From Podarcis cretensis (lineage: Eukaryota), in the NCBI GenBank assembly GCA_951804945.1, contig OX638149.1:77872001-77936000 (forward strand): DNA of 64,000 nucleotides, read 5' to 3'. The position numbers were made by a program, and so were the translations under genes. Shown here one piece after another: positions 1 through 64,000 of the stretch. The notes under the pieces were generated by a model. It made no database searches. It was not told where the DNA came from and was given only the letters and a program-made list of their open reading frames with translations. Positions within the stretch are counted from its first letter, which is position 1. Each line of letters starts with the position of its first letter.

Positions 1-158
1 GAATGCACGCAGTCATGCACTGACACTCGTCCACGTAGATGTAGTCATAGTCAATGCTTCTGCCATCCTGGCATGTCAAGGTCACCTTTCTCCTATGGCT
101 CTTGAGCTCCTGGCAGCAGGTACACTCACGTTGCATTGCATTTGCTTCACTGGAATAC
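1..158 (-). CDS. MUC5B: Last coding exon (partial), cystine knot ([17 protein letters not shown]...VDECQC)
   Basis: Acceptor at 159-160; CTCCQE motif; runs off the window before a stop. Confidence 0.95.
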
Positions 159-3100
159 CTGTCCAAGTGAAATATATTAGATTAGAAGTTTTCCTGAAAA
201 TGTGACTCTGCCACATTTAGCAGTCTAGGCTGACTGCTAGATCTCACTATTCCCAGCTTAGATTTACCAAATCCCAATGATTGGATTTAAGAGCAGGAGG
301 TTTTTGCCTATCAAAACAGGCTTAGGTAAAGTGCTGATTTTAAAGAAATGTATTTGCTTTCAAAGTTTCTATCTATAGTTTTTGTTTCATGAGCAATTTG
401 GTCCTCAACATGCTACCAAATCAAGGGAGGAACCAAAGCAACATGAGGTGTGGAGGAGTGGAGGAGTGGGGATGCAAAAGGCTACGTCTACATAAAACAC
501 TTTCTTTCACATGATTCAAGTTTTACTTCCAAACCAGAATATGGGAAGGGAAACAGATCTGGGGAAATAAAAGTGTGTTATGGATTGGGATTGCCCCTCC
601 AATATTCCTGCAGGAACAAACCAATGTTCCTACACATAGATTGAAGAATCTGTGCACAGATCAGGATTCTCTAGTTCTGCCACATGGATAGATGGAAAAT
701 CAGGGTACCAAGTACATGGAAACAAGATACTTTGTGAGTACAGTTAGTACAGTTTGTCCCAAATGTAAAAATAATAATAATAAAGAATACAACATTTCTC
801 CTGTATGTAGTTGTGTAAAGTGTAGAATCAGGATGACAGTCTTTTATTCAATGACTGGCAGTTAATACACACACAGGAAATGATCACATGTGCAACACTT
901 CATGTTCCAGCTCTGGTGAAGATTATTTCTGAATCTGGGACTAAACCAAATTCAGCATCCTGTTGTGCAATGGACTTTCACTTCTGCAAATGGGAACTTC
1001 CCATTCCTCTGCTCCCCACTCCAGTCTCCTGTGCACTCCTAAAGTCTGTTCCAGAGGGCTTGGGGGCCCTAAACAACAAATTTGAGGGGGCACAGGGAGG
1101 AGGAGAGGAAGGGGAAGTCCTGTTGCATCCACTGTAGTGACACTGGATTTCTCCCCTGGTTTTTTATATTAGGGACACAATACAATTTTGAGAGCCCAAG
1201 CAGCAAGCTGAAGGGAAATAATGGCACTGATAGATGCTACATACACACCATACATTTAAAGCGAATTTTCATCCCAAAAAACAATCCTGGGGTTGGTTTA
1301 TATTCCCCTCCCAGAGTTACTATTTCCAGCACCCTTAACAAACTAGGGTTCTGTGTACATTGTCATAATGACAGAATGTAATCAGTGTACTGGTGTATTC
1401 ACATACAAGAGCTGAGAGTGCTCCTGCTTCAAAATGCATATGAAATTCACTGTGAGAAACTTTGTAATTTTCTGCTTGGTATGACTTGAATATCCCAAAA
1501 TGACGTGGATAAATGGATAAGACTTTTTTGTCACTTACTTTGAAGAGCTTGGACAAGCCCCTTCACAGTAGGTCAGTTCCACAACTTCAGAAGATATGCA
1601 TTCACTCTGACGTATAAGAGTTTGGTTCTTGTGAACCTTGCAGTCATTTGCTGAAAGAAAGAGGTGTGTGGGGGGGGAGGAAATCAATAAATATCATGTC
1701 ATAATTTTCACTGATGTGGATTTCTACCTCTGGTTACAGATGAGCTACAGAACAAAAGAGGCATATAGACATATGGCATCAAAGAGTATGCTTAATTTAG
1801 GTCTTTAGTAATAGATAGCATTCTGCTAAATGCTATTTATAGAAAGTTTCTTGTAGGTAGGTCTGTTTTTCAAAGCAACCATAGTTTGCTACTTGCTTGC
1901 TGTACTGCTTGCCTCAGGGATCTGATTGGCTACTGTGAGAAAAGGCTGCGGGACTAGATAGGCCATAAGCTTGATCCAACAGACTCATCTTATGTTCTTA
2001 TGAAGACTCAGTGCAAAACAAGACTTTCAGCAAAAATAAGTAGGACAAACAACAGCTGCAGGTTTCAGAAGAGGCTTCTCTCCATCTCAAACAATATATG
2101 AAGGTTAGATAACAGGAGATGGTTCTTAATCTAAATAGAGTTAAGCTGGACCTAGGCACAGTATTGTTCAGACATTTGTTGTAAAATGCCCTAGTAATCA
2201 ACAAGGTAAGCAAAAACTTCACTTACTTTTAGGTTTACATGTTTCACAGCAGCCATCAGGAGTCAGTTCAAGTTCATGCTATAGAACAGGAAAAGAAGGT
2301 GGTTGTTGTTGTTGTTGTTGTTGTTGTTTTAAAAAACAAAACACTGCTGCTGCATGCAAAAGTGGGAACTTTCTAGTACTGGATTTGCACTGTGCCCTTA
2401 CAGACACCCCCCCCCCAAGTGTCCCTATATCCATTGTCCAGGATAAGTCTGACAAACAAGTATTGTTTATTATTTTAAAACTGGTGACAGTGATTGCACA
2501 TGATATCTTACTCAAAAACGTCTTGAGAACTTATTGTCTGAGTTTTAACATAATTAGAGCAGAAATGATTATAAATCAAGAATGGGAAAAAGAAAACTTA
2601 CAGATTCACACTCCTCTGGATGAATGATGGGACATTTCCTTTTAGATTGGACCAGAATGAATGTATCATTCATTTGCTCACATTCGTAGTAGCTGCAGTT
2701 ATTTCCTCCAGGTGGCCAAATATCACCAGGCTGTTGTCATGAATAAAACAGAGCATTATTTGTTTTGTTTGTAAGTTTTAGCATACCAAATATACTCTAA
2801 AATTAGCTAGATTGTCACTGCCCACAATCACATCTCATTGGTTCAGGACATGTCACAATTTATTCTAACCCTCATTTTCCATAGCAACTCTGTAGTTATA
2901 ATCCGAAACACACTTGTTGGAAATTGGTCTTTTTTTCTTAGATGCAGGTAAGTGGGCTTTGGCTTTGCATGTGAGATACTGTATATTGTATATGGGACAG
3001 AGAGAGATTGGCTTCTCCCAGAACTAGCCACCCATGAGCCACATTACCAAGACGACATTTGAACTTGCATCACCTGGCATCCAAATCCAATACATCATAA

Positions 3101-6100
3101 ATATATTTGAATGATGAGAAATAATCAGAACTTAGAGCAGTCAAGGCTGCTTTTAAATGCTACGAAATCAATTCAAATTGTGACATTAATGGTAATGAAC
3201 AATTCTACCTTGTCCTACTGATTCTAATATTAACTGGAGTAGGGAACCCGCAGTCATTCAGATGTTGCTGAACTACAATTCTGATCATCGCTGACCACTG
3301 AGGTTGAAGAGAGCTAGAATCCAACAACATTTGAAGGGCCACAAGTTCCCCACCCCTGATTTAAGCACTAACTCAGGTAGTCTGGCAACCTGGATCTCAC
3401 TGGACCCAGCTTGACCTCAGTGCTTGATAAACACAAGGCAATTGCATAATCAGGTTTAACTAGCTAGCTTTTTATTTTGTGATTGGGCACCACCTATTTA
3501 GGGAGCAACAGATTATTTGCAGGATCAGATTCTTCACTTCTTGCAAGTGACTCCCATTATTTTGGGTGCAAGTTTCTGTGTTTCCTTGTTTGATGTCTCA
3601 CAACTCACTAGATCCTTAATCCACAGAACTTTCACATGCCTTCCTTCTGACCTTCTAGCTAAGTCGTAGATGAGTTCTCAAATATCAGGTAGACAATTGC
3701 TGCCATGAGAGCCATGCTTACAGATACTGAATGACCATTCAAATCCCCACAGCCTGTTCAGCTTAGCCTGTTCACATTTCAGTCATTTACTTGGACCCCT
3801 CAGTGTTCATTTGTGTATGCAGTGTAGACTTTGGTTCTCTAAATTCATGTGTCCCAATTTGAAAAGAAGGCCAAGAATGAGCAAAAAGTATGCTTGAGAA
3901 CGCCTACAATCAGCATTGTCAGTTGGGTAAAGAAAGTAGAAGAGTGAGAATACATAATTACCTGTAGTATCTCAGTGGTTTCATTCATGTTGATTATGCA
4001 TGCATTCTGGACACACTTTCCACAACACTCCCCAGCTTCTACCTGGTACTCGTAACCCTGTTTGGCAGACAGGAAAAGTTAACCATGCATGATACGTGTG
4101 GAAGAGGCAGCCACCTGCAATGATGAAGACTGCAATCCTAACCCCATTTACCTTGGGAAAAGACCCACTGAATTCAATAGCACTTACTTGTGTACAGACA
4201 TAAGTTAGGATTGTGCTGTTGGGGAAGAAGCAGTAATAGGGGAAATAAAGATTTGTGCTTACCTCTTGGCAATCCTTATCACATGTAACTGGTTGACATT
4301 TTACAAGATTTGTATTGGAGTCTGGGTCCTTTTCAGAGCTGCAGACACATGTTTCACAAGGCTTGCTAGGAACAGGCATTTCAGCCTGGGAAAAGTCAAA
4401 GAATAGCAGTTGTATTTATAAAAAGAATGTATAAAGCAACTTTGTGAACCAAATATCAAATTCTTTTTAAAGATTTCTAACATACAAAATGTTTTCAACT
4501 CTTGCTTTTATTTCACTTTATAAGAACTCCATTAATATTCTAAATAAGCAATCAGGGAACAGAAAAACGATGAATGATAGCAACTTATGCAAGGCCACCA
4601 AGTGGGTTCAGAAACGAGCAAATATTTGAAGCCACATTTCTAAGAATCCAAGATACTTCTGTGGAAACATCCTTGATTTTTAAACTGAGTATTAATTCCT
4701 GTTTTATATTGTAACTGTGTTTGCCATGGTTACACCAATATTATATTTGCATTTTCCTAAGTAAAGCATTTTCCTAAGTGTAAGAAGAAATATATGTCTA
4801 ATAGGGTTGCCAGCTTCTTAACCAATCTCAGCTGCTGTGTTTAACAGCCATGTGAAAATTAACAGCTGAAACTTTTCACAGCATGGAAATGAACATTATA
4901 CCTTCTTATCTCTCTAATTTCCACGCTGTGAAAAGTTTCAGCTGTTAATTTTCTAAAGTCAAGCTGCTGTTAATTTTTGAAAGTCAAGCGGCTACAAGAA
5001 AGAAGATTCCACCTAAACATTAGGAAGAACTTCCTGACAGTAAGAGCTGTTCGACAGTGGAATTTGCTGCCAAGGAGTGTGGTGGAGTCTCCTTCTTTGG
5101 AGGTCTTTAAGCAGAGGATTGACAACCATATGTCAGGAGTCCTCTGATGGTGTTTCCTGCTTGGCAGGGGGTTGGACTCGATGGCCCTTGTGGTCTCTTC
5201 CAACTCTGTGATTCTATGCTGCACCAGAGCAGGTCAGGTGTTCTTCTAGATATCTGGCAACCCTAACCTAAACTTGCAGTGGCCATTCCTTGGCATGCAT
5301 CCTTGAGTATTTTGTAATGTGGTTCTGACTTTCACACGTGAGATGTTTATTGTGGGAAATGTTAATATAGTCCCCATGCAACCCAAGAAAAAATATGATT
5401 GTGAAGCAGCACACTCATATCATGATTCATGATATATTGCGAGGTCAAAAATTATGAAACAATATTACGATATGGATTTCAAGCCAGTTTTGGATGATGT
5501 ATTTATATATTGTGCAGCCGTACACAGGATCCACATGACATTGTCATCAACATATCAACCCGTATTCCCCACATCTTTAATTCAGATGTATTTTTTCCAG
5601 AGAAACTCTGCTAGGTTAAAAAAATGTTGCCAATGACCCATTTGCAATATCTCAACAACCCATTTCTAATATTAAGCTCCTGTCTAAATGCATCCTAAAA
5701 CTACCCATTATTAGAAGGCAGAAAACAGTGGCTTGAGTTGCCTCAATGAATTGCTTTTCATCTGGCAGAATTATCTGCCCATTGTCAAACATTTTCCATA
5801 GTTAATGAAGCAGGTGTCCTTTCGAAATGGCCATTTAAAAACTTCCCTGTCTGGACACTTAAGTGTAGGTGGTTTAAATAATTTAGTATGATTTGCACTT
5901 TTACTCAAAAAATGCTTGCTTGGGAAATCCCACCCTCCCCCACCCTCTGTAGTATTCTAATATGGCCTCAAGTTCAAATTCTTAACTTTGAAGTTTGCAT
6001 TTTATTTTGCACCTTCCCCAACCTACTAGAGTGCTCAAAGCGGCGTACAAAGGAACATTTTAAACGGTCAGAAGCCAGTACAACAGTACAGTAAATTGAT

Positions 6101-9100
6101 TTGTTTGGCCCCCTAGTGGCCAAAAGTTGAAAGGATTTCTTGAGGGGGAAATTGGAACTGAGCCCGTTTTGAGGCCTGCTATCTGGAGAACGGTTCCAAG
6201 ATGCCACAGGCCAAAAACGGCAAAACCCCCAAATAAAACCGGTTATTGTTCATCTCACTGGCATATATACATTATGCTGGTGATGAAGGCCTACTGGATA
6301 CATCAGTCTCCCTGAGCGCTGCATACTTTGTAAGCAGAAGTTTGACTGGATGATGCTTTTGGGATGATGCAGCCAACTCAACAGCACAGCAGTCAGTGAA
6401 GATTTGCACATGCAAATCACTGCATGGTTTAGGCAGGGAGGCGCAAGTTGTGGCCCTCTAGGTGTTGGGCTCCAACTTCCCCCAGCCCCAGTCAGCATGC
6501 CCAATGGCCAGTGAGGGTGACAGGCAAGGATTTTTTTCAGCTGGAACTTGCCAGAACACCCGTTCTAGCTCCTCTCAGGTGGGTGCCATTGCCATTTTCC
6601 TCCTCTGGAACACCCTCCTCAGGAAAGCTCACCTAGCACTGACTTCAATGTCTTTTTGGTACGAAGCCAAAATAACCTTCTTTTATCTCCCCAGAACCTT
6701 ATGGTGTTTTATATTATGTGGTTTTAACATCCGTTCTTATTGTTGTCTGGTGGTTCTGCCATTTCACGTTTCTTTTTGGTTGTTTTTAGCTACTCTTGAG
6801 AACCTTCACAGTCGAAAGGTATAATAAATATGTCTGAAAATCAGTATATAAAAAAAGCATGCTCAAACAGCATTGCTTTGACTTGACAGGTATCCCTTGA
6901 AATTAATTTCAAAGTCCGGCTGCTGCTACCGCTACTGCTACTACAGTCTCTGCCTACGACTGAAAAGGGAACAATAGAAAAGAAGGATTTTAATCTGTGT
7001 ACATAGTATATGTAGACATAAAACTCGCATTCTTACCCTGTAAACTGTTCCATTGACAAGACAGACATCTGGGATTGGTACTGAAAACAGAAACAGACAA
7101 TTACTTTAAAATATGATGGGGAAATTATGTTTATAAGGTCCATTCCTGGATCCTCATCCCCCTAAGCTTTCTTCATTTCACCTGCCTAAATTAAGTGAGT
7201 GGGGGATCAATTTGATGTTGCTATTGTTTCACAGCTGGGAGGCAGGTATCCTTGCTGATCTAGTGCAGATCAACCAGAGATCTACATCCACCTTTTGCTG
7301 ACTCCAGCTTTAAATATGGTAACTTATCTGACAGGGAAACTCTTTGAAAAAGATTGGGGGCGGGGAGAGGAGAGTAAGGTGATACCTCATTGCTCACTTG
7401 ACTGTTGGATATAATCCTTTCTGTGCAAAAGTGAAAGGAGATACATGAACACTTTGCGTTCTTAAAAGGCCTGCCCTTCTCTGTATTTATTTATTGCCAC
7501 TCCTTATTATTTATATATCACCTTGCCTCCAAGGAGCTTAAGGCAATGTACGTAGTCCCTGCTCCCACCACACACACACACAAACTTTTACCATCACAAC
7601 AATCCTGTGAAATGGATTCAGGTGAGAGATAAATCTGTAAAGCACATTTGAAACATGTTCTTTCCCTCAGGGAATGTTAGGCACTGTGGTTTATTAAAGG
7701 TTGCCAGGAATTTTAACTACGAGGGGTAAACTACAGTGGCCAGAGTTCTTTTGGAGGAAATAATGTGTTTCAAATGTGCTTTAAATGTATTTTGTGTACA
7801 CAGTGACTGGCCCAAAGTTACTCAATGAGCTTTGTGGCCTAGTGGAGTTTTGAAGATGAGTTTCTCCAGCTTTTAGTCTGACACTAGTCCAAGGTGGCTT
7901 TGAAGTATAGTGCATACTGTTTGACATTGCACTCCAGAATGTGTCTTCAGTTTCCAAAATGTTTTCATGGCAACATTTTTGTTTGTTTGTTTTAAGGAGG
8001 GGAGTGTGGAATGCTTCCACTGTACGTAAATTATGTCTGGCTTCAGCCTAACTTGATGTTTTAATCTCTCTCATCTACTTTCTCTCTCTACATGTCAGAA
8101 TGCTAGCACTTACTACAGGGAAAGCTGACACAGCAGTCTCCTTCAAGCAGGACTGGGGTTGCTTCGTATCCAAGTTCACAAGGTTTCTTTTCGTTGGAGC
8201 AGGTAGTAGTATTGCATTCTGTGGAATAATCAGAAAACATAACAGAGCTGAAGAAGCAAGTCTAGCACCCCAGCCTTAAATGTTTAGACCAGCAAATATT
8301 CCTGTGGTGCTAGGACAATAATCCTATTCAGTATCATGACTGGTGGGTGAGAGCGTACCGGGGTGGGGTAGGTATGCACGAGGAAGACCGGCATGGCCCC
8401 CTCCATCAGCCAGAGAAAAAACAGCTGAAGGAGGTTTGACACATACATACCCACTCACCGCCCAACACGTCACACACTAGTATTGTAGAGCTGAAGGACA
8501 GCATACTCCAGGGCATTAAAAGCTGCTAGCAGTTTACTCCCCTTGCCTCCCAAGCTGGCCATCGTGGCAAGTGGGAGACCTAGCCAATCCCCACCCATCC
8601 ACCATCCACAATAAGCTTGTTTCACCCCTTCAGGCTAAAAAGAACAGTAAGATCCAAGGTCTGAGTATGCCTCCCCCCCCCCCCGCCCACCGCTTCCTTT
8701 CCCTCTCATGCCAGGTCTGTTATATTTCAAGACCTAGGGCAGGGACTGTCTTATTACTGATCATTGTAAGTTTTGCTGCAAGCCTTTTTCTGGCTAACAG
8801 GTGGACTAAAAATGCATTAAATAAATAAATACATTTCAGAATTGACTTAGCTTGCCTTCAGATCATATTGTAAAGGAGGGGAAGGAGACTAGCAAATCTC
8901 CTGTTTCTGACAAGTCCTCCAGTCCTAAGCAGATTTCTGTCAAGAATTCCTACTAAGGTTGAAGGACATACTGCCAAGTTAATGTATGTAGGATTGCAAG
9001 TTAATTGTAGTAAAGCTCTTTTGACTATATGGTGAGCAAAGCAAAGCATCCAAACCCAGAGATTTAACTCTTTATCTGCCTGTCAGTCCCCATATGACAA

Positions 9101-12100
9101 GAGAAAATGGTTTGTTTGTTTTTTGTATTTTTTACAGATTGCTCTGTGTAGTTATTTACTATAGAGATAATTAAGTTGGGATAGAATTGTGCAACTGATG
9201 TTACCTGCCAACATGTAATGCTGTCTGGATGTCTGTGTTTCCCCCTCAACCAAAGCAACAGTAACCATAATAGCACAAATTGTTTCATCAACAGAGGGCA
9301 GAATTGAATTGATTGGCATTGGCTATCAATAAATAATACATGCAAATACGTACTACATTGAAGTTCTGGACAGCACGGGTCTTTTGGTGTCAGCACAGGG
9401 ACAGGCACAAACCCTTCTTTCTCACATTTGGGTGGTTCCGATGACACACAGGTCTGTGGCTTGCACTGGACGCTCTCAGTCAATGGGTCACAAATACACT
9501 CTTGACAGTTGCTCTTCCATGAGGAGCCAGGCTATATGAAAAAGAAAGCAAATCAGTTAACACTGTATGGCAGCAATGAAACCTATCATCATCTGCTTAC
9601 TTGTCAATTATAAGACCTTAAGCTTTCTTTAGAAGGGGCACCTAGTTGATCTTAAGTTTCCTGTAATATCAAACTTACGGTAACTGTGCAATAAGCTTTG
9701 GACCAGAGCCATACAATACAACTTGAAGGTGCTTCTTAAGGATTGTTTCCACCACCCCACAAATGGCTATAAAAAGACTTCCTTAAATTATAAGATACAG
9801 AAAGTTATGCTGAACCAGGGAGATGCACATATATAGCATTGGTTCTATATGTGCCTTAGGCATGGCCTTCTGAGTCCTCTGAAAGTCTTGTTGGTCTTCT
9901 TCTGAAACCCAAGCAAAGTACTTACGATGGAGACCACAACCTCTATCAGCTATTTTAATTTCCATCACTTCCATCAATGTCTTTCTTTGAGATCACAAAG
10001 TGTTGCATTAGATGTTAGTCCTACTCAGAATAGACCCATTGAAATTGATGGACATGACTAAGTTTGGCCAATTAATATTAGTGTATCTAATCTGATGTTT
10101 CAAAGGCTTCAGGGGACAACTGGTGTACCTCTCAATCCAAAGGGGGCTGGAAAGTGTGCTGTACAATCCATCTGACAGCTATAGAACCCAGGAGAGGCTG
10201 GTATTTCAGACTATGTCTGCTTCTCCTTCAGAAACACTTCTATGTTTCTGACCAGCTCACTATTTCTGCATGTTGATAATAATTATCTTGATCTACTGGT
10301 ACATGCCAGTTATGCATACCAAAACTACAAATCTCTTTGCTACAAAGAAAAGTTTCAATGACTTCTATTGCTTTCTTTTGGTTATTCTCCAACACACACA
10401 CACAGTGTATAACAATAACAAGAAACTAAATTAAATAAAATATTGTGAATTCTCTCCCTCCCCACATGACTTTACCCTCCCTCCTAAAATCTGAAATGAT
10501 CTCCGACTCCTACTACAATATAAAATGATGCCCTTGTCTGGTAAAGCAGAAGTTTAGCACTAATAATAACAGTTTGCCGCCTTGTGATTGTATGTGCAGG
10601 GGTGCAGGGTGTTGCAGTCATAGTGGGTCCAATTATTAGTCCCTTGTCAGTTCTGGATGATTCTCTATGTTGCCTGTGTATAGGCAACGGTCTAGGCATA
10701 ATCTTTCCAAGTGAAATACTCACTGGTTTGGGCAATCCGTCTGGTCCCACGCAGCCTGGAAATAAATAAAGGCATAAGAATTCATACAGATCCCTTATAT
10801 TCCATAAACATGTAAACTGCCTTATAGTTTCCTATAGCCATTATTATGCAGCTTTTTCCAGCTAAGTAACCAGTTTATACAGAGAATTTCACCACATGCT
10901 GAATTTTTACAGGATTCTTCCTGGGTTGTTCTTTAAAAACATACCTCCATGCAGTATAATAAAAATACAGGCATAACAATACTGTATTAACCACATAGTA
11001 GTAAAACTTAATTTCATCACATGGAACGGAGCATTTATGTGTAACCACAGAAGGAAATGGATGCTGAGGATGCCATAGCATCCTGCTATTCTTCACCACT
11101 TGTGGCATGCCCCCTGCAGGTCAGCTTCTCATTTTGAGTTTACAGACATTATTTGAAATTACAGAAAGACATGCAAATGTTAGAAAAAGCTAAAGTTACC
11201 CTTGTGTTATTTAGGCCCTAATTATACACATGCACACACCTCTGAGCAGATAAGTAGAGGATTGCCCTTCCACATACCACCTCTAATGAGCTTCATAAGC
11301 TGTTTATTAGGGGCAACAGACCAGAAATAAACCATACAGGACAAGCGTAGCATAGTAACAGCAGCTTAGAAAATAGAAACTAGCAAATATACAAAATAGC
11401 AAATAGCTTCAGGTAAGCCCCTGGAAATAATCCTTCCAGCTTTGGGTGGTTAACTGCCTTCTTATTGTCACAGCCACCAACAGAAATTTGACTGCTGTCT
11501 TTAAAACTTGTGGGATTTTATCTCCCAGCAAATGTTTAACATAGAATTGAGTTGACTTTCCTGGTAATTTGGCCAGTAAAGGGCCAATCATTTGCTGATG
11601 AACTCCAACACCGTTAATTATGCATCTGCTTTTGGTTTAAATTCACATAATTAACCGATCAGGAATAGAGAAACTTACCACATGTTTTGACACAGATATC
11701 CGTGTATGTATTGAAGAGGATTTTGTCCTCTGGGCAGAAGCATCCTTCAGCAACATGCTCACTTGTATCTTTGGTTGGTCTGCAAGGAAAAGAAGAGCAG
11801 ATAATATTATTTCCAGTTCTGTAATCAAACAGTTTAATAGCTTTAATGCTCACCTTCATAAAAACACTATTTTTTCTAAGGGATTACAGTATTTAAATGC
11901 AAAAGAAAATTGGCGCTTTCCTAAGAAGTAAATAAATACTGTAGCCATTCACTATAAATGGCATAATAAGAGACAACAGGTTAATTGCAACAGTTTATGT
12001 TAAGAGTAAGAATTGTGTGTTGGGAATCCGGTCAGCACAATTATTTGCATGTCTACTCAGAAATAAGTTTTTCAGGTCAATGGCACTTACTCTCAAGTAA

Positions 12101-14761
12101 GTGTGCATATGGTTGCAGATTAACAGCGCACACTGAACCACTCAGGTCAAAAGTGCTGTAGGCTGAATCTGGCCTATGGGCTGTCACTTCTCCACCCCCA
12201 ATTTAAACCAGTGAAAGCTAGTCTGCCAGGCCACTGTGCTCAAGCTGTAAACACTACACTAGAAGGAAAAAATATTTGAAAGGATCTTTCTTAATCTATT
12301 TACAGTGGTACTTCGGGTTACATACGCTTCAGGTTACAGACTCCGCTAACCCAGAAATAGTACCTCGGGTTAAGGATAAGAACAGAAATCGTGCTCCGGC
12401 AGCGCGGCAGCAGCAGGAGGCCCCATTAGCTAAAGTGGTGCTTCAGGTTAAGAATGGTTTCAGGTTAAGAACGGACCTCCAGAACGAATTAATCCGAGGT
12501 ACCACTGTACAATGCTATCCACTGTACAATGCTATCCAATTGCACTATGCATGGGATCAGGGTTGAAACAGAATCCCTTTTTTGAGCTAAGAACAAGGTA
12601 ATGCGGAATAGTTATCCTGGCTTTAAACTCTTTTCACTTGCTCTGCTTTACTTAATTTGGGACGGACCCCCACCTTTTAACACCCTTGACTTAAGGTAAC
12701 CAAGCTGAATAGAGAGAGTTAAAGCTAGAATAACTATTCAACATTACCATGATTTATGGTATCAGGTAAGCATGCTAATCCATTTATGTGGCCTATACAG
12801 TATTTGTACTCTTGCCTCATTAATTTGTGCAGAGTACAAGCGAGTATGTGATTCCAGGGTAGATGCGTTTAGCACCAAACATTAGAATTACCATGCCCTG
12901 GATTAGCCATAGGGATAGGGCCTGGAGAACCTGAAAAGGTTTATGGTGCCCTGGAGGACCGACTGGATCTTGAAAACATCCTTGTAAAATGAGTAGAGTT
13001 GAAAGACCAAGGCAGGGACTTCTGTGGTGGGAACTGCTCAGGCTCTGGCAGGTTTAAAGTATCTACCAGCAAAGAATGCAGTTTAACCAGGGTTAAAAAC
13101 CTGAAGCTGGCAATCATAATTATTTGGGGAGGAATTGACATGGAATTAATGACCATATAAATAGATAAGAATGCATTTTTAAAAACAAATCCTATTAATT
13201 AATGCAACATTCCCCTAATAATTAACACATCAACTATCCGCTGTTGCCATACTATACTAACTAATTAAAGATCTTCATATAAAGATCTTGATATGACCTT
13301 TATACATTCACCATTTTCTAGCAAGTCATATACATATTTCATATTTGTCTCTTATTCAAAGATACAAAAGTGCAGCCATTAGCATTCAGAGAGCTAATTA
13401 TTTAGTTAATACATACCCATCATCACAGGTGACAGGGTGAATGGGGCCACATGCATTGTACACCTTGTCTTTGGGGCAGTGGTATGCTGTATATAAGAGA
13501 ATAAAATGTGTCATTAAAAAGCAGAATGACTCCAGCATGAGGCAGAATTATGTATTACATGTTGTCATATTATGTTTTTCCCCATTAGCTTTTTAAAAAA
13601 TCACATAAAGCATCTATGGTTGGCATCAGATTGAATGAAGGAGTGGCGTTTGCCAAGGCAAGGCACACCCACACCCAGAGGACTGTTGTAAGCCCCAGTG
13701 CATGCTCAATCCTGACCGACAAATGGAAATATCCATAGCTGAGAACATGGATTCAATACAGACATCCACAGATGGATTCTAATCCAGTGGAGAGAACCTG
13801 TTGGTGGAAAGAGAGGGAGGCAACGTTTGCCAGTTCCCCCATCCTCTTGCAGTGCCACCTCCCATGTTGATCTGGAGGATCCTCCAACCCTCTGGAGCAG
13901 TTTCAGAGGTTGCAATGGGCTTCAGGGAGATGGAGCAATTAGCAAAAGTCAACTTCCCTTCCCTTCTGGATTCAACCCACTATGAAGTACAGAAGCTGAA
14001 ATGTTAATTCTTGTGAAAAAAAGACAAAGACTGAGGGAAACAAACATGCAACTGAAGTTAGAACATGCTATTGTTCAGTTTGCATTGATTACTATTCATC
14101 TGCTGACACCGTTTTGAATGATTGATTGATTGATTGGTTCACTCAGCTATTATTGCTCTACGGTAAATTGCTGCTAACTTTAGGATAAGCGAAAATACGT
14201 TGTCTTCCACTTACGGCATTTTCCTAGCGTCATGTTCCTCCAGTCAGTACAAACCCCTTTAGCTATGCAGAGGGAAGCATATATCTCCAAATTGTAGCAA
14301 GGCACAGAATCATTGGAAGACTGACAGGCTTCAAGGAGGCAGTTTTCATAGTATATTCTGGGAGGCAGAACCTTATGGCATTCTTCAAAGACACTTCAAA
14401 TACAAAAGAATACATGGTTGAACTATGGCTCATAAATATTACAATGTCCCCTTGCCACCCCATTTGCAGTATGAAACTGCGACTGAAAGGATAATATTCT
14501 TAGCAAATATGTACAGTACATTTCACAATGATATCAATTCTAGAAAGATCAGCTTTGTATTACTATGGAAGTAAAAATCCTAGTGTTGCAATGTTACAGC
14601 TCTTTATGGTATATAAGGTAGCTGAGATGCCTTGAAGATACTAAAACAATGCCATGCTTATTGTTGGATGGATCTTATGTTCTTTGTATACTGTGTTAGT
14701 TTTATGATGTTAGCCACCCTGAGCCTGCCTCTGGCTGGGGAGGGCAGGGTGCAAATAAAAC

Positions 14762-14798
<37 letters not shown>

Positions 14799-17700
14799 CT
14801 GTGAAATATAAGAACAATAAAGGAAAAAGGGTGTTATCTATCCCTAGAAAACATTTCTGATGTCCTGGCAGTAGATAAAAACATAAAAATATAAGGTGAA
14901 AAGCCCTGCTGGAGAAGACCAAAGCTCTATCTTTCTAGACCTGTGGTCAACCAGTGTTTTATGCCCTGCCCACAAGTTGGACAGATGAGGTCATGTGCAC
15001 AATGTCTTGGTAATGATTTTATGTTCCTATGTGTTCATCAGAAGTGGGGTTTTTAAAAAAATAAAGTTGTCAAAGCAATAGCTTGCTCTGCAGGATCTAA
15101 CAGCTGAAGCATTTGTAAAGGCTGTGTTGAACTTACTCGCTCACAATCAGCTCGCACAGAGGAGATGGAGTGGTGCAGGGTGTTGGTGCTGGTGTTGTCG
15201 TTCTTGGCTCATGAGGTGTTGTTGTCGGAGGTGATGTTGTTGGCACTCCATAGCAATGGGGCTTGTTTTTATCGTAAGTCTTCCAGTAGCTGGCCATTTC
15301 TGAGCAAGAGAAAGCTTCATGGCCGTTGGGGAGGCGGCAGTCATCTGTCTTGTCATTTGAACATACCCCTAGGAGGGAGAAAGGGTCGCATCGTAAGTGT
15401 GCTGAATATGCAGTATACATTAATGTCACTCTGAATGACACTGAAATAACAAAGCGGACTTCCTAATTGAAAAAGCCATTGTTGCTATCATAAAGTGTAC
15501 CTTATATGCATATTCTGTTTCCTACTCTTCAGTATGGATATATTAGTCAAACCCAGGCTTCCTCAACCTCAGCTCTCCAGATGTTTTGAGACTACAATTC
15601 CAATCACCCCTGACCACTGGTCCTGCTAGCTAGGGATCATGGGAGTTGTAAGCCAAAAATGTCTGGAAGGCCGAGGTTGAGGAAGCCTGGTCAAACTATA
15701 GGTCCACCAAGCCCAATTAGGTCTACTCTGATGGGCAGCAGTTCTTTCTTCATCCTAAGAACTTTCAGATGTAGATACCAGGAACTGGACCTGGGATGGT
15801 CTAACACCACACACATGTGTTCAGCCATGGAGCTGTGGCCTCTCCCCCCAATGGTTAAAATTTCTTTATTGCTTTTCTAATGCTCTACATCTTCCTATGT
15901 AAAGAAATTTGTTTTAAAGGAATAACATTGTGAAAAAGGATTTGAATGGTTGGGGATGCTTTGATCCCTTTACTTACCACATTGCCCCTCTGTGTTATGC
16001 TGAAATAGGTCAAAGGGGAGTTTTATTGAGAAAGTGAGCCCGTTGAAAGATATAAAAGCTTGGAGTGCAGGGATTTCGACACTCATGACAGTACCAGTAC
16101 TGGTGACAGAAATACCATATTTGGTGAAATCTCCATTGACCGGCTCATGGTTGAAAAAAATCTGAAACAGCAGCACAAAAGAGGCAAAAGAATATAAATC
16201 TGGAGGATTCAGAGTCTTGAAGAGCACTTGAGGACAATCAGTCCTGGCCATGCTGATATTTCCTAGCTGCCTGTTTTTATACTACTTTTAATACTGCAGT
16301 GATTATTTTACTGTGTTATTGTATTTAATTAAAAACAGTAAGCCATAGTTTTTAACTGAAAACACACACACACACAGACACACACACACACACGTATATA
16401 TATATGTGTGTGCGCGCGTATGTCATTGATTCTATAACCATTAACTGGAAGTAAAGTGCATTAAACTCAGTGGGGGCTTTCTTCTGAGTAGTCATTATAG
16501 AGATGCACAGTTTGAGGAATGGCATCTCAATCCTAAACATAATCTACATCATGGGATTAAGTAGCATTCCTCAAACAGGCACTTTGCCATGATTGTTATG
16601 TAAATTTTACAACCCATTAGCTGGTTTATAAATGTCATTTTGACATTTTTGTTTTGGTAAAAAATAATTATGGTAGGAAGCTGACACAGTTTGAGAAATC
16701 TGTGGCACACAGTACCTTGTTAATTCTCACTCCTTCATGCACTTCGCTGTTTAGCACAACTTCCATTGAGTTGTAATTTACAATGATGGCTCTGGAACAG
16801 GGCTGATTGTTAGTGACATCACAGAAATAATTGTCAAGCAAAACACTGAGGTTTCCATGTATATTCACAATCTCTTTCACCAAAATGTAAGTGCAGTTGT
16901 CATAGAAAGTGTAATAAGTGCCATCAAATGTCAGATAGTTAGCATCCCAACCAGTGCAAATACCTGTAACAGAAATCAAAAGATCAAATAAGGTTCACCT
17001 GGAGTGTAGTCTTGAGCAAACCAGAGTAACCAAAGTAAATATACACTGTGAAATCATTGGTTATTATGCTGTTGCTTGTGTTAACTTTGATGGGCTAGGT
17101 CCTAGTCTGGTGCACCAATTAGAAAGTGGGAATAATAAGAGAATTCTAGGAGAGCAGTTTTGATGGTGCAGATTTTGTGGTGAAGCAACTGCCATAGCCA
17201 GAGTCCTGATGACTAGTGACAGCCAGGGCAGGAACTGGTTGAACCACAGCATTTTCTCCTTTACTCCTTTCCACTGAAAAAAGAAAAGCCACCCATTGAC
17301 TTTTTTAGGAGTATGCTAGAGAAACAAGAGGTCTTGGGCTTCTGCAAATCCATAGCCTTCCCTGACAGACCCTCAAAAGTCTCAACTCCCTCAATAAATG
17401 GAATTGCAACTGCATGACATTACACCCCATGAGCTTTGTATGATACAGTCCTGTAAGTTAAATATCTTAACCTCTCATTTCATATCATAAAGACATATGT
17501 ACTTTTTCTGAATGCTCGGTTATACTTACATTCACATTCATAGCGTTCGACACAGCCATCCTTATCTACTATTTTTATCGGTGGGAGTCCACTCACACAT
17601 ACTGTCTTCTCTACAGGTGGTTGCGGCTTCAGAACTATTTTGTTGTTTCCTTCACAAGTTGCCACAGTGCAGTTGTTAAACATCCAAGTTTCGTTGGTCT

Positions 17701-20700
17701 AGAGGGAAACCAGAGAAAAAAATTTCTACAAGTGTCATGCCATTAGAAAGACACCATCTCCACTACCAAGGGTTCTTGTCCTATTGGAAGAGGAAAACCC
17801 ATCTGGAGGGAAAATGGGGTGTTAGGGGAGAGACTGTTTCTCAATGGTAGAGCACATGGCATGCATGCAACAGGTCCCATGTTTAATCCTTAGTAACTCC
17901 AGGTAGCCCCAGGGAAGACTCCTATATGAAACCCTGAGGAGTCATTAGCAGTCAACAAGGACAACAGTGAGATAGATAGACCCATAGTCTGCCTTGGTAT
18001 AAGCCGGCTTGCTATGTTTTAGAAAAGTGAGGCAAACAAGAACATTTGGAATTGACTGAGATTTCTCCATATATGACTCTGTGGCAGGGGTAGGCAACCT
18101 GTAGCCTACCCAAAGTTGTTGGATTCCAGTTCCCAGTAGTTCCAACCACCAGTGGTCAGGGATAATGAGACCTTGAATCCAGTAACATCAAGATCCCCAG
18201 TGAGATCAATAACAAATAAGATCTAAACAAGAGAGTTGATTGTGACCAAGTGCATGTTCACATGACAGCTCCTCATACCTCCCAAAACAGTGGTGTTCAT
18301 ACAGCATGAATTGTGGGCAAAAGTCCCTGGGGTAGTCAGGATTTTCTTTTCAACATAGACACCTCGTTCACCAAGAGAGGATTCATTTAATGCTTTTTAA
18401 GAGGGGTGAAAATGGAGTGAGAGAGGCATTTGGTAACCAACAGCTTTCCCCAACATGGAGCCCTTTTGATGTTTTGGGCTACAGCCTCTCATCAGCTATC
18501 AAAAGCTATCACCAATGTACGTATGAAAACAATGCTAATTACCTTTCTTGGTGGATCAATATCAGGGCAACCTGTTACAGGAGTTGTGGGGGTTGATACA
18601 GCTGCAGTAGTGTATACTCCAGTTGATGGAACAACAGTAGTGGGTGATGGAGAAGGCGGGGTTCCTGCAGTTGTAACTGATGGTGTTGATGGGTGGGAAG
18701 GAGTTGTTGAAGGACATGGTCCCTGGAACACCTCAATTTCACAGCTTCTGTTGCAAACTGCATAAAAACTGCATCCGGAACTATCAGTTCTATTGTATAT
18801 TACTTCCCCTATTTTAAAAAAGGAGGGAATTTATCATAAAGCACCATGTACGAAAATTGTAAAACAAAACATGTCATAACATTATAAAATGCAAATAAAG
18901 TTCAGATGAATTTGTCTACTGACATGCAGTGCAACTCTGAGCCTGCTATCTCAGCAGCAAGTCTGAGAAAGCATGCATTGGATTGTGTAATTTGTAGTGG
19001 GCAAGCTCCAACCCCACACCACCATGGGAGATCAGCAAGAGGTTCAGCCAAGGCCTTTCCCCCAGTTGGTCCTTAGCCAGTAAATCATATACAAGTATAA
19101 CTTGTGACTCACAATCCTAGGGAGTAAAAGGACATGTTAGCCACCTGTTAAAAGTAGTGGCTGGCAGATAGTAGTAGATGTACATGAATATGAGTCAGTT
19201 GTAAAAGGGGATAGGGGATAGGTGAGAGATGGATCTATTGACATCTCTGTGGTTCAATACTGATCAAAGAATGTATGGCATGAGAGAATTACAGAATTGA
19301 TCTCAGCTAATACTTTTGTTCCCTAGGTTGTTAAAACATATAAAGCAGTGTAGAGTAAAATACAGATACATAAATTCAATAAGCATTGAAAATATCAGCC
19401 CCAGACTTGCAAAAAACAAACAAAAAAAGTCAGATAAAGCAGGATTAATAAAATGATTTAAATGTAAATATAAAAAGTAAGTAAAAAGGTTTCTACTCCT
19501 CCTCAAACTATACAGCAGAGCACCAAAGTAGACTCCCCTGTGGAAGAGTGGTGCACAATCATGATGTAGGTATAAGGAAGGATGTATGTTGAGCATATGT
19601 ACAATCAATCCAATGTGTGAATGAAAACATTGCTTCAGCTGCTTTTCAAATTCATTAAGAGAAACTCACCAGGAGAAAACAAGCCCTTACTAAATCCGGG
19701 CACACGGCAGAAACATGGAGTTGTTCTGCTCAAAGTGACTGTTGTAGTTCCTGTTGTAGAAGGTATGGAAGTACTTGTTGCTGCTGAAGACACAATAGAA
19801 AAGAAATAAATGTATAGCAGTTGTAACGTACTGCTTGAAGACATACTGCTGGAAATGGATGCTGAACACTGTAGATCCTTAAGACTTCAGTGTACACTTC
19901 CAAAGCACCAACTGAAGCATAACAATTCAGAATTCCAACTGAACTCAGCCGGACTTACATGTATCTTTAGGGTTGGAGAATTTAACTTGATAATTGTACT
20001 ACAAAAACCAGTTAATTGTTTAATGGATCAGATCAATACTTTGCTTACTTGCTGTTCTTATTATACACCTACCATACTATCAAGAAACAGGAGAATCCAG
20101 CTATATTCCTCCCAGTATCAAGAAACACACCCCTCCAGTCCAAAGGTGCTGTTAAGAAAATTCCAAATATCTAGCCAGAGAGCTATCTACTACTTGAAAT
20201 AGCATTGAAAACTTATTTGAAAAATGCACACTGAGATCTAGGCAAACATTTTTGATAAGTTGCTAGCTGATAGACACTAGGTTTCATAATTGGGATACCA
20301 ATTTTTGAAAAGGGTGGTATATGAAATAAGATCACCAAACCCCAATTAATATGAAACAATTTGCTAACATTTGGCACGACACCTGTAATTGAGTAACATG
20401 TAATAAATTTAACTGTTGGAATATTTACCAAAGGTAACAAGATTTTCATATCAGGATATGCAGATTCATTCTGTAATTACCTGTTGTAACAACGACCAAA
20501 GGCTTAGTGGAAAATGGCACTCTGGTAGGGACAGTTGCTGTTTCTACAGTAATCCCAGTAGTGGATATCGTCGACACAGGTTTGGAAACATGGGTAGATG
20601 GAAGAGATGAGGTTGAAACGGTGGAAGCCACTCCAGAAGTGATGAAAGGTGTGCTGACGGAGCCAGGGGTTGAGAGAGGGATGGTGGTCATGGGCTTTCC

Positions 20701-23700
20701 TGTTGTACTTCCAGGAGTGGTGGAAACAAGGGTGGTGCTTTGGGTGGTAGTGACTACAATGGGAGGTGGTGTAGAAGCTGTGGAGGATGCTGGAGTTGTG
20801 CTCTTGCCAGCAGTGCTGCCTGGTGTTTCTGTGGTCGTTGGCTTTCCTGTGGTTACTCCTGGAGTTGTGGAAACAAGAGTGGAGCTTTGGGTGGTGGTAA
20901 ATACAATGGGAGGTGGCGTAGAACCCGTGGAGGATGCTGGAGTTGTGCTTTTGCCTGCCGTGCTGCCAGGTTTTTCTGTGGTAGAAGCAGCAGGTGTGCT
21001 CAGTGGTGTTGTGCTAGGATGGCAGGGCTTGTATTCACAGCACTGGTATCTAACCTGGAAGTTATAACACATCTTGTCTGTTTGCTTTGAATTTTCGCAC
21101 AAAAGTCCAACTTGGAGGTTACATTGCACTTCCTGACCAAGAAGATACAGGCTGACATCAGGGTGATTCTCAGCTCTGCATTCAATGTCTTGTGGATGTT
21201 TGCAAATATTTCCTCCAGCTTTTCGGATGGTCTCAAAATTCTCAATATCACCATCATCTGGACTGCTGGTAGGACGGTGCAAATCATACCAGGAGGTCCA
21301 GTTACACTTTGGGAGGCACACAGTAGAGGTACTTTCTAGCGTAGTGGTAACAAGGGGAGCCAGGGTGGTTGTTGTGGTCAGCAGGCCTGGAGGGGTTTGT
21401 TCAGTGGTCCCGGTGGTGGGTATTGTTGAGGAAGGCTTGGAAACAGGAGTGGACTGGAGTGTTGTGGCTGTCACAGTGGGGACCACTCCAGTGGAGACGG
21501 CAGCAGTGCTGACTGAGCCTGGTGTTGTGAGAGGGAGGGTGGAAAGCGGCGTTGAGTGGGTGGTGGTGGTTGGCTTTCTTGTTGTGACTCCTGGAGTTGT
21601 CGGAACAAGGGTGGTGCTTTCGGTGGTGGTGAATACAACAGGAGGTGGCGTAGAGCCCGTGGAGGATGCTGGAGCCGTGCTCTTACCTGCCGTGCTGCCT
21701 GGTGTTTCTGTGGTTGTTGGCTTTCCTGTGGTAACTCCTGGTGTTGTGGAAACAAGGGTGGTGCTTTCGGTGGTGGTATGGACAACAGGAGGTGGCGTAG
21801 AGCCCGTGGAGGATGCTGGAGCCGTGCTCTTGCCCACCGTGCTACCTGGGGCTTCTGTGGTGGTGGCACTTGTTGTGACTAGTGGCGCTGGCGTGGTTTC
21901 ACAGTGCTTGTAGTCGCAACACAGTGCTCTCATCTCATAGTCGTGACACATCTTGTACTTCCCCATCTGTTTGGCATTCTCACAAAGGAGTCCAGTGTTG
22001 ATATCGCAGATCATGTTCTGTCCAAGTTCAGATGCGCTGAGCTCTGGGTAGTCCACTCCTCTGCACTCCACCTTTTGAGGATGCTCGCAGATGGTACCCC
22101 CCGATGCCTGGATGCTCTTAATGTCCTCGCGATCGCCATCCCCAGGGTCGGAGCTTGGAGTGTGAAAACTGAACCAAGAGGTCCACTGGCATTTGGGTTG
22201 GCAACCGGTAGTGGTGCTTCCGGGCGTAGTGGTAACAAGGGGCGCCGGGGTGGTTGTTGTGGTCAGCAGGCCTGGAGGGGTTTGTTCAGTGGTCCCGGTG
22301 GTGGGTATTGTTGAGGAAGGCTTGGAAACAGGAGTGGACTGGAGAGTTGTGGCTGTCACAGTGGGGACCACTCCAGTGGAGACGGCAGCGGTGCTGACTG
22401 AGCCTGGTGTTGTGAGAGGGAGGGTTGAAAGCGGCGTTGAGTGGGTGGTGGTGGTTGGCTTTCTTGTTGTAACTCCTGGAGTTGTCGGAACAAGGGTGGT
22501 GCTTTCGGTGGTGGTGAATACAACAGGAGGTGGCGTAGAGCCCGTGGAGGATGCTGGAGCCGTGCTCTTGCCTGCCGTGCTGCCTGGTGTTTCTGTGGTT
22601 GTTGGCTTTCCTGTGGTTACTCCTGGTGTTGTTGAAACAAGGGTGGTGCTTTCGGTGGTTGTATGGACAACAGGAGGTGGCGTAGAGCCCGTGGAGGATG
22701 CTGGAGCCGTGCTCTTGCCCACCGTGCTACCTGGGGCTTCTGTGGTGGTGGCACTTGTTGTGACCAGTGGCGCTGGCGTAGTTTCACAGTGCTTGTAGTC
22801 GCAACACAGTGCTCTCATCTCATAGTCGTGACACATCTTGTACTTCCCCATCTGTTTGGCATTCTCACAAAGGAGTCCAGTGTTGATATCGCAGATCATG
22901 TTCTGTCCAAGTTCAGATGCGCTGAGCTCTGGGTAGTCCACTCCTCTGCACTCCACCTTTTGAGGGTGCTCGCAAATGGTACCCCCCAATGCCTGGATGC
23001 TCTTAATGTCCTCGCGATCGCCATCCCCAGGGTCGGAGCTTGGAGTGTGAAAACTGAACCAAGAGGTCCACTGGCATTTGGGTTGGCAACCGGTAGTGGT
23101 GCTTCCGGGCGTAGTGGTAACAAGGGGCGCCGGGGTGGTTGTTGTGGTCAGCAGGCCTGGAGGGGTTTGTTCAGTGGTCCCGGTGGTGGGTATTGTTGAG
23201 GAAGGCTTGGAAACAGGAGTGGACTGGAGAGTTGTGGCTGTCACAGTGGGGACCACTCCAGTGGAGACGGCAGCGGTGCTGACTGAGCCTGGTGTTGTGA
23301 GAGGGAGGGTTGAAAGCGGCGTTGAGTGGGTGGTGGTGGTTGGCTTTCTTGTTGTAACTCCTGGAGTTGTCGGAACAAGGGTGGTGCTTTCGGTGGTGGT
23401 GAATACAACAGGAGGTGGCGTAGAGCCCGTGGAGGATGCTGGAGCCGTGCTCTTGCCTGCCGTGCTGCCTGGTGTTTCTGTGGTTGTTGGCTTTCCTGTG
23501 GTTACTCCTGGTGTTGTTGAAACAAGGGTGGTGCTTTCGGTGGTTGTATGGACAACAGGAGGTGGCGTAGAGCCCGTGGAGGATGCTGGAGCCGTGCTCT
23601 TGCCCACCGTGCTACCTGGGGCTTCTGTGGTGGTGGCACTTGTTGTGACCAGTGGCGCTGGCGTGGTTTCACAGTGCTTGTAGTCGCAACACAGTGCTCT

Positions 23701-26700
23701 CATCTCATAGTCGTGACACATCTTGTACTTCCCCATCTGTTTGGCATTCTCACAAAGGAGTCCAGTGTTGATATCGCAGATCATGTTCTGTCCAAGTTCA
23801 GATGCGCTGAGCTCTGGGTAGTCCACTCCTCTGCACTCCACCTTTTGAGGGTGCTCGCAGATGGTACCCCCCGATGCCTGGATGCTCTTAATGTCCTCGC
23901 GATCGCCATCCCCAGGGTCGGAGCTTGGAGTGTGAAAACTGAACCAAGAGGTCCACTGGCATTTGGGTTGGCAACCGGTAGTGGTGCTTCCGGGCGTAGT
24001 GGTAACAAGGGGCGCCGGGGTGGTTGTTGTGGTCAGCAGGCCTGGAGGGGTTTGTTCAGTGGTCCCGGTGGTGGGTATTGTTGAGGAAGGCTTGGAAACA
24101 GGAGTGGACTGGAGTGTTGTGGCTGTCACAGTGGGGACCACTCCAGTGGAGACGGCAGCGGTGCTGACTGAGCCTGGTGTTGTGAGAGGAAGGGTAGAAA
24201 GCGGCGTTGAGTGGGTGGTGGTGGTTGGCTTTCTTGTTGTAACTCCTGGAGTTGTCGGAACAAGGGTGGTGCTTTCGGTGGTGGTGAATACAACAGGAGG
24301 TGGCGTAGAGCCCGTGGAGGATGCTGGAGCCGTGCTCTTGCCTGCCGTGCTGCCTGGTGTTTCTGTGGTTGTTGGCTTTCCTGTGGTTACTCCTGGTGTT
24401 GTGGAAACAAGGGTGGTGCTTTCGGTGGTTGTATGGACAACAGGAGGTGGCGTAGAGCCCGTGGAGGATGCTGGAGCCGTGCTCTTGCCCACCGTGCTAC
24501 CTGGGGCTTCGGTGGTGGTGGCACTTGTTGTGACCAGTGGCGCTGGCGTGGTTTCACAGTGCTTGTAGTCGCAACACAGTGCTCTCATCTCATAGTCGTG
24601 ACACATCTTGTACTTCCCCATCTGTTTGGCATTCTCACAAAGGAGTCCAGTGTTGATATCGCAGATCATGTTCTGTCCAAGTTCAGATGCGCTGAGCTCT
24701 GGGTAGTCCACTCCTCTGCACTCCACCTTTTGAGGGTGCTCGCAGATGGTACCCCCCGATGCCTGGATGCTCTTAATGTCCTCGCGATCGCCATCCCCAG
24801 GGTCGGAGCTTGGAGTGTGAAAACTGAACCAAGAGGTCCACTGGCATTTGGGTTGGCAACCGGTAGTGGTGCTTCCGGGCGTAGTGGTAACAAGGGGCGC
24901 CGGGGTGGTTGTTGTGGTCAGCAGGCCTGGAGGGGTTTGTTCAGTGGTCCCGGTGGTGGGTATTGTTGAGGAAGGCTTGGAAACAGGAGTGGACTGGAGT
25001 GTTGTGGCTGTCACAGTGGGGACCACTCCAGTGGAGACGGCAGCGGTGCTGACTGAGCCTGGTGTTGTGAGAGGGAGGGTTGAAAGCGGCGTTGAGTGGG
25101 TGGTGGTGGTTGGCTTTCTTGTTGTAACTCCTGGAGTTGTCGGAACAAGGGTGGTGCTTTCGGTGGTGGTGAATACAACAGGAGGTGGCGTAGAGCCCGT
25201 GGAGGATGCTGGAGCCGTGCTCTTGCCTGCCGTGCTGCCTGGTGTTTCTGTGGTTGTTGGCTTTCCTGTGGTTACTCCTGGTGTTGTGGAAACAAGGGTG
25301 GTGCTTTCGGTGGTGGTATGGACAACAGGAGGTGGCGTAGAGCCCGTGGAGGATGCTGGAGCCGTGCTCTTGCCCACCGTGCTACCTGGGGCTTCTGTGG
25401 TGGTGGCACTTGTTGTGACCAGTGGCGCTGGCGTGGTTTCACAGTGCTTGTAGTCGCAACACAGTGCTCTCATCTCATAGTCGTGACACATCTTGTACTT
25501 CCCCATCTGTTTGGCATTCTCACAAAGGAGTCCAGTGTTGATATCGCAGATCATGTTCTGTCCAAGTTCAGATGCGCTGAGCTCTGGGTAGTCCACTCCT
25601 CTGCACTCCACCTTTTGAGGGTGCTCGCAGATGGTACCCCCCGATGCCTGGATGCTCTTAATGTCCTCGCGATCGCCATCCCCAGGGTCGGAGCTTGGAG
25701 TGTGAAAACTGAACCAAGAGGTCCACTGGCATTTGGGTTGGCAACCGGTAGTGGTGCTTCCGGGCGTAGTGGTAACAAGGGGCGCCGGGGTGGTTGTTGT
25801 GGTCAGCAGGCCTGGAGGGGTTTGTTCAGTGGTCCCGGTGGTGGGTATTGTTGAGGAAGGCTTGGAAACAGGAGTGGACTGGAGTGTTGTGGCTGTCACA
25901 GTGGGGACCACTCCAGTGGAGACGGCAGCGGTGCTGACTGAGCCTGGTGTTGTGAGAGGGAGGGTTGAAAGCGGCGTTGAGTGGGTGGTGGTGGTTGGCT
26001 TTCTTGTTGTAACTCCTGGAGTTGTCGGAACAAGGGTGGTGCTTTCGGTGGTGGTGAATACAACAGGAGGTGGCGTAGAGCCCGTGGAGGATGCTGGAGC
26101 CGTGCTCTTGCCTGCCGTGCTGCCTGGTGTTTCTGTGGTTGTTGGCTTTCCTGTGGTTACTCCTGGTGTTGTGGAAACAAGGGTGGTGCTTTCGGTGGTG
26201 GTATGGACAACAGGAGGTGGCGTAGAGCCCGTGGAGGATGCTGGAGCCGTGCTCTTGCCCACCGTGCTACCTGGGGCTTCTGTGGTGGTGGCACTTGTTG
26301 TGACCAGTGGCGCTGGCGTGGTTTCACAGTGCTTGTAGTCGCAACACAGTGCTCTCATCTCATAGTCGTGACACATCTTGTACTTCCCCATCTGTTTGGC
26401 ATTCTCACAAAGGAGTCCAGTGTTGATATCGCAGATCATGTTCTGTCCAAGTTCAGATGCGCTGAGCTCTGGGTAGTCCACTCCTCTGCACTCCACCTTT
26501 TGAGGGTGCTCGCAGATGGTACCCCCCGATGCCTGGATGCTCTTAATGTCCTCGCGATCGCCATCCCCAGGGTCGGAGCTTGGAGTGTGAAAACTGAACC
26601 AAGAGGTCCACTGGCATTTGGGTTGGCAACCGGTAGTGGTGCTTCCGGGCGTAGTGGTAACAAGGGGCGCCGGGGTGGTTGTTGTGGTCAGCAGGCCTGG

Positions 26701-29700
26701 AGGGGTTTGTTCAGTGGTCCCGGTGGTGGGTATTGTTGAGGAAGGCTTGGAAACAGGAGTGGACTGGAGTGTTGTGGCTGTCACAGTGGGGACCACTCCA
26801 GTGGAGACGGCAGCGGTGCTGACTGAGCCTGGTGTTGTGAGAGGGAGGGTTGAAAGCGGCGTTGAGTGGGTGGTGGTGGTTGGCTTTCTTGTTGTAACTC
26901 CTGGAGTTGTCGGAACAAGGGTGGTGCTTTCGGTGGTGGTGAATACAACAGGAGGTGGCGTAGAGCCCGTGGAGGATGCTGGAGCCGTGCTCTTGCCTGC
27001 CGTGCTGCCTGGTGTTTCTGTGGTTGTTGGCTTTCCTGTGGTTACTCCTGGTGTTGTGGAAACAAGGGTGGTGCTTTCGGTGGTGGTATGGACAACAGGA
27101 GGTGGCGTAGAGCCCGTGGAGGATGCTGGAGCCGTGCTCTTGCCCACCGTGCTACCTGGGGCTTCTGTGGTGGTGGCACTTGTTGTGACCAGTGGCGCTG
27201 GCGTGGTTTCACAGTGCTTGTAGTCGCAACACAGTGCTCTCATCTCATAGTCGTGACACATCTTGTACTTCCCCATCTGTTTGGCATTCTCACAAAGGAG
27301 TCCAGTGTTGATATCGCAGATCATGTTCTGTCCAAGTTCAGATGCGCTGAGCTCTGGGTAGTCCACTCCTCTGCACTCCACCTTTTGAGGGTGCTCGCAG
27401 ATGGTACCCCCCGATGCCTGGATGCTCTTAATGTCCTCGCGATCGCCATCCCCAGGGTCGGAGCTTGGAGTGTGAAAACTGAACCAAGAGGTCCACTGGC
27501 ATTTGGGTTGGCAACCGGTAGTGGTGCTTCCGGGCGTAGTGGTAACAAGGGGCGCCGGGGTGGTTGTTGTGGTCAGCAGGCCTGGAGGGGTTTGTTCAGT
27601 GGTCCCGGTGGTGGGTATTGTTGAGGAAGGCTTGGAAACAGGAGTGGACTGGAGTGTTGTGGCTGTCACAGTGGGGACCACTCCAGTGGAGACGGCAGCG
27701 GTGCTGACTGAGCCTGGTGTTGTGAGAGGGAGGGTTGAAAGCGGCGTTGAGTGGGTGGTGGTGGTTGGCTTTCTTGTTGTAACTCCTGGAGTTGTCGGAA
27801 CAAGGGTGGTGCTTTCGGTGGTGGTGAATACAACAGGAGGTGGCGTAGAGCCCGTGGAGGATGCTGGAGCCGTGCTCTTGCCTGCCGTGCTGCCTGGTGT
27901 TTCTGTGGTTGTTGGCTTTCCTGTGGTTACTCCTGGTGTTGTGGAAACAAGGGTGGTGCTTTCGGTGGTGGTATGGACAACAGGAGGTGGCGTAGAGCCC
28001 GTGGAGGATGCTGGAGCCGTGCTCTTGCCCACCGTGCTACCTGGGGCTTCTGTGGTGGTGGCACTTGTTGTGACCAGTGGCGCTGGCGTGGTTTCACAGT
28101 GCTTGTAGTCGCAACACAGTGCTCTCATCTCATAGTCGTGACACATCTTGTACTTCCCCATCTGTTTGGCATTCTCACAAAGGAGTCCAGTGTTGATATC
28201 GCAGATCATGTTCTGTCCAAGTTCAGATGCGCTGAGCTCTGGGTAGTCCACTCCTCTGCACTCCACCTTTTGAGGGTGCTCGCAGATGGTACCCCCCGAT
28301 GCCTGGATGCTCTTAATGTCCTCGCGATCGCCATCCCCAGGGTCGGAGCTTGGAGTGTGAAAACTGAACCAAGAGGTCCACTGGCATTTGGGTTGGCAAC
28401 CGGTAGTGGTGCTTCCGGGCGTAGTGGTAACAAGGGGCGCCGGGGTGGTTGTTGTGGTCAGCAGGCCTGGAGGGGTTTGTTCAGTGGTCCCGGTGGTGGG
28501 TATTGTTGAGGAAGGCTTGGAAACAGGAGTGGACTGGAGTGTTGTGGCTGTCACAGTGGGGACCACTCCAGTGGAGACGGCAGCGGTGCTGACTGAGCCT
28601 GGTGTTGTGAGAGGGAGGGTTGAAAGCGGCGTTGAGTGGGTGGTGGTGGTTGGCTTTCTTGTTGTAACTCCTGGAGTTGTCGGAACAAGGGTGGTGCTTT
28701 CGGTGGTGGTGAATACAACAGGAGGTGGCGTAGAGCCCGTGGAGGATGCTGGAGCCGTGCTCTTGCCTGCCGTGCTGCCTGGTGTTTCTGTGGTTGTTGG
28801 CTTTCCTGTGGTTACTCCTGGTGTTGTGGAAACAAGGGTGGTGCTTTCGGTGGTGGTATGGACAACAGGAGGTGGCGTAGAGCCCGTGGAGGATGCTGGA
28901 GCCGTGCTCTTGCCCACCGTGCTACCTGGGGCTTCTGTGGTGGTGGCACTTGTTGTGACCAGTGGCGCTGGCGTGGTTTCACAGTGCTTGTAGTCGCAAC
29001 ACAGTGCTCTCATCTCATAGTCGTGACACATCTTGTACTTCCCCATCTGTTTGGCATTCTCACAAAGGAGTCCAGTGTTGATATCGCAGATCATGTTCTG
29101 TCCAAGTTCAGATGCGCTGAGCTCTGGGTAGTCCACTCCTCTGCACTCCACCTTTTGAGGGTGCTCGCAGATGGTACCCCCCGATGCCTGGATGCTCTTA
29201 ATGTCCTCGCGATCGCCATCCCCAGGGTCGGAGCTTGGAGTGTGAAAACTGAACCAAGAGGTCCACTGGCATTTGGGTTGGCAACCGGTAGTGGTGCTTC
29301 CGGGCGTAGTGGTAACAAGGGGCGCCGGGGTGGTTGTTGTGGTCAGCAGGCCTGGAGGGGTTTGTTCAGTGGTCCCGGTGGTGGGTATTGTTGAGGAAGG
29401 CTTGGAAACAGGAGTGGACTGGAGTGTTGTGGCTGTCACAGTGGGGACCACTCCAGTGGAGACGGCAGCGGTGCTGACTGAGCCTGGTGTTGTGAGAGGG
29501 AGGGTTGAAAGCGGCGTTGAGTGGGTGGTGGTGGTTGGCTTTCTTGTTGTAACTCCTGGAGTTGTCGGAACAAGGGTGGTGCTTTCGGTGGTGGTGAATA
29601 CAACAGGAGGTGGCGTAGAGCCCGTGGAGGATGCTGGAGCCGTGCTCTTGCCTGCCGTGCTGCCTGGTGTTTCTGTGGTTGTTGGCTTTCCTGTGGTTAC

Positions 29701-32700
29701 TCCTGGTGTTGTGGAAACAAGGGTGGTGCTTTCGGTGGTGGTATGGACAACAGGAGGTGGCGTAGAGCCCGTGGAGGATGCTGGAGCCGTGCTCTTGCCC
29801 ACCGTGCTACCTGGGGCTTCTGTGGTGGTGGCACTTGTTGTGACCAGTGGCGCTGGCGTGGTTTCACAGTGCTTGTAGTCGCAACACAGTGCTCTCATCT
29901 CATAGTCGTGACACATCTTGTACTTCCCCATCTGTTTGGCATTCTCACAAAGGAGTCCAGTGTTGATATCGCAGATCATGTTCTGTCCAAGTTCAGATGC
30001 GCTGAGCTCTGGGTAGTCCACTCCTCTGCACTCCACCTTTTGAGGGTGCTCGCAGATGGTACCCCCCGATGCCTGGATGCTCTTAATGTCCTCGCGATCG
30101 CCATCCCCAGGGTCGGAGCTTGGAGTGTGAAAACTGAACCAAGAGGTCCACTGGCATTTGGGTTGGCAACCGGTAGTGGTGCTTCCGGGCGTAGTGGTAA
30201 CAAGGGGCGCCGGGGTGGTTGTTGTGGTCAGCAGGCCTGGAGGGGTTTGTTCAGTGGTCCCGGTGGTGGGTATTGTTGAGGAAGGCTTGGAAACAGGAGT
30301 GGACTGGAGTGTTGTGGCTGTCACAGTGGGGACCACTCCAGTGGAGACGGCAGCGGTGCTGACTGAGCCTGGTGTTGTGAGAGGGAGGGTTGAAAGCGGC
30401 GTTGAGTGGGTGGTGGTGGTTGGCTTTCTTGTTGTAACTCCTGGAGTTGTCGGAACAAGGGTGGTGCTTTCGGTGGTGGTGAATACAACAGGAGGTGGCG
30501 TAGAGCCCGTGGAGGATGCTGGAGCCGTGCTCTTGCCTGCCGTGCTGCCTGGTGTTTCTGTGGTTGTTGGCTTTCCTGTGGTTACTCCTGGTGTTGTGGA
30601 AACAAGGGTGGTGCTTTCGGTGGTGGTATGGACAACAGGAGGTGGCGTAGAGCCCGTGGAGGATGCTGGAGCCGTGCTCTTGCCCACCGTGCTACCTGGG
30701 GCTTCTGTGGTGGTGGCACTTGTTGTGACCAGTGGCGCTGGCGTGGTTTCACAGTGCTTGTAGTCGCAACACAGTGCTCTCATCTCATAGTCGTGACACA
30801 TCTTGTACTTCCCCATCTGTTTGGCATTCTCACAAAGGAGTCCAGTGTTGATATCGCAGATCATGTTCTGTCCAAGTTCAGATGCGCTGAGCTCTGGGTA
30901 GTCCACTCCTCTGCACTCCACCTTTTGAGGGTGTTCGCAGATGGTACCCCCCGATGCCTGGATGCTCTTAATGTCCTCGCGATCGCCATCCCCAGGGTCG
31001 GAGCTTGGAGTGTGAAAACTGAACCAAGGGGTCCACTGGCATTTGGGTTGGCAACCGGTAGTGGTTCTTCCGGTCGTAGTGGTAACAAGGGGTGTCAGGG
31101 TGGTTGTTATGCCACCTGTCACTTTAGATGTTGTTCTGGATCCTGCTGTTGTTATTTCTGGTGTTGCTGGAGTTGTTGATGCACCACATGGCGTGTATAG
31201 GCAGCATAGGAACCTGATTTCAAAATTCAGGCAGATTGGTGGTGTCTGATCCTTATTGTTGCATATCAAACCGTTAGACTTGGAACATTGTACCTTTTGT
31301 CCGAGGGTTTCTATGCTTTCATTAGGAAAGCGCTGAGCTCTGCATTCCACTTCATCTGGCATTTTACATACTTTGTTTCCTCTATCTCTTATTTTCTCTG
31401 GTGTTTCATAATCCCCATTGTCTCGTCCAAATTTAGGGTAGCTGACATCATACCATTCTGTCCATTCACATGTTCTATGGACACATACTGTTGTTTGTGC
31501 TGTAGTGGATTCTGTAAGAAACAACATCACTGGTTATTTTAATCCGGTTTATTTAGATCATAAATCTCCCTATCTGTTATCTGCCTCCTCTCTCCTTCTC
31601 CCATGTAACCTCTCTCCCATGTTTTTTCTGTAGATGAGGCAGGGATTGGGGGGCGGGGGGAACCGGAAGAGCACACTGGTGGAAGTGGATCATTCCATCT
31701 GGGGAGCTGCCATGCTTGAGCCGACTGAACCTTCAACTTAACTTTATGTTGATTTCCATCTTGTATATGTTTATTTTAAAATAATATATGCAACATGTAA
31801 CAAAAATATGAATATGGTGTATTTGGGGATGTTTTCCTATGTTATAGAAGATTTGTAAAGTTTTTCATTATCTCTTCATTTTCTTACATACTTTGTTTAT
31901 AAATGCTTGCTTTTGATCATGTCGCATTTACATTTAGTTTGGTTGAGATAATTGGTAAAAAATTATGTTATGGAGCTGGCTCAAATACCTAAGTAGCGCT
32001 AAGGAGATTGCTCCATTAGTACAAGCCCTGTTGCACTAGTGGGACTCATTTGTGCTGGCTCTATTAACAGAAGTATTTAGTTGAATTTGTCCCTTTGTGT
32101 GGTGTTGTATGGCACCTCTGATTTTAACAGCTGACCCAAGATGTGGTGCTATTTGTGCTACTACTGCAGTGGTAGGAGCTGCTTCTCTGCTCTTTGGTGT
32201 GGTGCAGTGCATGTCTACTCAGAAGTATTATTCACTGTGTTCAATGGAACTTCTCTCAGCGAAGTTTGGAAAGAGTTGAAGCAAAAGATTTTGACTGAAA
32301 TACCTGCTTCACTTGGTGTTGTAGTTGAAACTGTAGGTGGTATTGTGGTAGTCCCACCACATCTGAATAGTTCTCTGTGGATTGTTCCATTGACATCACA
32401 CGTTGCAATCATGCACCAGCCCAAGCCATCTGTGGTGTTGTAGATGACATCCTTGTAGATATATGTCTTTCCTTCATAATAGCAGTAGCATGCTGAAAAT
32501 TGACAGAGTAAGAATGGTCAGGTAACATCATATGAAATATGATATAAGGTGCCATTCATAACTCACTACATACAGCTTACCTTTGGCATCGTAGTTACAC
32601 TCTATGCCTTTACTGGTGCATGTACTGTAAAAAAATGATAGGAAAATGTGAGCCCCAGGAATCATAAAACTGCATTCTGCTGTTTATTTTCTAATTAGTT

Positions 32701-34161
32701 TGGTCTGGAAGTTAATTTCATAGTTTTTCCCCTGCCCCCTTAAGCATTCATTTACCGTACTACTTCTTGTCTGTGATTTCATCTACCACTTTCACACTGA
32801 ATTGCAAATAGGAACATTCTAATAATTTTCTTGTTCTGGTTTTTGGGATTTATTGTGTATGTAAAATCCAATTTAAAATATTACTTCAATCAATTAGATT
32901 CTCAGCATACTTCATTCTAATGGTATATTATGAGTATATGATAAAGGATGCAATCAGAGCAACAAGATTCATTCTAGAATCAACAAGAATAACATCTCAA
33001 GGGGTATACAGAGAGTACAGTAGTACCTCCGGTTGCGAACGGGATCCATTCTGGAGGTCCAGTCAGATCCCAAGGTTTCGCTACCTGATGAAAAGGTTTG
33101 TCGCTTTCACAACCTGAAGTTTACGTTGCCGAGAGTAATGTAACTGGAGGTGCTACTGTAACTGATCATTTCTCTTAGTGTTGTCAAGCTATACATACTT
33201 ACCATGCCTGACATGTCTTTCTTGAGTCAAATGTTTTTCCTAGTGGATGATAGTTACCCTGATCATCATAACAGCCACACACATCAACACATGTCATCTC
33301 ATCCTCATTGAAATAAGGCCTGTCTGCTGGACAGTGTGGGTAGCAGCCTGAGACAAAGGAAGGTGTGAGGGAGATAAGAGCAATATATAAAATCTGTCAA
33401 AAAGCAATTCCATTTAATTTACTTTTTTTTGGGGGGGGGAGGGTATTTTAATTAATATTTGTCATCTGGTCCAGTGCTGGGATCTTTCCACCAATAGCTT
33501 TTCCACATGCTTCCAAGTTTCCATGAAAGGAAAAAGGTTGTGGTCATTTGCAGGTGTGTTGAATGAGCCCTTGATCACATCTAGGCTGGCTCATAGAATT
33601 TAAGCCTGACTGCAAGCCATTTGAAACCCAAAAAGATGAGAACACAAGGTGACCTATTTTCTATTGGTTTAGACAACCAACAACACTCCCCCAAACTTGA
33701 AACCTATTAAATGTTGTGCATAGCTGGCTTAATGACCCTATAAGTCACTAGAAGTCTTCTTACCTTCCAAGCCAGGCAATTGATAATGGCATCTCCCGCT
33801 TGGGTTTCTGCATGTCTTCATGCATGGGGCTCCACAAGGCTTGTAGTGCCATTCACATTCACGTTCATCATTGTAATAATCACAGAACATTGCTAAGGGG
33901 AACGAAAGAAAAAGGTTGAGGACCAGACATTCCACCATGGATCTGTATTGCTGTCAATGCCATTAAAATAATGGTGGGCACCATGACAAAGTATGCTCAT
34001 GAGGCCAATACCTAAACTGATAAGAAGGTGGGAAGCAAAGGCATGAAGAAAGCACTGAAAATGAATGTAGTTATTTCTATTTACTGCAACATAGTTATAT
34101 CAATAATCCTACATTAGGCAGTTGCTGATTCATTGAAGGTACCACACTGTACCACACTGTA

Positions 34162-34200
<39 letters not shown>

Positions 34201-37200
34201 TCCAGACATTTTCTTCAGTGTGCTACTTATTGTCATATATTACTAATGGAAAAATTATCTTGAAGCTAATATCTCATTTCCCCTTCACCCTCCTCCCACT
34301 TCCAGTATACATTCAAGTGTGGTCCAATACTCACGACAGAATGATGGTGTTCTCCATGATATGCACACTCCAAATTCACTACATGCTTGAGCATACGCAG
34401 CTACAGCTGTACAGAAGCATTCACAATCTCCCCCCGTGTCACAAGCGCAGGAATCAGTTACACAAGCTTCGTAATATCTCGTTGGCTCAACCTGTTAAAA
34501 CATTGAAGCATCAGCTATGGGTCCTGCTGACATTTCCTAAGTTTGTTCCATGGGCGATAGTGTGTTTGAGAAGTTGTTGGTAATATCCCCAGCCCCTGGG
34601 TTTGCAATTGCTTTCATAGACTGTTGGCTAGTGTGCAAAAGATCCAAAGGGCCAAACTAAATGTGAGGTCTAAATGCATCTTTGCATTTAATGTGTAAAC
34701 AGTAATTATCAGCCCCTCCGCCACACCAGCTGATTCTATTTACATTAAATATTTGTATACAGTGCAACAAAAACCAAAACATAAGGAACGTAAGAAATTC
34801 AAAGTCAGCAAGAAGTTCACGTCTAAAATGTCTCTCCATGAAAAGTGTCCTTTCAGGGAGTGCTAGCTGCATTTTAAAAAATACCCCCAAAACCTTCAGG
34901 TGAAATGGGAAGGCACATTTAACATCCTTTCACACTTTGCCCAAAGTGGTGAAGATAGAGGCCCTGATCCAGAGTGTTCACACAGAAGTCTGTACACCAA
35001 CTGGTATGCTCATGCAACCAGCTGAAGAATATGAGGATTGCTCATTCAGGCAGCGTGGATCACCTCTTGGAGAGAGGAGGGGAGGGGAAGGGGTATCCAG
35101 ACTGACTCCCATACCCACTCTTTCCCTCCAAAAGACTGCACAGACCTGGAACTGCCCTCCCATTATCTTTTTGCACTGGCACAAATATAGGCCTCTAAGC
35201 AAAATTCCATTTATGCACACGTATGTTGCCTGCTATATTGGGGTGGTAAAAGTTCCATAGTTGAATATTCACATCGAGAACTGATTAGCAAAAGAAGGCA
35301 ATAAAATGGGTCATAACAGTCAATTAGGGACTTCCTTTTAAAACAGGAAGAAAAGATATCAGCATGAGCTAATTTTCTGAATGGTCTGTCTTGACTTAGC
35401 CTGAATTCTTCTTATTAGTATTTTTCCAAATGGCTTCTTCACAATCCAAACCATTAGAAACAGGATCTAGTGATAAACATTTACACTGAACACACTCCAA
35501 AATCTAGAATATGACAGTAGTGGGTCACATAGTAGAGGGTTGTTAAAGGCACTACTTAAGGGTGCTGCTAGACAGTCTTCAGAGTTGGTGACATCCTGTA
35601 GGGTGTTACGTGCCTTCCGTAATGGACTGTTGAAATCCATGAAACCACCACATGTATAATTACAGACTTGTAATTGCTCAGGAATGGTGGTGAAAACCTG
35701 AAAAATTCTAGACTTCAAGAAAGTTCTGCCCCAAGGTATACCTGAGAGTGGCAGGCAGCAAAGGCCTTGCTGTTGATGATGCTGCATTGCTTCTGTGCCC
35801 AGGATTTTCTGTAAGGGTTCTTGAAGCAAGGATCCTTTGTGCATTTGGCTTCAGGACATGTGGGAGACACCTTCCAACTATTACCAAACTCCAGTACATC
35901 ACTTACTACAGACTGACTCCGGGTAGTGAAGTCATTCATTCCATTGCCATCATAGTTCCCACATAAACCACAGACCTGACCCTGCACAAAGAAGCAATGA
36001 AAACTCTTGAGTTACAGATAAATTGCATGAACCTCTTAGCCCAACTTAATTTTTTATTTTCTTCCATTTGGTTAATTAATACGCTGCCATCTCTTATTAC
36101 AGGAAACTATCATTATTTGTTGCATTTAGAAAACACAAGCCATGTGTGCCTAGAGGTAAGAGATTTGTTTTTTCTTTCCTTCCTATGAAGATTATTTTGC
36201 ATTTATTCAAAAATACAAAAAAGGAGAATTTTATATTTTGTTCGATTTCTCAGTTATTGTTAATCTACAAGTTATTGTCTATTCATAACTTCTCCGTCTT
36301 ATTGCTATATGCTGATCAAAAGGGCAGCAGACATATATTGAAAATATACTGCATTGGTATAAAATTCATTGAAATGTTCAAACATTGCTCATATTTTGAA
36401 ATGATAACAGAACTCTTATATTTGGTCTCCTTATCAAAACATGGTGTTTTCTGGATCAGTTGAAAAGTAGATGCTTGCAAGGTGAGATTGCAAACAGATA
36501 CTCATCTAAATCAGAATCATATTCCTGTTTACTAATGATACTTTTTACAATATGGATGTCAAGCAGAGGCTGTTTGCAACTTCTTCCATGCGGCAGCAGC
36601 TCCCTGTGGAATAGCCCTGTTTATTTGATATGTCCCATGTCATCTTCAAATAATCCCGGTGGAGGCAGTTGCATGAAAGCCAATCATGCCGGGAACCAAT
36701 ATATACCAAAGAGACAAGGCATATGAAGTAGTTTCCCTTATGAACCATCCTTTTTGCAGAGGCTATTTCAGATAACCTCCCCATGGTTTCTGTCTTGAAA
36801 ATCAGCTCTTAAGGTGTGACTCTAAGCACACTTACAATTGAAGTAATTGTCATGGAAATGAGTGGGATTTGCATCTAAATTATGCACATTTAAACTTAAG
36901 ATGTAAGAGGCACTAGTCTTGTAAAAAGTGCATCACCTTGAAATCATCACGTAATTTGATAAATATGCTGGTTTTCTTATCCCATAAAAGGATCAGCCCA
37001 TTGTTTGCTTCAATAACCAAATACATGCCCATGTAGCGAATCTTGTAAGGTACTTGGCCTCCATCACCCCTTTGTATTAATTCATGGTGCTCCTCACTGA
37101 GGATCAGATCATAGTTCTGGGGGAGGAAAATAAATAATGGGGGAAAGTCATTACAATGTTCAAAAACAAAAACTGGTGTTCATCATCCATCAACCCTACG

Positions 37201-40200
37201 TATAATGTGTTGCAGAAAATTCAGGCAGGGAGACTGTTGGGCAGTGAGGTGGGTGGTAAGCCAGAACTCCTAATCTGTCCTGGTTGCCCAGTGCCAGGAT
37301 CACACACTCTAGATGCCATCCACCTCCAACTGCTCAGAAAGCCGAGAGAGAGAGAATTTCTACAGACCAGAGCAACTTCCCCTCCCTGACCCTCAAATCT
37401 GCCCTGATGCTGCACCAAGTATCGGGTGTGTGTGTGTGTGTGTGTGCAGCTGGGTGAGTCCAACTCCACCCTGCTCACCCACTTAGGTCTCAGTGATGCA
37501 GAACAGATTGGCCTCTGACCTGGCATTCAGCAATAGTGCCTGCAGAATCGAGGGCTGGCTGATATGACAACCACAATTACCCAGGTTGGAAAAGGGGCTG
37601 GCACATGGCACAGTCACTAACTGCCTGACATGTGCCCCTTACCCGGTCTGCCCCACCTCCCACATTATACCTCGCCCCTATCCTGAATCACTCTGATTAG
37701 GGCACTCCTCAATGTCCTCTCTTTTCAAATGCATCTCCCCTCACTCAGTAAAAACGAACAACAACAACAAACCACATAAATTAAAAACAGTTAAAACAAT
37801 TATAGCAGTGGCCTTATCTCTGCTGCTCTCAACTGCTGGTGCTGGCTTGCCTGAAGGTGAGAGGCTCAGTAGGTGCAAGACTAGCAGGAGGGAGGGGGTG
37901 GCTGTAGGTGGTGAGAGGACAGAAGTCTCTTCTCTTGCCCTCACTCTCTCTTTCCGGTTCACCTCCTTGCCTCACTTAGTTGCTTGTTTGGAACCTAGTA
38001 TGCAGATTAAATCATCTCATGCTAAACCCCGATACTGTTCCCTAATAGTACTGGTAACGCTACTCACTCCAAAGAAGACTTTAATAGATTTTGAGCAAGT
38101 GGTTCCAGTAGTACCGCAGGGAACATTTTCGGTGATGACTCGGAATGTTCCGGGGGCAGAGTTGTTCTGCCCACAGTGATCCTAAGAAGGGGAGGGTGAA
38201 ATAAGGGAAGAGATGACTTCATTCTGTGGTGTATTCAGCTTAATTCTCCATTCATAAGGCCAAGACAAATTGCTCAGTACCTGAACTAGTGTATATTCAC
38301 ATTTCCCATTGAAAATGTAACGCTTGTCGTCAAAGGTGATATAATGCCCATCTCCATAAACAGCACAGGTACCTAGGCATCTGTCCTTGGTGCATTCCCA
38401 CATCCTGTTCTTACATACGCTGAGGGAGAAGAAGGGAGAAAATAGAGCATTTTAAAGTGATTCCTTGGTTTGCACAGATATAAGCTGGCATGTATTCCTT
38501 TAACACAGGGTTAAATGACTTAGCTCTTAAATTAATCATAGGTAATGTGTGGAGAGGGGAGGGGAGAGCAAGGGAAGCTGCGTTATTTCTTACAACCTGT
38601 AAAACATCAGAAAGATGGGAATTAAAAGAAATGAGCTATGTAGGTTCTTTCATAGGCCACTCAAGAACGTTACAAGTTCACTGTACCATATTGTGGACTA
38701 GCCTAAGGGGAACATAAGAAGAGCCTGCTGGATCAGGCCAATGGCCCATCCTATCCAGCATCTGTTCTCACAATGGCCAACCAGGTGCCTTATAAAAGCC
38801 CAGACCTCCCTTATAATACTTTCCTGATTTGTTCAGAAATAAGCAAGATGTATGTGTGTGACTGTCTGTATAATGTATCATTGTGCTACTGAGGATATGA
38901 AGTTCCTCCTATCCAGCTGTATTTGATTACTTGGCTCATTCACCTCCACATCAGCCTGTCAATGCACAAAAGTTACCATCAGAAGCTTTCTTCTAGGTGT
39001 GCTCACAGACTTGGGGTATGGCAGGGGGTGACCAGGAAGGGAGCTTGTTCAGTGGTCACAGCCCATCTAAGGAACAGCCAGAGTGGTTTAGCTGTAGAAT
39101 CATAGAATCATAGAATCATAGAGTTGGAAGAGACCACAAGGGCCATCGAGTCCAACCCCCTGCCAAGCAGGAAACACCATCAGAGCACTCCTGACATATG
39201 GTTGTCAAGCCTCTGCTTAAAGACCTCCAAAGAAGGAGACTCCACCACACTCCTTGGCAGCAAATTCCACTGTCGAACAGCTCTTACTGTCAGGAAGTTC
39301 TTCCTAATGTTTAGGTGGAATCTTCTTTCTTGTAGTTTGGAACCATTGCTCCATGTCCGCTTCTCTGGAGCAGCAGAAAACAACCTTTCTCCCTCCTCTA
39401 TGTGACATCCTTTTATATGTGCCCATGCTACTATGTTTCTTTGGGAACAGATGAGGGCCACTTTATTGTCTATTGCCTTTTAACGAACTTTAAAGTCTGA
39501 ATTGACTGTTTTTAATTGTGCTTTTATCTGCTCTCTTTCATGATGTTGTTATTCTACAGTGCCTTAAAATGTTGATTGTTGTATGTGGATTTTACATAAG
39601 TCACCCTGGAAAATTTAATTTGACAAATAGAATATACATTTATTAATTAAAAAGTGTCATAGCCACACAATATTTTTAGGTATTTATTTCTTTAGTTATT
39701 TATAGTATACACAGGTGTACATTAGAGAGTAAACTCTGGTGTACATGCATAATAGTGTAATACTTGAAATGACTCTATGTATATCTGCCAACCTGTTATT
39801 CAACCTGATAATTATTTATATTTTCGTGTTAGTTACTTTAGGAACACATAAGATGATGGTAACAAGAGGAATATTTTTAAAGAAGTCCTTACCAGGTGTT
39901 ACAGTTGACTTTAATCTTCTCTCCTGGCTGAAATGTGGCATCATTGTGAATGCATGGACACTCTTCCATAGCGATGCAGCCCCCTTTACCATCTGATACC
40001 AGCCCAGCAGGGCACATGCAGCCAGAGACACACTGTGTGCTATACTGTAAAAGCCAAGAAATCATTACTTCAGAAGAGAGAATAATGCTGATAACAATTG
40101 AATTAGTCCACTAAAACAGGACTGGATCAAAAGACTGTAGGCTGTGGGAATTCAAGTGGGTGAAAGCCTATGCTTGTTAAATTGTGAACTGACACTTAAT

Positions 40201-43200
40201 TCAGCAGCTCTTGTGCATACCCAGGAGCCCCAATTTGCAAGGTGGTCTCCAGTGTAAACATTAAGGTTTGAATGAGCAGTGGCTGGTCCACTTAACTTTG
40301 ATGCTGGTGCATGTGAAGACTGTTCCTTCCCTGACACTAAAGAGAATGGAAGATCCCATGCTTATCCCCTGCTTTTTTTGTAAACCACTTGTAGGTGGGT
40401 GTGGGTGTGTTTAATTTAGTGGTATGTATATTTAATGAAATAAGTAAGAAATTATGTGAAGTTCCAATATATGCATTATAATCCTGCAGCTCAGGGATGG
40501 GGAATGTTTTCAGTCTGAGGTCCACCTTTCTTGTTGACAACCTTCCAGGATTTTCATTCCAGTGGTAGGTTGGGTCAGAGGTAAATGTGAGTGGAGCAAC
40601 AGATGTAACCCTAACCTTATGTACAGTAGTCTACATTCTGATCATGCAAAAGGCAGAAGTTCACACACTTCTCCATCTTCCATCCTTCATCCAGACAAGC
40701 AATAGGCATTTGTCACAGTTCAAAACACATTCCAAACAGGCAAAAGCACTTGAGGACATGAAGCAGGACCAGGGAGGGGAATGGGCTGAAAAGAGGCCTG
40801 AGGATACGGAGGCTGGGAGGGCCCTGTTCAGCTAACATCCTGAGATCCCTCACCCCCTACTCTAGATGGGGAAGAGGGTGAGGACAGGAGAGTGCCCTGT
40901 CCAAGGTCAGCTAATAAGTTCATGGCAAAAGCAAAGGACGTTCTGATTGATAGCACAGTCTCTTAAAAGATCATCCGGTTCTGCATACTTACACAGTGCA
41001 TATCAAGAGTCTGACAGCTTTTCTGGCATTCAGCTCCAGTTTGGCCTGCAGTGGCATTTCTGCAGTTAAAGTAGACCATGGGGGCAACGCAGACTAGCAA
41101 GGCAAAAGGAGAGAAAATGTGTAAGAGATGAAAGGACAGACATGGGTACCACAGAACAGGAAGACCTCAAACAAACCTTTTGAACAGAAGTCTGCTATGG
41201 TTTGTGGAACTATTATATAATTAACTATGAAGCCCATATTAACTTGAAGCTTTTTATGAATACGGTTTTCCAGTGAATATTTAATAATTGTGCCCCGTTG
41301 TCATTTTGTAACTATCTACAATTAAAAGGCTATTAATTAACAAAATAAGGAACACAGCCCAATCGCCTGCATCTTTCCAAGATGAAAAGTAAGTATATAT
41401 AACATATTTTACATGTATGGATATATTCTCCTTACCCTGTTTTGTGTCCCCATCACCAATGCAGTTCAACTTTCCTTGGCTACATGTGCTATGTAAAAGA
41501 AAGAGAAATTAGGTTTGCTTTTGCATTCACTTTCTGGTTGTGCTTCAAAACTTGGAGCCTTCAAGTTGTGAGTCTGTAGTTGTGCCCTATACAGAGTAGA
41601 GAAGTTGGGTTTACTCCAGAAATTTAGGGATATTTAGAATCTGAAAATGGGACCATACAGGTCACTAATTTGGATGTTTTTCCAAATTCTGTTCGTCTTT
41701 ATGTATTTAGGCATTTTGGTCTATTTACTTATAAGATATGGAGGGGAAATAAGTTAGGCAGCGATAAAAGAATCTGGGACAAAATGCAAGCATTCCAGAT
41801 ACTGGTACTTCTTAGTCATGTATTCTGATAATGCTTTTGCCGTGAGTTGTAGTCCCTAACATTTGGAGGGCACCAGGTTGGTGAAGGCTGTACTAAAAAG
41901 TTAAAGGCAGCAGCTTGAATCCTCTTACCACAAAACACCAACGTCGTGGAGCACTTCACCGGAGAGTATTGACGTTCCTTTGTAATAGCACGGGCATTTG
42001 TTAGCAGGTACACATTTTCCATAATCATCCATGTAGGTTCCACTTTCACAGGTGCATCCATCAACTGGGACAAATTTGACATTGCAGGTAACATCAGGTT
42101 CACTCAGAGATCGGCAGGTAGGTTGACAAGAACTGATGGAATAGCTGTAATTCAGGGATTTGGGGCATGAAGTGGTGTATCTGGCTGGAAAGAGAAAAAC
42201 AAACAGCTTGATTGATTGATTGAAAGCATTTCTGTGACCTGCCTTTTCGTCCTAAGACATAGACATACAGACATACACACAGTAGTTTACAAAAAAGAAT
42301 TAAAAAATAATAAGTTAAATTACTAAAGGAAGAATACATGTGGTTATATAGATAGCTAAATGCCTGCTGAAACAGAAACCAGGCAGACCTTCAGGAGGGC
42401 ATTTCATAGTGAGGGTGCCACAACTAAAAATGCTCAGTCCCTAGTACCTATCTGCCACAGAGCATCAAGGAGACACAGAGCAGAGCCTGCAAGGGCAGGT
42501 TCTTATGGGTGCGGGCAATCCTTTAGGTATCAAGGTCCCAGACTATGAATTTAATGGTTAAGACCAGTACTTGGAATTGAGACCAGAAGCAGATAGCCAG
42601 TGAAATTAGAGTAGTATTAGTGATGTATTCTATACATTCACCTCAGATAGTAGTGTGGCTGCTGCATTGTGAAATCTGCAGCTCCCAGATGCTTTTGGAA
42701 GGCATCTCCACATAGAGTGCATTGCAGAAACCTAGCCTGGATAAAATCAAGGCATGAATGTCCATGACTAGATCCATCATTTTTTATTTTTTAAAAAAAT
42801 GGAATTATTTGGGGCAGGGGGGAAGTCTATTACTCCAGACCATCACTAAGAGAACCCAGCAAGACAAGGAAAATGCTAAGAATCATTGGCACAAAAAGTT
42901 CTTTCATTTTAAGACCCGAGATGACTGTTTAGAAGACTTACAACAGACATTGGTCCTCCATCCTGGAAGCTCTACTTTTTCAGCTGCACAGGCTCTAACA
43001 TAAGAAGAGAGGGCAGCACACATGCAATCCTCACTTCTTTCACAGTTGCAGGTGTCAAACATGCAATTCTGGGGAAGAGGAAAATGCTCTTATTAAAAAC
43101 AATCCATTCCAAGTCAATTATCCTTTTCCTACCGTTTCTCAATTTGACTAGATTAGATTTCACTTGTGACTTTTTTTCAGACTAATTTATATCCCATTCA

Positions 43201-46200
43201 GTGTCATCTCTCATCCTTTAGCAGGCAGGGGCTCGATGTACTTGGCTTCAGCAGTAGAATTGTATCATGTGCCTTCAGGCCATTTTAGCAATACAACAAT
43301 TGCTGACCCAAATTGGATTTTCAGTTCTGAGTTTCACTATTGTCAGTCTTACATTTTGGTTCAGAACTGGAATGGGAAATCAACATTACTTGCAAGCAAC
43401 TCAGGATTATAAGCATTATGTTTCAAAGCAAAATGAAGTATCATGCGGCATGTATGTGAATAAAAGGGGGGAATATTTATCTATATTTAGATCCAGGAGA
43501 TGACTGAAGTATTCCTACTCAGACTAAGCCCATTGAAATTAATGAATGCAAGTTACTCATGGCCATTAACTTCTGTGGGTCTACTTTGAGTAGGACTATC
43601 ACGGAATACTACTCACTGAGTTCAGACATTCATCTGACACAGAAGTCTTAAAGCCAGTGAGCTCATACATGTGCAACACTAGATTTCTCATCAGTTGATG
43701 ATACAGAGGAGAATATGTGAACTGACTCTTTTGAAAAGTTTATGTGTGGTGATATGGAATGGCATGAAAACCTTGTCTGTGGTACTGTATTTGATTTGTG
43801 ATGGCCCATTCAGCGGCACTGCTAGCCGCTTGGGTGCTGGGTGCAGCACACACGCCCTGCAGCTGGAGGTGGGACGAGCCACCCATGGGGGCGGAGTAGG
43901 CTTTATGGAGCCTCTCTGCCATCTCCCCCTCAGCTGTAGGATGGCTGAGGGAGAGGCGGAGGGCAGATGCAAGTCCCACGCTGCTGTTTCAGGCATCACA
44001 GAGCCTGCAGGTGCCCAAGCCACCACGTCACTTCCAGGAGAGACATGTGGCTCGGGCACGCTGCAGGCCCCGTGGTAAGTGCCGGCCCCCATGGTGTGGT
44101 GCCCAGTGCCAGCTGCGTTTCATTACGTTTGTTGACTGAACTAAAAAGTTTCATGAGCCCAATTTTTATTTTTAAAAACTCATATTTTTGTCATTATGCC
44201 ATCCCCCTCAGTGATGACACCTGAGGAGACCTGCACCCCCGCACCCCCTTCCTCCGCCACTCATGGAATCACCATTTGATACAGTAGTCATCAAGTGATG
44301 TGCATGCATTTGTGAACTACTCCTTTAAACGCTCCTATGCCTTCTAGTCAAATCCTGACTGGCTTTTCTCCCAGCCTTTAGAACATCAAGAAGCTCTATT
44401 GAAATTCTTTCACATCATCTTCACTCCTGGACATTCTGTTTATGCTCAGCACTTCACTGCCTCAACAAGGCCTATGTTAACTGCACAGCACTCAGCTCCC
44501 TTACTCCCTTGTCAGTTTCACCCTCTCCAGTTGTTGATTTCTGCTTTACTCTGTGAGGTGACATACCTTGCCTCATCCCTGAAACATGTGATGGTATGGC
44601 TTGGACCCCAGTGATCCAATACTGATGACACCTTCCATTTAGTTCCACCCATTTGGTCTTGTCCCACCAGTATGTTTCCTTATAGATTAGTGGTAGCCAA
44701 CATGGTGCCCTCCAGATGCTTATGACTACAATTCCCACCAATCCCAGCTAGTATGGCCAATTGTCATGGACAGTGGGAGTTGCAGTCCAAAATATCTGTA
44801 GGACACCAGGTTGCCTACCCCAACCAAATATACTTTTCAGCTTCCTCCAATAAACTGTTTTCAATGAGAGGTAACAGATAGCTTCATACCGTATGATAAG
44901 AAGCTGGATTAACTGAGGCATGACATTTAGCAAAAGGTCCTTCAGAGTCAGTCAGCAATCCACACCAATGTCGGGCGTATTTTTCTACAAAGAGAAGAAA
45001 TTAATCCATATCATTTTGGGAATTTCTATAGGTGCAAATGGCAGCTTTTATCTCAACTCACATCACTGACTCTAGACAGGATATCCTGGTGCTGCTACAA
45101 TGCTTGTTCTACTCACTGCTGTTCACTCATTGCTGAACCTCCTGAAGCCATGGACTGAGGAAGGAAATGATCTAGAGGACTTCCGGGTTAGCGCCTCCGG
45201 CAATGGTGGAGCTCCTCCGATTGGGAGGAACCGGCTCCGTGAAAAACAGGGTCTGACCGCCACAGCGAAGGCGGAGACCCTTAGAAATCACAGACGGAAG
45301 AAGTCTGTGAACCTGGGATTCGGATAGCACCTTCTGCGCCCCCCTACTCGCGGAGAGACCCGGTATCGGGAATCCGGAGCGACGTTGGGTGAGAAGCGCA
45401 GTGCTTTGAATCGACCGCTTATTTCACGGAGCGAAGCCGCATTGCTGCTGTCGGAGAGCGCTGACTTTTTTCCTGTGGACAATTGGATTTTAAACAACAA
45501 CCCGTGAATAGAACAGGAAATTGAGCTTTTAAACAATTTAATTTGGCACCGAACGGGGAAGGTTCAAACAGGAAGTCCACCTTCCCTTTCTGTAAATAGA
45601 CTGAAGCAAAGTAGTTGTTAACTAAGGTTTTGGAAAGTCTTATGTAAAGGATTAAAACTCCACTGATTGAAACTATTAATTTTGACCAAGTGAACTTGCA
45701 GGAGAAGGTGAAAAATTAAAAATCGAAGCATCACGTCTCTGAACCTGGGAACGGTTTGCAAAAAGTCCATCGACGGTAAACAGGACAAATTTGACAGCTA
45801 GCTTTAAAAGAAAGACATTGTTTCTATTGTCCGCTTCTCCACTTAAAAAGAAGAAAAGGTAACTGGAAACTGTTACTAATTTACGTTTGGAATTGTGCTG
45901 GAAAGGATTGATACAAATGGAGACTGTCTTCCTCTAGAGGGAGTTTTGGGACATTGTTACAAGAGTGCAGCTGGGAAATTGGCCTTAAGATAAAGACTGT
46001 GAGAAACTAGTTCTGACCTTGACCATCTTAAGAATGTCGGCAAAGGAAGAAGTAGCGTCTGTACTGAATAGGACAATCTATCTGTTGGGAAAGCTGCATA
46101 AACAGATAGATGTCATGGCTACTAATATTGATATTTTGGGAACAAAAGTGGGTATCAGCATAGAAGTTGACAAGAACCCGGCACAGGAATCTTTCTTAAC

Positions 46201-49200
46201 TGAACAAATTGATGAATTAGAGAAGGAGAAAGTTGCTGTTGTTGAGTACAAAGCAAAACAAGGGGGAGCCTTAACCCTAAAGAGGCAAATGGAGGATTAT
46301 AACTTGAGGCCTTATATGACTGTAATTAGGAGAAGCCAGTTTTTGAAGATGGTTGCCTGGCCTAATCTGGAAAAGGAAAGGTGGAGAGATCCCCTTGTGC
46401 AGGGATCAAATGACTTTTGGAATATGAATTTGAGCCAGGAGGAGATTGGAGCTTTGGGGGCCTTTGGACTTCGAAGAATTGTGAAACAAGATTCGGAATA
46501 CTTTATGGGCCCTAGCTTTAACTATGGAAATCTGGCAGACCTGTCAAGAAGGAATATAAGCATCGTTGGGTTGGAGCTCCCCCGAGATCTGCTTTTTAGC
46601 ACCAAAGATTATCAAGAAGATTGGCAGAAGTGAAGTGAAGAAGAGTTAAGAGCCTCGGATATAAGATCTCCAGGTTGATGGTCGCTGGGAGGTTGATGGA
46701 ACTGACGGCAGGGGCCGAGACCAGGGAGGGGAGACGGTGGAAGAAAATTGGGAATTTAAAGTGTATATATGGAGATTTAAAAAAAAAATTAATGAGAGAT
46801 GGAAAAATTGTGGAATGAAATTTTTATGACCCTAGGGGAAATGTCTTAAGAGATTAAGTTCAAATATATTAGTTTTAATGAGAAATAAGATTAAACAAAG
46901 TAAAAATGGATGATTAATTGGTGAAAGAAGAGAATGTTAAATTACAGTATATTAAGATAAATTATTAGGATAAAAACAAAGATGAAGGATTTGCTGAAAT
47001 ATCTAACTGAACCAGAATACAAAGAGGGGAGGTGTGAGGAGGTCAAGGAAATAAGCTAAAGAAAGAAAGTTATGTAAAGGTTTGATTTGTTCTTTTTTTT
47101 ATTGTATGCATTTTTTTTCTTTTTTGTCTGTTTTCCTTTTTTATCTTTTTTCTTTGATGGGACTTGTTTTTATGTATTGTTTTGCTTTGTTTTTTGGTTT
47201 AATTGGGTGTTTTTCTGTTGTTATTTTTTTATTACTCATGTAACCTTTAAAATTTTAATAAAAATCTATTTAAAAAAAAGAGGAAGGAAATGATCTAAAT
47301 CTTGAATATGTGCATGCTACAGATACCCAATATACCCATTATGCATAGGGATGTTAGTTTATAGACTACTTGCAAAACTTACAAGCCACAGTCTAAAAAA
47401 GAGGTAGCCATGTGTACATCCACTTACCGTATTTCAATGGGGGGTGGCATACCTAACTTCTTCTGTTTAGATTGTGGCTACAGGATCTTGATTTGCAAGT
47501 TTTTATTGTTATTTATTTCCCCTGATTTCCCCATTTATTAATATTTGTTTTCAGTCAGTTCTTCTAATTTGTTTATTTCTATTAATTTTCCCCATGAGCT
47601 AGGTAGAATTATAATTTTGAAGTGTTTGTGAGCCTTGCTTATAATTCTCAAATATGCCTACCATTTTCAATGCTAAGCGTGCAAGGGTCCTCAAAACTTT
47701 GTTTGATGTTGGGACATGCAGCCTGAGTTTTCCAGGTGTTAGCAAATGCAGATGCTGTTCCTTCCACCACTCCACTTATGGCTGTGAAGTCATCCATCTG
47801 GCGCTTGTCAAAGTTTCCACAGAGACCTTTGAAAGAAACCCCAAAGAGTTTTATAGTCCAGTTTTATAATACTTTGCCCCCCAGGCATGCCACAAATTTC
47901 TTTTTGCTTTAAAATACTTCTTACCACAAGTCCTTCCTTTGAAAGATGGACCCACATGAATATACAATTGCATTGTGGGTACGAGCTGGATTACTAGCTG
48001 AAGGCCAAAGTTTGTATGCACAATGATGAAGAAGGACGATGGTCTGAATATGGTTACATTAGCTATGGACAAAGAAGACACCATTCTTATGAGATTCAGA
48101 GCTGCAACTGCCATCCATTACTCAGGAAAAGAAGAACCAGATTTGTGAAAGCCAATTCATGCAAGCACATTGGCATGTTGTGACTGTGGGCTGGGTGGAT
48201 GTGTGAAGGGTTTGATACAAGTTGAAACAGTTATATGTTTACTTTCAGATTGTGCCCAACCATCAGCCCAATCTACATTGGCCACCATATCATCGTTTGC
48301 CCCAGTTTTGTTGATGATTAAGTGGTATGAACTGAAACAATAATGTGGAATATATGGCATGGATCTAACAAATCGTAACCATTGAAGGATTGGGGGAATA
48401 TGATAAAATAGTCTGGCACCAGAATGATAACAACGATGGCACCAGACATCTTTTAGAAGGCAGTCCCATAAATGGGGTGCAAAAAGGGGCTTATTTCTGG
48501 CAGCCAACTTCTTAATCTTTGGACACCAGGTGAAAGACCTTTCACAAAATATATCTCAGCTAATAAGTAGTTTCCTATAGGAGGTGGCTGTCCTTCACAT
48601 ACTCTGGTCTCAGCTACAGAGGTAGCTTAGGACCTTGTAGTAAACAGCAGCAGTTTATATTCTCATTATGGAGAGTCCTGGTTAACAAACTTGCTACCTA
48701 ATCTGGAAGTTCCTTTCAAAGGTTGCCTTACATACAATGCATTATATTATAGTAGCTGTGGCTGGATATTATTAAAACATGGCTGTTTGTAAGAGAATCC
48801 TTCATTTCCAGGGGAAACCTCTACATTAGTTGTGGAGAACATTTGGTCTTCCAAGTGTTGCTGAACTACAACTACAACTCTGCTATTGGCCATGCTTCTT
48901 GGGGCTGATGGGAGTATTGGTCTAGCAACATTCAGAGGGCCACAGGTTCCTCACATCTGCTCTACACAAACCCAACTTTCTTTTCCCAGCAGAACTGGAA
49001 AAGGGAAAATAGTAACCCAATCAAACCTTGCTAGCTTTTGGAGTAACAAGCTCTTCTGCTGAGCTTGCCCCTAAGATTTCAAAACTTTTAAGGCTGCCAT
49101 GGCAAACAGAAGTTTCTGACATGCAACATACCTGCTGAGAGAGGCAACTGAGTGTAGAGCGAGTTGACCAATACACCACCATTAGGACTGATCACAATGG

Positions 49201-52200
49201 TCTGGTGACAAAGAGAAAAGGAGTAATAATGAGTTTGGTGATAAATTACATCTTCTGTTTCTTCTAATAAGCTTTATTGGGGGAGGGATAAAAACTATTA
49301 CATGCAGGTCCTGCTATCAGATAAGTGAAATTAGGGAGCGTTCAGCATTAATATAACCAATCTTGAATGGTTGATTTNNNNNNNNNNNNNNNNNNNNNNN
49401 NNNNNNNNNNNNNNNNNNNNNNNNNNNNNNNNNNNNNNNNNNNNNNNNNNNNNNNNNNNNNNNNNNNNNNNNNNNNNNNNNNNNNNNNNNNNNNNNNNNN
49501 NNNNNNNNNNNNNNNNNNNNNNNNNNNNNNNNNNNNNNNNNNNNNNNNNNNNNNNNNNNNNNNNNNNNNNNNNNNNNNNNNNNNNNNNNNNNNNNNNNNN
49601 NNNNNNNNNNNNNNNNNNNNNNNNNNNNNNNNNNNNNNNNNNNNNNNNNNNNNNNNNNNNNNNNNNNNNNNNNNNNNNNNNNNNNNNNNNNNNNNNNNNN
49701 NNNNNNNNNNNNNNNNNNNNNNNNNNAAGGCAAGCTTTTGGCAGGTTGCCAACCATAAGAAGCATATTGTTCCTAAATAAGTTCAAAGGATGCTCCATCA
49801 ATCCACTCCTGATTCTTTCCATCTCTTTGTGCATTCATTACTGTGAACAGTAAGGGGCACAAATTACACTATAATTTCATAAACTGGTAAAATACAAAGA
49901 TGATAGGTTCTGAACAATATGGTTGACAGTGTTGGCTTTTATGATTTAAAACCTCAACTGATTATCTCACCCCCATGCCCCATTCTTCCTCCCTTTCAAA
50001 TAGTTCTTTCAACGACATTCTTCCAACCAATTTAAAACACATTTTGCAGTCATTCTCTAATTGAACTTTTGTTGGTACTAAGTCATTTTGCTTTTCATGA
50101 ACTATATGCCTTTCAGAGCTGATTATTGTCATGGAAGAGCTCCTTTTCATGGTGGAGCTGGCATCCCAGCAGAGAGTCCTACTCACAAAAAAGAGTCAGG
50201 AGAGATGATTTCTACTACTTTCCCTAGCAGCTTACTGCACTGCTTCTCATGTTCTTCTGGGGGGTCCTTCAACTCTTTGGAGTAGCTCCTTGAGTGTTGC
50301 GGGTATCAACAAAAACCTCCCACTTCCATGAGTACAGTTCCACCCACTGGTTGTCTGGATTTGACCCACTGTCTTCAGGAATACATAAGGGCAATTTATT
50401 TGATACTTTATTATTCTGACATCTAATACTTTGGGCATCAGCTAGAAAAAGCAAGTTGCCTTTACATACAGATTCTGTTCTAGTAATGGGTGAATCTGTC
50501 ATTTTTTGTCTCTCTCAGTTTCTTATTTTTCCAGTCTCAAGCTTAGTTCTCCACATTTCCAGATCAGTTTGCATTTTTACAAAAACTCCTCATGAAAATT
50601 TATCAGCATTTTAATGCAAATGTTTTATGCAATTTTGTTTGTATGCTAATTGGCTCACATACACATTTTTGCAAAGCTGTTTCTCTTACTATAATGCATT
50701 TTTGCATGTTATTTTCACTAATTCAATTTTTAAGCACACTTGAATTGTACTTAAAGTGTATTTTAAGCTTCAGTTTATGTACTTTTGCACAAATTATTTG
50801 GCTACAAAACTGTACTGAAAATTTCATAGAAGTGCAAATTTTTAAGAGTGCCTGTGTTTAAATCCCCATATAGTTTTGGAAAGTGTGAATTAGCCAGGTG
50901 TTCCTTTAAATGTGAATGGAATTGAATATTGCCCCCCCCACCCCAGTTACTCCTGTCTCTTAAGGCATTGTGGCTTATAAGGTGTTCTCTATCCTTTGGT
51001 TTAGAAACTTACAGTCTGGTCTCCATTGATGTTGAGGGCAACCATCTTCAAGCATGTCTCAGTCTCTGTCAGGCCACATTTGCGGAGTTCTCCGAGAACA
51101 CTAAATGTATCATCTCCACAAAACTAAAAAAGCAAGCCAACACCCAAGAATTACCATCTGCATCGCAAACTTACTGCAATAGCGCCTAGAAATTAAGATT
51201 GCACTGAAAAAGTATCGCAGATGCACAGTTCTAGCTTCCTTGAACTCAAAAGTATTTTGGTTTTAGGATTTGACTTAACTTCTTATAAAGGTTGTTTTAG
51301 CTAGGGAAACTGATTCAGGATCTTTTAAATGAGAGAGTAGACATTTTGAATCAAAACTGTTGAACACCAAAATCTGCAGCTTCCCCCCTTTTGTGATAAT
51401 GAATGTGTTGAGATTCTTAAAAATATGTAAGCAAACTTTCCTAGTTGTTTTAGGGCACTCTCATTGGCCTTTTATTTGAATGTGTGGCATTTCCCTGAAC
51501 AACTTTATTTCAGTTTCATTGTCGTATCATATGTAATTCTCCTGAAATGAGATTCTACCCCCCACCCCCCGCTTTACTAATTTCCCCCAAAGGTATCTCT
51601 TCTGAGTCTGTGTCTTCTACACATCTAAAAAACATTACTGCTTTAGGGAAAATAATGGTGTAATAATGTAGAAGCAATAAGGAAGTGAGAGGGATTTAAA
51701 ACTTGTACAGTGGTACCTCAGGTTAAGTACTTAATTCGTTCCGGAGGTCCGTTCTTAACCTGAAACTGTTCTTAACCTGAAGCACCACTTTAGCTAATGG
51801 GGCCTCCTGTTGCGGCCACACCGCCGGAGCACAATTTCTGTTCTCATCCTGAAGCAAAGTTCTTAACCTGAAGCACTATTTCTGGGTTAGCAGAGTCTGT
51901 AACCTGAAGCGTATGTAACCTGAAGCATATGTAACCTGAGGTACCACTGTAAAGGGAAACTGAATAAGCTGTGTGACATGATATCCAAAGCAAGGGATTT
52001 ACTATTGGAACAATTACACTGGTTTTATAATCCCAGAAAGAGGATTAGTGTGTGTTTGTGTGCCTGTATAGCACTGTGGTAATGGGGACATTTTTGCTAA
52101 TTATAGTGACAGTATATCTTAAGTGACTTGCCTTTGAGAGAACGTAAACGCAATCTCCATGGACATTATAACGTTTTTTATCAAAAGTGGAGATGTGTGA

Positions 52201-55200
52201 TCCACCTTCTACTGAGCAAATGCCAGGACATGGGAGTTCTATGCAGTTCCATTGGCCCCCAATACAGGAACTTGAAGCAAAGGAAGAAAGAGAAGAAACA
52301 TACATTTTAAGGAAAGATATTGCACTGACATTAGCTTATATTATTTTCCATTATTAGTTCCATTCTTTGAAGTGTATGTGGAAACATTTGTAAAGTGTAG
52401 GAACCAGCACAGCTTTGTATTTAAAGAGTCAACATGTGGGAGCTTAAAAGCTATGGGTGGGACTAATCTAATGCGTCCCATCAGAGGAAGCTCCACACAA
52501 GTACTGCTTGTCCAATAGGACTTTCCTTCCTCTCTTCCTGCCACGCCCCCTGGTGCCCTCTGAACTTGGTTGGGAGGGTCAAGAGAACGCCTGGAACAGC
52601 ATGCGGGGGAAGTAGGGAGAGGACCAAAATGCTTGCCCTGATGGAATAATTGCCTTTCTCAAACTTGAGTCCCCAGATGTTGGACCACAACTCCCATTAC
52701 CTCTGGTCCTTGTAGCTAGGGATGATGGGAGTTGTAGTTCACCAAAGCTGCCTTAGCGCAATGCTGAATTCTTCCCTATGAAGGGCTCCACAGCTCAGTG
52801 GGAAGCACAAACTTTACATGCAAAAGGTTCCAGATTCAATTCCTGGAATTTCTAGTTAAAAGGGTCGTGTAACATGCAATGGGAAAGATCCCTGCCTGCC
52901 AGTCAGAGTAGATAACAATAGTCAAGATGAACAAATAGTGTAATCTGGCAGAAGGCAGTTTCCTAGGATCCTATTGTTACTGCAGAATTTTAGCTTAATG
53001 ATGTGAAAAGTCACTACTAAACCATCTCAGTGGTAATCCTGACCCATTGAGTTGTACAAAAGACTGGCTTCATTTGGTCATGCCCAAATAGCAGCTCAGT
53101 ATGTAGCAGAATGGGATGTGGGTGGTGCTGTGGTGTAAACCACTGAGCCTTTGGCTTGCCGATTGGAAGGTCGGTGGTTCGACTCCCCATGACAGGGTGA
53201 GCTCCTGATGCTCAGTCCCTGCTCCTGCCAACCTAGCAGTTCAAAAGCACATCAAAGTGCAAGTAGATAAATAGGTACTGCTGTGGCGGGAAGGTAAACG
53301 GCGTTTCCGTGCGCTGCTCTGATTTCACCAGAAGTGGCTTAGTCATGCTGGCCATATGACCCAGAAAAACTGTCTGTGGACAAACGTCGGCTCCCTCGGC
53401 CAGTAAAGCGAGATGAGCACCATAACCCCAGAGTCGTTCACAACTGGACTTAACTGTCAGGGGTCCTTTACCTTTTTTATGTAGCAGAATGGCTATCAGA
53501 GGCCTAATGGGCAGGGCTAATGTGACATGCATGGAAACATAAGCTGGAGTGTGGCCACTAGGCCAGGGGTTGGCAAGGTTTACTGGCCATGGGCGGAAAT
53601 TGCATCTGCGCATGTCCGCGGTGCTGGAAATCACTTCTGCCCATGCCCAGATGCCAGAAATCGTGCCTGCAGACACGATTTCTGGTATCTGCACGTACGC
53701 AGATGCGATTTCCGGCGCCACTCAGTGAGTCTCCACGCCACGCTGTGCTGGTTTAGTGCAGCGGGCAAAGGACTCGTTAAGCGGGTGGGGCGGCTCAGGG
53801 GCCTGTAGAATGGTCTTCGTGGGCCACACGTTGCCGACCCCTGCACTAGACAGAAGCCAAGGTAAGGAATCTATCACAAATACAGTTGAACTTTCATTGG
53901 GAATCATGTGCAGAAATAACTCATTCAAATAATTAGGCAGAGCTTTTAAAATGTTGAAATCATGGATCAAGCCTCGATTCCTACACAAAGTACTTGTTCA
54001 TCATATTAAAGGTTGTCAATTACCAAGAACGGCAGTTGTCTGAATAAGTTGTCCCTGGAGCATAGGATTTTCCATTGTAAACACAGGAACACTGCTCGTG
54101 GGGGATGCAGCCAGCATTGTCAATGTCATCATATACAGTTCCTAAAGGAAGAAATAACTTAAATATTATAATGGTTAAAAGATGTTAAATGATAGTTGGT
54201 TACATGCACAGCTTCCCTGACACAAATTATAATTGTACAATCTCTTTTCCTAAAAACAACATGCCTTTTCTGTAGATTTCCTTGCTTGCACGATGAATAC
54301 CATGAGGCGAGTGCACCATTAAGATCTGTGGCGCTCACTACTGAGCAAGTGTGTAAAGGGCTACAACAGCTGGATACAAAGGTGGAAACTTACCTGGTGG
54401 ACAGAAGCAACCATCCACACAGTGGTCCTCACACAGCTGAGATCTTTCAGAGTTGGAGCAAGTGTCTGTACAGGGTGATTCACATTCTTGATACTGCATG
54501 TTGGAAGAGCATTCCATTGCTGAAAAGAAGGATATTAATTATAACTCAGTTACCCTTTGATACATGCAGCACACTCAGCTAATACACAATTCCTTATAGT
54601 GATTCTGCCTTGAACAGAGACCTGCCTTCTGTGTGTTGCATTTAATGCTTTTCTGCTGCAACCCCAAATGGAATCTGCTTTCTTTTGTAGCCACATACCA
54701 CAACTGATGAATATTTTGACTGGGGTCTATTATAATTCCTATGATTTTTTTCATTATGCTAGAGCAGTAGTGGGGAACCACCAGCCCACCTGACTTCTGA
54801 ATCTGAGCTCCCCTGTGCCTGGTTTCATATGGTCTTAGGTGTGGGAAGCTTCAAGCTGTGGCTTTAATCGGATGCCTTTTGAATTTGGTGCCCTTTTCTG
54901 CTGCCCTGCAAGGTGACAGAAAAAAGTATCAAATGCAAAAGGTGCCAGAAGGAAGAATCAGAAGTAGACTTAAGAGTGTGGTCCTGATTCTTTAATTGAA
55001 GCCATTCTGCACTTTTGGAATTCAGGCCATAGCTGGAAATTCAGGCCCCGTTGACCTGTCAAAGTGGCCCTCTCAGAGGGTTAGCCACTGTTGGATCTGA
55101 CCCTCCAGCCAAAATGGAGTGGCCCTGCACATCATGTGACCAACCAGGCATGTATTGTGGCTTGCCATTTACTCAGTGGTATATGTGCCTCCACGTTTTT

Positions 55201-58200
55201 GTGGGCCCTGGTGGCCTAGCTGGTATTTACCATTTGGTTAATAGACATTAGTTACATTTTATTAATATCTCCTTCTGAACCCATCTGCCTGATGGACTTT
55301 CTCTCCTTTCATAGTTTATTGCTCAAGTGGTAAGACTGTGGGGAAAAGGTCCTCTCAAAAGCAGGAGCAATATAAGCTGGGGCATCTCTGATTACTTCAT
55401 TTCTCTATGCACTGCAGATCATACCTCCCAGACTCGCCATTGCCCAAAACAGCAGAGTTGATGAGCAGATGAACATCTAAACTTCTAATTTAGTTGCATT
55501 TATCATTTGATTGCTGAAAACAGTGTTCTGATACATTCAAATAACTCCTAGCTGTCACCATGTCCTCTAGTCTGCTTCTTTTCCAGTTTCTCTCAGCTAT
55601 GTATCACCTGCAAGTTAGAGGTATCTCTCTATCTCCCACCACCTGCTACTTATGCAAGTCATTCATAAGCAGGACAAACTCAATATAGGGAATCTATGAA
55701 ACACTTCAGCTTCTTACAGCCTGGTGCTCATCCACTAGTCAGGTGCTCATCCTGAGACCTGCGGGTATAGGGCAGTATACAAATTCAATTAATTAATTAA
55801 TTAATTAATACCTTTATAAGCATGCAACTTTGTGTGTACTCTACTTTGGGTTGTACCTTCTAATTTCCAGTTCACCAGAGTAATTGCTGAATATCATGTC
55901 AAGCTGTATCAAATGTCCAGCTGAAATAATTGACTAAGTGTGATTTACACTTACGGCACAGGTCTGGGCTTCTCCAGTTCTGAGGTTCCCCACCAGCATG
56001 AGCACATTGCCGGGAATATTCAGCAAAAGTGTCGCAGAGACAGGAGGTGATATCTTCTTGTTTACAGAGGCACAGGTCTTGTACACAAGACTCAATGTAG
56101 TCATTAACTCCCACCACAGCATTGCATTGAAAGAATGAAGAGCCAGTCAGTACATGCTGGCAAAGCTCCTAGATGGAAAAGCAAAAAGTTTTTATCAAAA
56201 AGGACTGTTTTTAATGGTGATTAACTGATCCTAGATCAGGGATGAGGAATCTGTGGCCTTCCAGATGTTGTCAGGCTCCAGCTCTCAATGTTTTTCATCA
56301 GTGGCCATTCTGGTTGGAGAGTCCAGCTACATGTGAAGAATGACAAGTTTACCCACTCCTGTCTTAGATGACAATGACATATTTAGTACACAGGGCACTT
56401 TGTAAAGTGCCATAAATACAAGGAAAAGAAATCAGGTTCTTGCAACAAGGAGCTTATAATGTTAATTTCAGGAGCTGAGGAAACAACAATATATTTTCTC
56501 TGCCATTACAATTCTTCCTTAAGATTTAAGCATCCTTTTGTAAATAAAACAAATGTAAAGTGTAAGAATAAGCAAAAAAAATCTTACAAATTCATCAGTG
56601 CAGTTGCTCAGAGAGACCGGCGTAGGATCCTCACATTCTTCTGTTGGCCCATTCATTTTCTGCATATTCCCAAACTGCAAAGTAGTTATTTCGGCCCCTG
56701 TAATGAAAAACAGCAACCCATGACTTCAAAAAGATTCATATGAGAAAGTATCTTACATTGAGGTTGTTGTTCCAGTTTGGCAAATGAGATGCTGAGAGGG
56801 ATTCCCCTACTCTTAGTAAAGCATTATAGCACAATGGGATGTGCAGTAAATACCTTGTGGAAAACCAGATGTTTCCCCCCGCTGGGACAACCCTTCAGAG
56901 CACCAGCTGGGAGAACTGTACAGATCACATGGCTCTCTGTCAGCCAGTGGGATAGAAAAGGGCCAGCATGGGCTGAAGCACACACCTGTTTCAATGGGGA
57001 ATAGCTATTGACTGTATGGAAACAGCACATGATTCTGAACCCTAGTTGCGTGGAAGTCGCTTCTCCATGGGTAGCTCCTGTGTGACCAAGGCAATGTTTA
57101 AGCAACCAACTATGTGAGTGAGGGTCCCAACTTCAGATTTGCTACCTTTCCAGGAGGACTGTCAATTCCACAGAGAGGTCATGTGTGTGCCCCCCCCCTC
57201 CAAACCCCAATGGCTGTTTACTGAGGCTGTTTGGGAGAAAATCAGCTCCCCTGTAGCAACAGTAACTTTCAAAGGGCCTTTTGACTATGTACAAGCTCCA
57301 GTACGTCTTCTCTATTGACGTAAAAATACCATTGGCCAACATTCCCCCTAAGAGCAATCTCAGTAGGTAAGTATGATTGCAGCAAAAACAAGCCAAGGAG
57401 AAACAAGAGTACTCATTTTTCAGAAGCTAAAGCAGCAATGCTGAACCATCTATCAAAACAAGCAAAATATCTACACCCCACCCAAACAAATTAAAACAGA
57501 CAGAAAAAGCAAGCAACTCTTCCGCTCAACAACAAAATGTCATCATGATTTTTTAATTAAAATGATAAAACACCGGGAAGAGCAAAGGGTCTTATGCATC
57601 GCAGCTTGTGTCTGAGGGCACTATGGTGGCCTTGGTTTAGAACCTCAGAAATAGAAATGTTTTTCCAATCACTAATTCATTTACTTAATGCTATCAATAT
57701 CATCCATATGCTGAAAATCTATCTTGATGAGCATGAAAAGTGAAATTCACCTAATATCTAAATATTCAGTGTGTGTTGTTGATTTTAAAAGTGAAGAATG
57801 ACAGATATCAGACAAATCCACCAGGTTTTTATCCTCGGGGCTTTTTCTTATGATGAGTGCTCACTAGAACAGACTACTGGCACCTCATTCCCCCTCCCCC
57901 TGCCAATGACAGCCATTTTGTGTTGTCATTTTAATCAATATGTATATTAATACCAGCACGTCTGTCCTCCCCGCCCCCCAAAGCACTGCTTATACCACTT
58001 AAAATGTTTTGAAATGGATGAAAAGCCAAACCTCTGAAGAGACTGTAGTTCCACAGCACTCAGTGAATCATGACATATAAATAGTTGATACCCAATTTCA
58101 ATAAGCAGTGTTTTTGATACTTACCATTTGAAAAGAACTCATTGTATTGTGGAATGCCATTAAAATCCCCACAAAGTCCACAGGTCTGATTGCCATATTT

Positions 58201-61200
58201 TTTATCAAGTTCCAGCTGAAATTATATAGGAGAAAGTTGATGAAAGTTAATATTACTCTCCATGATATAGATTGAAAATTCAAGACAGCAGCTGCACTGG
58301 AGACACCAAGATAACTTCCATCAATGTTGCAATTCAAATTTAGTGAATAGAAAATTGGGGTATCATTTTTGAGTCTCAGCCAGTCTGTGCTATTCATAAC
58401 AACCTAGTTTTCATTGTAATATTTACAGAATATATATAAAAGCAGCTGACTCTTCTCCACTTATGCTTTCTGTTCTTTGAATGGGATTCCCTGCTCTGCA
58501 ATCTATAGATAAGGTTAGGGCCTATAAAAGAGAAATTTTACTAGAAAATGAAAAATTGAAGCAACAGGTGGCACCTCCTGCAAAAATGTGAATATGCTAA
58601 ATGTGTAATCCAAACGTGTTTTCATCTCTTTGAAAATAGAGATAAAATGTCAAGTGGAAACATATCTTGGTTGATTTCTGCAGTTAGATACTGACTGCAA
58701 ATAAGATTTGTAAGGGAAGTAAGTAAGTAAGGTGATGCGGGTGGCACTGTGGTCTAAACCTCTGAGCCTAGGGCTTGCTGATCGGAAGGTTAGTGGTTCG
58801 AATCCCCGTGATGGGGTGAGCTCCCGTTGCTCGGTCCCAGCTCCTGCCAACCTAGCAGTTCGAAAGCACATCAAAGTGCAAGTAGATAAATAGGTATCGC
58901 TCCAGTGGAAAGGTAAATGGTGTTTCTGTGCGCTGCTCTGGTTTCACCAGAAGCGGCTTAGTCATGCTGGCCACATGACCCAGAAAAACTGTCTGTGGAC
59001 AAACGTCGGGTCTCTCAGCCAGTAAAGCAAGATGAGTGCCGCAACCCCAGAGTCATTCGCGACTGGACTTAACTGTCAGGGGTCCTTTACCTTTTACTAA
59101 GAGCTTATTATGAACAGAACAGGATGTTAGGTATGTATGTGTGTGAGAGAGGGTGGGGAGGGAGGCAGGCAGGCAGGCAGGCTGAATACCCCAAAGAGCC
59201 TTGTGCATATCAAAGCCCAATCTGTACTTAGAAGCAATTATTTGGGTGGTTTCTTTTCACCAGTTACTGAAAATCTGTGATGTTAACTTGCATGAGTCGA
59301 CATAAGAGCATATTGCAAAGACCCTATACAACAAACTGCCTTGTGGTATCATGATTTTATCTGTAATGTTGTTCAGGTGACATCATACATACAAAAAGTA
59401 AACTCAGCTGCTGGGTTATGATGATTATGATGAAGTCAGAACAAAGCTAGTGAAAAATACGAGGGAGATATCAGCATGCTTCATGGGAAATCCAAGTCTT
59501 GCAGAAGTAGAAAAATATTACGGGGGATCTAAAGGGGTGCTCCCTGCCCCCAAACAACCCTGTAAAGACTGAGCATGCTCAGTGGTGACAGAATTTTAGT
59601 TTCTGGTGCGGGTGGGGAAATAGAAAAGCAGCAGGAAGGGAGAGTGGAATTGGGTATTTGCGAAGGAAGGCATGGCTGGCTGGCAGGCTGGGATACTGAA
59701 CAGGAACATTCTACACTGCCACATTCTGCTGGGGTCACACTTGTCAATTCTATATATTATGTAGCACTTACCATTAGACTGTCCTTTTCATTCCACAGTA
59801 AGGTTAGGCCCAGCTTGACAATCACTCTCACATAGATGGTAAATTTCTCAATAACGAATCCTGATCCAGTGTAGGGCAGCTGAACCCTGATGAGAAAGCA
59901 TCAGAGATACTGGATATGCAATTCAAAGCAAAGTGACATGTGACTTTCTTTGAGGGTGTATAACTGCCAAATTGCCATCATGAGTGATTGAACTATCCCG
60001 TTACAGAACTGACTGCAGAATTACTCATGCCCAGCTAAGACAAATTAGAAGGGCATGTGGCTATGATGACCACAGCAACAAAGCCTACTGGAGGCCACAA
60101 GCAGCCTCCTCTGTGGTTGGGAATTTTGGGCTTTCAATAGTCTTTAATGGCTTCATTAATGTATTTCTCAGTGTGCTTCAGCATGGGTATTTCTGGGTGT
60201 TGGACCACAGATTGATACTGAACATGGTAGTCACTGCACACCACTGGCTGGACACTGACACCCAGATTAGAAGTGGCTACCATGGACCTTTCATGGTTAT
60301 TGGTTCTTAGATCATGGTAGGACTGAGCTCTATCTGCCTATTAAGGAGTCTATTTGAGGAAGTAGGCCTGCTCAGGACACAAGTCTGTGTTATTACCTTT
60401 CACCATTCACAACAATGGCATCTTTTTGCATTTCAAAATCCGTCCCATCCAACCGCATGGTGACAGAACTGATAGTGGGAATGTCTTTCACCATTGTGCG
60501 CCTGATCTGGATGTTGAAGTCCTCATAGGCAGCGTTGCAATGGGAGGCAAATACATAGTTGCAGGTCCCAGGGAAATAATAGATGTCCCCATCAAACGTC
60601 TTGTAGTGGAATTGGCCCCACGTGCTGCAGACTTGCCCATTATGAGCTGAGTTGAAGGCTGCAAATTCACAAAAGGTTGTAAAGGTATACTGCACACTTT
60701 TTGCTGACAACATCTTCATTTCTTCATTTTCTATGCCAGCTTACATAGTGACATTACTAGCTTATCACCCATTACAAACAGGCTTTTGTTCCTTGCCTGC
60801 ATTTGCCCTGGGTAGACACTGTTACTTCTTTTGCCACTTTATGTGCTCAGCTCAGAAGTAAGTTGATGCTGATTCCAGCTTTCCCTTAGGCTGAAGTGGA
60901 GAAGCTGTGGCCCTCCAGATGTTGTTGGACTCAAACTCTCATCACTCCTAGCCTGCACATCCTGTGGTCGGAGATGATGGGACTTGGGAGTTCAGCAACA
61001 TGTGGTGCGTCACAGGTTCCCCAACCAGGCTGAGTAGGGGATCAGAGGAGGACACATAATCCTTCAAGTTATTCTGTTGATCAACATAAACTAGAGTTAT
61101 GGCAGGATTTATTACTAAAGTGCAACAGAGCACGCTCAACAGAAGCAGGAAAAGCCCTGTGCCCTTTTGTTACCCACAACTGGAATCAGATTTCACTGCA

Positions 61201-62578
61201 GGATATACACTGAGTACAAAATAAGTTTAAATTAGAGAACAGAAGATCAAACACTGTGCAATATGTTATTTAGCACTCAAAGGGAACTAAAACCTGTGAA
61301 GGGGAGAAGGGATTTTACTGTGTAAAATCTACAAAGGTGTAAAAGATCTCCAGAGCTGGGAAGAAAATAGTGTATACACAACCTCTCTCTATATAGTCAT
61401 TGCCTTGACCTTTCATAACTGGCACAAAGACTGTCACCTTCATCCCCTGAAACCCCCTGCCAAAACCTGGGCAGGAATTTTGTAATCTCATTACAAAGAG
61501 AAATAAGTAAGTGCTTACACCATGACAGCGTAGAAGGAAAGTAAATAGTTTAGATTTCAGTTATCTCTTTGCTCTAGATGGAAATCCTTCAAAGGTCACA
61601 AGGAAGTGTGAGGCATATTGCTTTATTTCTAACTTTCTTTAGGGGTGAGCAAATATCTGCAGATATATACTAGATCTGGAAATAATAGACCTACTTAAAA
61701 AATATACATATATTAACCATTCTGTACAAATTAATGAGAAAATAAATTGCATGCACTTTCTTTACTTCTGAGGTGGCCAAGGAGTGTTTGGGAACATCCT
61801 TTCATTCTTCCTATCATCTCTATGGTGGTCTGCATTGTGCAGCCTCCATAGGTGCCTGCACTTGCACAAAGTGGAACATCCTTGGCTGGGCTTTATTTAA
61901 GGTTATTTACAGTGCAGTCCTATACAGATAGAAGTAAGTCCCATTGAGTTCTACAGTCCCTGCTCCCCAGTACATGAGTAAAGAACTGCAGCGTCCATGT
62001 GTTATATGTCCACCAGCTTAATTTGCTTTTATAACCTCTCTGCTTCTTTCTCTTTGTTTAGTACTTTGATAAGAGAGATAAAAATAAAGATACAACTAAA
62101 CAAAATGAGCAAGTAATAAAGCCAAGATAAAAGCAACAAGAAGAGTAAAAATAGCACTGCAACAAATAAAACAGCGCAGATAAAATCTGAAATTTAAAAG
62201 CAGCAGCAAACGCCCTCACCTCCTGCAATATGCCACAATAAAATACCTGAGTAAATAAAACCATTTTTACTTGGCACCAAAAACCCATAAGAGGGGTGCC
62301 AGGAGTACAGTTCCAGGGAGGGCCCTGCATAGAAAGAGAATGCATTGCTTTTTTTCAAATTTGCCAAGATGTTTGTTCTGTTACTTACCCATTGAATCAT
62401 CTACCCATCTATTCATCTGTTTCTTGACCTTATCCATTTTGCCTTTCTTATGAGTATATCTGATAGATACAAGGAAATAACTGAGACAGTTTATGGGTAG
62501 ACTTACATGTTATAACTGGTGTTGTTGTCAATGGTGGGATGATGGTAACCTTTCCCGATTCACCTTCTGCACTAGAAG
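1..62578 (-). CDS. MUC5B: Gel-forming mucin gene (MUC5B-like), 48 coding exons visible; 5' exon(s) and stop codon outside the window
   Basis: Spliced ORF with consistent phases encoding VWD/C8/TIL x3, a CysD+PTS central exon, VWD4, VWC and CK. MUC5B-type segments: TTPCFCR..FSP|[32 protein letters not shown], no GDPH, TEGQCG. Family call is near-certain; 5B versus 5AC is from recalled sequences. Confidence 0.85.
1539..1650 (-). CDS. MUC5B: Mucin exon, cystine knot (CKVHKN...[11 protein letters not shown])
   Basis: 112 nt, CxGxC motif. Confidence 0.94.
2227..2278 (-). CDS. MUC5B: Mucin exon ([17 protein letters not shown])
   Basis: 52 nt. Confidence 0.9.
2299..2327. repeat. (GTT)n microsatellite
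   Basis: Direct reading. Confidence 0.9.
2602..2730 (-). CDS. MUC5B: Mucin exon ([17 protein letters not shown]...EECES)
   Basis: 129 nt. Confidence 0.92.
3962..4057 (-). CDS. MUC5B: Mucin exon ([20 protein letters not shown])
   Basis: 96 nt. Confidence 0.94.
4263..4385 (-). CDS. MUC5B: Mucin exon, VWC (KPCETCVC...CDKDCQE)
   Basis: 123 nt. Confidence 0.93.
4802..5265. mobile_element. Probable hAT-like non-autonomous element hosting the CR1 fragment
   Basis: 12-bp inverted ends tagggttgccag/ctggcaacccta; internal 37-bp inverted repeat 4854-4890/4917-4953; TSD not clean. Confidence 0.55.
4991..5218 (+). mobile_element. CR1 LINE 3' fragment (5'-truncated)
   Basis: ORF2 C-terminus [24 protein letters not shown]..., ends ...ctgtgattctatg (CR1 octamer tail). 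Confidence 0.9.
7037..7080 (-). CDS. MUC5B: Mucin exon ([14 protein letters not shown])
   Basis: 44 nt, phase 1-0. Confidence 0.9.
8114..8218 (-). CDS. MUC5B: Mucin exon ([13 protein letters not shown]...GDCCVSFPC)
   Basis: 105 nt. Confidence 0.94.
9354..9531 (-). CDS. MUC5B: Mucin exon, VWC-like ([14 protein letters not shown]...DPCCPELQC)
   Basis: 178 nt. Confidence 0.94.
10724..10755 (-). CDS. MUC5B: Mucin mini-exon ([10 protein letters not shown])
   Basis: 32 nt, cag/gtgagt. Confidence 0.92.
11679..11779 (-). CDS. MUC5B: Mucin exon ([14 protein letters not shown]...CVKTC)
   Basis: 101 nt. Confidence 0.94.
12303..12507. mobile_element. Tc1/mariner-type MITE, same family as 51708, opposite orientation
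   Basis: TIR cagtggtac...gtaccactg with TA TSD; interior is the reverse complement of the 51708 copy. Confidence 0.85.
13417..13486 (-). CDS. MUC5B: Mucin exon ([22 protein letters not shown])
   Basis: 70 nt. Confidence 0.93.
14215..14393 (-). CDS. MUC5B: Mucin exon, C8-4 ([11 protein letters not shown]...GVCTDWR)
   Basis: 179 nt, phase 2-1. Confidence 0.93.
14763..14797. repeat. (TTA)n microsatellite, probably the tail of a retro-element remnant at ~14710-14800
   Basis: Direct reading. Confidence 0.85.
15137..15368 (-). CDS. MUC5B: Mucin exon, VWD4 end plus short PTS ([13 protein letters not shown]...LCELIVS)
   Basis: 232 nt. Confidence 0.95.
15554..15689. mobile_element. Palindromic hAT-type MITE
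   Basis: TIR caggcttcctcaacctc/gaggttgaggaagcctg; 8-bp TSD gtcaaacc/gtcaaact. Degenerate relatives near 3240-3360, 44705-44820, 48830-48960, 52655-52740, 56237-56360, 60890-61030. Confidence 0.8.
15978..16161 (-). CDS. MUC5B: Mucin exon, VWD4 (IFFNHEPV...HNTEGQC)
   Basis: 184 nt. Confidence 0.95.
16716..16963 (-). CDS. MUC5B: Mucin exon, VWD4 start ([14 protein letters not shown]...)
   Basis: 248 nt. Confidence 0.95.
17530..17698 (-). CDS. MUC5B: Mucin exon ([15 protein letters not shown]...YECE)
   Basis: 169 nt. Confidence 0.94.
17827..18020 (+). mobile_element. Old tRNA-derived SINE remnant (similar remnants near 52783-52970 + and 15750-15845 -)
   Basis: Degenerate A/B-box head tctcaatggtagagcac...ggtcccatgtttaatcc. 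Confidence 0.5.
18543..18808 (-). CDS. MUC5B: Mucin exon ([19 protein letters not shown]...[10 protein letters not shown])
   Basis: 266 nt. Confidence 0.94.
19670..19783 (-). CDS. MUC5B: Mucin exon (ATSTSIP...[18 protein letters not shown])
   Basis: 114 nt (111 with the alternative NAGNAG acceptor), donor gtgagt. Confidence 0.9.
20481..31511 (-). CDS. MUC5B: Large central mucin exon: 13 CysD domains interspersed with PTS regions
   Basis: 11,031 nt inside the 3694-aa ORF; acceptor ttacag|AA, donor CAG|gtaatt, phase 1-1; CysD with 10 Cys and WxxW motifs (WTEW/WTPW/WTSW). Confidence 0.96.
21341..31075 (-). repeat. Coding tandem array: 11 x 885 bp (295 aa; one CysD plus PTS per unit)
   Basis: gtagtggtaacaagggg recurs at 21341+885n up to 31076; the ORF track repeats with period 885. 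Confidence 0.97.
32304..32492 (-). CDS. MUC5B: Mucin exon ([10 protein letters not shown]...[14 protein letters not shown])
   Basis: 189 nt. Confidence 0.94.
32581..32624 (-). CDS. MUC5B: Mucin exon ([14 protein letters not shown])
   Basis: 44 nt, phase 2-1. Confidence 0.9.
33018..33158. mobile_element. Short Tc1/mariner-type MITE, related family
   Basis: TIR cagtagtacctcc...ggaggtgctactg, TA TSD. Confidence 0.75.
33203..33347 (-). CDS. MUC5B: Mucin exon ([20 protein letters not shown]...)
   Basis: 145 nt. Confidence 0.94.
33764..33892 (-). CDS. MUC5B: Mucin exon, TIL3 ([19 protein letters not shown])
   Basis: 129 nt. Confidence 0.96.
34139..34198. repeat. (gtaccacact)x3 merging into (CA)n
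   Basis: Direct reading. Confidence 0.85.
34335..34491 (-). CDS. MUC5B: Mucin exon, C8-3 ([23 protein letters not shown])
   Basis: 157 nt. Confidence 0.96.
35742..35981 (-). CDS. MUC5B: Mucin exon, VWD3 ([11 protein letters not shown]...ACHSQ)
   Basis: 240 nt, CGLCG motif. Confidence 0.96.
36937..37116 (-). CDS. MUC5B: Mucin exon, VWD3 ([14 protein letters not shown]...WDKKTSIFI)
   Basis: 180 nt. Confidence 0.95.
38068..38181 (-). CDS. MUC5B: Mucin exon, VWD3 ([22 protein letters not shown])
   Basis: 114 nt. Confidence 0.95.
38281..38419 (-). CDS. MUC5B: Mucin exon, VWD3 start ([13 protein letters not shown])
   Basis: 139 nt. Confidence 0.95.
39095..39420 (-). mobile_element. CR1 LINE 3' fragment
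   Basis: (catagaat)n tail; ORF 39180-39461 includes the CR1 ORF2 C-terminus; near-identical to the 4991 copy. Confidence 0.92.
39893..40044 (-). CDS. MUC5B: Mucin exon, D' ([16 protein letters not shown]...CNT)
   Basis: 152 nt. Confidence 0.95.
40993..41093 (-). CDS. MUC5B: Mucin exon, D' ([10 protein letters not shown]...[13 protein letters not shown])
   Basis: 101 nt. Confidence 0.95.
41436..41488 (-). CDS. MUC5B: Mucin exon ([17 protein letters not shown])
   Basis: 53 nt, phase 2-1. Confidence 0.9.
41929..42184 (-). CDS. MUC5B: Mucin exon, TIL2 ([15 protein letters not shown]...PVDGC)
   Basis: 256 nt. Confidence 0.95.
42942..43068 (-). CDS. MUC5B: Mucin exon, C8-2 ([23 protein letters not shown])
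   Basis: 127 nt. Confidence 0.95.
44890..44984 (-). CDS. MUC5B: Mucin exon, C8-2 ([21 protein letters not shown])
   Basis: 95 nt. Confidence 0.95.
45175..47279 (+). mobile_element. 2.1-kb non-autonomous non-LTR retro-element (L1-mobilised, HAL1-like)
   Basis: Exact 18-bp TSD gaggaaggaaatgatcta (45157-45174, 47280-47297); CpG-rich 5' end; AATAAA 47257-47262 and A8 tail; single ORF. Confidence 0.8.
46034..46633 (+). CDS. Element-borne ORF, 199 aa ([14 protein letters not shown]...), possible coiled-coil N-terminus; unknown function
   Basis: ATG with -3 A; only long ORF in the element; no recognisable RT or endonuclease motifs. Confidence 0.5.
   Translation: MSAKEEVASVLNRTIYLLGKLHKQIDVMATNIDILGTKVGISIEVDKNPAQESFLTEQIDELEKEKVAVVEYKAKQGGALTLKRQMEDYNLRPYMTVIRRSQFLKMVAWPNLEKERWRDPLVQGSNDFWNMNLSQEEIGALGAFGLRRIVKQDSEYFMGPSFNYGNLADLSRRNISIVGLELPRDLLFSTKDYQEDWQK
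47662..47826 (-). CDS. MUC5B: Mucin exon, VWD2 (LCGNFD...[12 protein letters not shown]...SIEN)
   Basis: 165 nt. Confidence 0.95.
47925..48062 (-). CDS. MUC5B: Mucin exon, VWD2 ([14 protein letters not shown]...GRTC)
   Basis: 138 nt. Confidence 0.95.
49132..49201 (-). CDS. MUC5B: Mucin exon, VWD2 ([23 protein letters not shown])
   Basis: 70 nt, AG/GT. Confidence 0.93.
49378..49726. other. Assembly gap (349 N), intronic
   Basis: Run of N; flanking exons join in phase 0 (DQT|TIVISP). Confidence 0.99.
51013..51123 (-). CDS. MUC5B: Mucin exon, VWD2 ([26 protein letters not shown])
   Basis: 111 nt, phase 0-0. Confidence 0.94.
51708..51949. mobile_element. Tc1/mariner-type MITE
   Basis: TIR cagtggtacctcaggtta...taacctgaggtaccactg, TA on both sides. 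Confidence 0.88.
52132..52270 (-). CDS. MUC5B: Mucin exon, VWD2 start ([13 protein letters not shown]...VLSK); GC donor
   Basis: 139 nt; donor AAG|GCAAGT. Confidence 0.92.
53113..53478 (+). mobile_element. Sauria SINE (lacertid-type)
   Basis: tRNA-like head with ggttcgactcc B-box, ctcctgccaacctagcagtt core, acctttt tail; TSD (t)atgtagcagaat(gg) on both sides. Confidence 0.9.
53564..53843. mobile_element. hAT-type MITE with internal short repeats
   Basis: TIR caggggttggcaa/ttgccgacccctg; 8-bp TSD cactaggc/cactagac. Confidence 0.75.
54024..54141 (-). CDS. MUC5B: Mucin exon ([19 protein letters not shown]...)
   Basis: 118 nt, AG/GT. Confidence 0.94.
54394..54519 (-). CDS. MUC5B: Mucin exon, TIL1 (...[14 protein letters not shown])
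   Basis: 126 nt, AG/GT. Confidence 0.95.
55955..56168 (-). CDS. MUC5B: Mucin exon, C8-1 (...[22 protein letters not shown])
   Basis: 214 nt, AG/GT. Confidence 0.95.
56588..56697 (-). CDS. MUC5B: Mucin exon ([24 protein letters not shown])
   Basis: 110 nt, AG/GT. Confidence 0.94.
58125..58215 (-). CDS. MUC5B: Mucin exon, VWD1 ([20 protein letters not shown])
   Basis: 91 nt, CGLCG motif. Confidence 0.95.
58731..59097 (+). mobile_element. Sauria SINE (second copy)
   Basis: Collinear with the 53113 copy; ggttcgaatcc B-box; cctttacctttt tail. Confidence 0.9.
59772..59886 (-). CDS. MUC5B: Mucin exon, VWD1 (VQLPYTGSG...LWNEKDSLM)
   Basis: 115 nt, AG/GT, phase 2-0. Confidence 0.93.
60397..60658 (-). 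CDS. MUC5B: Mucin exon, VWD1 start ([23 protein letters not shown]...)
   Basis: 262 nt, canonical splice sites, VWD CSTWG..TFDG motif. Confidence 0.95.
62507..62578 (-). CDS. MUC5B: Mucin exon, N-terminal segment ([23 protein letters not shown])
   Basis: 72 nt, AG/GTAAGT, phase 1-1; resembles the MUC5B pre-D1 segment. Confidence 0.75.
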
Positions 62579-63461
62579 CTACAAACAAAGGGAACAGAAA
62601 AACCATAATTTGTATGTATGTTCATTTGTGTGCATTCTTTAAACAGTTAAAGCCATAATCTCAGCTTTCAGGGCCTGGTAAATGCTATGATTGTGCTTTT
62701 GCACCAGTGTGCAGAAAGCCCATGGTGGAAGATAGCAATCCAAAAGTTGGCAATCGAAAAGCAGTGTGTGAAACTCTTATAAGAGCACACTCACCACGAA
62801 GTGTAGAATATGCATGACTGAGATTGGTGGATACTCTAACTATATCAGCTGCTGACAGTGGTTCTCAATTTCAGTGAAATTATAAATATGTATTTTCCTT
62901 TAAGTTTGTATATCAAACTAACAGATATTGTGAATGGGCACAATCCAGCCAAAGTTAATCAATCTTTCAAATCTTTATCATCCAAAATATTGATGGGCTC
63001 TGACACATCTTGGCTCTGGAGGATGTTACTGCAACAGGTATTATTAGATACATTGCCATCCACTGCTCTAAAACTTCCAAGAGTCCAGGAGAGGACACAA
63101 TTAATGGTTTGGGTTTGGCCAATGAGGAATGCCTGATCTGGCCGATTGCTGTTGCTGGGCCTGCCTTCAGTGTCTTCAGATGGAAGGTTTGGGGCACAAT
63201 CTAACTAAAGATAGTTTGCCATACATCTCACAGATATCTGTGGGGGTTTAATTGATGGTACAAAATTTGGCAAACATAGATAAAAACCCAAAGAAAGAGT
63301 CCCTCATTGAAGGTAAATGGAAAATTGTACTGTGATAAGAGGCTTTGGCTATAATAAAAAGGAGTGAACCTGGCACAAGATCTCTAAATACCCAGCACTC
63401 AAGTCCTACTGATAGCAAGCGCTATTGATTTTAATGGAATCTGCTTCCAAAATAATGCTCT

Positions 63462-63463
<2 letters not shown>

Positions 63464-63494
<31 letters not shown>

Positions 63495-63507
63495 GTAGTG
63501 ATGATGA
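63464..63507. repeat. (GAT)n microsatellite
   Basis: Direct reading. Confidence 0.9.
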
Positions 63508-64000
63508 CCTAAAATGTTAATCCCTGCCTAGAAATCTCACACCTGCCCTGAAAAAGCCTTACCCCTCATTTATGTCAGCTGGGTTGGTTGAGATTCAACA
63601 CCATTTGTCATTTCTTCTTCATTCCTATTTCACATTTTCCAGTGCTGAACTTTGGCATTGAATACAGGTTTCGGCTTAAATCCTAGTAAGGAACTGTACC
63701 AATCAACCGCATCCCAGGATGCAATTCACATGGCATCAGTAATGCTTCCTGATTCAAATGAGACTCTAGTACCCTTTAACATACAATGAGACCAATAACA
63801 TTTGGTACTATTTGGACCTGACATCTTTCCGCAGGGCCTGCAAGACAGAGTTGTTCCACCAGGCCTTTGGTCAGGGCGCAGCCTGACTCCCTCCTCTGGC
63901 AACCTGCACAGAATTTTGCTTAATGGTTGCCATCAATTTGATTTTAATTAATTTTTATAATGAAATGTTTTTAGAATGTTGGATTATTTGATTGTTTGAT

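Follow-up and report, generated by a model that had tools for sequence, protein, structure and literature searches.

The 64,000-nt stretch of Podarcis cretensis DNA analysed here (the window) harbours a 2.1-kb copy of a retroelement, inserted antisense within an intron of a minus-strand VWD/TIL gel-forming-mucin-type gene (Table 1). The copy is bounded by an exact 18-bp target-site duplication (TSD) and carries AATAAA followed by an A-tail of only 8 nt. Its 5' end is rich in CpG, with 30 CpG between 45175 and 45560 and an o/e of 1.08 vs 0.19 in the flank. The TSD, the CpG-rich 5' end, the AATAAA and an A-tail had been pointed out in the original prediction, as had the antisense position in a mucin intron, and they were borne out. 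The splice-donor-like site of the leader is also present in the 5' UTRs of L1s. As for transcription, the contigs of four presumed-RNA runs matched the element through relatives mostly less than 95% alike and left the flanks unmatched, and they are uninformative on the window locus.

Table 1. Features of the element and of its host intron, in window positions.
Feature	Position	Strand	Basis or remark
Host intron (GT..AG) of VWD/TIL mucin-type gene	44985..47661	-	Flanking exons join
5' target-site duplication	45157..45174	+	Exact 18-bp direct repeat
L1-derived 5' UTR, CpG-rich, with putative internal Pol II promoter	45175..46033	+	Identity to L1 L235/L229, CpG o/e
Splice-donor-like CCCGTGAGTA in leader, mutated in window copy	45501..45510	+	Exact in 40/50 copies
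Family ORF, 214 aa, deleted L1 ORF1	46034..46678	+	Interrupted in window copy by TGA at 46631-46633
N-terminal heptad helix, codons 7-39, start of ORF1p coiled coil	46052..46150	+	Hydrophobic positions, omega, AF2
ORF1p RRM and CTD remnants	46334..46607	+	DNA/protein alignment to L1 L229; mapping to human ORF1p 2yko/2w7a
Conserved terminal motif	46646..46678	+	Unreached by translation in window copy
Last-codon remnant of L1 ORF2 and L1 3' UTR, with AATAAA (47257) and 8-nt A-tail	46693..47279	+	
3' target-site duplication	47280..47297	+	Exact partner of the 45157-45174 repeat

The element is a full-length copy of a multi-copy, non-autonomous L1-derived family, as originally proposed, and the family is young. 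A DNA search for the family gave 45 matches from 40 scored candidates, most of them near full length and 92-97% identical, and a search with the ORF gave at least 151 matches, which puts the ORF-bearing copies in the genome at 150 or more. TSDs of 11-22 bp flank 19 of 30 copies, and TSDs of 13-21 bp were found for distant families at 11 of the 20 loci fetched. The window family belongs to a wider superfamily, in which about 20 clusters were distinguished by sequence; no name for this abundant group of squamate repeats seems to exist in the searchable literature. The insertion had been called young, which it is, but it is not fresh: the window copy diverges from the family majority by 1.0% at non-CpG and by 8.8% at CpG sites. 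An origin as a processed host-mRNA pseudogene, or as the debris of a one-off L1 deletion, is hardly credible. The TSD and A-tail taken alone and the broken ORF of the window copy would fit, but the number of dispersed copies, with their shared ends, subfamilies and open ORF, and the L1 origin of every part rule out a lone copy of some spliced host transcript.

L1s from the same genome align colinearly with the element through its leader, ORF and 3' end. The leader is 66-72% identical to the 5' UTR of L1 L235 (element nt 3-874) and 72% identical to L1 L229 (element nt 1-488). The ORF is colinear in DNA with lizard L1 ORF1, at 57-65% identity, and its stop is directly followed by an ORF2 end and an L1 3' UTR; the 3' region is 59% identical to L1 L224 over 413 nt (E 2e-12) and 70% identical to the ORF2 end of L137 over 92 nt. 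The protein of the window copy matches the lizard L1 ORF1 HMM with an E of 1e-16, and the ORF1ps of those lizard L1s match human ORF1p (E 1e-10). The idea of an undescribed cargo was thus abandoned. The ORF went unrecognised at first because Pfam Transposase_22 (PF02994) misses even intact lizard ORF1ps; a PF02994 scan, which found no ORF1 in the genome, is uninformative. Intact L1s about 98% alike are present in the genome, and from these, the TSD, the A-tail and the L1 3' end we infer that the element is mobilised by L1 ORF2p in trans. Old degraded L1s were rejected as its partners.

As aligned, the element protein is an L1 ORF1p begun at an internal Met and lacking the N-terminal 48-76 aa, with in-frame losses of ~40 aa from the RRM, in its second half, and of ~18 aa from the CTD in most lineages (near 46477-46503 and 46605, respectively, with approximate bounds). 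A 10-letter stretch considered as a coil/RRM junction motif was rejected, as it aligns to the CTD. The window copy does contain the single ATG ORF of 199 aa that had been predicted (46034-46633), but the family ORF is longer, and the copy described as intact-looking is in fact cut 15 aa short by a premature TGA at codon 200. A full ORF of 213-216 aa is found in 19 of 30 copies selected by DNA, and the indels within the ORF of subfamilies A2, C, D and E are of 6 or 9 nt. Searches of Pfam, PDB sequences, the ESM Atlas and a word index with the window protein gave no useful match, one unnamed relative aside, and a further search with longer proteins found none. Two AlphaFold models, both of low confidence (pLDDT 36 and 47), predict no fold past the first helix; in the better one, the N-terminal helix is the only one and pLDDT falls below 50 past about residue 40.

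The ORF is under purifying selection. Omega, estimated by a codon likelihood coded for this analysis, is 0.63 for the whole ORF in 21 copies (p 8e-6) and ranges from 0.63 to 0.70 overall, values that are lowered because the copies were partly chosen by protein similarity. NG86 estimates between subfamilies run from 0.3 to 1.0, depending on kappa. The strongest omega by codon likelihood, 0.25 (p 3e-6), suffers from some circularity, as the motif pattern had served to retrieve many of its rows. It is the two termini that bear most of the constraint, in proteins down to ~27% identity. Codons 1-30 have an omega of 0.37-0.42, the N-terminal heptads are selected (p 7e-7), and positions 11, 17, 18 and 21 are hydrophobic in 28 of 28 rows. 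In copies retrieved independently of the motif pattern, codons 1-30 have an omega of 0.37 and codons 31-202 are near neutral (0.8-0.9).

The other constrained end is a motif, L-R-A-S-D-[VIL]-R-x-P-G-stop, which is always placed directly before the stop. All 20 clusters have the L, R, A, S, D, R, P, G and stop unchanged; x is S in 10, L in 6, N in 2, Y in 1 and D in 1, and Ala occurs there in a few pattern hits. One lineage (L220, L221, P0011) ends in P-D-stop, without the terminal Gly. Among copies retrieved with a query lacking the motif, 27 of 30 have it, with K for the first R. Variation in the motif is mostly at third positions and frame-specific, including synonymous changes (TTA/TTG, TCG/TCA/TCT, GAT/GAC, AGA/AGG/CGT, GGT/GGC, TGA/TAA), and the last 12 codons have an omega of 0.41 (p 0.018) in frame vs 2.1 and 1.1 in shifted frames. 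The 60 nt before the stop have no indels, and many are found after it. Counting the fewest changes among family-majority codons, the PD-ending lineage excluded, gives 12 synonymous and 13 nonsynonymous ones (p 0.051). In the set retrieved independently of the motif pattern, the comparison of the last 12 codons with the whole ORF is not significant (p 0.14); their synonymous rate is also low (0.59) and GCC is invariant, which may reflect constraint at the nucleotide level. No conserved RNA fold or hairpin was found over the motif (mean z 0.1). In autonomous L1 ORF1p, the corresponding tail varies and extends far beyond this point; in L234 ORF1p, for example, the motif has EPRASNRKSPD as its homologue. 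That the motif is the ORF2 end read in another frame was considered and dismissed, as it aligns in frame to the ORF1p tail. Two features count against an arrest reading: the motif departs from the 2A register, and at the A of R-A-P-G it mostly carries S, N or L.

It is tempting to speculate that the element-encoded protein acts as a cis hitch for its own mRNA. Ribosomes reaching the end of the ORF would be paused by the conserved tail, and the N-terminal coil, having already emerged, would associate with helper L1 ORF1p; the mRNA would thereby stay within reach of ORF2p, which could then take the poly(A) tail. This mechanism as a whole, in which a pausing tail lets the nascent coil tether its own mRNA to helper L1 particles, is the reading that we favour, albeit tentatively. 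More specifically, the tail LRASD[VIL]RxPG-stop might be a newly evolved eukaryotic arrest peptide, the nascent chain being a leash whose coil grips the helper particle, which we regard as possible but somewhat doubtful. The element N-terminus would form hetero-coiled coils with helper ORF1p, by analogy with truncated human ORF1p, which joins full-length ORF1p through the coiled coil in a dominant-negative manner; in human cells, the outcome is suppression of L1 and no hijack (PMC5605252). Similarly, pausing by the tail is suggested by analogy with bacterial arrest peptides, which end in R-A-P-G/P according to a passage of PMC7897499, and with a stop placed after the 2A 'PG', where eRF1 leaves the chain unreleased according to a passage of PMC12846837. 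The weaker bacterial arrest of RSPP variants (PMC7897499) speaks against pausing.

Alternatively, the tail of the same element might be a C-terminal degron: the coil would help briefly in cis, and the released protein would be destroyed, sparing the helper ORF1p trimers. We deem this unlikely, although it may coexist with pausing. In all 20 clusters, the R-x-P-G end fits the APPBP2 rule of R-x-x-G no more than 0-3 residues from the C-end, which is given in a passage of PMC10614623, as well as the '-PG' ends recognised by KLHDC proteins (a passage of PMC9098119 gives Gly as the least common C-terminal residue), and the dominant-negative effect of truncated ORF1p (PMC5605252) would make its removal useful. 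However, ten conserved residues are more than the Arg and Gly mainly read by APPBP2, and the PD-ending lineage, devoid of the terminal Gly, does not conform to the rule.

Another view is that only the translation of an open frame matters, for mRNA stability or ribosome association, with the tail as an RNA- or codon-level signal beside the ORF2-derived 3' end. The maintenance of the frame across a nearly neutral mid-ORF, the reduced synonymous rate of the motif and its invariant GCC would all agree with it. Nevertheless, the frame-specific, third-position variation of the motif, the lack of conserved structure over it and the clear selection on the N-terminal heptads make this view rather improbable. 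Less probable still is a role of the tail as a short motif through which the finished protein would bind ORF2p, ORF1p or some host factor, for instance an RNA-granule or import protein. A protein predicted to be mostly unstructured, with one helix and one linear motif, would be adaptor-like, but as its RRM and CTD are broken, the released protein has no evident preference for its own RNA, which a selfish element needs, and the location of the motif directly before the stop argues against it as well.

Across about 20 lineages, natural evolution has stripped ORF1p down to two short stretches under constraint, and these indicate which residues are worth mutating. The cis-hitch reading bears on how non-autonomous elements defeat L1 cis preference and on the role of the HAL1 protein. 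If the tail stalls vertebrate ribosomes at the stop codon, both the arrest peptide and the hijacking mechanism would be new, and the nascent-chain leash, if true, would be a protein-encoded counterpart of Alu ribosome docking, a third way past L1 cis preference. If the tail is a degron, a transposon would have taken over a destruction signal of its host and would thereby spare the helper.

Several known systems resemble parts of the element. CRL2-APPBP2/KLHDC C-degrons have R-x-x-G and -PG at the extreme C-terminus (passages of PMC10614623 and PMC9098119), whereas conservation of the element motif extends to six more residues, and in one lineage the end is PD. The RAPP/RAPG arrest peptides ApcA, ApdA and ApdP, as presented in part of PMC7897499, also combine a conserved C-terminal stretch ended by R-x-P-G with an N-terminal interaction module; they are bacterial, have Ala at x and share no homology with the element, the resemblance being by motif only. 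As for 2A/StopGo peptides, which occur in non-LTR elements among others (passages of PMC12846837 and PMC12338488; see also PMC3708506), they share the P-G end and an upstream D-[VI] with the motif, and a 2A that has a stop after PG is left unreleased by eRF1. The terminal motif was rejected as a 2A on the consensus, D(V/I)ExNPG then Pro, or PGP for class B: in D-[VIL]-R-x-P-G-stop, D-V is one residue nearer to PG, Glu is absent, Asn is not constant, and a stop replaces Pro. The autonomous lizard L1s, L228/L229/L234/L235 for ORF1 and L224/L225/L137 for the 3' end, represent the sources of the 5' UTR, ORF and 3' end and have the same heptad register. They carry ORF2 (1247 aa in L137), unlike the element.

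The closest counterparts are the half-L1 (HAL1) elements of mammals, attributed to Smit in 1999 and to Bao and Jurka in 2010. Passages on HAL1 are found in PMC5753468 and PMC5786205, the latter containing the proposal that HAL1 proteins multimerise with the protein of the helper. Our element is almost certainly HAL1-like: it is a non-autonomous L1 derivative with an L1 5' UTR, a single ORF1-derived gene, open and under purifying selection, and no EN/RT, only the last codons of ORF2 being left as non-coding sequence, and it has spread as a unit with shared ends, TSD and A-tail. Unlike HAL1, it does not encode a complete ORF1p with coiled coil, RRM and CTD, as it has lost its N-terminal 48-76 aa and parts of the RRM and CTD, and it has gained a strongly conserved terminal peptide. 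It also differs in being of squamates, where it has radiated into many co-existing families.

The window element belongs to a multi-copy family of half-L1-like retroelements, in keeping with the predicted non-autonomous family. In the genome (1.5 Gb, 51 contigs), a DNA search gave at least 45 matches from the best 40 of 7530 candidates, most of them near full length and at 92-97% identity, and a protein search gave at least 151, with identities from 100% down to 72%. With this many copies sharing their ends, a one-off insertion is ruled out. TSDs of 11-22 bp flank 19 of the 30 loci fetched, and all copies without 5' truncation start with (GGA)CTTCC. Among the 30 copies selected by DNA, 19 keep the whole 214-aa family ORF, and 112 of the 150 listed ORF matches have no internal stop by our own count, a figure biased by ranking. 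Three copies (L010, L011 and L020) have a stop at codon 184, where others have Arg, probably through recurrent CpG decay.

The original prediction described an intact-looking, young insertion, antisense within a mucin intron. Its 18-bp TSD, 199-aa ORF, CpG-rich 5' end, AATAAA and 8-nt A-tail were each seen again in the sequence, and the host intron is as proposed (see table). Relative to the family majority, the copy shows 1.0% divergence outside CpG and 8.8% at CpG sites (median copy, 1.5% and 9.6%), and its ORF ends early, at codon 200. It is thus young, yet already damaged. The donor-like leader site, which is also present in L1 5' UTRs, could splice L1-promoter transcripts into host exons.

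Positions of the element and associated features (window coordinates unless a locus is named)
Feature	Position	Strand	Remarks
Host intron	44985-47661	minus	2.7 kb, GT-AG; flanked by exons of a gene encoding VWD and TIL domains
Half-L1-like element	45157-47297	plus	
Family ORF	46034-46678	plus	
Donor-like leader site	45501-45510		CCCGTGAGTA, exact in 40/50 copies; mutated to GTGAAT in the window copy
CR1-like 3' fragment	39106-39479		elsewhere in the mucin-type gene; recognised by eye from translation
Distant family member	L142:2506-4337		with TSD; inserted within the end of ORF1 in an L1 that is otherwise full-length

By sequence comparison, all parts of the element are L1-derived. Its leader shares 66-72% identity with the 5' UTR of the L1 L235, and its ORF has 57-65% DNA identity to ORF1 of four L1s (L228, L229, L234 and L235). 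An HMM built from lizard ORF1ps, which themselves match human ORF1p (2yko, 2ykp; E 1e-10), recognises the window protein (E 1e-16); the Pfam Transposase_22 profile gave no match to lizard ORF1ps, including those of the intact L134-L139 L1s. The ORF starts at an internal Met of ORF1 immediately upstream of the coiled coil and terminates inside the ORF1p tail. Missing from the protein are about 40 aa, aligned with the latter half of the human RRM, and about 18 CTD residues; the L218, L219 and L221 lineages retain the CTD stretch. Downstream of the stop come the last ORF2 codons and then the 3' UTR, 59% identical to L1 over 413 nt (E 2e-12). The ancestor was thus an L1 carrying a single large internal deletion. 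The predicted L1-derived, non-autonomous family holds, whereas the cargo, suggested to be possibly undescribed, is a deleted ORF1. In the L1s L140 and L230, large internal deletions fuse ORF1 or the early part of ORF2 to later ORF2; deletions of this sort would give rise to such families. P0014 is a predicted 422-aa protein with a RING/B-box TRIM-like N-terminus (by eye) joined to lizard L1 ORF1p, which may reflect a genuine fusion or an artefact of the gene model.

Among 1.84 billion representatives, a profile search found 15 matches, 12 family-type proteins and three with L1 ORF1 sequence; one distant relative is annotated as a hypothetical protein in Podarcis lilfordi. Two other families in the genome are numerous too, each with at least as many matches as could be listed, and 4 of 20 loci retrieved for an unrelated purpose happened to contain relatives. 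Among distant families, 11 of 20 fetched loci hold TSD-bounded elements, mostly of 1.7-2.2 kb, with TSDs of 13-21 bp and the same 5' end. Two TSD-bounded members, L218 (1984 onward; 1.7 kb) and L207 (1.2 kb), have much shorter leaders, indicating that inserted copies can lack a large part of the 5' UTR.

The 75 ORF ends form 20 clusters at 88% identity, all ending in L-R-A-S-D-[VIL]-R-x-P-G-stop. Ten clusters were obtained only via this pattern, which makes their support for it circular, and the other ten independently of it; three loci failing the regex (ends RALDIRLP, RASDTRLPG and RASDTRLPG) were excluded. Subfamilies A-E were obtained with the window protein, itself without the motif, and another family, searched with a query minus its last 58 aa, has the tail, as LKASDVRNPG, in 27 of 30 copies. 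The Val form occurs at 480 places in the genome, against 0 for the reversed control. In autonomous L1s the homologous stretch is freely variable (RALDREPTD, RASNRKSPD, RALEKG, RTLVSE), which places the gain of the constraint after the loss of autonomy.

Selection on the ORF is detectable among copies: omega is 0.63 in 21 close copies (p 8e-6) and 0.66 in 20 deep representatives. In 11 representatives obtained without the motif pattern, it is 0.37 over codons 1-30 (p 7e-7), 0.8-0.9 and not significant over codons 31-202, and 0.41 over the last 12 codons (p 0.018 versus neutrality, 0.14 versus the whole ORF). All 28 proteins compared have hydrophobic residues at heptad positions 11, 18 and 21, and the N-terminal helix is the sole feature that AlphaFold places with fair confidence. 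In the motif, codon positions 1 and 2 are nearly fixed and position 3 is variable, the stop being TGA or TAA. Against constraint on the peptide, the synonymous rate is also low there (0.59), with GCC invariant. The minimum count is 12 synonymous versus 13 nonsynonymous changes (p 0.051, omitting the lineage of L220, L221 and P0011). That lineage, in which P-D-stop replaces P-G-stop, also speaks against motif constraint. A conserved RNA structure was looked for at the motif and none was found.

A selfish element would retain a protein only when it favours its own source RNA. With RRM and CTD broken, the nascent chain would be the simplest cis link, favouring a ribosome-pausing tail; Alu is a case of ribosome docking. 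We tentatively prefer, at somewhat less than even odds, a reading in which the tail pauses the ribosome at the stop codon; the coil, some 170 unstructured residues from it, would meanwhile pair with helper ORF1p and so deliver the poly(A) tail to ORF2p. Likely helpers are intact L1s with a 1247-aa ORF2, numerous in the genome and about 98% alike; they include the very young L134-L139 family (about 5.95 kb; ORF1 332 aa), whose ORF1 has at least 150 genome matches at 92-100%. R-A-P-G/P ends bacterial arrest peptides (PMC7897499), eRF1 fails to release a 2A chain whose PG is followed by a stop (PMC12846837), and human truncated ORF1p pairs with full-length ORF1p via the coil, the reported effect being suppression (PMC5605252). 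Degradation would remove such a dominant-negative protein, and the main alternative, a C-degron, has perhaps one chance in four: R-x-x-G at the extreme C-terminus binds APPBP2 (PMC10614623) and KLHDC ends include -PG (PMC9098119). The P-D lineage offers a natural test case between degron and arrest. Selection for translation only is rather unlikely, and a tail acting as an adaptor is improbable.

As for known systems, the motif is not that of a 2A peptide (PMC12338488). Among the literature matches, most of them judged from the listing, none describes a squamate half-L1 or the tail motif; Repbase or Dfam may already contain these families as catalogued repeats. The closest likeness is to HAL1, an L1 derivative with ORF1 only, whose protein probably multimerises with that of its helper (PMC5753468, PMC5786205). 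The element would work in the same manner, but its protein is not a complete ORF1p, which sets it apart as a variant of HAL1.
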